This document shows positions 1-11,942 of a DNA stretch of 11,942 nt, one piece after another (position 1 is the first letter of the stretch; the number at the start of each line of letters is the position of its first letter). The stretch is taken from the IMG/VR virus record IMGVR_UViG_2529292735_000009, positions 1 through 11,942 of that record. The stretch is one strand, 5' to 3'. The translations under genes and the position numbers were made by a program. The DNA is from a virus (lineage: Duplodnaviria > Heunggongvirae > Uroviricota > Caudoviricetes). The notes beneath the pieces were generated by a model that had not been told where the DNA came from, ran no database searches, and worked only from the letters and a program-made list of their open reading frames with translations.

Positions 1-42
1 GTCTGTGCCCTGACTGAGCAATTGCATGGTGGTGTCGGTCAT
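1..42 (-). CDS. 5' end (14 codons, MTDTTMQLLSQGTD...) of a divergently transcribed gene of unknown function; rest lies outside the window
   Basis: ATG at 42-40 on minus strand preceded by GGGAGGG (revcomp of 49-55) at 5-nt spacing; reading frame open to window edge. Too short to identify. Confidence 0.25.
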   Translation of the reverse strand, partial: MTDTTMQLLSQGTD

Positions 43-199
43 CTGTTCCCTCCCTGTGCGGCATGGTCGCATGTGCGTGCGGAGGGGGTTACTGCTTTTT
101 GTTGTCGCCGTGGCGGGAGAACGGCGCAGGGGTGAGATTACGCGCGTGGTGGGTGATGATTGTTGCCGAATCATTTAACGGATACAAGGGGCTGAAGCT

Positions 200-1385
200 A
201 TGAGTGAAACTCGTTTTCATGGTGCCCGTGTTACGGAAAATACCGACCTGGTAACAGCGATTAACGATGTTGATTCCAGCGTTATCGGTATCGTGGCAAC
301 GGCGGATGATGCGGACGCGAAGCTGTTCCCGCTGAACAAGCCCACACTGCTGACCCGCGTCAATGACGTGCTGGGAAAATGCGGGACAACGGGGACGCTT
401 TATCGTGCGCTTAAGGCCATCGCAGACCAGGTGAGCACAAAAGGTGATCGTCGTTCGCGTGGCTGAACACAAAGAAGAAGACGGTAAGACGCAGGATCAA
501 CTGGTTATCGGTGGTTCTGAGGATGACGGCAGCTATACGGGGATGTATGCGCTGCTTGTTGCAGAGCAGGATGAAAGCATCGGATACCGTCCGCGTATTC
601 TGGCCGCGCCGGAGCTGGACACGGAGGCGGTGACAAAATCCCTGTGCGTGATTGCGGGTAAACTGCGCGCGTTTGTGTATGCCACATGTCATGGTTGTAA
701 CACGATGGCTGAGGCGATTACCTACCGCCAGAAATTCAACGAACGTGAGGTGATGCTCTTATGGCCTGACTTCATAGCCTACAACCCGAAAAGTGGCAAA
801 AACGAAACGTTCCCCGCGCCTGCTTATGCGTGCGGCCTTCGTGCGTACATTGACCATGAGCAGGGCTGGCACAAATCGCTGTCCAACGTTCCGGTTAAAA
901 ATGTGCTGGGAATGTCCAGGCATGTGTTCTGGTCGTTGCAGGCCGAAGACAGCGATGCCAACAGCCTCAACAACAAAGAAATCACGACCATTATTCGTCG
1001 CAACGGGTTCCGCTTCTGGGGCAACCGCACACCGGAAACGAACGCCTACATCTTTGAGGTGTATACCCGAACCGCACAGGTGCTGGCTGATTCAATTGCG
1101 GAAGCGCAGTTTGAAACCATCGACAGTCCACTGACGCCTGCGAACGTGAAGGATGTTATCAGTGCCATCAGGGCAAAACTGGATTCACTGGTGACTGCCG
1201 GGAAACTGATTGGTGCGGAGTGCTGGTATGACGTGGTGGATAACGGCACCACGAATTTACGTCAGGGACGTGTGCGTATTCGCTACAAATATACGCCCGT
1301 TCCGCCACTGGAAGACATGGAGCTTTACCAGACGTTTACTGATGAATACTTTGAACCCGCATTTGCGGTGCTGGGAGGTGCCTGA
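200..1385 (+). CDS. FI: Contractile tail sheath protein (P2 gpFI-like), reading frame interrupted by one frameshift near 438-444
   Basis: ORF 200..466 (88 aa) plus ORF 444..1385 (313 aa) in a different frame together read colinearly with remembered P2 FI (e.g. FPLNKP, KLRAFVYA, IIRRNGFRFWGNRT, YTPVPPLE). Combined span 1186 nt; removing one base at AAAAGG 438-444 restores a ~394 aa protein. RBS AAGGGG 8 nt before ATG 200. Confidence 0.9.
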
Positions 1386-1898
1386 TGGCTGTGCCAAAAC
1401 ATCTTCGCTTTTTTACGTCTGTTTGTGGATGGTGAAAACGAAGTGGGTAAGGTGACGTCCGTCTCTCTGCCTAAGCTGACGCGCAAAACCGACAGCTACC
1501 GGGGTGGTGGCATGATGGGTGCGGTAAGTATTGATCTCGGTCTGGACGACTCCGCGCTTGATGCGAGCTTTGCATGGGGGGGGGCTGTTCGTGAGCTGTT
1601 CCTTAAGTATGGCGGCACGATTGACGGCACGCTGCTGCGTTTTGCGGGTGAATACTACACCGATGCAGAAAGCGACCTGTATGAAGTCGAAATGCGCGGA
1701 CGTGTGACGGAAATTGATATGGGGGAAGCCAAACAGGGCGAAGCCACATCACACTCTTACGCCATTAAAAACACCTACTACAAGCTGAGCGTTAACGATC
1801 GCCCGTTGTGGGAGATTGACCTGCTGAACTTCATTTACCGGAAGGACGGCAAGGACATTGTGCCCGATCGCATCCGTTCCGCGCTTGGGCTTGGCTGA
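1385..1898 (+). CDS. FII: Tail tube protein (P2 gpFII-like), frameshifted at T6 homopolymer 1409-1414
   Basis: ATG 1385 overlaps the sheath stop (cTGATGg). Frame from 1385 reads MAVPKHLRFF then stops at 1433-1435; frame of ORF 1425..1898 continues ...LFVDGENEVGKVTSVSLPKLTRKTDSYRGGGMMG, matching P2 FII (MAMPRKLKLMNVFLNG...TLPKLTRK...YRGAGMNG). Shortening T6 to T5 gives a colinear ~170 aa protein. Confidence 0.88.
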
Positions 1899-1952
1899 TA
1901 AGTAATATGCAGGCGGCGCAGTGCGTCGCCTCTGACTGAAAGGAGTTTCCTG

Positions 1953-2318
1953 ATGAAAGAGACGAAAAACATCGATACCGAAAACACGGTAGTTGCTGAC
2001 ACTGTGAAAGAAACCAGTGAGCGTGGCGTAAAACTTACCCAACCAATTGAGCGAGGCGGCGAAAAAATCACGTATGTGGAGATCACCAGGGCTATTGAGC
2101 AGGCTGGATCTCTGCGAGATTTTGTCGCTGTCTGATGTGCTGAATCTGAAAGCGGAATCCATGTTTACGCTGCTGTCACGCGTGACATCACCGCGACTGG
2201 ATGAAGTGACGATCAAAAAATGGCATCCCGTGACTTTATTCAGTTATGTGTGGTTGCCGTAAATTTTTTGAGCGGTGCGGACTCTGGCGGGAAGAACGAA
2301 CAGGCGACGGAAGCCTGA
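1953..2318 (+). CDS. E: Tail assembly chaperone (P2 gpE-like, lambda G analogue); two compensating indels (T4 at 2120-2123 and A6 at 2215-2220)
   Basis: ATG 1953 follows RBS AAGGAG (1940-1945). Reading passes frame 3 (1953..~2120), frame 1 (LSLSDVLNLKAESMFTLLSRVTSPRLDEVTIKK), then frame 3 again (MASRDFIQLCVVAVNFLSGADSGGKNEQATEA, stop 2316-2318). Pattern matches gpE family as I remember it (...LRG.NLSDLL...LLPR.T.P.L...VVGFL). Confidence 0.75.
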
Positions 2319-2482
2319 TCACGGTTGTGTGCTTTGAGCACATAGAAGACTTTGTGGCAGATATTGCCGTTATTTTTAACTGGTCGCCCGCCGAAATCTT
2401 CATGATGACGCCCGGCGAAGTGGTTAGCTGGCGTGAGCGGGCGGCACTTCGCAGCGGGAGTGCAGACAATGAAGACTCTTGA
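1953..2482 (+). CDS. E': E+E' translational frameshift fusion product (tail assembly chaperone long form)
   Basis: E frame to 2270, then -1 frame 2270..2482 (ERCGLWREERTGDGSLITVVCFEHIEDFVADIAVIFNWSPAEIFMMTPGEVVSWRERAALRSGSADNEDS). The E' segment has no start codon of its own and overlaps the T start by 14 nt. Confidence 0.6.
2264..2270 (+). other. Programmed -1 ribosomal frameshift slippery heptamer T_TTT_TTG generating E+E'
   Basis: Heptamer is in X_XXY_YYZ register relative to the E frame (codons TTT 2265-2267, TTG 2268-2270). The -1 frame is open from here for ~70 codons and ends TGA 2480-2482, overlapping the tape-measure start. Same organisation as described for the P2 E/E' operon. Confidence 0.65.
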
Positions 2483-5277
2483 TATCCGGGTCGCTTTCAG
2501 CGCCGTTGACAGGCTGACCCGGCCTGCCGAAAACGCCCGCCGCCTGATGGGGCAGTTTGGTGACTCCATCCAGCGAACGCAGGGGGCGATCAAAAATCTC
2601 GAGCGTCAGGCGCGATCATTTGAGCGCGCCCGTGACGCTGTCAGTAAAGCGGATGCGGGCATCGTGAAAGCACGACGCCAGCTTAACGCCCTTAATCAGT
2701 TACAACGCACGGGTACAGTGCTCAGACGAAAAACAACAAAAGCTGATGCAGCAGTTAAGCACCCGGCTTGAACGCCTGAATGAATCGCGCACACGGGAAA
2801 TTCAGAAAATGCGGGAGCTTGGCGGAGAGCTGAAACGCCACGGCATTTCCCTGACAGGCAGCGATAACACCATCCAGCAGGCCATCAGACGCACCGAACA
2901 ATACAACAACCAGCTTGAACGCGAACGGCAGGCGCTTGCGCGTGTAACGCGGGCGCGTGAGCGGTATTCGCGCGCGCAGGAAACTGCGGGAAAACTGAAA
3001 ACAGGTGGTGCGCTGGCAATTGGTGCGGCAGCGGCTGGCGGCTATGCTGCCGGGCGTTTTTTGCAGCCTGCGATCGGGTTCGGGAAAGAGATGTCCCGCG
3101 TTCAGGCACTGACGCGAATCGACAAAAACAGCCCGCAGTTTAAGGCGCTGCGTGAGCAGGCATTAAAACTTGGCTCTGAAACACAGTTTACTGCGAGTGA
3201 TGCCGCCAGTGGGCAGAGCTTTCTGGCAATGGCTGGTTTTACTCCGCAGGCCATTCAGGCCGCATTGCCCGGTGTTCTTAATATGGCGCTGGCAGGTGGC
3301 GTCGAACTCGGCGAGACGGCTGATATAGGCTCCAATATCCTCACACAGTTCAACCTGACAGCCGATCAAATGGACCGGGTTGGCGATACGCTGACAGCAG
3401 CATTCACCCGGACCAATACTGATTTACGCGCGCTGGGCGAAACCATGAAGTATACCGGTCCGGTTGCCGCAAAACTTGGTATCAGTCTTGAAGAAGCGGC
3501 AGCCATGGCCGGGATGCTTGCCAATAATGGTCTTCGTGGAAGCGATGCTGGTACGGCCATGCGCGCAAGTCTGTCCCGCCTTGCATCACCGCCAAAAGCT
3601 GCGGCTGATGCGCTGAAAGAGCTGGGGGTGTCAGTTGCTGACGCCAGAGGCAAAATGCGCCCGATGGAGGATGTGCTGCTTGATCTCTATAAGGCGACAC
3701 AAAAATACGGACAGGTGGACCAGGTTTCCTTCTTCAAGGACATCGCCGGAGAAGAGGCGTTCGTTGGTTTGCAGACGCTTGTTGCGGCGGCTGGTTCAGG
3801 AGAGCTGCAAAAACTGACCAGAGAATTGCAGGGGGCAAGGGGAGAGGCCGATCGCGTCGCAAAAGTAATGGCCGATAATCTTGATGGGGACTTGAAAAAT
3901 CTCGACAGCGCATGGGAAGGTCTTCGTATTCGCATCAGTGATCTGGTTGACGGTCCGCTGCGTTCTGTCACGCAGTGGCTCACGCGGGTGCTTGAAAAAA
4001 TCACCTCGCTGGCGCAGGCCCATCCGGTGCTGACGCGCCAGCTACTGATAGCAGGCGGTGCGTTGCTGGCAATGACTGCAACGATTGGCTCGTTGTCGCT
4101 GGTTATTGGGGTGCTTTACGGGAAGTTGGCCACCCTGCGTCTTGGTTTTGACATTCTTACCCGGTCAATGAATGTCGTCAGGGTGTTGCCTGCGCTGTGG
4201 GGAATGGTGACGGGATCCGTTTCTTTACTGGGAGGCGCTATTGGGGCGCTGTTCAGTCCGGTTGGTCTTATCGTGGCTGCGCTTGCCGGAGCTGCCGTTC
4301 TTATCTGGAAATACTGGGATCCCATCAGGGCATTTTTTGCCGGGGTGTTCAGCGGGATTATGGAAAGGCTGACCCCGTTGCGCGAAACCTTTGAACGGTT
4401 TGGTCCTGTTTTTGACGCAATCGGAAGCGGGATAAGCCAGGTGTTTAACTGGTTTAAATCGCTGCTGTCACCGATGGAGTCCAGCAAGGAAACGCTGGAT
4501 AAATGTACCAGTGCTGGCGAGATATTCGGTAACGTTCTTGGCGGTGCGTTACAACTTGTTCTGACACCTGCAAAAATGTTGCTGGATACGCTGGCGTGGA
4601 TACTTGAAAAGCTCGGTGTGCTTCCGGATGAAGCGGAAAGGGCGCGCAAAAAAATCGAAGACGCACAGCGTGCGGCCATTCTTCAGGACAAGGTTGCCTT
4701 GCTTCAGGGGGACCTGGCGAAAATCAATCCGCCGAAGCCTGTGGAAAATGGCAATGGCACCGGAGGTGATAAACCCAAAGACAACAAACCGCTCACAGAC
4801 AGCAATACCGGTACGCTACGCAGACTCAGCAAAATTGCTGATAACACAGGTAAGCTGGTTGATGAGACGAAAAAACGCATTGGCCCCGGCGATATTGTCT
4901 TTAAGAACCTGCCCCGCGCACTTGCTGTTCGTGGGGAGTGGCAGGAGCGGAAGATTGCGCAGGTCAGTAAGCCTGCCCCCGCAATTAATATCACACCCGT
5001 GGTTCCGGCTCCGCTGCCTCCGGCGCTGGTCCCTGTTGTTGCGACCAGCTCCCGCCCGGTGGCGGAGGCCATACGATCGCCAGTGGCATCAGTTCCTGCA
5101 ACTTCCCGTAACCGGGAGCCTGTTGCCTCCGGATTTGGCGGTGAAATTCATGTTCATCTGCATAACGTTGTTACACAGAATCCCCGCGAACTGGCGAAAC
5201 TGGTCGGTGAAATGGTCAGGGCAGAAATGGAACGGCGCGCCCGTGCCAGGCGTGGCAGTTTTTACGATAAAGATTGA
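2469..5277 (+). CDS. T: Tail tape measure protein (P2 gpT-like), frameshifted once between 2668 and 2771
   Basis: ATG 2469 with RBS GGAG 8 nt upstream. N-terminal ~85 codons are in the frame of ORF 2433..2771, then the 843-aa ORF 2746..5277 continues in the +1 frame (open from 2668). Coiled-coil-like N-terminus, central tape-measure core (GSDAGTAMRASLSRLASPPKAA...), hydrophobic Gly/Ala-rich segments and Pro-rich C-terminus. Candidate homopolymers for the shift: A5 2729-2733, A4 2738-2741. Confidence 0.9.
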
Positions 5278-5289
5278 GGAGTCATGGCC

Positions 5290-5778
5290 ATGATGATGAT
5301 CTACGGCATGTTTGTTTTTGAGCTGCGCACGTTGCCGCATCAGCAGTTACAGCAAAACAAAAGCTGGCGACATGTGAAAAATGAACGCGTTAACCGTTCA
5401 GCAAGCTGGCAGTATATCGGTGCAGGTGATGATCGCATCGTTCTTTCTGGTGTTCTTTATCCTGAGATTACTGGTGGCGAAGTGTCGCTGTCGTTGTTGA
5501 CCACGCAGGCATATACAGGACGTCCTTGGCCTTTGATTGATGGCGTCGGGCAGATTTACGGCATGTATGTCCTGACCGGAACGAATACGACCCGCTCCGA
5601 GTTTGATCGCTACGGTAAGGCGAAAAAGATAGAATTTTCACTGACTCTTGAACGCTGTGATGAGGATTTGCGGGAGCGCCTGCAATCCTCATCGTTCAGC
5701 GATATGCTGTCCGGCTTCAAAGATAAGGTGACATCATCCCTTAATAGCGCGGCCAGCTCAGTTAAGGGGCTGCTCTGA
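5290..5778 (+). CDS. U: Tail protein U (P2 gpU-like)
   Basis: ORF 5284..5778; starts MAMMMIYGMFVFELRTLPHQQLQ..., like P2 gpU (MMMVLGLFVFML...). GAGGAG at 5276-5281 is only 2 nt from ATG 5284, so ATG 5290 or 5293 is the more likely start. Confidence 0.85.
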   Translation: MMMIYGMFVFELRTLPHQQLQQNKSWRHVKNERVNRSASWQYIGAGDDRIVLSGVLYPEITGGEVSLSLLTTQAYTGRPWPLIDGVGQIYGMYVLTGTNTTRSEFDRYGKAKKIEFSLTLERCDEDLRERLQSSSFSDMLSGFKDKVTSSLNSAASSVKGLL

Positions 5779-5854
5779 TTTAACGTATGTCGCCAATTTC
5801 CTGATGAAGGTGACTGGCGACTTGCTGTTGTATGTCCTTCTCAGAAAATTGTTT

Positions 5855-5883
5855 TTGAATAACAAATAACAGGATTTTATAAT
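5855..5883 (+). promoter_or_regulatory. Near-consensus sigma70 promoter: -35 TTGAAT (5855-5860), 17-bp spacer, -10 TATAAT (5878-5883)
   Basis: Read directly from sequence. Sits ~50 nt upstream of the acetyltransferase RBS, inside the AT-rich island. Confidence 0.5.
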
Positions 5884-5934
5884 CTCTTAACCTTATAACA
5901 TGTGTGGTCTGAAATAATAATTAAGGAGATTATC

Positions 5935-6507
5935 GTGCTATCTTACTTAATGGCAATTCACTTTGTTTTATTTGGAAACTCTACTAATTTAAAAGACTTC
6001 TGGAAACATGAAGTAATTCGGCGGAAACGTATGGATATCTGGAGGCTTTTAAGAGAGAAAAAGCAGCGTAACCGGAATTTCCTTTTCTGGTGGCGGTTGG
6101 CTAACGAAATGTATATTAATGGTAATAAATTACATAAGAAAGCAGCCAAAAAATTAAACAGTAAAATAATTAACAAGTTTGGTTGTGAAATAGGATTGGG
6201 CGCAAATATTGGAAAAGGGTTGACAATTCCCCATCATGCTGGAATTGTTGTTCATTTTGCTGTTGATGCGGGTGAAAATCTGGTATTACGACAGAATACT
6301 ACCATTGGACAGATAGATGGTGATATGCCTGGTTCAAGAGTAAAAATTGGTAGTAACGTTGATATCGGAGCTAATTGTTGCATCATTGGATTATCACGTA
6401 AAATTGGGGATAATGTAAAAATAGGTGCAATGTCTTTTATAAATAAAGATATACCATCAAACTGCACATATATAACTAAAAAGAGTGGTGTTGTATTGTA
6501 TAAATAG
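5935..6507 (+). CDS. Hexapeptide-repeat (left-handed beta-helix) acetyltransferase, serine-acetyltransferase/WcaB/LacA-like; probable prophage moron
   Basis: ORF 5902..6507. RBS AAGGAG 5923-5928, then GTG 5935 at 6-nt spacing (alternative starts GTG 5902, ATG 5950). Motifs typical of the CysE-like acyltransferase fold: FWWRLANEMYINGNKLHKKAAKKLNSKI, GCEIGLGANIGKGLTIPHHAGIVV, tandem [LIV]G hexapeptide repeats, C-terminal IGANCCIIG...IGAMSFINKDIPSN. G+C visibly far lower than the flanking tail genes. Confidence 0.8.
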   Translation: MLSYLMAIHFVLFGNSTNLKDFWKHEVIRRKRMDIWRLLREKKQRNRNFLFWWRLANEMYINGNKLHKKAAKKLNSKIINKFGCEIGLGANIGKGLTIPHHAGIVVHFAVDAGENLVLRQNTTIGQIDGDMPGSRVKIGSNVDIGANCCIIGLSRKIGDNVKIGAMSFINKDIPSNCTYITKKSGVVLYK

Positions 6508-6514
6508 AATACAT

Positions 6515-6555
6515 AAAGCCATCGATATTTCTGTCGATGGCTTTTTCTTTTTATT
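6515..6555. terminator. Intrinsic terminator between convergent genes: 11-bp perfect stem AAAGCCATCGA / TCGATGGCTTT, 8-nt loop, T-rich tail
   Basis: Stem 6515-6525 and 6534-6544, loop 6526-6533, then TTCTTTTTATT (6545-6555). On the minus strand the hairpin is followed by a weaker U-rich stretch, so it could also serve tfa. Confidence 0.6.
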
Positions 6556-7135
6556 GTGGGGCGACTGGCCACTCAACATCCGCTGCTACTGTTGTATCAA
6601 CACGATTCAACAATACCCGATATGTCTTCCATGCAGCCAGTAACGATGCCTCTTCCTCCGTCGCAATATCCAAATCTACGGCATCCTGAAGTGGCGCAAT
6701 ATGCTCACTGGCTACCTGCATCAGGCTGTTTTTTGTTTCTTCTGCCTCCCGTACCCGAAACAGTTTTTCTGCTTCTGCATCTTTCGCCCAGGATGTGCCG
6801 TTCCACTTCTGACACTCTCCATCCGGCGACAACCAGGTAACATTTTCCGGTAACGGACCGAGTTCAGAAATAAATAACGCGTCCCCTGATGCCACGTCAT
6901 AAACAGTTTTACCCCGATGATCTTCAACGAGATGCCACGATGCCTCATCACTGTTGAAAACAGCCACGAAGCCAGCCGGAATATCTGGCGGTGCAATATC
7001 GGTACTGTTTGCAGGCAGACCTGTATGAGGTGGAATGTATGCATCACCTTCCCCAATAAATTCATTAGTTCCGGCCAGCAGGTTATAAATTTTTATGGTC
7101 CGTGATTGTTCACTCATTCTGAAATCCATGTTCAC
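6551..7135 (-). CDS. tfa: Tail fibre assembly protein (Tfa, lambda/e14 TfaE-like chaperone)
   Basis: 194-aa ORF ([55 protein letters not shown]...), very close to E. coli prophage Tfa proteins as I remember them. GTG 7135 has no spacer after the GAGG RBS, so ATG 7129 is a likely true start. Confidence 0.88.
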
Positions 7136-7137
7136 CT

Positions 7138-7506
7138 CTACTTAATATCAGAGACAGAATATTGTTTATTGAGCGTATGGGTGGGAGTACCAATAACGAT
7201 GCTACTTCCGTGGCTATGTGCGCCAGAGGTGACATTACCTACGGGATTTTCTGGATTAATCCGGTGTATATGCGAACCAGGGCGAAAACGGTTATTAGCC
7301 TGATGTTGTATCAGTACATCATCAGCCTGATGTTCAGGGTTAATACAGACTTGCCCGGAACGTGAGCAACACGTCCGATAATCGCCGCATCCAATATATT
7401 TAGTATCCGCATAACGGCAAACAGAATTACCCGGACAGTATGCATATGTGCCAAATACTGCCGACTGGCGAGATTGTGCGTATTCCCAGTTAATTGATTC
7501 TGTTTT
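7138..7506 (-). other. 122-codon open frame without start codon, Cys/His-rich; probable C-terminal continuation of the macro-domain protein after a homopolymer indel, or relic of an older tail-fibre 3' end
   Basis: The frame opens exactly at the A6 run (plus-strand T6 7503-7508) where the macro domain ends, and stops at TAG 7140-7138, 2 nt before the tfa start. Translation: [60 protein letters not shown]...[33 protein letters not shown]. Confidence 0.4.
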
Positions 7507-8039
7507 TTATTAAAGTTATCCCATGCCTGCTTCATCTGTCGTGCAACACTTTCAAACGGCACCTGACCACATCCGGCCCCCATTGCAGGGAATACCACTG
7601 TTTTTATTTTCATGTCTGTCGTTGCGTTTTTATTGTGCTGAAAGATGGCAAGCAGAGCGGCCCAGGTTGCGTTATATACAGCGTCTGTTCCGTCAATTGT
7701 CAACGGAACACGCATTGTTGGCGCATGTACCAGCCAGGGGTGATGATTATGCCCCGTTTCAATGACAAATGCAGAACCTACAGGCTGTTCGCCGAGATAT
7801 TCACGAAGAATATGATTCTGAACGCGGGACTGTAACTGAGTACCGAAGAATGCGGTAATGGCGGCATCAACGCCACCATCCATCAGGCCGAAACTATTTG
7901 CCGCACTTACCATGCAGTCAAATTCTCTGATTGTTTCAAATGGCTTTCCGACAATATTCACACTATCTGCATTTGCAAATATCCGTTTAAATGCTTCAGC
8001 CATTTCTGTTACTGGTGCAGAAAGAATGAGCGTAATCAT
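7311..8039 (-). CDS. Macro-domain protein (ADP-ribose binding / ADP-ribosyl hydrolase fold), as read in the given frame; probably longer (see next feature)
   Basis: ATG 8039-8037 overlaps the H stop (ATGA). Macro signatures: [28 protein letters not shown] (compare VNAAN..L..GGGV..AI) and [26 protein letters not shown] (compare FPAIS.G.YG.P). G+C lower than the neighbouring tail genes. Confidence 0.75.
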
Positions 8040-10054
8040 GCAAGCCTCACAATATAGTTAAATGCGATGTTTTTTACGGTGTTTTCTGCGTTACCCGTAG
8101 CGTTAACGGTGATGGTATGCCCGTGTGAACCTATCGCAACGGAGTGTGTGTGTGCACCAATTCCTACCGTATGAGTGTGTGCGCCAATATTTACTGTGTG
8201 AGAGTGCCCCCCTGCGTTACTTGTTTTTCCAGTGCCAAGCCCTGAGTTATAACCAGCCGAAACACCATTACCAGCACCAGTGTTGCCAACAGGAATATTG
8301 TGTGAATGATCCCCGGCGCTATTCGTGGTTTTAGTGCCATGGTTAAATGAACTGGACGTCTTGGTACCGTAATCAAACGACGATGTGGTTTTCGTCCCCA
8401 AATCCGTACTGGATGCACTGGCGCTGTGGGTGTGCGATTTAATGCCGTCCTGTTCCTGAGACAATACTGCACGACCACTGGCGGGCTTGCCCTTAATCGT
8501 CCAGCTACGCATATCAGGGATCACGCCTGACGGATAAGCGGCTGCAAGTTTCGGGTATGCAGATTTGTCAAAAGTCTGCCCCTGCATCAGGGCATAACCA
8601 GACGGAACGGTATCTGATGGCCAAGGGATCGGTGCGCCAACCGGATAAAGTTCATGAGGCGAAATATACAGCGAATAAACAGAACCGTCCGTTAATCCTT
8701 CCGGCTTATTAGCAGAATATGCTGGTGAAGTATGAATCGTTACGCTGGCGTTACTGGTATAATCCCATTGAATATTTACACCAGTCGCATAATTTCCGAT
8801 TGCAACGTAAATATCGTAAGTATCACCAGATGTATTGACCCAGGCAAAATTTGTAAACCCTGCCGATGTGCGCTGCCATAAAGCACCAGTAATCCCCTTC
8901 GGATTACCATTACCTGCACGCAAAACAAGTTCAGATATACCTGCCTGTTGAGGTGAGCCGACGTTATATCCAGCCCCACCAATCAACGTAATTGAAACAA
9001 CAGAACTCGCCTGCGGCATGGTTACCGTTGCTAATTTGAACCAACCAGCACCACTGCTGAATGACATAGTTGTTGAGTTAAGCGTACCAATATCTTTCGG
9101 TGTCAGTGTTATATCCGCTGAAAGCGCCTTACCATTCACCTTACGGGCAGAAGGTACCCGACCATTCGCATTGTCATTAGCTGCTTTCACTGCTTTCGAT
9201 GTCGCAGCAAGCGTTTCAGATGTGCTGTTAGTCGCGCTGCTTAGCTGGACAATCCCTTTTTGTGCTGTCGTAGCGTCCTGAGCGGTATATTTCCCGTTAG
9301 CAAGGTCATATGCTGCCTTTACCGCCATTGGTGTTGCCGCCAGCGTTTCAGAATCGCTGTTGGTGGCGCTACTGAGCTGGACAAGGCCTTTTCGCGCTGT
9401 GGTGGCATCCTGCGCAGTATATTTCCCGTTAGCAAGATCATACGCGGCCTTTACTGCTTTCGGCGTTGCAGCCTGCGTTTCAGACACGCTGGTAGTGTCG
9501 CTACTGAGTTGAACAAAGCCTTTTTGCGGTCAGCGAGGCATCCGGGGTGACGTCGTGACTGTTCATGCTCTTTCAGTTTGTCATCCACGTAATCCACTGT
9601 GGCCATCACCATGGTGTTATCCACGGTAAGCGCCACGGTGGCAGTGCTGGATACGGTCAGAATGGTGCGAAATGTTTGTGCACGACCGGACCCTTCGGCA
9701 ACGGCTGGCTTGTAACTTTCGGCAGTATTGACCCACCGCGATTAAATCGCCGTGCTCATCAAATACACCAATTTCCCGGATCCAGAATCCGCCCGTTTCA
9801 GGAGGAATAACCAGCTCCGCAATAATGCGGTTCTGATGTGTTGCGTCCAGGATGACGCGATTAACAGTGTGTCGCCACACCTCATGCACCAGACGGGTCT
9901 GCTTACTGTCTGGTGTGGGCAACGTGCCGCCACCGTCGCCCACGGCCATATGAGTCAGGCGGACAGGCTTACCATCTGGCGCGGCTGCCTGAGCTAATTT
10001 TTTGGCACCCGTATCGGTGATAAGGGTTTTAAATTTTCGTGTTGTGGTACTCAT
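8036..10054 (-). CDS. H: Tail fibre protein (P2 gpH-like N-terminus, tandem fibre repeats, gp37/Stf-like HxH C-terminus); three frameshifts at 9732-9734, 9545-9548 and 9521-9525
   Basis: ORF 9617..10054 ([28 protein letters not shown]...MAVGDGGG...HEVWRH...[10 protein letters not shown]) matches the P2 H N-terminus; ORF 9451..9636 ([28 protein letters not shown]) and ORF 8036..9487 continue it. Fragments join colinearly if one base is removed from CCC 9732-9734, GGGG 9545-9548 and TTTTT 9521-9525. C-terminus carries [32 protein letters not shown] repeats. Confidence 0.9.
9150..9530 (-). repeat. In-frame tandem repeat, ~132 nt (44 aa) period, ~2.8 copies, inside the tail fibre gene
   Basis: Protein repeats KG[FLI][36 protein letters not shown] occur three times; the DNA repeat is visible on the plus strand (tatatttcccgttagcaag[g/a]tcata... 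twice). Boundaries approximate. Confidence 0.6.
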
Positions 10055-10056
10055 GC

Positions 10057-10587
10057 TTAATCGTCCGGATAAATGGTAATGACTTCACCGTCGTAAGTTG
10101 CTGCCGCCGCGAAAATATCCCCCGGGATCTCCTGAATGATATTCAGCCCTGTCATGTGGCGGCTGACCGGGCGGGCATCAGCAATCAACCGCTCCATTTC
10201 CAGATACATTTCCTCCGTCACGCCACTGTCCAGCGTGCCGACTTCAACGGTAAATGTTCCCGGTTCTCCGCCGAACTCCCACCACTCAGACACGCGAATG
10301 AGGTATCCCAGCGGCTCAATGGCCCTGCGCAGTGCGCTGATGGTCCCTTTGTGTCGGTGTATCAGCCATGCATCACTAATCACCTGTCGCTTTGTCTCTT
10401 CCGGCCAGTTGCGATCCCAGCGGTCAACGGAAAACGCCCAGGCGAGATAAGGCAGCAGGTGCACCGGGCAGGTGTCCGGCGACCACAGCGTGTTGAGGTC
10501 TACCGGAATGTCTGTAATGCGTGTTCCGACGGCTTCGGCACAACGCATGAAACTGCTGGCTGATGGTGGTAACAGTGAATTACTCAT
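10057..10587 (-). CDS. I: Baseplate protein gpI-like (tail protein I)
   Basis: ORF 10057..10620, but the likely start is ATG 10587, overlapping the J stop (ATGAGTAA), giving 176 aa (P2 gpI is about that size). Stop is 2 nt before the H start. Confidence 0.85.
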   Translation of the reverse strand: MSNSLLPPSASSFMRCAEAVGTRITDIPVDLNTLWSPDTCPVHLLPYLAWAFSVDRWDRNWPEETKRQVISDAWLIHRHKGTISALRRAIEPLGYLIRVSEWWEFGGEPGTFTVEVGTLDSGVTEEMYLEMERLIADARPVSRHMTGLNIIQEIPGDIFAAAATYDGEVITIYPDD

Positions 10588-11476
10588 TGCGCCCACCTTC
10601 GCTGATGGTGAATGACTCACAGCGCGCTGCCTGTATGTCGCTGATGGCCATATTCTGTGTGGGTTCGATTATCTCCACGCGTTGCACACCGTGCACATGC
10701 AGTGCGGCAGCAATGGCGGACAACGCCACGTCCTGACCGATAAGCCCCTGCTCAGCCAGCCACTTCCTGAACGACGATTCCGCCGCAGCCAGAATAGGTT
10801 CGGATTCCGGGCCGGGGTAAAAGTACAGTTTTGCATTCAGCCGCCATGTCACGATTCTGGCACTCTGTACGGTCAGGCGGTCGGCCACCGGGCGGGTATC
10901 CTCTGCATTCAGAACGGCGCGAACGGTATTAAGCAACGCCTCCGTTGCTGTGCCGTCGCCTTCAGTGGACAGGATGGAAACCGTCACATTTGCCGGAGAC
11001 GGACTGATAGCCCGCGCATCACGCACCAGACCGCTGGCGCTGCGGGCAAAATACTCGTATGCACCTGACGGGCCAGCAACACTCAGGCCGTCGTACGCCC
11101 GTTGCGCCCGCAGTCTCAGCGAGGTGTCGCTTTCCATCACCGCGTCGGTGGTATCCGTTGCCGGAGTGATAACCAGGCGCTTTGTGTTCATATTGCCCGC
11201 GAGGTTGTCCAGGTCTGTCCCGGCGCTGTGGCTTAACATGCAGGCGCGTGCACCCTCGTTAACCCGCTGGCGTAACAGCATTTCACGAAACGACATGGTT
11301 TGAGCGATAACGTTAAGGGGTTCCGATTCCAGCTCCAGCGCGGCGGAAACGGCTTCACGCTGTTCGGCGGGATAAGCCGCAATCATCATGGCCTTTGTGT
11401 CAGCCAGAATTGCCTCAAAGTCAGGCTCCGCGATGATGGCGGGGTCCGGTAACTGTGAAAGGTCAACGGCGGGCAT
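10580..11476 (-). CDS. J: Baseplate assembly protein gpJ-like (baseplate wedge)
   Basis: 298-aa ORF, similar in size to P2 gpJ as I recall it; starts 3 nt after the W stop, with RBS GAGGGA inside the W 3' end. The J identity rests on position and size within the V-W-J-I-H order rather than on motifs I can quote. Confidence 0.88.
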   Translation of the reverse strand: MPAVDLSQLPDPAIIAEPDFEAILADTKAMMIAAYPAEQREAVSAALELESEPLNVIAQTMSFREMLLRQRVNEGARACMLSHSAGTDLDNLAGNMNTKRLVITPATDTTDAVMESDTSLRLRAQRAYDGLSVAGPSGAYEYFARSASGLVRDARAISPSPANVTVSILSTEGDGTATEALLNTVRAVLNAEDTRPVADRLTVQSARIVTWRLNAKLYFYPGPESEPILAAAESSFRKWLAEQGLIGQDVALSAIAAALHVHGVQRVEIIEPTQNMAISDIQAARCESFTISEGGRNE

Positions 11477-11479
11477 GAT

Positions 11480-11830
11480 TTACTCCCTCAGCGTGATGGT
11501 TAATTCAACATTCTGCATGGTCTGCATGACAGTGCCCGACAGCGTCACCCCGGCGCGGCCTCCCGCTTTCCAGACAACGTCGATGGCATCCAGGGCAATG
11601 CGGGGTTCCCATCGTGTCAGCGCAATCACGGCAGCACTCATGCATTGCAGACGCGTGGTGTTATTCATGGGTTCGTCAATCAAATCAGGCACAAGGCTGC
11701 CATATTCCCGTCGCATAACCCGGCTTGCCAGCGGGGTGGTCAGGATATCCCTGACTGACTGTTTCAGGTGCTCCATATCGTTCAGGTTTCCCGTCCCGTC
11801 CGGATTCATTCCTGTGTAGCGGGTTGTCAC
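11480..11830 (-). CDS. W: Baseplate protein gpW-like (gp25/GPW family)
   Basis: 116-aa ORF MTTRYTGMNPDGTGNLNDMEHLKQSVRDILTTPLASRVMRREYGSLVPDLID..., matching P2 gpW (MTARYLGMNR...DLEHI.QSI.DIL.TP.GSRVMRRDYGSL) in sequence and length. GTG start overlaps the stop of the upstream gene (GTGA). Confidence 0.9.
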   Translation of the reverse strand: MTTRYTGMNPDGTGNLNDMEHLKQSVRDILTTPLASRVMRREYGSLVPDLIDEPMNNTTRLQCMSAAVIALTRWEPRIALDAIDVVWKAGGRAGVTLSGTVMQTMQNVELTITLRE

Positions 11831-11942
11831 TGCGGGCCTCCTGTCGAATCGCTGCCACCTTTCACGCCACCGTGTTTATGCGTATGCACGGTAATGCCGT
11901 TTGAGGTGAAATTGCCGCCGCTGTGCGTGATATTGCCGCTCA
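11827..11942 (-). CDS. V: 3' end of baseplate spike protein gpV-like gene (5' part outside window)
   Basis: Open frame from the window edge reading ...SGNITHSGGNFTSNGITVHTHKHGGVKGGSDSTGGPQ*, stop TGA overlapping the W start; position immediately upstream of W as in P2 (V-W-J-I-H). Gly/His-rich C-terminus is typical of gpV spikes. Confidence 0.65.
   Translation of the reverse strand, partial: SGNITHSGGNFTSNGITVHTHKHGGVKGGSDSTGGPQ

What the first reader, a model, noticed from the sequence alone, without database searches (positions are those of the whole stretch)
435..2771. Frame breaks in sheath, tube, chaperone E and tape measure, each at a homopolymer
Sheath shifts frame at AAAAGG 438-444, tube at T6 1409-1414, E at T4 2120-2123 and back again at A6 2215-2220, and T within 2668-2771 (A5 2729-2733 or A4 2738-2741). 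In every case the protein continues colinearly in the new frame with good similarity to P2 homologues, and there are no in-frame nonsense substitutions or deletions. E carries a +1/-1 pair 95 nt apart that restores the frame. This favours homopolymer-length miscalls over real pseudogenisation; if the indels are real, the element is a freshly inactivated cryptic prophage or tailocin.
Basis: seen in the sequence. Interest (0 to 1): 0.5.

Follow-up and report, generated by a model that had tools for sequence, protein, structure and literature searches.

The report
Sequencing-error frameshifts in prophage tail genes
The broken reading frames in these phage tail genes are almost certainly one-base sequencing errors in a poor-quality draft contig of E. 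coli DEC14C, because removing them restores proteins found letter for letter in many other E. coli genomes.

Summary
The window is the whole 11,942-bp contig AIHM01000003.1 of the draft assembly of E. coli DEC14C. It holds the tail and baseplate module of a P88-like (P2-family) prophage.

There are eight one-base indels in 435-2771, not five or six. Only four of them are run-length changes (A3->A4, G8->G9, T3->T4, A7->A6). Three more hit the tail fibre gene and one hits a macro-domain gene.

Reverting the indels gives sheath, tube, E and tape-measure proteins that are 100% identical, end to end, to proteins in 54-138 other contigs. Four independent assemblies of the same 11.9-kb haplotype differ from each other by 1-3 substitutions and no indels. 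This contig differs from them by 8 substitutions and 11 indels. The six truncated products looked up (sheath, tube, E, T and two tail-fibre fragments) occur in no other assembly.

The indels favour homopolymers, including three of the five longest runs. Two non-homopolymer insertions show the pyrosequencing carry-forward pattern.

Verdict: sequencing or consensus artefact (about 0.9), not pseudogenisation. The one biological frameshift here, the programmed E/E' slip site TTTTTTG at 2264-2270, is intact.

The parts
1..42 (-). First 14 codons of tail gene D (MTDTTMQLLSQGTD). The contig begins inside this gene.
   Evidence: Translation; position relative to the PF05954 Phage_GPD gene in L011.
200..1385 (+). 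Tail sheath gene (FI homologue), split into an 88-aa and a 313-aa ORF by one extra A in the run 439-442.
   Evidence: Pfam Gp18_domIII_N, Phage_sheath_1 and Phage_sheath_1C on the fragments. The corrected 394-aa protein equals P0115, found on 92 contigs.
439..442 (+). A4 run, A3 in 16 of the 17 relatives that cover it (L008 has an in-frame G->A substitution there instead): +1 frameshift in the sheath gene.
1385..1898 (+). Tail tube gene (FII homologue). Its first 11 codons are cut off from the remaining 157-aa ORF by an extra T at 1418.
   Evidence: Pfam Phage_tube, E = 1.8e-43. The corrected 170-aa protein equals P0130, found on 125 contigs.
1418..1418 (+). Extra T, 3 nt after the T6 run 1409-1414 (TTTTTTACG[T]CTG). 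Fits the carry-forward insertion pattern.
   Evidence: Pattern definition from PMC3764156.
1572..1586 (+). Error cluster at the longest homopolymer of the contig. A T is missing after 1572, the G run 1576-1584 is G9 (G8 in the nearest haplotype), and 1586 is T (A in the nearest haplotype). Net frame change is 0; Val-Met becomes Ala-Trp.
   Evidence: The tube protein keeping Ala-Trp is absent from the 15-billion-protein collection, while the reverted protein is present.
1953..2318 (+). Tail assembly chaperone gene E (121 aa when corrected), broken at 2120-2123 and 2215-2220.
   Evidence: The corrected protein equals P0131, found on 138 contigs.
2120..2123 (+). T4 run, where the close relatives have T3 (L006 and L007 read GTCT here and are also one base shorter): +1 frameshift in E. 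The shifted frame stops at 2133-2135.
2215..2220 (+). A6 run, A7 in relatives (A8 in strain A36, whose E gene is annotated 'frameshifted'): -1 frameshift in E.
2264..2270 (+). TTTTTTG, the conserved P2-type programmed -1 ribosomal slip site. It is intact and has the same length as in 16 of 17 relatives.
   Evidence: Sequence. The P2 slip site is described in PMC3091744. T7 occurs only in strain A36.
2271..2482 (+). E' extension, read in the -1 frame after the slip site. It overlaps the start of T.
   Evidence: ORF 2246-2482 carries Pfam Phage_P2_GpE, E = 1.9e-12.
2469..5277 (+). Tape measure gene T (935 aa when corrected), split into a 100-aa and an 843-aa product by an extra A at 2726.
   Evidence: Pfam PhageMin_Tail. 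The corrected protein equals P0146, found on 54 contigs.
2726..2726 (+). Extra A (CAG[A]CGAAAAAC). On the - strand it is an extra T, 2 nt after a T5 run (TTTTTCG[T]CTG). Fits the carry-forward insertion pattern.
   Evidence: (absent from all 17 relatives that cover it).
5284..5778 (+). Tail gene U, intact.
   Evidence: Pfam Phage_P2_GpU. The exact protein is on 148 contigs.
7138..8039 (-). Macro-domain gene. It is 300 aa in the nearest haplotype and 242 aa here, because the T run 7503-7508 is T6 instead of T7.
   Evidence: The 242-aa form also occurs in diverged alleles in other assemblies, so this indel may be natural.
8036..10054 (-). Tail fibre gene H (671 aa when corrected), split by three one-base insertions at 9521-9525 (T4->T5), 9544-9547 (G3->G4) and 9731 (+A).
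10057..11942 (-). Baseplate genes I, J and W, intact, and the 3' end of V. The contig ends inside V.

Best explanation
The frame breaks are base-calling or consensus errors in a low-quality draft contig. The contig is AIHM01000003.1 of E. coli DEC14C, deposited with the 2012 DEC-collection drafts. They are not mutations in the bacterium.

The real sequence is an intact tail module of a P88-like (Xuanwuvirus, P2-family) prophage. Its gene order is sheath, tube, E with the E' extension, tape measure and U.

The error profile is that of flow-based (pyrosequencing-type) chemistry read at low local coverage. It consists of over- and under-calls of homopolymer length, plus 'carry-forward' insertions of a T in the next T flow after a T5 or T6 run.

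Shown here: the indels are unique to this contig, reverting them restores known proteins exactly, and their positions follow homopolymer and carry-forward patterns. Inferred: the sequencing platform and the low coverage, since no reads or record metadata could be consulted.
For: (1) Source. The whole window is the contig AIHM01000003.1 of GCA_000250455.2.

(2) Reversion. Deleting or adding the single bases gives uninterrupted ORFs. The products are exactly identical to proteins in many independent NCBI, Logan and ENA assemblies: sheath on 92 contigs, tube on 125, E on 138, T on 54 and the macro-domain protein on 85. No private amino-acid change remains in about 1,620 codons of the four genes.

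(3) Uniqueness. The six truncated products looked up (88, 157, 60, 843, 483 and 145 aa) each occur only on this contig among about 15 billion proteins.

(4) Indel excess. Four independent assemblies of the same 11,937-bp haplotype differ from each other by 1-3 substitutions and 0 indels. The window differs from them by 8 substitutions and 11 one-base indels. Only 2 of the 8 substitutions are private among 18 loci.

(5) Position bias. Seven of 11 indels lie in runs of 3 or more bases (p = 5e-4), and 3 of the 5 runs of 7 or more bases are altered.

(6) Carry-forward. Two of the 3 non-homopolymer insertions are a T placed 2-3 nt after a T5 or T6 run, on the + strand for 1418 and on the - strand for 2726. 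The probability of this by chance is 1.7e-4. It is the carry-forward signature described in PMC3764156.

(7) Substitution pattern. Against the first panel of 10 relatives, 10 of 14 coding substitutions that looked private were synonymous, so there is no sign of relaxed selection.

(8) Recurrence. The same runs are miscalled or vary in other assemblies: G7 in metagenome contig L015, which splits its tube gene, and A8 in strain A36, whose E gene is flagged 'frameshifted'.
Against: No raw reads, quality values, coverage or platform metadata could be inspected. The paper describing the DEC drafts is not in the library.

Two events, the T lost after 1572 and the A gained at 9731, fit neither the simple homopolymer pattern nor the carry-forward pattern.

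About one error per kb is high even for a 454 draft, and the errors cluster (7 in 442-2726, 3 in 9521-9731, none in 2727-7500). That requires an unverified assumption of locally very low coverage or a disturbed consensus.

The T6 allele at 7503-7508 occurs in other assemblies and may be genuine.

Real replication slippage is also biased towards homopolymers.
Confidence: 0.9

Rival explanations
1. The artefact arose at the assembly stage rather than at base calling. DEC14C would carry a second, related P2-like prophage. Reads from the two copies were merged, and a mis-gapped consensus placed both alleles of a SNP side by side, producing one-base insertions. This is still an artefact and may act together with flow errors.
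For: At 1418, relatives have either ACGCTG or ACGTTG, and the window has ACGTCTG. At 9731, relatives have G or A at the flanking site, and the window has GA. At 442 and 9525 the inserted base equals an alternative allele of the neighbouring site in L008 or L009.

Two of 3 non-homopolymer insertions match a flanking-site allele (chance p = 0.026).

The contig is short and ends inside conserved genes D and V. Alleles of other P88-like haplotypes appear only near its two ends, at 122, 131, 11857 and 11911. Many E. coli genomes hold 2-4 copies of this region.
Against: The insertion at 2726 has no matching polymorphism in 17 relatives. Deletions and the G8->G9, A7->A6 and T3->T4 changes are not explained by this mechanism. 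Apart from the indels, the interior of the contig follows a single known haplotype with only 2 private substitutions, not a mosaic of two copies. The statistical support is much weaker than for carry-forward (0.026 against 1.7e-4).
Confidence: 0.2
2. The indels are real. The prophage, or a tailocin derived from it, was inactivated very recently in the DEC14C lineage by a burst of one-base frameshift mutations.
For: The sequence as deposited has them. Slippage at homopolymers is a real mutational process. The T7/T6 variation in the macro-domain gene is seen in independent assemblies, including a Logan assembly of raw reads.
Against: There are 8 frameshifts in four genes, 11 over the contig, with no private amino-acid substitutions, no nonsense codons, no deletions and no IS elements. 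From general knowledge of E. coli mutation-accumulation studies, spontaneous substitutions outnumber indels by about tenfold.

None of the six truncated products looked up is seen in any other assembly. Sister haplotypes have no indels.

Insertions 2-3 nt after a T run have a chemical explanation, not a biological one.

Relatives carrying this haplotype include the P2-type L and X genes (L011-L015, L018), and the more distant relatives L004 and L005 also show capsid, scaffold and small-terminase genes, so the element is a phage and not a tailocin.
Confidence: 0.05
3. The frame changes are decoded biologically. Programmed ribosomal frameshifting or transcriptional slippage at the runs would yield full-length proteins despite the indels.
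For: One such site does exist in this operon: the E/E' TTTTTTG slip site at 2264-2270.
Against: Every relative encodes these proteins in a single frame at the other sites. Three of the sites are not slippery sequences at all. A stop at 2133-2135 follows the E shift within 4 codons. No conservation supports recoding at these sites.
Confidence: 0.01

Closest known systems
Escherichia phage P88 and other Xuanwuvirus prophages (Peduoviridae, P2 family): tail operon FI-FII-E/E'-T-U
   Same: Gene order and orientation are the same. Nucleotide identity is 98.4% over 150-3000 and 94.8% over 1-5784. The Pfam domains match, and so does the TTTTTTG E/E' slip site. The haplotype itself is present intact in at least four other assemblies at 99.8% identity.
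   Different: The only differences are the 11 one-base indels and 8 substitutions. The region between U and H carries a hexapeptide acetyltransferase and a macro-domain gene, where P88 has an invertase and alternative fibre cassette.
Flow-chemistry (454 pyrosequencing or Ion Torrent) error profile: homopolymer over- and under-calls and carry-forward insertions
   Same: The difference profile is dominated by indels. The indels are enriched in runs, and the longest runs are preferentially hit. Single-base insertions of the same base occur a few nt after a run, not adjacent to it (PMC3764156).
   Different: The platform of this assembly was not verified. Two events (the T lost after 1572 and the A gained at 9731) are atypical. 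The error density of about 1 per kb implies near single-read coverage.
Decaying or cryptic P2-like prophages, for example CP-933T of E. coli O157:H7
   Same: It is the same phage family, and the U protein is identical. In O157:H7 the tape measure gene really is disrupted.
   Different: In O157:H7 the damage is IS insertion and truncation that is shared by many independent genomes. Here the lesions are private one-base indels with no accompanying substitutions.

Membership tests
P2-family (P88-like) contractile tail gene module | Colinear genes for sheath, tube, E, E', tape measure and U, with the family's domains | tested here: met
   Pfam hits on the fragments: Phage_sheath_1 and 1C, Phage_tube, Phage_P2_GpE, PhageMin_Tail and Phage_P2_GpU. 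The order is the same as in P88 and in 17 relatives.
P2-family (P88-like) contractile tail gene module | Programmed -1 frameshift site TTTTTTG near the end of E, with E' open in the -1 frame | tested here: met
   TTTTTTG lies at 2264-2270 and the -1 frame is open to 2482 with a GpE domain. The site definition comes from PMC3091744. Frameshifting itself was not assayed.
P2-family (P88-like) contractile tail gene module | High nucleotide identity to a characterised member | tested here: met
   98.4% to phage P88 over 2,851 nt. 99.8% over the whole contig to intact prophages in four assemblies.
Pseudogenised (cryptic) prophage | Inactivating lesions that are inherited, that is, shared by independent related genomes | tested here: not met
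   The six truncated products looked up occur on this contig only. Eight loci that carry the corrected tape-measure protein have none of the indels, four of them colinear over the whole contig.
Pseudogenised (cryptic) prophage | Signs of relaxed selection: nonsense codons, deletions, IS insertions, excess nonsynonymous change | tested here: not met
   The corrected ORFs are fully open. The corrected sheath, tube, E and T proteins are identical to proteins found elsewhere. Only 2 private substitutions remain in 11.9 kb.
R-type tailocin | Tail module without capsid, packaging and replication genes | tested here: inconclusive
   The contig ends inside D and V, so DEC14C itself cannot be judged. 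Six of the eight relatives carrying the corrected tape-measure protein continue into the lysis genes and the head-completion genes X and L. The more distant relatives L004 and L005 continue into the capsid, scaffold and small-terminase genes. This argues for a complete phage.
Flow-chemistry sequencing error | Differences from the true sequence are mostly one-base indels, enriched in homopolymers | tested here: met
   11 indels against 8 substitutions relative to the nearest haplotypes, which show no indels among themselves. Seven of 11 indels lie in runs of 3 or more bases, p = 5e-4.
Flow-chemistry sequencing error | Carry-forward: insertion of the same base shortly after, but not adjacent to, a homopolymer | tested here: met
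   1418 (T6-ACG-[T]) and 2726 on the - strand (T5-CG-[T]). Chance p = 1.7e-4. Definition in PMC3764156.
Flow-chemistry sequencing error | The assembly was made from 454 or Ion Torrent reads, with low coverage at the sites | not testable with these tools
The DEC draft-genome paper (PMC3370608) is not held.

The most novel reading that the evidence does not exclude
The indels are genuine. In that case a functional P88-like prophage in DEC14C acquired about ten one-base frameshifts in its tail genes, with essentially no accompanying substitutions. That would imply a localised, indel-specific mutational process or an episode of extreme slippage, and a freshly dead prophage.
Probability: 0.04. Interest if true: 0.45.

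Novelty: not a real feature. Interest (0 to 1): 0.08.

Why it matters
The biological value is low and the value for data quality is practical.

The contig's annotated proteins EHX96965, EHX96967, EHX96968, EHX96972, EHX96977 and EHX96978, and probably the other small products called at the break points, are truncation artefacts. They sit in public protein databases as singletons (the 843-aa tape-measure fragment is even the sole member and representative of its 90% cluster). Prophage-intactness or pseudogene counts for DEC14C would be inflated.

The case also gives a read-free test for separating sequencing frameshifts from real ones. Revert the indels, then look the corrected proteins up by exact sequence, and compare the indel-to-substitution ratio with that among nearest-neighbour haplotypes.

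Tried and rejected
(1) Platform from the literature. I looked for the sequencing platform of the DEC drafts. The Hazen et al. 2012 paper (PMC3370608) is not held, and no held paper mentions DEC14C. The pyrosequencing attribution therefore rests on the error signature only.

(2) A natural Ala-Trp allele in the tube protein. I considered that Ala-Trp at 1572-1584 might be natural, because from memory P2 FII has a Trp near that position. This was rejected: all 12 close tube proteins that cover the site have Val-Met, the exact Ala-Trp protein is absent from the collection, and the reverted one is on 125 contigs.

(3) Private substitutions as a sign of decay. With a 10-genome panel there appeared to be 15 private substitutions, including odd A->T changes in the tube gene. 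With the right haplotype in the panel these fall to 2. The tube T27S and T124S changes are natural alleles.

(4) Collapsed-repeat consensus as the sole cause. This is kept only as a minor rival or contributing cause.

(5) Project-wide poor quality. The sister project assembly DEC3F carries the homologous module with all tail genes intact on a 188-kb contig. The problem is therefore specific to this contig, not to the whole project.

(6) Exact look-up of the corrected tail fibre protein H (671 aa) found nothing. L014, L016, L017 and L018 encode a 671-aa H that differs at only a few positions (9492 and 10004 in all four).


Full report
WHAT THE WINDOW IS

Exact protein look-ups show that the window is one complete record. 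It is the 11,942-bp contig AIHM01000003.1 of assembly GCA_000250455.2, Escherichia coli DEC14C. Its annotated products EHX96965 to EHX96978 are the ORF fragments seen here.

BLAST against phage and E. coli collections identifies the content as the tail and baseplate module of a P88-like prophage (Xuanwuvirus, Peduoviridae, the P2 family). Identity to phage P88 is 98.4% over 150-3000, and matches occur in 1,425 of 5,426 complete E. coli genomes.

The layout is as follows:
- 1-42 (- strand): 5' end of gene D
- 200-1385: sheath
- 1385-1898: tube
- 1953-2318: E
- up to 2482, -1 frame: E' extension
- 2469-5277: tape measure T
- 5284-5778: U
- 5902-6507: a hexapeptide acetyltransferase
- - strand, in order: a tail fibre assembly gene, a macro-domain gene, tail fibre H, baseplate I, J, W and the end of V

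These assignments rest.

CHECKING THE OBSERVATION

I aligned the window to 18 related loci. This located every length difference.

Inside 435-2771 there are eight one-base indels:
- +A in the run 439-442 (A3->A4)
- +T at 1418 (ACG[T]CTG)
- -T after 1572 (TTTG[T]CAT)
- +G in the run 1576-1584 (G8 in the nearest haplotype, G9 here)
- +T in 2120-2123 (T3->T4)
- -A in 2215-2220 (A7->A6)
- +A at 2726 (CAG[A]CG)

The T6 at 1409-1414 and the A5 and A4 at 2729-2741 have the same length in all relatives. The extra bases lie 3 nt downstream of the T6 and 2 nt upstream of the A5.

That pair only changes Val-Met to Ala-Trp.

The +1/-1 pair in E does not rescue the gene, because the shifted frame stops at 2133-2135.

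Outside the stated range there are four more indels: T7->T6 at 7503-7508 in the macro-domain gene, and T4->T5 at 9521-9525, G3->G4 at 9544-9547 and +A at 9731 in tail fibre gene H.

Reverting the indels gives uninterrupted ORFs with no nonsense codons.

REAL MUTATIONS OR ERRORS?

Three results bear on this.

First, the corrected proteins are exactly identical, end to end, to proteins present in many independent assemblies from NCBI, Logan and ENA:
- sheath (394 aa): 92 contigs
- tube (170 aa, with the 1572/1584 pair also reverted): 125 contigs
- E (121 aa): 138 contigs
- T (935 aa): 54 contigs
- macro-domain protein (300 aa): 85 contigs

The accession numbers are adjacent, which indicates the same prophage. 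After correction no private amino-acid change remains in about 1,620 codons.

By contrast, the truncated products (88, 157, 60, 843, 483 and 145 aa) each exist on this contig alone among about 15 billion proteins. The tube protein that keeps Ala-Trp does not exist anywhere.

Second, I fetched loci encoding the corrected T protein. Four independent assemblies carry the same haplotype colinearly over the whole contig: three isolates and one metagenome contig (L014, L016, L017, L018). Over 11,937 bp they differ from one another by 1-3 substitutions and 0 indels.

The window differs from them by 8 substitutions and 11 one-base indels. Of the 8 substitutions, only two are private among 18 loci: 776, which is synonymous, and 9492. 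The others are alleles known from other P88-like phages, and four of them lie within 131 nt of the contig ends.

A ratio of 11 private indels to 2 private substitutions is the reverse of what spontaneous mutation gives. From general knowledge of E. coli mutation-accumulation experiments, substitutions outnumber indels by about ten to one. A gene already dead should also collect nonsynonymous and nonsense changes.

Third, the positions follow a chemical pattern rather than a biological one. Seven of 11 indels lie in runs of 3 or more bases, which make up 16% of the sequence (p = 5e-4). Three of the only five runs of 7 or more bases are altered (G8, A7, T7).

Two of the three non-homopolymer insertions share one context. 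At 1418 it is TTTTTT-ACG-[T]-CTG on the + strand. At 2726 it is TTTTT-CG-[T]-CTG on the - strand. Each is an extra T placed 2-3 nt after a T5 or T6 run. By simulation on this sequence, two of three random insertions would do this with p = 1.7e-4.

This is the 'carry-forward' error of pyrosequencing: a single-base insertion of the same base type near, but not adjacent to, a preceding homopolymer (PMC3764156). With the 454 flow order T-A-C-G, which I give from my own knowledge, the extra T falls in the first T flow after the homopolymer flow in both cases.

The same runs misbehave in other assemblies. Metagenome contig L015 has G7 at the G8 run and a split tube gene. The 'complete' genome of strain A36 has A8 at the A7 run and T7 at the slip site, with PGAP 'frameshifted' flags on E and T.

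BEST EXPLANATION AND LIMITS

I conclude, with about 0.9 confidence, that the frame breaks are sequencing or consensus artefacts in a locally low-coverage draft contig.

The pyrosequencing attribution is an inference from the error signature. I could not read the GenBank comment, the reads or the DEC genome paper.

Several things remain imperfectly explained. The T lost after 1572 and the A gained at 9731 fit neither pattern. The density is high, at about 1 per kb. The errors cluster: 7 in 442-2726, 3 in 9521-9731, and none in 2727-7500.

A contributing mechanism may be consensus calling over reads from a second related prophage. At 1418 and 9731 the inserted base equals the alternative allele of a flanking polymorphic site in more distant relatives (chance p = 0.026). 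The contig is also short and ends inside conserved genes, with foreign alleles at both ends. That would still be an artefact.

A sister assembly from the same project, DEC3F, has all of these tail genes intact on a 188-kb contig. The defect is therefore specific to this contig.

WHAT IS BIOLOGICALLY REAL HERE

The one true frameshift of this operon is intact. The P2-type programmed -1 slip site TTTTTTG lies at 2264-2270. The E' extension is open in the -1 frame to 2482 and carries the Phage_P2_GpE domain. The P2 site is described in PMC3091744.

The T7/T6 tract in the macro-domain gene may be a natural polymorphism. The 242-aa form, with the same alternative C-terminal tail, is found in diverged alleles in Logan, ENA and NCBI assemblies. 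One of these is DEC3F, and a Logan assembly of run SRR094154 gives a protein identical to the DEC3F form.

COMPARISON WITH KNOWN SYSTEMS, AND NOVELTY

The element is a known P88-like prophage haplotype, already present intact in public genomes.

It fails the tests for a pseudogenised prophage. The lesions are not shared with other genomes, there is no relaxed-selection signature, and there are no IS elements or deletions. In CP-933T of O157:H7, by contrast, the T gene really is interrupted by IS elements in many genomes.

The tailocin idea is not supported. Most loci that carry the same tail proteins continue into lysis and head-completion genes, and more distant relatives continue into capsid and terminase genes.

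The finding is therefore not a real biological feature. Its interest is low. Its main use is as a flag that proteins EHX96965-EHX96978 include truncation artefacts.

Noticed in passing
window 2264-2482: The genuine programmed -1 frameshift of the operon, TTTTTTG with the E' extension carrying Pfam Phage_P2_GpE, is intact. The annotation of the source contig calls only a 42-aa stand-alone ORF for E'.
   Followed up: yes
window 7503-7508 (macro-domain gene, - strand, 7138-8039): A T7/T6 (A7/A6 on the coding strand) tract switches the macro-domain protein between a 300-aa and a 242-aa form. The macro domain itself is kept in both. The 242-aa form recurs in diverged alleles in Logan, ENA and NCBI assemblies. 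It could be a natural slippage polymorphism of a moron gene sitting between the tail fibre gene and its assembly gene.
   Followed up: partly
L015:8919-9430 (ENA ERZ24773434, NODE_773, cov 8.5): An unrelated metagenome assembly of the same haplotype has G7 instead of G8 at the run equivalent to window 1576-1584. Its tube gene is split into 106-aa and 68-aa products. The longest homopolymer of the module is therefore a recurrent trouble spot.
   Followed up: partly
L003 (NZ_CP028739.1, E. coli A36), equivalents of window 2220, 2269, 3084: A 'complete' RefSeq genome carries A8 at the A7 run, T7 at the TTTTTTG slip site and an extra G in the T gene. PGAP flags 'frameshifted' on E, T and the adjacent recombinase. 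These look like homopolymer errors of another platform.
   Followed up: no
window 9129-9543 (tail fibre gene H): Gene H has diverged tandem repeats offset by 132 bp (Pfam Phage_fiber_2 repeats). Relatives of the same haplotype differ by exactly one 132-bp unit (H of 671 against 715 aa). This is natural repeat-number variation in the fibre shaft.
   Followed up: partly
window 1-131 and 11857-11942: The contig starts 42 nt inside gene D and ends inside gene V. The only non-private substitutions relative to the nearest haplotype that lie outside H and the tube error cluster are near these ends (122, 131, 11857, 11911), and they match other P88-like haplotypes. This suggests a second related prophage in the genome, or a recombination junction, that broke the assembly.
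   Followed up: partly
window 5902-6507: A hexapeptide-repeat serine acetyltransferase-like gene lies between U and the tail fibre assembly gene, where phage P88 has a DNA invertase and an invertible fibre cassette. It is a cargo (moron) region, shared with CP-933T-like prophages of O157:H7.
   Followed up: no

Follow-up and report, generated by a model that had tools for sequence, protein, structure and literature searches.

The 11,942-nucleotide stretch analysed here (hereafter the window) is, with high confidence, the tail-gene region of a P88-type prophage from the Xuanwuvirus/Gemsvirus branch of the Peduoviridae. It displays the P88-type layout, in which the FI-U genes converge on the V-to-tfa operon and D is divergent from FI, and not the collinear layout of P2 sensu stricto, in which D comes directly after U. 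This layout is old and widespread, belongs to an ICTV-recognised group with many deposited genomes, and is already known.

Gene content and gene order of the tail region

Using a combination of open-reading-frame listing and Pfam scans, with coordinates transferred from an intact annotated relative, we assigned the following genes to the plus strand: FI (tail sheath; 200-1385; Pfam Phage_sheath_1, Phage_sheath_1C and Gp18_domIII_N); FII (tail tube; 1385-1898; Phage_tube, E = 1.8e-43); the tail chaperones E/E' of the GpE family (1953-2482; mapped from the annotated intact relative L001 and by tblastn with the E proteins of P2 and P88); T (tape measure; 2469-5277; PhageMin_Tail, E = 9e-57); the intact tail gene U, with which the flipped FI-U block ends (5290-5778; Phage_P2_GpU, E = 1.5e-38); and a cargo gene encoding a hexapeptide acetyltransferase of 190 amino acids (5935-6507). 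The minus strand carries tfa (tail fibre assembly, the gpG analogue; 6551-7129; Caudo_TAP, E = 7e-40; PHROG 105); a macro-domain gene located between H and tfa (7138-8039; Macro, E = 7e-19), which was absent from the initial annotation; H (tail fibre; 8036-10054; Phage_tail_fib N-terminal domain, Phage_fiber_2 and Collar); the baseplate genes I (10057-10587; Tail_P2_I) and J (10580-11476; Baseplate_J); W (11480-11830; GPW_gp25); and the 3' end of V, which is cut by the end of the window (11827-11942; GpV Apex motif). Pfam covered all tail genes with the exceptions of E, which had no Pfam match, and of the start of D, which was identified through the P88 protein gp51. Together, these genes make up the complete P2-family tail set, i.e. 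FI, FII, E/E', T, U, D, V, W, J, I, H and tfa. The GC content is 33-37% between 5779 and 6550, versus 50-58% in the flanks, and the sole match of an Rfam scan of the window was IS009, inside tfa. As the initial annotation had read it, FI to U run on the plus strand and V to tfa on the minus strand, the two groups meeting head-on at the acetyltransferase, and the gene located 3' of U is the acetyltransferase and not D.

The same annotation had reported gpD as missing, which is wrong. The translation of the open reading frame starting at position 42 and running on the minus strand to position 1, MTDTTMQLLSQGTD, is identical to residues 1-14 of P88 gp51, the gpD homologue of this phage (366 amino acids; 50% identity to P2 gpD in alignment). 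Therefore, D lies divergently upstream of FI, and its 5' end (1-42) continues beyond the left edge of the window. The start of D is separated from FI, on the opposite strand, by 157 bp, and the gene occupying this position in the relatives is annotated as 'phage late control D family protein' or 'tail formation protein GpD'.

The window matches the isolated Peduoviridae P88, P884B11, 503458, 520873 (Xuanwuvirus), 500465-2 (Gemsvirus), Citrobacter phage Shae_phiSM and PhiR44_2. In the annotated genomes of P88, 500465-2, Shae_phiSM and PhiR44_2, ogr and D lie on one strand, FI, FII, E, T and U follow on the other, and, after either an invertase gene or nothing, tfa, H, I, J, W, V, S and R lie again on the strand of D. 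The window shares with P88 and its relatives the order and strands of the genes, the N-terminus of D, which is identical to that of P88, and 92-97.5% nucleotide identity over positions 1-5784. The right-hand conserved part, which extends from within H, or from I, to position 11942, is 95-97% identical to P88, ΦSM and 500465-2, and 87% identical to PhiR44_2. The identity to P88, as calculated within the 11.9-kb window, is 94.8% over 1-5784 and 97.3% over 9175-11942; the ICTV criterion for a genus is about 70% nucleotide identity over the full genome. Both P88 and ΦSM have been described as active temperate phages (PMC6456863; PMC5285337).

The distribution of this layout was surveyed in gpU-anchored loci from one genome per GTDB species (55 loci), which were typed by tblastn with reference proteins of P2 and P88. 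The convergent layout was found in about 40 of these 55 loci, from 18 genera of Enterobacterales, in a survey that was seeded with the gpU of the window, and is thus biased to its relatives, so that a single origin of the inversion is not provable from it. The genera are Salmonella, Serratia, Enterobacter, Kosakonia, Trabulsiella, Symbiopectobacterium, Mixta, Izhakiella, Pantoea, Kluyvera, Klebsiella, Yokenella, Edwardsiella, Morganella, Providencia, Photorhabdus, Xenorhabdus and Citrobacter. The loci with a gpU that is 39-46% identical (Acinetobacter, Halomonas, Idiomarina and Chitinimonas) have the P2 order. Among 5,426 complete E. coli genomes, 227 have a single locus that covers 80% or more of the window, and eight, such as that of O157:H7 493/89, cover 99% of it in one place and in the same order. 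The U-acetyltransferase-tfa junction (a 1.1-kb stretch from the end of U to the end of tfa) is complete in 495 of them, with up to 99.6% identity, and roughly one complete E. coli genome in four contains P88-type sheath sequence. These data support the proposal, made in the initial annotation, of a lineage with a different tail-gene layout: the convergent order is standard in intact P2-like phages, namely P88, Shae_phiSM, 500465-2 and PhiR44_2, as well as in the approximately 40 loci, so that the order that had seemed unusual is in fact ordinary.

The FI-U inversion and the late promoter of FI

In P2 (Peduovirus), the annotated order is V W J I H G, with fun (Z) on the opposite strand, followed by FI FII E E' T U D ogr. 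All tail genes of P2 (V-W-J-I-H-G and FI-FII-E-E'-T-U-D) lie on one strand, whereas FI-U is flipped in the window. When the two circular maps are compared, this flip is the only difference, D and ogr keeping their orientation relative to the V operon. The two layouts have in common the set of tail proteins (26-64% amino-acid identity between P2 and P88), an Ogr-type site (TGT-N12-ACA) that precedes FI by a similar distance, and a cargo hotspot that adjoins the fibre assembly gene. They differ in that D closes the F operon of P2, where its start overlaps the stop of U, whereas it is a separate divergent unit in the window, and in that the hotspot lies between G and FI in P2 (fun/Z), and between tfa and U in the window.

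From this comparison, the breakpoints of the inversion map to G|FI, that is the Z/fun cargo hotspot, and to U|D, where conservation between P2 and P88 is lost over the ~35 C-terminal residues of U and the ~18 N-terminal residues of D. Cargo, fibre swaps and invertases are documented at the Z/fun hotspot of P2-like phages (bioRxiv 10.1101/2024.10.15.618418). In view of the low identity of the P2 and P88 tail proteins, the FI-U inversion is ancient, and it is lineage-defining. The inversion of this block with a breakpoint at the cargo hotspot, which the initial annotation had considered, can consequently be retained as an ancient event that flipped FI-U between G|FI and U|D, and not as a rearrangement of the genome of the window. 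In the literature consulted, we found no paper, the P88 genome paper included, that explicitly states this inversion, which is visible only in deposited annotations.

At the Ogr/Delta-dependent late promoters of P2, transcription starts about 55 nt downstream of a TGT-N12-ACA activator site. A dyad of this type, TGTCGCCGTGGCGGGAGA (103-120; one mismatch), occurs in the window within the 157 bp that separate D from FI; its center lies 88 nt upstream of the ATG of FI and 69 nt from that of D. In the P2 record, where late-promoter activator sites and start points are annotated, FI follows the center of the pF site by 83 nt. Among related loci, D and FI are separated by 122-259 bp (37 loci), and 28 of 30 loci have a dyad with at most one mismatch whose center precedes the FI ATG by 74-89 nt, whereas 1000 shuffles gave 1.9 such loci on average and 8 at most. 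Across these loci, the half-sites are conserved and the spacers are variable. We presume that the dyad at 103-120 is the activator site of pF, and its conservation upstream of FI indicates that pF moved together with the flipped FI-U block.

By analogy with P2, in which the divergent promoters pP and pO share one site and have their starts 55-56 nt from it in each direction, we propose from geometry alone that the same dyad is probably bidirectional and serves a divergent late promoter of D as well. The predicted leader of the D transcript in the window would be only ~13-14 nt long, which counts against a shared promoter. The comparison with P2 shows that, through the flipping of FI-FII-E-E'-T-U together with pF, the transcription of FI-U is directed towards the end of the R-S-V-W-J-I-H-tfa operon, and that D has ceased to be the end of the F operon and starts 157 bp upstream of FI, with ogr further on. 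In the model of a shared promoter, the single Ogr site of pF would have been turned by the inversion into a bidirectional late promoter, now driving D too, and this shared D/FI promoter, similarly to the pP/pO pair of P2, would leave the regulation of D tied to that of the other tail genes. The place where the two groups converge remains a hotspot for cargo and host-range genes.

The variable cassette between U and H

The homology of the window to all P88-like phages ends at 5784-5787, i.e. 6-9 nt after the stop of U, and resumes within H at ~9175-9440, so that the region extending from 5785 to ~9170 is a mosaic cassette. Its left boundary coincides with a stable hairpin located directly after U (5785-5830, plus strand; −21.2 kcal/mol, z = −4.6). 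In H, the N-terminal part is conserved and the tip at the C-terminus is mosaic. In related loci, the U-tfa interval is mostly empty, and in several of them it contains an invertase segment or other cargo; this varied content shows that the site behaves as a hotspot. The convergence point of P88, ΦSM and 500465-2 carries a DNA invertase (of the Gin/Cin type in P88) together with an invertible segment of alternative fibre and tfa genes, whereas that of PhiR44_2 carries no cargo. By contrast, the window has at this place a fixed cassette comprising the acetyltransferase moron, a bidirectional terminator, tfa, the macro-domain gene and a different, mosaic fibre tip. No Gin/Cin/Pin-type invertible fibre segment was found in the window, which has no invertase homologue, core site or flanking inverted repeats, whereas P88 has both the invertase and the cores.

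The interval 5779-6550 is a typical moron, composed of a promoter-like site, the acetyltransferase gene and a bidirectional terminator, as judged from these elements, the deviating GC content and the placement between conserved genes. The promoter-like site, TTGAAT-17-TATAAT (5855-5883, plus strand), agrees with the sigma-70 consensus at 10 of 12 positions; it is a consensus match only, and the number of sigma-70-like sites in the region is not above the expectation from shuffling. The acetyltransferase gene begins with a GTG codon at 5935, preceded by an AAGGAG ribosome-binding site. The strong intrinsic terminator (6515-6544), which is shared with tfa at the meeting point of the plus and minus units, was matched by the terminator scan on both strands, with free energies of −19.1 kcal/mol on the plus strand (z = −7.3) and −16.5 kcal/mol on the minus strand (z = −5.4).

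The acetyltransferase is of the left-handed beta-helix (hexapeptide) type and resembles CysE, WcaB and EpsC. It scored far below the cut-offs of the three corresponding NCBIfam models, namely EpsC (NF041874; 75.5 bits for a cut-off of 150), CysE (TIGR01172; 61.7 bits for 210.65) and WcaB (TIGR04016; 53.8 bits for 194.65). Serine acetyltransferases of the PDB match it at E = 1e-12, over the beta-helix only, and it also matches PHROG 2154, a family of unknown function (E = 2e-87). The gene is annotated as 'serine O-acetyltransferase' in the relatives, an assignment to true CysE that we rejected on account of the scores below all equivalog cut-offs. The protein is better described as a candidate sugar or polysaccharide O-acetyltransferase of the WcaB/EpsC-like kind, and its most likely function would be to acetylate a surface polysaccharide of the lysogen (lysogenic conversion). 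Phage-borne polysaccharide O-acetyltransferase morons are known to adjoin receptor-binding genes, as exemplified by NeuO of prophage CUS-3. Like the NeuO-type morons, that of the window is an autonomous unit encoding a hexapeptide-repeat acetyltransferase beside the fibre or tailspike module of a temperate phage; it differs from them in that the best matches of its enzyme are of the EpsC, CysE and WcaB types, below the cut-offs. When the window was searched for defence systems with PADLOC, the acetyltransferase had no match and the macro-domain protein had a negligible match to DarG (E = 0.004); a literature search on tail-fibre-linked macro domains returned nothing specific.

The P1-like phages (Punavirus) JL22 and vB_EcoM-Ro157c2YLVW carry, with ~90% nucleotide identity, a cassette of the same convergent arrangement, in which the acetyltransferase gene faces tfa and the fibre gene. 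These phages differ from the window by an unrelated backbone, by having no macro-domain gene between the fibre gene and tfa, and by the region upstream of the acetyltransferase, as the similarity begins at the start codon (window position 5936) and the promoter region differs. In Ro157c2YLVW, the acetyltransferase-tfa-fibre tip unit adjoins a U' remnant, a neighbourhood that we take to be the expected place of the invertible C segment of P1. It is conceivable, if rather unlikely, that an acetyltransferase-tfa-tip cassette moves between P88-type and P1-type phages, and that its enzyme acetylates the polysaccharide serving as receptor for the tip, thereby protecting the lysogen. If true, the lysogen would be shielded from superinfection by phages equipped with the same receptor-binding module.

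State of this copy and significance of the layout

As compared with its closest intact relative (E. coli O157:H7 493/89, ~97% identity), the window has 13 private single-base indels, and six genes are broken by indels, namely FI, FII, E, T, the macro-domain gene and H. FI is split by a +1 insertion at 443, which was found in none of the 1,373 E. coli genomes carrying this segment. FII has an insertion at 1418 and paired indels at 1572/1576; E/E' has indels at 2120 and 2214; T is frameshifted at 2726; the macro-domain gene is frameshifted at 7502 (T7 to T6), its intact version of 300 amino acids being found in L001; and H is frameshifted at 9521, 9544 and 9731. The indels at 1418, 2726 and 9731 are outside homopolymers. 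U has no substitution relative to L001, and the substitutions relative to the closest relative are mostly synonymous (47 synonymous and 16 non-synonymous in T; 25 and 6 in J), which argues that they are genuine divergence of a functional lineage, while the indels would be recent decay or assembly noise. With frameshifts in six genes, this copy may not be a working phage.

Three other explanations bear on these features. The window may be a decaying, non-inducible prophage remnant with the standard layout, in which the frameshifts are real pseudogenisation and not sequencing errors. We give even chances to this explanation, as the disruption of six genes, the occurrence of several indels outside homopolymers, the absence of the insertion at 443 from all 1,373 E. 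coli genomes with this segment, and the visible degradation, by IS30 and IS1203, of the O157:H7 relatives of the same prophage speak for it, whereas the mostly synonymous substitutions would make any decay recent, and an unpolished long-read assembly typically shows the same pattern, with roughly one indel per kb and little excess of non-synonymous changes. The same indels, together with the abrupt fall in GC at 5785-6550, could be taken as signs that the sequence was mis-assembled or joined chimerically, either at the acetyltransferase island or at the left edge, as the initial annotation had envisaged. Such a join is refuted, for practical purposes, by the 495 independently assembled E. coli genomes with the complete U-acetyltransferase-tfa junction, by the 227 genomes that carry at least 80% of the window in one place, by the eight that carry 99% of it in one place and in the same order, and by the unbroken alignment of positions 1-5784, across the D-FI junction, to every P88-type phage.

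A recent inversion of FI-U in the genome of the window, through inverted repeats or a site-specific invertase of the hotspot, retains barely more credit than a mis-assembly and is effectively refuted. It could draw on the Gin/Cin-type invertase that lies directly beside U, at one of the breakpoints, in P88 and several relatives, but all isolated relatives and the ~40 loci from 18 genera share one orientation of the block, and the divergence of the P2 and P88 tail proteins points to an old split. Furthermore, no inverted repeats flank the block, no pair of repeats links 1-250 with 5700-6600, and the window contains neither an invertase gene nor the AAACCNNGGTTT crossover core. The two cores found in P88, at 8900 and 11971, bracket the fibre segment, and none occurs in its D-FI intergenic region. 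With no crossover core in either the window or this P88 region, an invertase origin of the inversion is unsupported. An ancient inversion that defines the P88-type lineage is thus the reading that we retain.

The importance of these findings is limited mainly to correct annotation, and they bring no new biology. When P2 is used as the sole template, P88-type prophages are flagged as rearranged or mis-assembled, and gpD is reported as missing. The U-tfa hotspot is the topological equivalent of the Z/fun hotspot of P2, and is useful for the mining of accessory genes. Finally, the D/FI late promoter that we infer to be shared would provide a small, testable example of an operon that was split by an inversion without losing the co-regulation of its genes.

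Related prophages and single-base indels

In O157:H7 strains, the same prophage as that of the window adjoins tRNA-Leu near pgsA/uvrC, and these copies are degraded by insertion sequences (12710-15042 in L001, the locus of strain 493/89; 3476-8678 in L063, that of PV15-279). D is split by IS30 in strain 493/89, and the region from FI through the 5' part of T was removed by IS30 and IS1203 in PV15-279. A P88-type prophage, with 92% DNA identity to the window, also occurs on a 226-kb contig (L008; NZ_JBQPOM010000071.1) labelled as originating from a Firmicute, Vagococcus sp. WN89Y. Contamination or mislabelling of that assembly is suggested here, and not that the prophage resides in a Gram-positive bacterium.

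As compared to an intact relative, the window possesses 13 single-base indels (at positions 443, 1418, 1572/1576, 2120, 2214, 2726, 7502, 9183/9188, 9521, 9544 and 9731), which break the FI, FII, E, T, macro-domain and H genes. Either these genes became pseudogenes very recently, or the assembly is unpolished. Despite the indels, the substitutions separating the window from this relative are still mostly synonymous, and the insertion at 443 was found in none of 1,373 E. coli genomes.

The acetyltransferase-tfa-fibre tip cassette and the macro-domain gene

The acetyltransferase-tfa-fibre tip cassette of the window (5936 to about 9079) is common to the P1-like phages JL22 and vB_EcoM-Ro157c2YLVW, with approximately 90% nucleotide identity. 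In Ro157c2YLVW, it is adjoined by a U' remnant, at a position where, going by P1, the invertible C segment would be expected. For lambdoid phages (mEp460, ev099, 2H10 and others), the similarity is confined to tfa and the fibre tip. The Rfam family IS009 (RF02111) is matched over its full length at 6588-6786 on the minus strand (191 bits, for a gathering score of 117), wholly within the tfa coding sequence, and this "RNA family" match probably does no more than mirror a tfa sequence conserved across E. coli prophages.

Between H and tfa, a gene on the minus strand (7138-8039), the start of which overlaps the H stop codon, encodes a macro domain (ADP-ribose binding or hydrolase fold); the window copy is frameshifted at 7502. 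Members of its family in Escherichia phage Chuche (85% identity), Gifsy-1 (70%) and the Salmonella phages SEN4 and SEN5 (63%) adjoin tail-fibre genes. Only the macro part is found in jumbo-phage proteins, such as those of phiRSL1, Noxifer and FBKp24, that are annotated as "tail protein".

Repeats in H and crossover cores of P88

The H gene harbors three tandem 132-nt units (9162-9557) coding for Phage_fiber_2 repeats. A further unit is present in the O157:H7 relative and explains the 132-bp offset in its alignment with the window.

In phage P88 (L002), Gin/Cin-type crossover cores occur at 8900-8911 and 11971-11982, with the sequences AAACCTCGGTTT and AAACCGAGGTAT; one core adjoins the invertase gene and the other lies within H. 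The segment of about 3 kb that they bound is presumably an invertible host-range segment.

Follow-up and report, generated by a model that had tools for sequence, protein, structure and literature searches.

An AT-rich acetyltransferase cassette at the tail-module junction of a P88-like Escherichia coli prophage, a candidate modifier of surface glycans

What would an AT-rich acetyltransferase gene do at the point where the two tail modules of a prophage meet? The window analysed here, a stretch of 11,942 nucleotides of tailed-phage DNA, belongs to a P88-like (Xuanwuvirus, P2-family) Escherichia coli prophage, in which a sheath-tube-tape-gpU block on the plus strand converges with a baseplate-fibre-tfa block on the minus strand. 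The gene lies at this convergence, with gpU immediately to its left and tfa immediately to its right. Its family is annotated as being of unknown function, PGAP names the product “serine O-acetyltransferase,” and the JL22 paper calls the role of this gene unknown (PMC9603915). In the searchable literature, we found no direct characterization of the gene and no transcript, expression or phenotype data.

A preliminary description of this DNA had proposed a self-contained, AT-rich acetyltransferase cassette at the tail-module junction, which the ORF, the composition and the signal coordinates bear out; every sequence feature that it listed was found in its place or a few bases from it (Table 1). 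The cassette (5836-6550) has a G+C content of 0.330, against 0.550 in the P88-like backbone, and 300-bp windows give 0.33-0.37 between 5700 and 6600 and 0.48-0.61 on both flanks, in agreement with the low G+C originally claimed. The maximal ORF (5902-6507) has 201 codons, while the product is taken to be 190 aa long because homologues align from the GTG at 5935, a length within the 190-200 aa first given. On the left side, homology to P88 stops at 5784 (blastn boundary), and the gpU-distal hairpin (-21.2 kcal/mol, z = -4.6) is without a T-run. P88, which is 95-97% identical on either side, has a DNA invertase and an alternative fibre tip at the junction instead. This presence or absence of the gene between phages ~95-97% identical, together with the compositional contrast, is the behaviour expected of the moron that had been proposed. 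An Rfam search of the cassette matched no RNA family, and an RNA element in the 5' leader was rejected, since the leader folds no better than its shuffles (z = 0.21).

Table 1. Features at and around the acetyltransferase cassette (window coordinates).
Feature	Position	Strand	Remarks
gpU	5284-5778	+	tail gene left of the cassette
hairpin just 3' of the gpU stop	5779..5835	+	left edge of the replaced region
sigma-70-type promoter-like site, TTGAAT-17-TATAAT	5855..5883	+	10/12 consensus positions
Shine-Dalgarno AAGGAG	5923..5928	+	6 nt before GTG 5935
acetyltransferase gene, 190 aa	5935..6507	+	predicted left-handed beta-helix, CysE/EpsC/WcaB branch; phrog_2154
intrinsic-terminator hairpin	6515..6544		T-run on + strand; common to convergent acetyltransferase and tfa
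tfa, tail fibre assembly	6551..7135, probable start ATG 7129	-	Pfam Caudo_TAP E = 7e-40
distal (receptor-binding) part of tail fibre gene	8032..9092	-	90.5% identity to JL22 stf tip

Predicted promoter and terminator signals flank the gene and are conserved in relatives. The near-consensus promoter that had been claimed is present as a motif, with a predicted transcript start at ~5890 and a leader of ~45 nt; however, the match taken alone is within chance expectation for such AT-rich DNA, as 4 promoter-like sites occur between 5300 and 7300 where 4.5 are expected. The site is supported by its intergenic placement after the gpU-distal hairpin, by its conservation in the relative L147, where it is 96% identical and the coding centre is 40-74% identical, and by the promoter found at the corresponding place in P1-like relatives, a different and non-homologous near-consensus sequence (TTGACA-18-TAAAAT). 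It is unchanged in ~40 P88-like prophage loci and has decayed to TTAAAT/TACACT in three relatives (L137, L144 and L146). H-NS often silences DNA of such AT-richness in E. coli. The ribosome-binding site, also claimed earlier, is kept in every aligned non-P1 context.

At the other end, the perfect 11-bp stem formerly described is formed by AAAGCCATCGA / TCGATGGCTTT, or 13 pairs counting the next two, followed by the T-run TTCTTTTTAT. On the plus strand, this hairpin has an energy of -19.1 kcal/mol (z = -7.3), with 0 of 200 shuffles as stable, and it folds on the minus strand as well (-16.5 kcal/mol, z = -5.4), so that it is predicted to be able to serve the convergent tfa too. Alleles at least 85% identical retain the stem, save JL22, in which one stem base is changed; L146 retains it with an altered loop, and L148 has a non-homologous hairpin in its place. 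With such signals, transcription of the gene could be independent of the late tail operons and could take place in the lysogen as well.

Regarding the enzyme itself, profile searches assign the predicted product to the CysE/EpsC/WcaB branch of left-handed beta-helix acetyltransferases, rather than to LacA/Maa or XAT. The hexapeptide-repeat character first proposed is seen in Pfam Hexapep (E = 3e-5; 24 bits, slightly below the 27-bit gathering score) and in profile searches of the PDB, where serine acetyltransferases come top at E = 4e-24 and LacA follows at 5e-13. Twenty-one NCBIfam beta-helix families match at E<=0.01, the best being EpsC (75.5 bits), CysE (61.7) and WcaB (~54), of which EpsC and WcaB miss their equivalog cut-offs (75.5 vs 150 and 53.8 vs 194.65 bits). 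LacA and Maa identities were rejected on their profile scores (28.5 bits against a cut-off of 347, and 21.5 against 314). An AF2 model gives a confident 5-helix N-domain and a beta-helix part of low confidence (pLDDT 50-60). All 50 of the 50 Foldseek matches listed are serine acetyltransferases, with TM ~0.65 for the better-aligned ones, and because of the low confidence of the beta-helix model these matches contribute little that the sequence profiles do not already give. The predicted catalytic acid/histidine pair is retained as E85/H100, where H100 aligns with the catalytic His of serine acetyltransferases (SATs) and is at least 90% conserved across 31 homologues, and E85 corresponds to the SAT Asp, all 31 having D or E at this position; the distant allele of 613R2 has no His in the column aligned to H100.

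These matches raise the possibility that the database name is right and that the gene is an auxiliary metabolic one, its product a true serine O-acetyltransferase that boosts the supply of O-acetylserine and cysteine in the lysogen or during phage growth. CysE is indeed among the nearest solved structures and the top-scoring characterized families, and the catalytic His and acid are kept. Against this, the CysE cut-offs are missed by far (TIGR01172, 61.7 vs 210.65 bits; PRK11132, 36.8 vs 397), and the match is confined to residues ~53-180, that is, to the beta-helix and one helix. Asp157, Arg192 and His193 (E. coli numbering) are the serine-binding residues in established SAT structures, and the aligned positions are occupied here by Pro99 and by a variable loop (SRV). 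Furthermore, the N-domain has ~80 aa instead of the ~140 of CysE, the C-terminus (...VVLYK) is without a CysK-binding tail, and relatives are found in waa/LPS clusters and not in cys operons. Given the sub-cut-off scores, the missing serine-binding residues, the short N-domain and the lack of a CysK tail, the name “serine O-acetyltransferase” is probably wrong, and we consider a role in serine acetylation quite improbable.

The genomic surroundings of relatives outside phages bear on the acceptor. Relatives 40-48% identical occur in LPS-core or polysaccharide clusters: in Leminorella, the order is GT4-GT8-WaaY-x-AT, convergent with WaaL; an Orbaceae relative adjoins a GT9 heptosyltransferase; those of Pelagadaptatus and P. 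abyssi / Halopseudomonas adjoin HldE, or HldE, MsbA, a kinase and NeuB; and four others adjoin GT2 genes or a pyruvyl transferase. In the cross-species sample, an LPS or polysaccharide cluster is clear in only ~13 of 80 loci, and many relatives are singletons amid housekeeping genes. Eight loci, apparently a Rahnella set, have a GGDEF/PAS/GAF protein as the nearest downstream ORF. Distant relatives are also carried by I-complex conjugative plasmids, next to toxin-antitoxin genes and in a fixed slot near the replicon. The thin-pilus adhesins (PilV) of I-complex plasmids bind LPS-core sugars.

The singletons without glycan context and the plasmid copies beside toxin-antitoxin genes are compatible with another intracellular target, such as a xenobiotic or antibiotic, a nucleotide-sugar, a signal or a component of an invading phage, which would make the gene a resistance, defence or counter-defence cargo; the post-tfa slot of P2-like phages is, besides, a known variable cargo position (PMC3573123). 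Nevertheless, Vat, CatB and XAT are absent both from the 21 NCBIfam matches at E<=0.01 and from the best 60 PDB profile matches, so the xenobiotic (Vat/CatB) identity entertained in the preliminary description was rejected, and the LacA/Maa-type matches are weak. PADLOC returned 0 families at E<=0.01, and a defence-system identity was rejected on that ground. The chromosomal contexts that are informative are LPS-core or polysaccharide loci, and we regard an intracellular target of this kind as unlikely. The other candidate role in that description, glycan O-acetylation, is favoured by the classification with CysE, EpsC and WcaB.

Among phages, the distribution of the gene ties it to the fibre. 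About 510 of 5,426 complete E. coli genomes (~9%) have this junction. Nearly all of the O157:H7 genomes listed have the acetyltransferase gene, an observation that was counted against LPS O-acetylation given that the published O157 O-antigen and R3 core structures are, to our knowledge, without an O-acetyl group. In the P1-like phage JL22, the acetyltransferase and tfa of the window (5936-7123) recur as one 91.6% identical block. The fibre tip is the third member of the module held in common with P1-like phages, and the homology to the P88 fibre restarts only at 9175. The window tfa is, in turn, 99% identical to that of prophage 493/89. These alignments, at ~91% identity, show the acetyltransferase passing into P1-like phages together with tfa and the fibre tip, and the gene is for this reason better regarded as belonging to a mobile fibre-tip/tfa module than to the cargo of a hotspot in the backbone.

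The hotspot in question, the Z/fun site of P2, had been put forward as the equivalent of the junction. In the window the correspondence is only positional, since the left neighbour is gpU and not FI, a consequence of the inversion of the FI-U block in P88-like phages; it is literal in seven canonical P2-like loci, whose family member is flanked by tfa and the sheath gene and is oriented against both. Alleles 35-67% identical are convergent with tfa in 613R2, Hafnia yong2 and Citrobacter phiNP, and also in Gilliamella, Buttiauxella and Salmonella prophages. In 613R2 the acetyltransferase is 37% and tfa 78% identical, so alleles can be exchanged without tfa, and the coupling to fibre specificity is loose. 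A rule that the acetyltransferase always stands beside tfa, which the first phage hits had suggested, was rejected, a convergent tfa being present in only 5 of 80 species-wide loci, and the association is thus recurrent but not defining. In JL22, 602-bp inverted repeats bound a cin-invertible segment with the gene inside it, and both JL22 and P88 possess invertase crossover sites; an invertible segment in the window was rejected, as it has no Hin/Gin/Cin-type crossover core, no long inverted repeats and no invertase. A functional link to the neighbouring macro-domain gene through acetyl-ADP-ribose chemistry was also dropped, because the macro gene is missing from JL22, 613R2 and other phages that carry the acetyltransferase.

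If the enzyme acted in the virion, acetylating the tail fibre of its own phage or aiding fibre assembly, this would explain why the gene, tfa and the fibre tip have been exchanged as a set between phages of the P2-like and P1-like kinds, and why the gene recurs beside tfa. Yet the gene is convergent to the fibre operon, with its own promoter-like site and a terminator between them; P88 and most P1- and P2-like phages have no such gene and build their fibres without it; similar tfa genes are paired with very different acetyltransferase alleles; and relatives in chromosomal LPS clusters and on plasmids have no fibre genes. A virion role is accordingly one that we hold to be very improbable.

The gene is under purifying selection, with dN/dS = 0.02-0.17 at dS up to 0.44. 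In comparison with the intact 493/89 prophage, the window is frameshifted in its sheath, tape-measure, macro-domain and fibre genes, which, along with a promoter match within chance expectation, could suggest a decaying, non-functional passenger of a defective prophage. An intact ORF among frameshifted neighbours was rejected as proof of selection, not being significant at the error density of the window, and selection is for this reason argued from the dN/dS across genomes. The ORF is nonetheless intact here and in 58 of 58 complete copies among close relatives (one further copy is cut by a contig end), the catalytic residues are retained, and in the CP-933T remnant of O157:H7 EDL933 the acetyltransferase is intact where fibre, baseplate and head genes have been lost. 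The passenger explanation is scarcely credible, the least probable of those considered. Where alleles differ, the differences cluster at residues ~100-155, a stretch that includes the counterpart of the SAT acceptor-binding loop in the alignment, and L147 is a mosaic allele, with both ends 90-98% identical to the window gene and a centre of 40-74%. Judged from these alignments, the variation probably reflects different acceptor sugars.

The reading that we favour, with slightly better than even confidence, is that of a lysogenic-conversion enzyme which O-acetylates LPS or some other surface glycan and in this way masks a receptor. The cassette would be a horizontally acquired, AT-rich moron, lodged after tfa with its own promoter-like site, ribosome-binding site and terminator, and its product a cytoplasmic, probably trimeric, acetyl-CoA-dependent enzyme. 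WcaB O-acetylates colanic acid on the cytoplasmic face of the membrane, and the phage enzyme may likewise act there on an LPS sugar (core or O-unit) or on another surface polysaccharide. The surface structure recognized by fibre-bearing phages would then be altered, so that the receptor is masked or superinfecting phages are excluded, and serology and host interaction might be affected as well.

A broader and rather doubtful extension is that the family as a whole serves LPS-docking mobile elements as a common device for masking receptors. Fibre modules of the P2, P1 and Mu types would carry an acetyltransferase welded to the fibre tip and tfa, and the modified LPS-core or O-unit sugar would leave carrier cells unseen by the adhesin of the element itself, the mosaic central region of the protein setting which sugar is modified. 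Such a device could provide a single mechanism for superinfection exclusion and surface exclusion, drawing together phage fibre modules, I-complex plasmids and the chromosomal cousins in waa-core clusters.

The cassette is, in itself, an ordinary kind of phage cargo gene with interesting associations. It is widespread, being present in ~9% of complete E. coli genomes, in P1-like phage-plasmids and in I-complex resistance plasmids, and its annotation is everywhere that of an enzyme of cysteine biosynthesis, very probably in error. If surface-glycan acetylation is its function, the gene would contribute, unnoticed, to phage resistance and to differences in surface and serology among pathogenic E. 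coli, which would matter for phage therapy, glycan-based typing and vaccines. Such a function would also account for the spread of a cargo gene together with the receptor-binding module across unrelated phages. If the plasmid copies act alike, phage superinfection exclusion and conjugative surface exclusion would be linked through one enzyme family.

Several known systems resemble parts of this picture. One is the prophage-encoded enzyme NeuO, which acetylates the K1 capsule and confers protection from K1 phage (PMC13001214). In enzyme type and gene position the two are alike: NeuO (prophage CUS-3 of E. coli K1) and the window enzyme are both phage-borne, cytoplasmic O-acetyltransferases of the hexapeptide-repeat type, and both cargo genes adjoin the gene of a receptor-binding protein; NeuO modifies the very glycan that the phages use. 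The acceptor of NeuO is polysialic acid, a point of difference, and NeuO is phase-variable through heptanucleotide repeats, whereas the window gene has none: Tandem Repeats Finder (minimum score 30) reported no repeat between 5700 and 6700, and NeuO-like phase variation was rejected.

In position, the closest parallel is neaT of a P2-like prophage of CFT073, which holds the same P2 moron position (PMC3573123). Cargo at this Z/fun “moron position 2” is likewise AT-rich (~30% G+C) and of a single gene; it follows the tail fibre assembly gene, runs counter to the tail genes and is found rarely or variably across P2-like phages (PMC3573123). Relatives of the window gene sit in exactly this tfa|x|sheath slot. 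The window differs in having gpU, not FI, on the left, and NeaT is an integral-membrane Acyl_transf_3 protein (PF01757) of unrelated fold.

In mechanism, the models are WcaB (colanic acid) and EpsC (exopolysaccharide), CysE-like beta-helix enzymes of ~150-170 aa with a small helical N-domain, which are the best family-level matches to the window protein and would suggest that a lipid-linked sugar is O-acetylated at the cytoplasmic face in an acetyl-CoA-dependent reaction. The window protein scores far under their equivalog cut-offs, however, has ~45 extra N-terminal residues, and is encoded in a prophage, outside any wca or eps cluster. CysE has the same fold branch and catalytic His/acid pair and is the nearest solved structure, but the window protein falls below its cut-offs, has a shorter N-domain and possesses neither the serine-binding residues nor the C-terminal tail. 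Lastly, Oac (Sf6) and GtrC (P22-like/BTP1) are prophage functions that O-acetylate LPS and block superinfection, being expressed in lysogeny (PMC3630932, PMC7067206). They play the biological role proposed here for the window enzyme, although as membrane acyltransferases working on the periplasmic side, while the window enzyme would be of the soluble beta-helix type.

The window belongs to a P2-family prophage, of which it is the tail region. A gene map, built from Pfam matches and ORFs, shows from the order and strands of its genes that two tail blocks converge on an AT-rich acetyltransferase cassette, whose overall G+C content is 0.330 against 0.550 for the backbone (0.33-0.37 over 5700-6600, 0.48-0.61 outside). 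The preliminary description had proposed an AT-rich unit with its own promoter, ribosome-binding site, hexapeptide-repeat ORF and hairpin, and all of these elements are present, the sole reservation being that the promoter match lies within chance (4 promoter-like sites against 4.5 expected, with a 10/12 match expected by chance in DNA this AT-rich). The GTG start codon is where homologues begin in the alignment. The hairpin folds on the other strand too and can therefore end both convergent genes, the acetyltransferase and the tail fibre assembly gene tfa. Its stem is preserved across close alleles, save for one altered base in the P1-like phage JL22, and in the related locus L146 it persists though the loop has changed; at L148, an unrelated hairpin takes its place.

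Features of the two converging tail blocks and of the cassette between them
Feature	Position	Strand	Basis
Tape measure	2746-5277	+	Pfam/ORF
gpU	5284-5778	+	Pfam/ORF
Promoter-like site TTGAAT-17-TATAAT	5855-5883	+	Sequence match, 10/12 consensus positions
AAGGAG	6 nt ahead of GTG 5935	+	Sequence
Hexapeptide-repeat protein (acetyltransferase)	5935-6507	+	Pfam/ORF
Hairpin	6515-6544	both	-19.1 kcal/mol, z = -7.3 (very stable; + strand)
Tail fibre assembly protein (Caudo_TAP), tfa	6551-7135	-	Pfam/ORF
Macro-domain protein (frameshifted)	7311-8039	-	Pfam/ORF
Tail fibre	8036-9487 and 9617-10054	-	Pfam/ORF
gpI, gpJ, gpW	10057-11830	-	Pfam/ORF

Prophages adjoining the leuZ tRNA cluster of E. coli O157:H- 493/89, O55:H7 and other strains share about 97% identity with the window. 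Over 5700-6700, identity is 99.6% to CP-933T, a prophage remnant in O157:H7 EDL933 that has lost its fibre, baseplate and head genes and carries an intact copy annotated as WP_000954203.1, “serine O-acetyltransferase”; at least 80% of the 1-kb junction occurs in about 510 of 5,426 complete E. coli genomes. Homology to phage P88 (Xuanwuvirus) spans 1-5784 and 9175-11942, and the intervening 3.4 kb stands in place of the P88 DNA invertase, alternative fibre tip and second tfa, with no invertase, crossover core or long inverted repeats found in the window. Compared with the intact 493/89 prophage, the window is frameshifted or disrupted at about 442 (sheath), 2741 (tape measure), 7400-7500 (macro) and 9500-9700 (fibre), while gpU, the acetyltransferase, tfa, gpI, gpJ and gpW remain intact; the explanation is either decay of the prophage or an assembly prone to errors.

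Among curated families, EpsC scored best (75.5 bits, cut-off 150), followed by CysE (61.7 bits, cut-off 210.65) and WcaB (about 54 bits, cut-off about 195), with LacA and Maa in the 20s and Vat/CatB families absent from the matches. The profile search suggested earlier for sub-classifying the enzyme thus favours CysE/EpsC/WcaB, and the Vat/CatB-type candidate put forward with it found no backing. With a 31-homologue profile, residues 53-180 matched structures of serine acetyltransferases at E = 4e-24, and LacA was matched at 5e-13. In the predicted model, the N-domain (five helices, about 80 aa) is confident and the beta-helix is of low confidence; each of the 50 Foldseek matches listed was a serine acetyltransferase, the better-aligned ones at a TM of about 0.65. 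H100 and E85 are conserved and align with catalytic residues in those enzymes (His and Asp, respectively), and the protein is without their conserved serine-binding positions, long N-domain or C-terminal tail. Values of dN/dS against relatives are 0.02-0.17 (dS up to 0.44), and 58 of 58 complete copies are intact, next to which a dead gene is the least credible reading. From the scores, residues and dN/dS, we infer that the enzyme is under constraint and belongs to the CysE/WcaB branch, but is distinct from CysE, WcaB and EpsC themselves; a true serine acetyltransferase, as the annotation and structural matches would have it, is improbable, and the database name of the family is probably wrong. 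The family is phrog_2154 (function unknown), and the acetyltransferase had no PADLOC match.

Two blocks are shared with JL22, one holding the acetyltransferase and tfa (5936-7123, 91.6% identity) and the other the fibre tip (8032-9092, 90.5%). In JL22 (L001), inverted repeats at 3401-4002 and 8263-8864 (602 bp, 99% complementary, with Cin-type cores) enclose two fibre-tip/tfa sets and the acetyltransferase gene, which occupies the unique middle part of the cin-invertible C segment and is therefore cargo inside a P1-type invertible segment. The homology begins at the start codon; the DNA upstream is unrelated, and P1-likes carry there a different near-consensus promoter, TTGACA-18-TAAAAT. Alleles 35-67% identical, likewise convergent with tfa, occur in vB_EcoM-613R2, Hafnia yong2, Citrobacter phiNP, IncY phage-plasmids, and Gilliamella, Buttiauxella and Salmonella prophages. 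At seven loci the other neighbour is a sheath gene on the opposite strand, corresponding to the P2 G-Z/fun-FI slot, which neaT of CFT073 also occupies as “moron position 2” (PMC3573123). For a gene in such tail surroundings a role in the virion may be imagined, but we consider it very improbable. The allele at the related locus L147 (4001-4570, aligned to 5935-6504) is 90-98% identical to the window in its promoter, first 65 nt, last 100 nt, terminator and tfa, and 40-74% identical in its centre (6001-6400 in the window), where differences fall at residues of about 100-155 and the sequence resembles other alleles (P0008/P0028 type), which points to recombination inside the gene.

Relative to JL22, the macro-domain gene forms a precise insertion of 908 bp (7124-8031) from the fibre stop codon to the tfa start. 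Its intact form (related locus L169, 19135-20037) encodes 300 aa, shares an ATGA overlap with the fibre stop and terminates 8 nt ahead of tfa, and thus lies within the late fibre operon. The protein is phrog_2613 (function unknown), with a weak DarG-like match; homologues adjoin tail-fibre genes in Gifsy-1, SEN4/5 and Chuche and are named “tail protein” in jumbo phages, and it may be virion-associated or a late ADP-ribose-processing protein. Separately, Rfam gives a full-length IS009 match (RF02111) at 6588-6786 on the minus strand, scoring 191 bits where the gathering score is 117. The match lies wholly inside the coding region of tfa and on its coding strand, and this “sRNA family” may amount to no more than conserved 3' coding DNA of tfa genes in cryptic prophages.

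Contexts were mixed across a survey of 80 loci (one genome per species, 40-70% identity), of which the informative ones point to LPS and polysaccharide. In a waa-type LPS-core cluster of Leminorella grimontii (L063, 302-5815), GT4, GT8, WaaY kinase and an MptE-like gene precede a family member 48% identical, with the WaaL ligase convergent, and this gene may provide an undescribed core O-acetylation step. Elsewhere, the acetyltransferase lies directly 3' of a GT9 heptosyltransferase (an Orbaceae genome), after HldE or amid HldE, MsbA, a small kinase and NeuB/Pse genes (Pelagadaptatus and the P. abyssi/Halopseudomonas group), after GT2 genes (Pseudocitrobacter, Pseudomonas) and after a pyruvyl transferase (Zophobihabitans); in these loci, too, its G+C is below that of the flanks, by 8 points on average. 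A 52-55% identical allele is carried by 188 plasmids of the conjugative I-complex (IncI1/B/O, IncI-gamma/K1, IncK2/Z; L170-L173, e.g. L172 2983-3570) in a fixed slot of replicon, yacAB-type toxin-antitoxin, hypothetical gene and acetyltransferase, then ProQ/FinO on the opposite strand, and the allele also occurs on an IncFIB/FIC EPEC-type plasmid. PilV adhesins of I-complex plasmids bind defined LPS-core sugars (PMC5430464). The idea that LPS-docking mobile elements mask their own receptor would unify these contexts, with weak support.

The most economical reading, which we hold somewhat better than even, is a lysogenic-conversion O-acetyltransferase: expressed on its own, the enzyme would O-acetylate LPS or another surface glycan and so mask a receptor. 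Against this surface-glycan role stand the many relatives without glycan context among the 80 loci, possible H-NS silencing of the cassette and a loose coupling to tfa, since in 613R2 the tfa is 78% identical but the acetyltransferase 37%. A further point against it is that, to our knowledge, no O-acetyl group has been reported in O157 LPS. Some other, intracellular target is conceivable, though unlikely.

The JL22 authors noted the gene and stated that its role was unknown (PMC9603915), and our literature search found no characterisation of the family. Morons of this kind, AT-rich acetyltransferase genes next to those for receptor binding in temperate phages, are already known; new, at a descriptive level, are the corrected sub-classification, the gene's transfer into the P1 invertible segment together with the fibre-tip/tfa module, its mosaic centre, and the occurrence of the family in LPS-core clusters and on I-complex plasmids. 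In Klebsiella, prophage acetyltransferases have been found to predict capsule type (PMC13123978). As a functional precedent for the surface-glycan role, NeuO comes closest: this hexapeptide-repeat enzyme, carried by a prophage, acetylates the capsule of K1 strains and gives protection from K1 phage (PMC13001214), while the Oac/GtrC proteins of Shigella and Salmonella phages, of membrane type, do a job equivalent to that proposed here (PMC3630932, PMC7067206).

Follow-up and report, generated by a model that had tools for sequence, protein, structure and literature searches.

The window analysed here, 11,942 nucleotides (11.9 kb) in length, is the entire contig AIHM01000003.1 of the E. coli DEC14C assembly GCA_000250455.2. 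On its minus strand, the tail-fibre gene H is followed by a macro-domain ORF, by a second frame and by the chaperone gene tfa, in that order, and the region comprises the following features.

8036 to 10054, minus strand: tail-fibre gene H, of the P2 gpH/Stf type (Pfam Phage_fiber_2, E = 5.7e-48; Collar; translation)
8036 to 8039, minus strand: ATGA overlap, in which the macro ATG (8039-8037) overlaps the H stop codon TGA (8038-8036)
7311 to 8039, minus strand: macro-domain ORF of 242 aa, beginning with the ATG inside the ATGA
7503 to 8039, minus strand: first frame of the macro gene, residues 1-179, the predicted core of a Ymx7-like macro domain (translation)
7503 to 7508, minus strand: A6 homopolymer (T6 on the plus strand), one base short of A7, with a -1 shift
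7444 to 7503, minus strand: second frame, residues 180-199, the predicted last conserved macro helix (translation, homologue conservation, structure model)
7321 to 7443, minus strand: second frame, residues 200-240, four-cysteine module AYCPx4Cx16Cx6CIx3HQxDD (family alignment, pN/pS)
7141 to 7320, minus strand: second frame, residues 241-300, His-rich tail with GxHxH motifs (SHIH, AHSH, PTHT) (alignment, pN/pS)
6551 to 7135, minus strand: tfa, tail-fibre assembly chaperone (Caudo_TAP; PF02413, E = 6.9e-40)
6515 to 6544, no strand assigned: terminator-like hairpin, bidirectional, in the interval where the tfa and acetyltransferase genes converge (hairpin/terminator scan)

In the window, H is split into two ORFs (10054..9617 and 9487..8036), with single-base insertions at about 9731, 9544 and 9521 relative to the intact relatives L042 and L043. 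An insert between H and tfa, coupled to H through the ATGA at 8036-8039, had been described in an earlier reading made from the DNA letters (the sequence-only reading), and both can be read directly in the window. A Shine-Dalgarno motif (GAGG) for the macro gene sits within the final codons of H (GTGAGGCTTGCATGA), and the H/macro junction is identical wherever the sequence retrieved from relatives extends that far. The second frame, which opens without an ATG at the 7503-7508 homopolymer as that reading had it, runs from 7503 through 121 stop-free codons to a TAG at 7140-7138. This stop codon lies 2 nt ahead of the GTG (7135) from which the tfa ORF is listed, the distance given earlier, and 8 nt ahead of the ATG (7129-7127) from which the RefSeq relatives are annotated, the latter being preceded by AGGTG (7137-7133). 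The G+C content of the insert (45.3%) is indeed lower than that of H (50.4%) and of tfa (48.0%), the value for the whole window being 51.9%. No internal promoter or terminator was detected in the insert beyond shuffled expectation, and the hairpin at 6515-6544 likely marks the end of an H-macro-tfa transcript.

The gene product across the homopolymer

Alignment of the window with two E. coli relatives showed that exactly one A is missing at the homopolymer, the run being A6 in the window versus A7 in the relatives, which translate as a single 300-aa protein; the 242-aa product of the window is deposited as EHX96976.1. A7 was found in 37 of 37 related loci, namely three annotated relatives and 34 IMG/VR loci returned by a pattern scan that permitted A5 to A8 at the run. 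When the repaired reading was compared with 5.8 billion proteins, 1,712 matches were obtained, and the best of them (P0001, 300 aa, 579 member sequences) was 99% identical. Furthermore, megablast retrieved E. coli prophages with a 903-nt gene, annotated as "macro domain-containing protein," between genes for a "phage tail protein" and a "tail fiber assembly protein"; among the complete E. coli records listed, the match covered 903 nt, or 891 nt where the gene encodes a 296-aa form, and one record was partial. The sequence-only reading had proposed a fused product of ~300 aa, and these comparisons bear it out: judged from the alignments, the real gene product is one ~300-aa protein that spans both frames, and for annotation the split ORF of DEC14C is best read as one 300-aa gene.

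The downstream frame carries a conserved protein. Among 20 distinct 300-aa alleles, pN/pS was 0.096 for macro residues 1-199, 0.138 for the Cys module (residues 200-240) and 0.87 for the tail (residues 241-300). When the flanks were included in a second calculation, the values were 0.08, 0.155 and 0.72, respectively, compared with 0.125 for the last 40 codons of H and 0.20 for tfa. With values of 0.14-0.16, the Cys module encoded by the second frame is under purifying selection.

The missing A is one of nine single-base indels that distinguish the window from the two intact relatives (at about 439, 1418, 2120, 2214, 2726, 7502, 9521, 9544 and 9731) and that disrupt six genes (sheath, tube, gpE, tape-measure, macro and H). 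Both A7 runs hit by an indel lost one base, and the seven other sites gained a base in or just beside a homopolymer. Given that the same small draft contig has eight further single-base indels, we attribute the split most probably to a sequencing error in the homopolymer, or else to a genuine slip at a mutation-prone run. The genomes of the DECA collection, that of DEC14C included, were presumably pyrosequenced. The same lesions may be taken as genuine, in which case the DEC14C prophage would be decaying or defective, and the macro gene and five other tail genes would be pseudogenes. The number of disrupted genes is in keeping with such decay, as are the other frameshifts carried by the macro genes of two IMG/VR relatives (L020 and L034) and the many Salmonella records that contain C-terminal fragments only. 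However, all nine lesions are of 1 nt and lie in or beside homopolymers, a pattern that draft contigs of the pyrosequencing era typically show; the 12-kb contig contains neither IS elements nor large deletions, and the lesions include no premature stop substitutions. Moreover, the surrounding sequence is still ~97% identical to that of intact prophages. Genuine decay thus appears to us a doubtful, albeit tangible, alternative, and it matters for annotation that contig AIHM01000003.1 carries many single-base indels of this apparently artefactual kind.

Alleles of 242 aa shifted at the same run occur as 16 distinct sequences in NCBI, ENA and Logan assemblies, one of them on a 5.2-Mb contig, and they fall into at least six allelic backgrounds when grouped by eye. 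Since the same shift is found in at least six backgrounds from different sources, the A-run change in DEC14C may be a real mutation. Some lineages read NKKKKQ at the run, which, from the protein sequences, suggests an A9 tract derived from a longer one. The recurrent shift and the long tract could both be accommodated by a switch, in which phase variation or ribosomal/transcriptional slippage at the A run would yield either full-length or truncated macro protein. Against such a switch, the 37 loci are all in frame, and so are the E. coli records listed, apart from one partial match; the zero-frame site reads U AAA AAA and is not a canonical X XXY YYZ heptamer, and the downstream RNA structure is not significant (z = -1.88). 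The truncated product would, in addition, lack a conserved macro helix and bear 63 out-of-frame residues, eight other single-base indels sit on the same contig, and the shifted alleles amount to a few percent, consistent with ordinary slippage or error. We therefore consider it highly improbable that the run is a regulatory device. A programmed -1 frameshift was rejected as unlikely on the frame of the heptamer, the downstream fold and the single frame seen in the 37 relatives.

Predicted fold and domain organization

The macro domain that had been proposed for the first ~180 codons is well supported by motifs, profiles and structure. The Pfam Macro profile (PF01661) is matched over its whole length (1-118) with 68.4 bits (cut-off, 22; E = 7e-19), the scores of relatives being 65-78 bits. 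The motifs read in the sequence are N48-x6-G55-G56-V57-D58 (N48 SFGLMD GGVD) and G154-A-G-C-G158, the latter in the stretch FPAMGAGCG. G158 does not vary across 88 homologues, in which N48, G56 and D58 show conservation of at least 90%. Residues 1-195 group with a large family of ~200-aa stand-alone macro proteins, with 2,335 matches among 1.84 billion cluster representatives. Some macro matches are fused to other domains in long proteins, which look eukaryotic when the sequences are judged by eye.

An AlphaFold2 model computed from the 88 sequences, which supersedes an earlier, poor model from 17 close sequences (pLDDT 55), reaches a pLDDT of ~95 or above for residues 1-190, with a block mean of 83 for residues 191-200 and low values beyond residue 200. 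The predicted fold has the three-layer alpha/beta/alpha arrangement of macro domains. The best sequence-profile match is yeast Ymx7 (YMR087W; PDB 1njr), with E = 9.2e-17 over profile positions 4-180, and Ymx7 is closest by both sequence profile and structure, its N-terminal extension included. Profile and structure searches thus place the N-terminal part of the phage protein in a macro fold and not in a non-macro fold.

The conserved unit of the stand-alone ~200-aa macro proteins extends through an INWxYAxxRQ motif, and the last macro helix of the model comprises residues 185-199. Since the conserved unit runs through this motif, the frameshift of the window would cut off the last macro helix. 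This redraws the boundary of the separate C-terminal module that the sequence-only reading had envisaged: residues 200-300 do lie outside the macro domain, whereas the first ~20 residues of the second frame form the last macro helix.

In the Cys module, C202, C225 and C232 are invariant in the family alignment and C208 is present in at least 90% of the sequences, with HQxDD following; such a module may bind a zinc ion or form disulfide bonds. Past HQxDD, the tail consists of a variable run of GxHxH-type motifs, and the length of the protein varies from 255 to 300 aa among relatives, with shortened forms of 255, 269, 274 and 289 aa. No fold is assignable to the C-terminal 100 residues because the model confidence is low there. 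A profile search of 5.8 billion proteins with the C-terminal 107 residues returned only fragments of the same macro family and no tail-fibre proteins, a comparison of the C-terminal region with the PDB gave no relatives at E values up to 10, and tblastn with the 121-aa C-terminal stretch retrieved macro genes only. As far as these searches reach, the C-terminal 100 residues are confined to the phage macro family of the fibre/tfa junction. On the profile, PDB and tblastn searches, a captured fibre tip was rejected as the origin of the Cys module. With the His-rich tail, tblastn found only tail-fibre genes outside the family, at marginal E values (0.003-0.7), leaving such an origin as a weak candidate for this tail alone, and three family members gave no match to the fibre repeats PF03406 and PF03335 at E < 0.1, compared with 5.7e-48 for H.

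Optional status and recurrent position of the gene

The gene is present in 128 of 5,426 complete E. coli genomes. In the prophage of E. coli A1, which has no macro gene, the same H end is joined straight to tfa (TAATG); the H C-terminus is very similar to that of the window, and Tfa is near-identical. Compared with A1, the alignment reveals a clean insertion of ~905 nt that begins at the H stop, ends at codon 2 of tfa and carries its own AGGTG ribosome-binding site for tfa. Since the A1 prophage has the same H end and tfa without the macro gene, the latter is dispensable for building this fibre. These data agree with the sequence-only reading, which did not recognise the gene as a standard P2 component, and the gene is not a standard part of the tail fibre either.

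The same gene was found between the fibre gene and tfa of P2-like phages, for example, SEN5 and Chuche. The order fibre-macro-Caudo_TAP, with overlapping stops and starts, is shared by these two phages, by the lambdoid siphovirus Gifsy-1, by an Erwinia myovirus, by an Enterobacter Mu-like prophage and by a P1-like phage-plasmid, the hosts of junction macro genes being E. coli, Salmonella, Enterobacter and Erwinia. An address between fibre gene and chaperone is unusual, and it is strictly conserved in P2-like, Mu-like, P1-like and lambdoid phages. When translated, the fibre genes all end with NIA(F/Y)NYIVRLA, and their tfa genes all begin with M(T/D)F(K/R)MS. Synonymous divergence is 0.10 in the macro gene versus 0.25 in either flank, a difference that fits an insert spreading between phages via recombination in conserved flanks. 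The fixed location of the insert would then be explained, at least in part, by conserved flanks that permit homologous recombination between phages. The closest tail-less homologue (P0121; 207 aa, 64% identity) is found in another phage, where it adjoins ParB-like and methyltransferase genes on the upstream side of the terminase, in a non-structural accessory region.

The family was already annotated in RefSeq ("macro domain-containing protein," e.g., WP_000631344) and in PHROGs (phrog_2613, unknown function), and the window copy adds to the phage-encoded macrodomain proteins. Our analysis establishes the gene structure, motifs, selection, optional status and recurrent position of this gene, together with a fold that is predicted. 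A literature search for a described fibre-junction macro gene returned nothing specific.

Proposed function and comparison with known macro systems

The explanation that best joins these observations, and which we hold to be probable with some reserve, is that an optional mobile gene encodes a ~300-aa macro protein directed at ADP-ribose and plausibly serving counter-defence, its split in DEC14C being a likely artefact. The gene would be a horizontally mobile accessory of temperate enterobacterial phages, residing at the Stf/H-fibre–Tfa junction. Its product would be composed of a Ymx7/MacroD-like macro domain (residues 1-199) that keeps an intact ADP-ribose-binding and catalytic motif, of the four-cysteine module (residues 200-240) and of a loosely constrained His-rich tail (residues 241-300) resembling the GxHxH repeats of tail fibres. 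Expression would be late, from the fibre operon, with translation coupled to that of H via the ATGA overlap, and tfa would be translated from the AGGTG site supplied by the insert. The protein may then act in the cytoplasm, late in infection, as an enzyme or binder of NAD-derived molecules or of conjugates of ADP-ribose; the most plausible purpose would be to dampen host immunity based on ADP-ribose, and the target of the protein is a matter of speculation. Our best guess is an ADP-ribose hydrolase or binder that is expressed late and serves counter-defence. The position of P0121 in a non-structural accessory region supports the role of an enzyme rather than a structural one. Counter-defence genes are usually expressed early. 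Unlike these, the macro gene is embedded in a late structural operon, which counts against counter-defence.

The His-rich tail and the invariable address between fibre and chaperone could instead point to a physical link with the fibre. The macro protein would then be a tail-fibre accessory whose GxHxH tail trimerises or docks on the fibre tip together with Tfa, and the macro domains would ride on the virion as a decoration of the fibre tip or as an enzyme. The gene is invariably flanked by a fibre gene and Caudo_TAP, with stop and start codons that overlap, in at least five unrelated tail modules. GxHxH motifs are also found in the fibre end, the only similarities outside the family are the marginal ones to tail-fibre genes mentioned above, some database entries are named "phage tail protein" and PHROG 14717 ("tail protein") matches the macro part. 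These names are, however, based on context alone, and the A1 relative does without the gene even though its Tfa is near-identical and its H C-terminus very similar. The tail is nearly unconstrained (pN/pS of 0.72-0.87, the true fibre end having 0.125); its length varies, truncated forms are frequent, and it does not match the Pfam fibre repeats. In addition, the ADP-ribose-binding motifs are conserved, known substrates are intracellular and the closest tail-less homologue is encoded in a non-structural region. Taken together, this makes a fibre accessory unlikely in our opinion.

A further idea, to which we give little credence at this stage, is that the macro protein serves as an antidote placed beside a trigger: it would bind or destroy an ADP-ribose-based signal set off by the fibre and its chaperone or reverse the ADP-ribosylation of late phage products. 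Co-translation with the fibre and Tfa would time its action to the moment at which the trigger appears, and the four-cysteine and His-rich C-terminus might tether the protein to the fibre/Tfa complex. A recent preprint on type II Thoeris reported that sensitivity to this system depends on a side tail fibre and its chaperone, that the folded fibre, with its chaperone, can trigger NAD-derived immune signalling, and that the His-ADPR signal is read by a macrodomain effector (bioRxiv 10.64898/2026.06.04.730250). By analogy, a fibre trigger of Thoeris may hint at a reason for co-expressing an ADP-ribose binder with the fibre and chaperone. Whether the late ADP-ribose-directed protein that we favour acts in counter-defence lends itself to a clean and straightforward experiment on hosts with ADP-ribose- or NAD-based defences, since natural phages with and without the gene exist that share the same fibre end and chaperone.

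Among known proteins, RefSeq WP_000631344 and PHROG 2613, including Gifsy-1 STM2588.1n and SEN5 gp19, belong to the same gene family. The closest E. coli copies are 97-99% identical at the DNA level and the Salmonella copies 68% identical at the protein level, all of them being located between a fibre gene and tfa; compared with these members, the window copy has a one-base deletion. Outside this family, the closest match is Ymx7, a housekeeping-type ADP-ribose-1''-monophosphatase, and the closest Pfam family is Macro (PF01661), with weak similarity to Macro_2 (PF14519). Ymx7 and the phage protein have in common the motifs VSxxNSxGxxxGGxDxA and PGLxTGxxxVP and an N-terminal extension before the core macro fold. 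They are, however, only ~21% identical, and the phage protein, which is encoded within a tail-fibre operon, has two parts that are absent from Ymx7, a four-cysteine module and a His-rich tail. The junction macro family appears as a distinct Ymx7-like class, for which we found no characterised member.

The MacroD-type hydrolases (E. coli YmdB, OiMacroD of Oceanobacillus, human MacroD1/2 and Af1521) share the same Asn/Gly/Asp spacing, although identity is low (17-23%). N48, G55 and D58 of the phage protein correspond to N30, G37 and D40, which are mutated in OiMacroD entries, and the second glycine-rich phosphate loop is present. NCBIfam equivalog models scored far under their cut-offs (53 bits versus 246), with nothing near curated cut-offs.

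Phage macrodomains have only recently been recognised as counter-defence enzymes. AdfM, the anti-DarT factor macro of chimalliviruses and of T4 (PhiKZ gp104, PhiPA3 gp108 and T4 Tk.4), removes from DNA the ADP-ribose added by DarT2 and protects the phage from DarTG2 (PMC13309987; bioRxiv 10.1101/2025.11.20.689424). The PADLOC DarG model gave no meaningful match to the phage protein (13.8 bits, E = 0.007, 39 residues), and by these profile comparisons the domain is not specifically DarG/AdfM-like. Both AdfM and the protein described here are phage-encoded macrodomains, and AdfM sets a working precedent for the capabilities of such domains in phages. The two differ in type, AdfM being DarG2-like with a catalytic Asn and Lys whereas the present protein is Ymx7-like, and in setting, a late fibre operon here versus early or nucleus-targeted genes for AdfM.

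Single-base lesions in the contig and in related macro genes

In addition to the A-homopolymer at 7503-7508 within the macro gene, eight further single-base indels were found in the window by comparison with two intact relatives (positions 439, 1418, 2120, 2214, 2726, 9521, 9544 and 9731), and these disrupt the genes for the sheath, the tube, gpE, the tape-measure protein and the tail fibre H. Since all eight sites lie in or beside homopolymers, either the entire contig AIHM01000003.1 of E. coli DEC14C looks error-laden or the prophage looks defective.

Other frameshifts in the macro gene occur in 2 of the 34 IMG/VR relatives (L020 1461-2365 and L034 11721-12625), one of which carries two 1-nt insertions and the other an expansion of G5 to G7. 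Among the alleles shifted at the A-homopolymer, whose products are macro proteins of 242 aa, P0297, P0301, P0303, P0304 and P0306 read NFNKKKKQ at this position, a motif which, translated back to nucleotides, implies that the tract was first stretched to about A10 by a C-to-A change and that a base was lost afterwards. Transcriptional slippage could occur on such long A-runs.

Salmonella records often hold just a C-terminal piece of the macro gene, of about 100 aa and labelled as a hypothetical protein (P0271, P0276 and P0290; phage SEN34).

A broken macro gene seems common among Salmonella prophages. Some of these C-terminal fragments are carried by more than 100 contigs, and in one phage the remnant adjoins an O-acetyltransferase gene:
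L006 3501-3683: macro-gene remnant of Salmonella phage SEN34.

Mosaicism of the tail-fibre gene, and the acetyltransferase gene beside tfa

The N-terminal portion and the last ~60 codons of H are conserved, whereas its middle (window ~8230-9240) differs strongly from the two closest relatives: multi-base indels are numerous, and there is a length difference of 132 nt. This mosaic pattern is typical of fibre-domain swapping. Two features lie beside the chaperone gene tfa:
5902-6507, plus strand: hexapeptide-repeat "serine acetyltransferase" gene, convergent with tfa, with a low G+C content of 34%.
6515-6544: hairpin with a 13-bp stem and T-runs on both strands, between the two convergent genes, likely a bidirectional terminator.

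The tfa-acetyltransferase pair is also present in the macro-less locus of E. coli A1 (L041), in an Enterobacter Mu-like prophage (L047/L048), in a P1-like phage-plasmid (L050) and in phage JL22. The acetyltransferase gene appears to move together with the fibre-tip block, and it may be a lysogenic-conversion gene.

The macro unit in other genetic contexts

The macro unit is also in circulation as a gene of its own, in nonstructural regions, as seen upstream of the terminase gene in a different phage:
L044 4134-4757: P0121, a tail-less homologue of 207 aa and 64% identity, between methyltransferase and ParB-like genes.

The same macro subfamily is found in long proteins that look eukaryotic by eye (P0134, P0138, P0155 and P0211). 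Judged likewise, their fusion partners appear to be WD40-like repeats, an RNA-binding domain, or rhodanese and dual-specificity phosphatase domains.

Plasmids account for 22 of the 131 sites matching the macro gene in E. coli genomes. A copy of the gene lies on the phage-plasmid:
L050: E. coli plasmid pMB17626_2, 101 kb, P1-like, with darA present.

Here, a fibre-macro-tfa-acetyltransferase block follows the tail-fibre gene, at the position where phage P1 has an invertible fibre segment.

Follow-up and report, generated by a model that had tools for sequence, protein, structure and literature searches.

A macro-domain gene with fibre-like HxH repeats at its 3' end, inserted between a tail fibre gene and tfa and split by one base in an Escherichia coli draft contig

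The DNA analysed here, referred to as the window, is a stretch of 11,942 nucleotides from a draft contig of E. coli DEC14C. Its minus strand carries the distal part of a lambda-Stf-type tail fibre gene, a gene for a macro-domain protein and the chaperone gene tfa (Table 1). The macro gene is a single gene of 903 nt, which runs from 8039 to 7138 and has a product of 300 amino acids, and the segment 7138–7310 forms its 3' end. Translation of the minus strand from 7138 to 7560 recovers the sequence that the initial annotation had described as a startless frame, with the stop codon at 7138–7140. The ATG of the macro gene (8039–8037) overlaps the stop codon of the fibre gene in the sequence ATGA at 8039–8036. 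At the other end, the short spacer in combination with the last base of the macro stop codon reads GAGGTGAAC, which is Shine-Dalgarno-like for tfa, and the cassette supplies the ribosome-binding site of this gene.

Table 1. Coordinates of the features at the fibre-macro-tfa locus of the window.
Feature	Position	Strand	Basis or remark
Tail fibre gene (distal part), lambda-Stf type, with HxH repeats	8036..9487	(-)	Pfam Phage_fiber_2, Collar, Phage_fiber
Macro domain (codons 1-177)	7509..8039	(-)	Pfam PF01661; Foldseek
Frameshift site, T6 homopolymer (coding strand A6, codons K178 and K179)	7503..7508	(-)	Alignment to L001 and L002
Four-Cys segment INWxYA...AYCP...C...YIGxGDYRTxC...C	7345..7502	(-)	Codons ~180-232; alignments A1/A2/A3, PHROG 2613 positions 181-272
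Conserved Cys C202	7437-7435	(-)
Conserved Cys C208	7419-7417	(-)
Conserved Cys C225	7368-7366	(-)
Conserved Cys C232	7347-7345	(-)
HxH-repeat tail	7138..7310	(-)	Codons 244-300 and stop of the full-length macro-domain gene
Spacer of 8 nt from macro stop to tfa ATG, 3' edge of the cassette	7130..7137	(-)	Junction comparison with lambda and P1-like phage
tfa, tail fibre assembly chaperone	6551..7129	(-)	Caudo_TAP 136.7 bits; blastn; RefSeq annotation

The full-length protein is composed of three parts, a macro domain comprising residues 1 to about 177, a segment with four cysteines (about 180–240) and a stretch of G-A/S-H-x-H repeats (about 255–290). Within the first part, the Pfam profile PF01661 matches residues 44–169 with 67.9 bits (cut-off 22), while the Poa1p-like profile PF14519 stays with 23.3 bits below its cut-off of 27. 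The motifs N48-x6-G55 G56 V57 D58 and G154-A-G156-x-G158 are invariant in alignment A2, which holds 46 sequences. In MacroD-type domains, Nx6GG[VLI]D and the second glycine-rich loop are the ADP-ribose-binding loops. An AlphaFold2 model calculated from the alignment of 46 sequences displays pLDDT values of about 70–90 across most of residues 1–178. The closest structural match found with Foldseek is the yeast ADP-ribose-1''-monophosphatase (1njr, E 5e-8), and further matches include macroH2A, TTHA0132, MacroD2, YmdB and DarG. To judge from fold and motifs, the macro domain looks intact. The window protein shares the macro fold, the Nx6GGVD motif and the glycine-rich loop with phage macro or DarG-like proteins that remove ADP-ribose in counter-defence or host manipulation and with the Poa1p and MacroD types. 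In a survey of viral NAD and ADP-ribose systems, phage Macro genes were often located among virion morphogenesis genes, and an early deployment of their products was proposed (PMC9503650). The macro proteins of this survey are described there as typically standalone, in contrast to the HxH-tailed protein described here.

Once a single base is repaired, the protein of the window shares about 99% identity with P0005, the representative of a cluster of 300-residue proteins. A homologue search with the full-length sequence as query returned 1712 proteins, and those with a length of 269–300 residues cover 88–100% of the query. The full-length query was needed for this word-indexed search, since the tail alone retrieved just four fragments. 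Members from Escherichia, Salmonella, Erwinia, Citrobacter and Enterobacter share one architecture, in which the macro domain is followed by the four-Cys segment and by 0–4 G-A-H-x-H repeats. This range of copy numbers was found among 81 distinct tails, including three members without a strict HxH. Invariant or nearly invariant positions of the family alignments include Gly255 and the four cysteines. The protein matches the PHROG family 2613, annotated as of unknown function, with an E-value of 3.5e-146 from residue 1 to 271 (profile positions 1–272 of 274), and the tail alone matches positions 181–272 of the same profile (E 6e-38). In six representative tails, a Pfam scan detected no significant domain, and a sequence search of the PDB with the tail profile yielded no match even at E-values up to 10. 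Compared with 1.84 billion representative proteins by HMMER, the tail profile is essentially restricted to the macro family. The same search also gave weak matches, which are leads rather than evidence, to a SKICH/phosphatase protein and to a protein with ricin-type beta-trefoil repeats (the latter with E 5.9e-4). The same gene, alike in architecture and likewise located between fibre and tfa, is represented by E. coli RefSeq entries WP_000631340.1 and WP_000631344.1, STM2588.1n of Gifsy-1, gp19 of SEN5 and CDS0053 of phage Chuche.

In the window, the gene is split by the lack of one base. Alignment with two close E. coli relatives, L001 (99.1% identical) and L002 (97.1%), leaves a single gap of 1 nt in a T run near 7502, which is T7 in the relatives; the extra base is the first A of codon T180. 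With T6 instead of T7, the reading frame of the 300-residue protein is broken, and the window carries a member of the PHROG 2613 family that is either frameshifted or mis-sequenced. The coding sequences annotated in RefSeq at L001 and L002 measure 903 nt, end 8 nt before tfa and are translated in frame into the tail; their 300-residue products bear the name "macro domain-containing protein" (WP_000631340/WP_000631344). Due to the missing homopolymer base, the window ORF of 242 codons stops early, with a spurious out-of-frame extension at 7311–7502 that overlaps the Cys segment, and the true C-terminus appears as a startless frame. For the annotation of the contig this implies a correction, as the 242-residue ORF and the "intergenic" segment 7138–7310 constitute one gene of 300 codons broken at a homopolymer.

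Two further explanations of the interrupted frame were weighed. The 1-nt deletion could be a true mutation, and the macro gene would then be a pseudogene or a truncated gene in a decaying prophage and not the product of a sequencing or assembly error. An A7 run is prone to slippage, and the 242-residue product recurs elsewhere: one cluster contains 14 distinct sequences of it and another, which is more divergent, contains 2, with assemblies of NCBI, ENA and Logan as their sources, among them a contig of 5.2 Mb. However, three additional single-base differences in homopolymer length, near 9521, 9544 and 9731, break the fibre gene of the same contig within 2.3 kb. Those near 9521 and 9544 are absent from L001 and from a further locus, L009, and the one near 9731 is absent from L009, the sole comparison for this site; such a pattern is typical of sequencing error in homopolymers. 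Moreover, among 121 complete E. coli genomes with the segment, none contains the exact 70 nt of the window; the best of the matches listed reaches 70/71, and every complete E. coli genome among the matches listed has the 71-nt form with T7. A true mutation is possible but somewhat less likely than not. Alternatively, the frameshift could be bypassed by -1 ribosomal or transcriptional slippage on A6, which would restore the full length and provide programmed or phase-variable expression. A -1 slip after AAA AAA on the A6 allele would indeed read ACA GAA TCA, exactly the sequence ...NKKTES..., but the relatives have a single frame and need no recoding, the in-frame heptamer U AAA AAA departs from the canonical X XXY YYZ, and the A6 allele is rare. 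This mode of expression is very improbable, and programmed frameshifting was set aside because the relatives are in frame.

The boundaries of the cassette could be mapped to the base by comparison with lambda and a P1-like phage. In both phages, the conserved fibre end of the window is directly contiguous with tfa, and homology to their tfa genes resumes at 7129/7123. Neither lambda nor the P1-like phage has the macro gene; by blastn, their tfa DNA is 94–95% identical to that of the window. The macro gene is thus a one-gene insert located exactly between the stop codon of the lambda-Stf-type fibre gene and the start codon of tfa. The order fibre-macro-tfa was observed in every intact copy examined, irrespective of whether the phage backbone was lambda-like, Mu-like or P2/SEN4-like. 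Together with overlapping stop and start codons, it is present in Chuche, Gifsy-1 and SEN5 and in prophages of Erwinia, Enterobacter (Mu-like) and Salmonella (lambdoid). The proposal of the initial annotation that a passenger gene is carried in a host-range module agrees with these data, given that tfa directly follows the fibre end in lambda and in the P1-like phage and that the whole block recurs in three backbone types.

A scan of positions 6400–8300 showed no enrichment of promoter-like sites and detected no terminator that would separate macro from tfa; with no terminator between the genes, the macro gene is expressed as part of the fibre operon. Where phages lack the macro gene, their tfa and fibre end still share about 90–95% identity with the counterparts in the window, and the macro gene therefore looks dispensable for fibre assembly. 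This near-identity argues against an obligatory structural role of the macro protein. Morons and other accessory cassettes of the stf-tfa module in lambdoid, Mu-like and P2-like phages are likewise precisely bounded one-gene inserts, and the macro cassette resembles morons in moving between unrelated phage backbones, here together with fibre tip and tfa. In contrast to autonomously expressed morons, the macro gene is devoid of a promoter and a terminator of its own, is translationally coupled on both sides and behaves like a part of the late operon. Neither the macro family nor a macro gene located between stf and tfa was the subject of any paper in the literature searched.

The tail harbors the HxH motifs GSHIH (7278–7264) and GAHSH (7224–7210), followed by a degenerate third copy, GTPTHT (7191–7174). 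In all six frames of the window, the pattern G[AST]HxH occurs at two places only, the fibre tip (codons at 8185, 8158 and 8131) and the tail (7278 and 7224). A pairwise BLASTP comparison of tail and fibre gave a marginal match with 14 of 36 residues identical (E 0.007 for a single comparison). Alignment of profiles by hhalign, using 16 tails of the family and seven tips of Stf-type fibres, resulted in a probability of 94.4% and an E-value of 8.6e-8 over 29 columns, which correspond to three consecutive HxH repeats, and a further hhalign comparison of tails with fibre tips reached 93.0%. Thus, the resemblance of the tail to the HxH-containing end of the H fibre, noticed in the initial annotation, holds. 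Tails of the Salmonella type display weak matches to PHROG families of tail fibres (phrog_295, E 0.0016). At one Salmonella locus, L013, the tail repeat and the repeat of the adjacent fibre match in frame at 32 of 38 nt, a score that was equalled or exceeded in 1 of 2000 codon shuffles. This is the single significant match at the DNA level: between tail and fibre of the window, of L002 and of Chuche just 9–15-nt matches with E-values of at least 0.02 were found, and the DNA words common to tail and fibre within the window are 9-mers only. With the Pfam profile PF03335 (Phage_fiber), which has a cut-off of 20 bits, the best scores obtained for tails were 9.0 bits (E 2.5) and 7.6 bits (E 6.7), and the tail of the window itself gave no match.

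In tail and fibre or spike proteins alike, including the tips of lambda Stf and P2 gpH, T4 gp37, R-type pyocin and P2 gpV, the repeats follow the scheme G-x-H-x-H-x-hydrophobic with short spacing. Unlike those, however, the HxH repeats described here terminate an enzyme and not a fibre, are spaced in E. coli by 8–18 residues instead of a regular 8, and are unmatched by PF03335. The similarity is short and compositionally biased, and convergence may fit it as well. On the basis of these alignments, the chances are about even that the HxH repeats of the tail are homologous to those of fibres, as the result of an ancient capture or of gene conversion from time to time.

Three other readings bear on what the segment is and where it came from. 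According to the initial annotation, it could be a recent non-coding relic, the 3' end of an older fibre gene left behind out of frame after a new fibre tip and the macro gene had arrived. Fibre-like HxH repeats directly upstream of tfa would suit such a history. However, every close relative examined (L001 and L002; also Chuche, Gifsy-1 and SEN5) has the segment and the macro domain in one frame, the segment forms the C-terminus of the 300-residue protein in the close E. coli relatives, and its out-of-frame state in the window goes back to the one base absent from the T7 run. The fused form is conserved in five genera and throughout the large family described above, including the part of PHROG 2613 that covers the tail. 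Comparison with phage Chuche gave low dN/dS values throughout (macro domain 0.14, Cys segment 0.15, HxH part 0.31); judging from these ratios, purifying selection acts on the tail in the macro-protein frame. The G+C content continues without a break from the macro domain (0.46) into the tail (0.44–0.45; fibre 0.49). The tail also lacks the invariant terminal sequence of the fibre, which is located on the upstream fibre gene, the partner of tfa in lambda. When the tail (121 residues) was compared by tblastn with 50,697 phage genomes, macro proteins were matched with E-values of at most 8e-17; all other matches had E-values of at least 0.3 and none was a tail fibre. The near restriction of the tail profile to the family points the same way. 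In-frame homologues of 300 residues refute the recent relic, which we regard as extremely unlikely. No relic of a host-range exchange is recorded in the window, the fibre gene of which is broken in the same manner as the macro gene. The initial annotation had named two findings that would speak against a relic; one of them, conservation of the segment as the C-terminus of macro proteins elsewhere, was observed, whereas the other, a lack of similarity to fibre C-termini, was not, since this similarity is still present.

An origin in deep time is a different matter, as it concerns the source of the tail only and is compatible with the explanation preferred here. The macro gene might have fused to, or taken up, the terminal, HxH-coding part of a fibre gene adjoining tfa, and the tail would be a domesticated fibre fragment that now functions as the C-terminus of the macro protein. 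This is suggested by the hhalign alignment, which pairs the tail repeats with the last HxH repeats of the fibre and continues into the stretch ...ITVNA / ...HLNP, by the in-frame DNA match at L013, by the location of the gene, which lies between fibre and tfa wherever an intact copy was examined, and by the copy number of the repeats, which is variable as in fibres. On the other hand, the matches are short and rich in His and Gly, nothing in fibres corresponds to the Cys-rich half of the tail, the extreme C-termini of tail and fibre are unrelated, and the same signals are expected from convergence on a metal motif or from later gene conversion by the neighbouring fibre. A capture of this kind is a serious candidate with slightly less than an even chance. 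It is scarcely credible that the segment encodes a plus-strand ORF instead, at 7106–7303 (65 residues) or 7162–7365 (67 residues). Both are present in the ORF list, but they start with TTG, are unannotated in the RefSeq relatives and lie antisense to the conserved, selected minus-strand frame. With identity, frameshift, operon placement, origin of the repeats and function taken together, the 300-codon macro gene of the fibre operon is very probably the right explanation of the locus.

Three chains together contribute the six histidines that coordinate Fe in pyocin fibres, in T4 gp37 and in the P2 gpV spike (PMC6116203). On the trimer axis of fibres and spikes, one Fe or Zn ion is coordinated by three HxH motifs. 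By analogy, it is conceivable, if somewhat unlikely, that the tail binds metal and possibly serves as a trimerisation module on a macro enzyme that is made late and binds or hydrolyses ADP-ribose. AlphaFold2 monomer models were calculated for the full protein and, from 16 sequences, for the tail alone; pLDDT is below 50 in the HxH part and only 58–77 in the Cys-rich part. The low values of the HxH part fit folding in the oligomer only and plain disorder equally. A Foldseek search with the tail model gave nothing below an E-value of 1.5. Going one step further, the macro protein could be a fibre-like trimer stapled by metal at its HxH motifs, folded with the aid of Tfa and carried on or delivered with the virion. 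Such a virion-attached trimer is improbable, but it would explain why phages of the lambda, Mu and P2 types have the gene between fibre and tfa and why the tail repeats copy those of the fibre. If the tail does trimerise or dock on the fibre machinery, the protein would represent a new route by which phages deploy an ADP-ribose-processing enzyme, and if it does neither, the gene would be a tidy case of a passenger in a recombination-prone host-range cassette. A phage macro enzyme that ends in fibre-type HxH repeats and is translationally coupled inside the fibre-tip/tfa module across unrelated phage types was not found described in the literature searched.

Salmonella and Erwinia members differ from the window protein in the number of HxH repeats and in their extreme C-termini. 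Compared with its relatives, the window copy is distinguished by the 1-nt deletion and by the third HxH repeat, in which the first histidine has been lost in the window lineage (GTPTHT), while close relatives retain GAHTHT.

Minus-strand translation of 7138-7560 yields a frame that lacks a usable start codon and terminates at 7138-7140, and the sequence and coordinates that the initial annotation assigned to 7138-7310 are correct. In a megablast search of 5,426 complete E. coli genomes, 119 cover at least 80% of 6551-8100, with identities of up to 99.1%. Two of the 119, near-identical E. coli loci (L001 and L002), carry here a single 903-nt CDS, annotated in RefSeq as 'macro domain-containing protein' (WP_000631340.1 and WP_000631344.1), the ATG of which overlaps the fibre stop codon and the 3' end of which lies 8 nt ahead of tfa. 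Alignment of the window with both loci reveals one 1-nt gap within a homopolymer, T6 at 7503-7508 as opposed to T7. The intact coding strand across this run reads AAT AAA AAA ACA GAA TCA (N K K T E S); with one A missing, the macro ORF of the window is out of frame until a stop at 7311. Thus, the startless frame represents residues 180-300 of a real macro protein, and 7138-7310 encodes residues 244-300 together with the stop codon. If the frame slipped by -1 on AAA AAA in the A6 allele (window 7497-7512, minus strand), the next codons would be ACA GAA TCA, and the wild-type NKKTES protein would be restored exactly.

Features of the tail-gene block and its convergent neighbour
Feature	Position	Strand	Remark
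gpW	11480-11830	-	tail-gene block
gpJ	10580-11476	-	tail-gene block
gpI	10057-10620	-	tail-gene block
Tail fibre, N-terminal ORF	9617-10054	-	tail-gene block
Tail fibre, distal ORF	8036-9487	-	tail-gene block
Macro-domain ORF, 242 aa as it stands in the window	7311-8039	-	tail-gene block
tfa	6551-7129/7135	-	tail-gene block
Hexapeptide-repeat acetyltransferase gene	5902-6507	+	converges on tfa; G+C 0.34
Bidirectional hairpin terminator	6515-6544		common to tfa and acetyltransferase gene

The missing base could reflect either true decay or an error of sequencing or assembly. By exact sequence, the window is an 11,942-nt contig of E. coli DEC14C (EHX96976.1). Truncated 242-aa forms come from several sources and fall into two clusters, one of 14 distinct sequences and a more divergent one of 2, which shows that the A7 run is mutable in nature. 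Since the frameshift is present in this second lineage as well (P0121, a homologue 88% identical to the query over 61% of its length), the run is a recurrent slippage site, be it mutational or in sequencing. Three more homopolymers of the window differ in length by a single base, all within the fibre gene: a T run near 9521, a G run near 9544 and a C run near 9731. All three are insertions when compared with O157:H7 PV15-279 (L009), whose fibre of 719 aa is intact, and they split the gene into three ORFs (9451-9636 in addition to the two tabulated). The differences at 9521 and 9544 are absent from both relatives compared, L001 and L009; that at 9731 is absent from L009, and L001 does not reach it. 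The window also differs from L009 by one in-frame 132-nt repeat unit (repeat family D1, 9162-9557). Including the macro frameshift, four homopolymer indels are found in 2.3 kb. Moreover, the exact 70-nt stretch of the window around the run occurs in none of the 121 complete E. coli genomes carrying the segment, and all matches listed among them have the 71-nt form. An error of sequencing or assembly is rated somewhat more likely than true decay.

A full-length homologue search returned 1712 proteins from Escherichia, Salmonella, Erwinia, Citrobacter and Enterobacter, and those of 269-300 aa cover 88-100% of the query. Family alignments display a common layout, in which the macro domain is followed by a four-cysteine segment (consensus INWxYAxxRQxAVFxTxAYCPxxxxC(P/R)xAxTxYIGxGDYRTxCxxSGxxCIxxxHQxDD, four conserved Cys), HxH motifs and a variable end. 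Strict motifs of the form (I)GAHxH number 0 to 4 per tail and are lacking in 3 of 81 tails. PHROG 2613 (function unknown) covers the whole macro protein, the tail alone matching profile positions 181-272. In comparison with phage Chuche, dN/dS (Nei-Gojobori) is lowest in the macro domain (0.14) and the Cys segment (0.15) and reaches 0.31 in the HxH part. By these sequence comparisons, the tail is conserved across the protein family and under selection. The initial annotation had considered 7138-7310 a possible discarded, out-of-frame tip of an older tail fibre; this is refuted by its identity with the end of the 300-aa macro protein. Base composition likewise speaks against it, since the G+C content of the tail (0.44-0.45) is close to that of the macro domain (0.46; fibre 0.49, tfa 0.48). 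A tail profile searched with HMMER against 1.84 billion representative proteins is essentially confined to the macro family, and when the tail was compared by tblastn with 50,697 phage genomes, the matches were the macro proteins of Chuche, Gifsy-1 and SEN4/5 and a fragment in SEN34, none of them a fibre.

The likeness to fibre tips noted in the initial annotation is nevertheless borne out for the HxH repeats. Throughout all six frames of the window, G[AST]HxH is confined to the fibre tip and the tail. Aligned pairwise by BLASTP, tail and fibre of the window match marginally (E 0.007). Profiles of 16 tails and of 7 Stf-type tips align over three consecutive HxH repeats (94.4% probability, E 8.6e-8). 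With the Salmonella/Erwinia subset of tails (93.0%), the last two repeats and the ensuing ITVNA/HLNP stretch are aligned, and Salmonella tails weakly match tail-fibre PHROGs (phrog_295, E 0.0016). At a Salmonella locus (L013), tail DNA encoding IYIGAHTHTIDIG and adjoining fibre DNA encoding VYIGGHEHTMYIG agree in frame at 32 of 38 nt, a score equalled by 1 of 2000 codon-shuffled tails. On the other side, the Pfam fibre-repeat model does not match the tail, the Cys-rich half of the tail has no fibre counterpart, and the shared stretch is short and His/Gly-rich. Homology of the repeats through ancient capture or gene conversion thus appears plausible from sequence, about as probable as convergence. 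Such ancestry would lie deep in the history of the family and bears on its origin, not on a recent event in the window. For the Cys-rich segment (positions 16-48 of tail profile A3; window ~7345-7450; AYCP...C...YIGxGDYRTYC...SG), six stretches with ricin-type beta-trefoil lectin repeats in a GH25 lysozyme-like protein of 1188 aa match weakly (P0144, E 5.9e-4); these may be due to chance, but if real would hint at a carbohydrate-binding fold.

The notion of a passenger gene within an exchanged host-range module is supported by the boundaries of the insert. In lambda, a P1-like phage and many others, the query aligns as two pieces, which adjoin in those genomes. At base level, fibre homology to lambda and the P1-like phage extends to GTGAGGCTTGCAT, the stop codon being TAA in lambda and TGA in the window, where it forms ATGA with the macro start, and homology resumes at TTCAGAATGAGT of tfa. 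The insert therefore comprises the macro ORF and the 8-nt spacer, which bears a Shine-Dalgarno-like GAGGTG. The conserved terminal sequence is common to all fibres compared, with or without a macro gene downstream. No terminator is present between macro gene and tfa, the sole strong one being the hairpin downstream of tfa. The fibre-macro-tfa order with overlapping stop and start codons occurs in several phage backbones: Chuche, the lambdoid siphovirus Gifsy-1 (side tail fibre), SEN5 (Peduoviridae; same layout as the window), an Erwinia prophage with a Baseplate_J gene upstream, an Enterobacter prophage with Mu gp45-48-type baseplate genes and a Salmonella lambdoid prophage. The tfa of the window is 94-95% identical to that of phages without the cassette, which indicates that the macro gene is an accessory passenger not required by this fibre/chaperone pair. 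In complete E. coli assemblies, 15 of 123 places of the segment are on plasmids (for example the 47.6-kb record NZ_CP145143.1, upstream fibre annotated stfR); the cassette thus circulates on plasmids too, possibly phage-plasmids. A genuine relic of the cassette is found at 3480-3700 of locus L008, from Salmonella phage SEN34, where an unannotated frame ending in YASARQNAVFSTTAYCPSKALCPNARTEYIGFGDYRTYCKKSGNTCISPRHQVDDIYIGAHSHAKRN and a stop is preceded, in another frame, by the macro-domain fragment LLGTAFVIETGN; the macro domain is mostly deleted and the relic follows an O-acetyltransferase gene instead of lying between fibre and tfa.

Macro domain, Cys4 segment and HxH repeats are combined in one late-operon gene. 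The macro domain retains Nx6GGVD and glycine-rich loops, and in structural comparison the modelled domain resembles ADP-ribose-processing macro domains, with ADP-ribose-1''-monophosphatase (1njr) as best match, followed by macroH2A, MacroD2, YmdB and DarG. Monomer structure predictions were uninformative for the tail. In fibres and spikes, HxH motifs contributed by three chains jointly coordinate a single Fe (or Zn) ion on the trimer axis, and these motifs may serve as folding nuclei (PMC6116203); by analogy, the tail might form a metal-stapled trimer, perhaps in need of Tfa. For phage Macro proteins whose genes lie among those for morphogenesis, a survey proposed packaging or early deployment to counter NAD/ADP-ribose-based immunity (PMC9503650), which would fit the macro gene here. 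Catalogue entries for the gene already exist (RefSeq, PHROG 2613, Gifsy-1 STM2588.1n), and no functional characterisation of the family was found in the searchable literature. For this window the outcome is mostly annotation and an explained frameshift; the fibre-type tail and the place between fibre and tfa, seen in every intact copy examined, are modestly novel for phage macro-domain proteins.

The minus-strand tail block converges with plus-strand sheath, tube, tape-measure and hexapeptide acetyltransferase genes. The latter, named serine acetyltransferase in RefSeq, looks like a second accessory cassette on the same host-range module. In the P1-like phage Ro157c2YLVW an ORF of equal length (573 nt), annotated hypothetical, occupies the same place beside tfa, and a Hexapep gene adjoins tfa in the Enterobacter Mu-like prophage. 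Wholly within the 3' half of tfa, Rfam IS009 (RF02111) gives a full-length match at 6588-6786 on the minus strand (191 bits, gathering score 117); the model could represent a genuine sRNA, or simply conserved tfa coding sequence.

Follow-up and report, generated by a model that had tools for sequence, protein, structure and literature searches.

The three frameshifts in the tail-fibre gene of an Escherichia coli DEC14C prophage contig are most probably consensus errors

The tail-fibre gene H of a P2/P88-like prophage from Escherichia coli DEC14C is interrupted by three frameshifts in the deposited DNA. Judging from sequence comparison, these frameshifts are very probably consensus errors of a poorly supported contig, not mutations of the bacterium. 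The breaks almost certainly reflect neither biology nor anything novel, and the gene is an ordinary P2-type H. An earlier note on this DNA had favoured technical error, and this reading is now strongly supported: private changes in the window, that is, in the whole 11,942-nt stretch of DNA analysed, comprise 11 one-base indels and 3 substitutions, and none of these indels occurs in five near-identical assemblies.

Results

Identity and gene layout of the contig

Exact protein matches showed that the window corresponds to contig AIHM01000003.1 over its full length of 11,942 bp; this contig belongs to GCA_000250455.2, a draft assembly of 2012, and E. coli DEC14C is the NCBI organism for its proteins. 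Its content is the tail module of a P2/P88-like (Peduoviridae) prophage, which is arranged as follows.

Plus strand: sheath, tube, E-type chaperone, tape measure, U and serine acetyltransferase genes
Minus strand, in this order: V (partial), W, J, I, H, macro-domain gene and tail-fibre assembly gene
8036-10054, minus strand: H, P2/P88-like tail fibre, start at 10054 and stop at 8036

One end of the contig lies within gene V and the other in the D-sheath intergenic region, and both regions are conserved among P2-like prophages. The module also carries cargo. A serine O-acetyltransferase-like gene (5932-6507) lies on the opposite strand after the fibre assembly chaperone, and its place is occupied in P88-type relatives by an invertible fibre segment and a DNA invertase. 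A second cargo gene, encoding a macro domain (7137-8039), lies between H and its assembly chaperone.

The only genuine recoding site of the window is the heptamer T_TTT_TTG at 2264-2270, the P2-type E/E+E' programmed -1 frameshift signal, which is intact and in register. It is located near the 3' end of the 121-aa E-type chaperone gene and leads into the GpE (PF06528) frame, which overlaps the start of the tape-measure gene. Two probably spurious indels lie upstream of the heptamer in the chaperone gene and leave it unaffected.

Three extra bases in the tail-fibre gene

As deposited, H falls into three parts, with an N-terminal ORF of 145 aa (9617-10054) and a C-terminal ORF of 483 aa (8036-9487) flanking a short segment, and its minus-strand translation changes reading frame three times between 9731 and 9521. 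Alignment with the intact H genes of E. coli A1, E. coli SE11 and phage P88 revealed exactly three surplus bases in the window, together spanning 206 nt.

9731, minus strand: extra A (coding-strand T) in TTG[A]CCC, coding GGG[T]CAA; H codon 108; absent from 24 of 24 aligned relatives
9544-9547, minus strand: GGGG where relatives have GGG; inserted base 9547; H codon 169
9521-9525, minus strand: TTTTT where relatives have TTTT; inserted base 9525; H codon 176

The earlier note had described three homopolymer expansions at these sites. Three extra bases are indeed present, but only two of them are expansions (T4 to T5 and G3 to G4), the third being the isolated A9731. The expansion of TTTTT at 9521-9525 is confirmed; that of the G run is real as well, although the run lies at 9544-9547 and not at 9545-9548. 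The third tract had been placed at CCC 9732-9734, and this assignment does not hold. At this run, 21 of the 24 relatives carry three bases, with CCT in two of them, and the remaining three, which align as TT-TCCC near 9731, are likewise one base shorter than the window. Because the CCC run is unchanged in relatives, the event at 9731 is not a homopolymer expansion. Deletion of A9731 gives the sequence of the relatives, whereas deletion of a C, which likewise restores the frame, introduces G108V. The last two sites, previously given as 20 nt apart, are closely spaced, with 22 nt between the inserted bases (9525 and 9547) and 18 nt separating the runs; the short third-frame segment reported between them (ASLTAK) was found as DASLTAK.

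With the three bases removed, the fibre is colinear, as had been proposed, and forms a continuous protein of 671 aa that is distinguished from intact database alleles of this length by a single residue, N187T. Pfam analysis of the corrected protein identified Phage_tail_fib (PF12571, 5e-54), Phage_fiber_2 (PF03406, 5e-57, 3 repeats) and Collar (PF07484, 2e-11), all three with scores above the curated cut-offs. In addition to these gpH-type domains, the gene has the expected operon position, V-W-J-I-H with a Caudo_TAP chaperone. An uninterrupted frame is lacking as deposited and is present once the three bases absent from relatives are removed. The 145-aa product is recorded on one contig only, AIHM01000003.1, among 153 billion gene positions.

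H also varies naturally in length, with 671 aa in the clade of the window and 715 or 719 aa in others. This variation corresponds to one 44-aa (132-nt) Phage_fiber_2 repeat unit in the region of window positions 9173-9528, that is, to the copy number of the shaft repeat.

Programmed ribosomal frameshifting was also weighed as an explanation for H and rejected, since the three sites lack a slippery heptamer, three separate shifts would be required, and the relatives are unshifted.

The earlier note had also raised a phase-variation-like mechanism, in which replication slippage at the short tracts of H would switch expression of the fibre on and off. Two of the three H events are +1 changes in mononucleotide runs, and the A7 tract of the macro-domain gene on the same contig varies among assemblies, as such a mechanism would allow. 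However, the tracts of the intact alleles are only 3 and 4 nt long, and tracts at known contingency loci are much longer. The third event lies outside any run, and restoration of the frame would need three independent reversions. Moreover, the H sites show zero variation among the 24 aligned relatives, the five near-identical assemblies included, and none of the 733 complete E. coli genomes that hold the 281-nt H segment match it at ≥99%, the matches listed spanning 278 nt. The same type of lesion also affects five unrelated genes of the window. H thus has neither a single long hypermutable tract nor tract variation among the related strains aligned, and we consider switching of the fibre extremely improbable.

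Comparison with near-identical relatives

The closest relatives were found through exact matches to the tail-fibre assembly protein and then through intact 671-aa H alleles; the J protein, which is present in 3,255 blocks, was unsuited to this purpose. Five independent assemblies are colinear with the whole window and about 99.8% identical to it (99.85% including indel columns): GCA_018310915.1, GCA_012727355.1, GCA_012596255.1, GCA_021453045.1 and the ENA metagenome assembly ERZ27310365. None of the 11 indels of the window is present in any of these five assemblies. Their tail genes are full length, except for the tube gene of GCA_021453045.1 (157 aa), which has its own 2-bp deletion and substitution near the gene start, at the equivalent of window 1435-1437. 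Among complete E. coli genomes and phage records, a search for the source or an identical copy gave a best match of 97-98%, and no match had the insertions. A second assembly of DEC14C was not found either.

The window differs from its nearest relatives at 8 substitution sites, and same-strain status is therefore not implied. Three of these substitutions are private with respect to a panel of 24 relatives; those at 776 and 1586 are synonymous, and the one at 9492 is N187T. The five others are alleles common to more distant lineages, and four of them (122, 131, 11857 and 11911) are found no more than about 130 nt from a contig end. Together with the conserved end regions, these substitutions suggest that the contig ends are chimeric or that DEC14C has a second, related prophage.

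On this basis, the contig might be another kind of assembly artefact, namely a mosaic, or an error-rich, degenerate copy of a prophage that is present in clean form elsewhere or of a second related prophage. The matches of the four end substitutions to distant lineages are in line with this view, and so is the position of the contig ends, in gene V and the D-sheath intergenic region. In contrast, a clean copy of H from DEC14C was absent from the exact or near-exact matches, and mixing of prophages accounts for substitutions and not for one-base indels. We regard this origin as highly improbable; in any case, it is a variant of the technical explanation and not a true rival to it.

One-base indels across the contig

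The breaks had been described for a single gene. Three of them do lie in H, but eight further one-base indels occur elsewhere in the window. Indels in several genes other than H were already evident against O157 strain 493/89, the closest complete genome (97%). The full set comprises 11 indels, all of 1 nt (8 insertions and 3 deletions), and it is the same set against each of the five near-identical assemblies. Six genes are broken: sheath, tube, E chaperone, tape measure, macro-domain gene and H. The eight indels outside H are as follows.

439-442, plus strand: AAAA where the nearest relatives have AAA (indel at 442); sheath codon 81; 88 + 313 aa instead of 394 aa
1418, plus strand: extra T in ACG[T]CTG, off-homopolymer; tube gene broken at codon 11
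After 1572, plus strand: missing T, isolated; tube codon 63
1576-1584, plus strand: G9 where the nearest relative has G8; tube codon 64
2120-2123, plus strand: TTTT where relatives have TTT (indel at 2123); 121-aa E-type chaperone broken at codon 57
2215-2220, plus strand: A6 where relatives have A7 (indel at 2220); chaperone codon 89, regaining the frame lost at 2123
2726, plus strand: extra A in CAG[A]CGA, off-homopolymer; tape measure broken at codon 86; 843 aa instead of 935 aa
7503-7508, minus strand: T6 (coding A6) where the nearest relatives have 7; macro-domain codon 178; 242 aa instead of 300 aa

The indels at 1572 and 1576 are 4 nt apart and compensate each other. The G-rich tube stretch in which they lie (1572-1586) differs among relatives, reading GGGGGGCGC, GGGGGGTGC or GGGGGGGGC, and the private synonymous substitution at 1586 directly follows the two indels.

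Spectrum and distribution of the indels

Indels make up about 9% of spontaneous mutations in E. coli mutation-accumulation data (indel to substitution about 1:10), and 25% is a generous figure for a mismatch-repair mutator. The probability that at least 11 of 14 private changes are indels is 9e-10 at the former share and 4e-5 at the latter. Spontaneous mutation cannot account for 11 private indels alongside 3 private substitutions.

The indels are also unevenly distributed: seven lie in 442-2726, three in 9525-9731 and one at 7508, with zero in the 4.8 kb from 2727 to 7507 (P about 0.005; sum of log gaps, 100,000 simulations). This clustering fits patches of poor read support. With respect to homopolymers, the indels affect the single run of length 8 (1/1), two of the four runs of length 7, none of the 51 runs of lengths 5-6 and 4 of the 507 runs of lengths 3-4, and the remaining 4 are off-homopolymer. 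Furthermore, the three isolated insertions share an X-run-X form (G[A]CCCA at 9731, and CG[T]CTG at both 1418 and 2726, in the latter case on the opposite strand), in which each inserted base is a copy of the base following the next run. Carry-forward would yield this pattern, although three cases make this no more than suggestive.

The marks of gene decay were sought across the window, and no stop-gain substitution, no indel longer than 1 nt, no large deletion and no IS insertion was found. Indels aside, the genes resemble a set maintained by selection, with few coding substitutions that are mostly synonymous.

These observations bear directly on genuine pseudogenisation, according to which the DEC14C prophage is defective and carries real frameshifts in H and five other tail genes. 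Defective P2-like prophages are common in E. coli, and the breakage of many tail genes together would be expected after loss of selection. The preference for long runs resembles replication slippage, and the A6 allele of the macro-domain gene is present elsewhere. However, the 11:3 ratio of private indels to substitutions is far from any known spontaneous spectrum. A decaying pseudogene accumulates many more substitutions than indels, along with nonsense codons, larger deletions and IS elements, and the window shows the reverse ratio with zero nonsense codons, multi-base deletions or IS elements. In addition, four indels are off-homopolymer, the indels are patchy instead of being spread across all dispensable genes, the truncated H product occurs on no other contig, and the five near-identical prophages are intact at 11 of 11 sites. 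Pseudogenisation is therefore unlikely.

If the indels were real, they would amount to a burst of +/-1 frameshifts with almost no substitutions in the prophage tail module of DEC14C or of a subpopulation, which we consider very unlikely. A mutational process specific to indels would then have to operate locally on prophage DNA.

The poly-A tract of the macro-domain gene

The macro-domain tract at 7503-7508 exists in two states, A7 encoding 300 aa and A6 encoding 242 aa. E. coli DEC3F was sequenced in the same project, and its copy of the prophage lies on a 188-kb contig. Over 15,081 nt of this contig, the change from A7 to A6 is the sole difference from a finished O157 genome. A6 also occurs in several further assemblies. 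Moreover, in a separate lineage represented by many short-read assemblies, the tract has another composition and is one base shorter overall, giving the same 242-aa frame. At least 1 of the 11 indels (A7 to A6) thus recurs in independent assemblies, in a frame used by natural alleles. This is evidence against a purely technical origin, and because of it, not all 11 indels need be artefacts.

The A6 indel may be genuine. Since both frames are used by natural alleles, the tract may be a real slippage hotspot that toggles between 300-aa and 242-aa C-termini, or it may be a recurrent site of homopolymer under-calling. The A6 allele was also considered as proof of systematic error, a point that it cannot decide, the same frame being natural in other lineages. 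GCA_039615205.1 and GCA_949813075.1 have large contigs with many split housekeeping genes near the prophage (ruvC, aspS, yebC and isochorismatase). These split genes indicate assembly-wide errors of the homopolymer type, and the A6 allele in these two assemblies is therefore weak evidence. The question of the macro-domain tract leaves the verdict on H unchanged.

Discussion

Probable origin of the frameshifts

Collectively, the variants in H are private to one assembly and belong to an excess of one-base indels that lies in patches across unrelated genes, as is characteristic of artefacts. Eleven spurious one-base indels would have entered the consensus in two patches (442-2726 and 9521-9731) and at 7508, most likely because these stretches were covered by few pyrosequencing-type reads or by the low-quality ends of such reads. 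In the bacterium itself, the fibre of the DEC14C prophage is most probably an intact protein of 671 aa, as in its near-identical relatives.

Our inference that weak read support and 454 chemistry caused the errors draws on the following background. In 454 Titanium data, indels are far commoner than mismatches, errors are linked to homopolymers and to read position, and carry-forward is described as an error type (PMC3116506). For its 2012 genomes, the same laboratory reported 454 Titanium reads and the Celera assembler (PMC3491183), which agrees with this cause in an indirect way. The DEC3F contig from the same project shows 0 mismatches and one homopolymer gap against the finished O157 genome over the 15,081 nt compared. 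Because this long contig is clean, the problem appears to be local to the short orphan contig AIHM01000003.1. The case for error in H is circumstantial, and real slippage mutations would likewise prefer long runs.

Implications

The importance of this result lies in data hygiene and not in biology. Probably spurious truncated proteins are now public, including EHX96978.1 (a 145-aa "H protein") and EHX96977.1 (a 483-aa fibre fragment), and the split sheath, tube and tape-measure pieces from AIHM01000003.1 are likewise database entries of this kind. Taken as deposited, the contig would inflate the counts of pseudogenes or "defective prophages" for DEC14C. In genome scans, a cluster of frameshifts should be compared with the rest of its contig and with near-identical relatives before it is interpreted biologically; through this comparison, an apparent oddity of H becomes a contig-wide quality problem.

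Comparison with known systems

With homopolymer contingency loci, which vary by slipped-strand mispairing, H shares two +1 events in mononucleotide runs. In contrast to such loci, its runs measure 3-4 nt, one event lies off any run, and three lesions occur in one gene; moreover, relatives are invariant at the H sites, and other genes of the window carry the same lesions.

The likeness to consensus errors of low-coverage 454 sequencing is much closer. As in the latter, one-base indels greatly outnumber substitutions, insertions exceed deletions, and the distribution is patchy (454 properties in PMC3116506). The longest homopolymers are preferred, and some isolated inserted bases stand in a carry-forward-like context. 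One difference is that the indel of the window in the macro-domain A tract may represent genuine polymorphism.

As for the gene itself, the fibre differs from the bacteriophage P2 gpH type in being split by three extra bases as deposited and in having a macro-domain gene between H and the assembly gene. The closest named phage is Xuanwuvirus P88, from which the C-terminal receptor-binding part of H differs, while the N-terminal DNA of H is about 94-97% identical to that of P88 and E. coli prophages. With the P2 gpH-type fibre, it shares the W-J-I-H order followed by the fibre assembly gene, as well as the N-terminal Phage_tail_fib domain, the Phage_fiber_2 repeats and the Collar domain.
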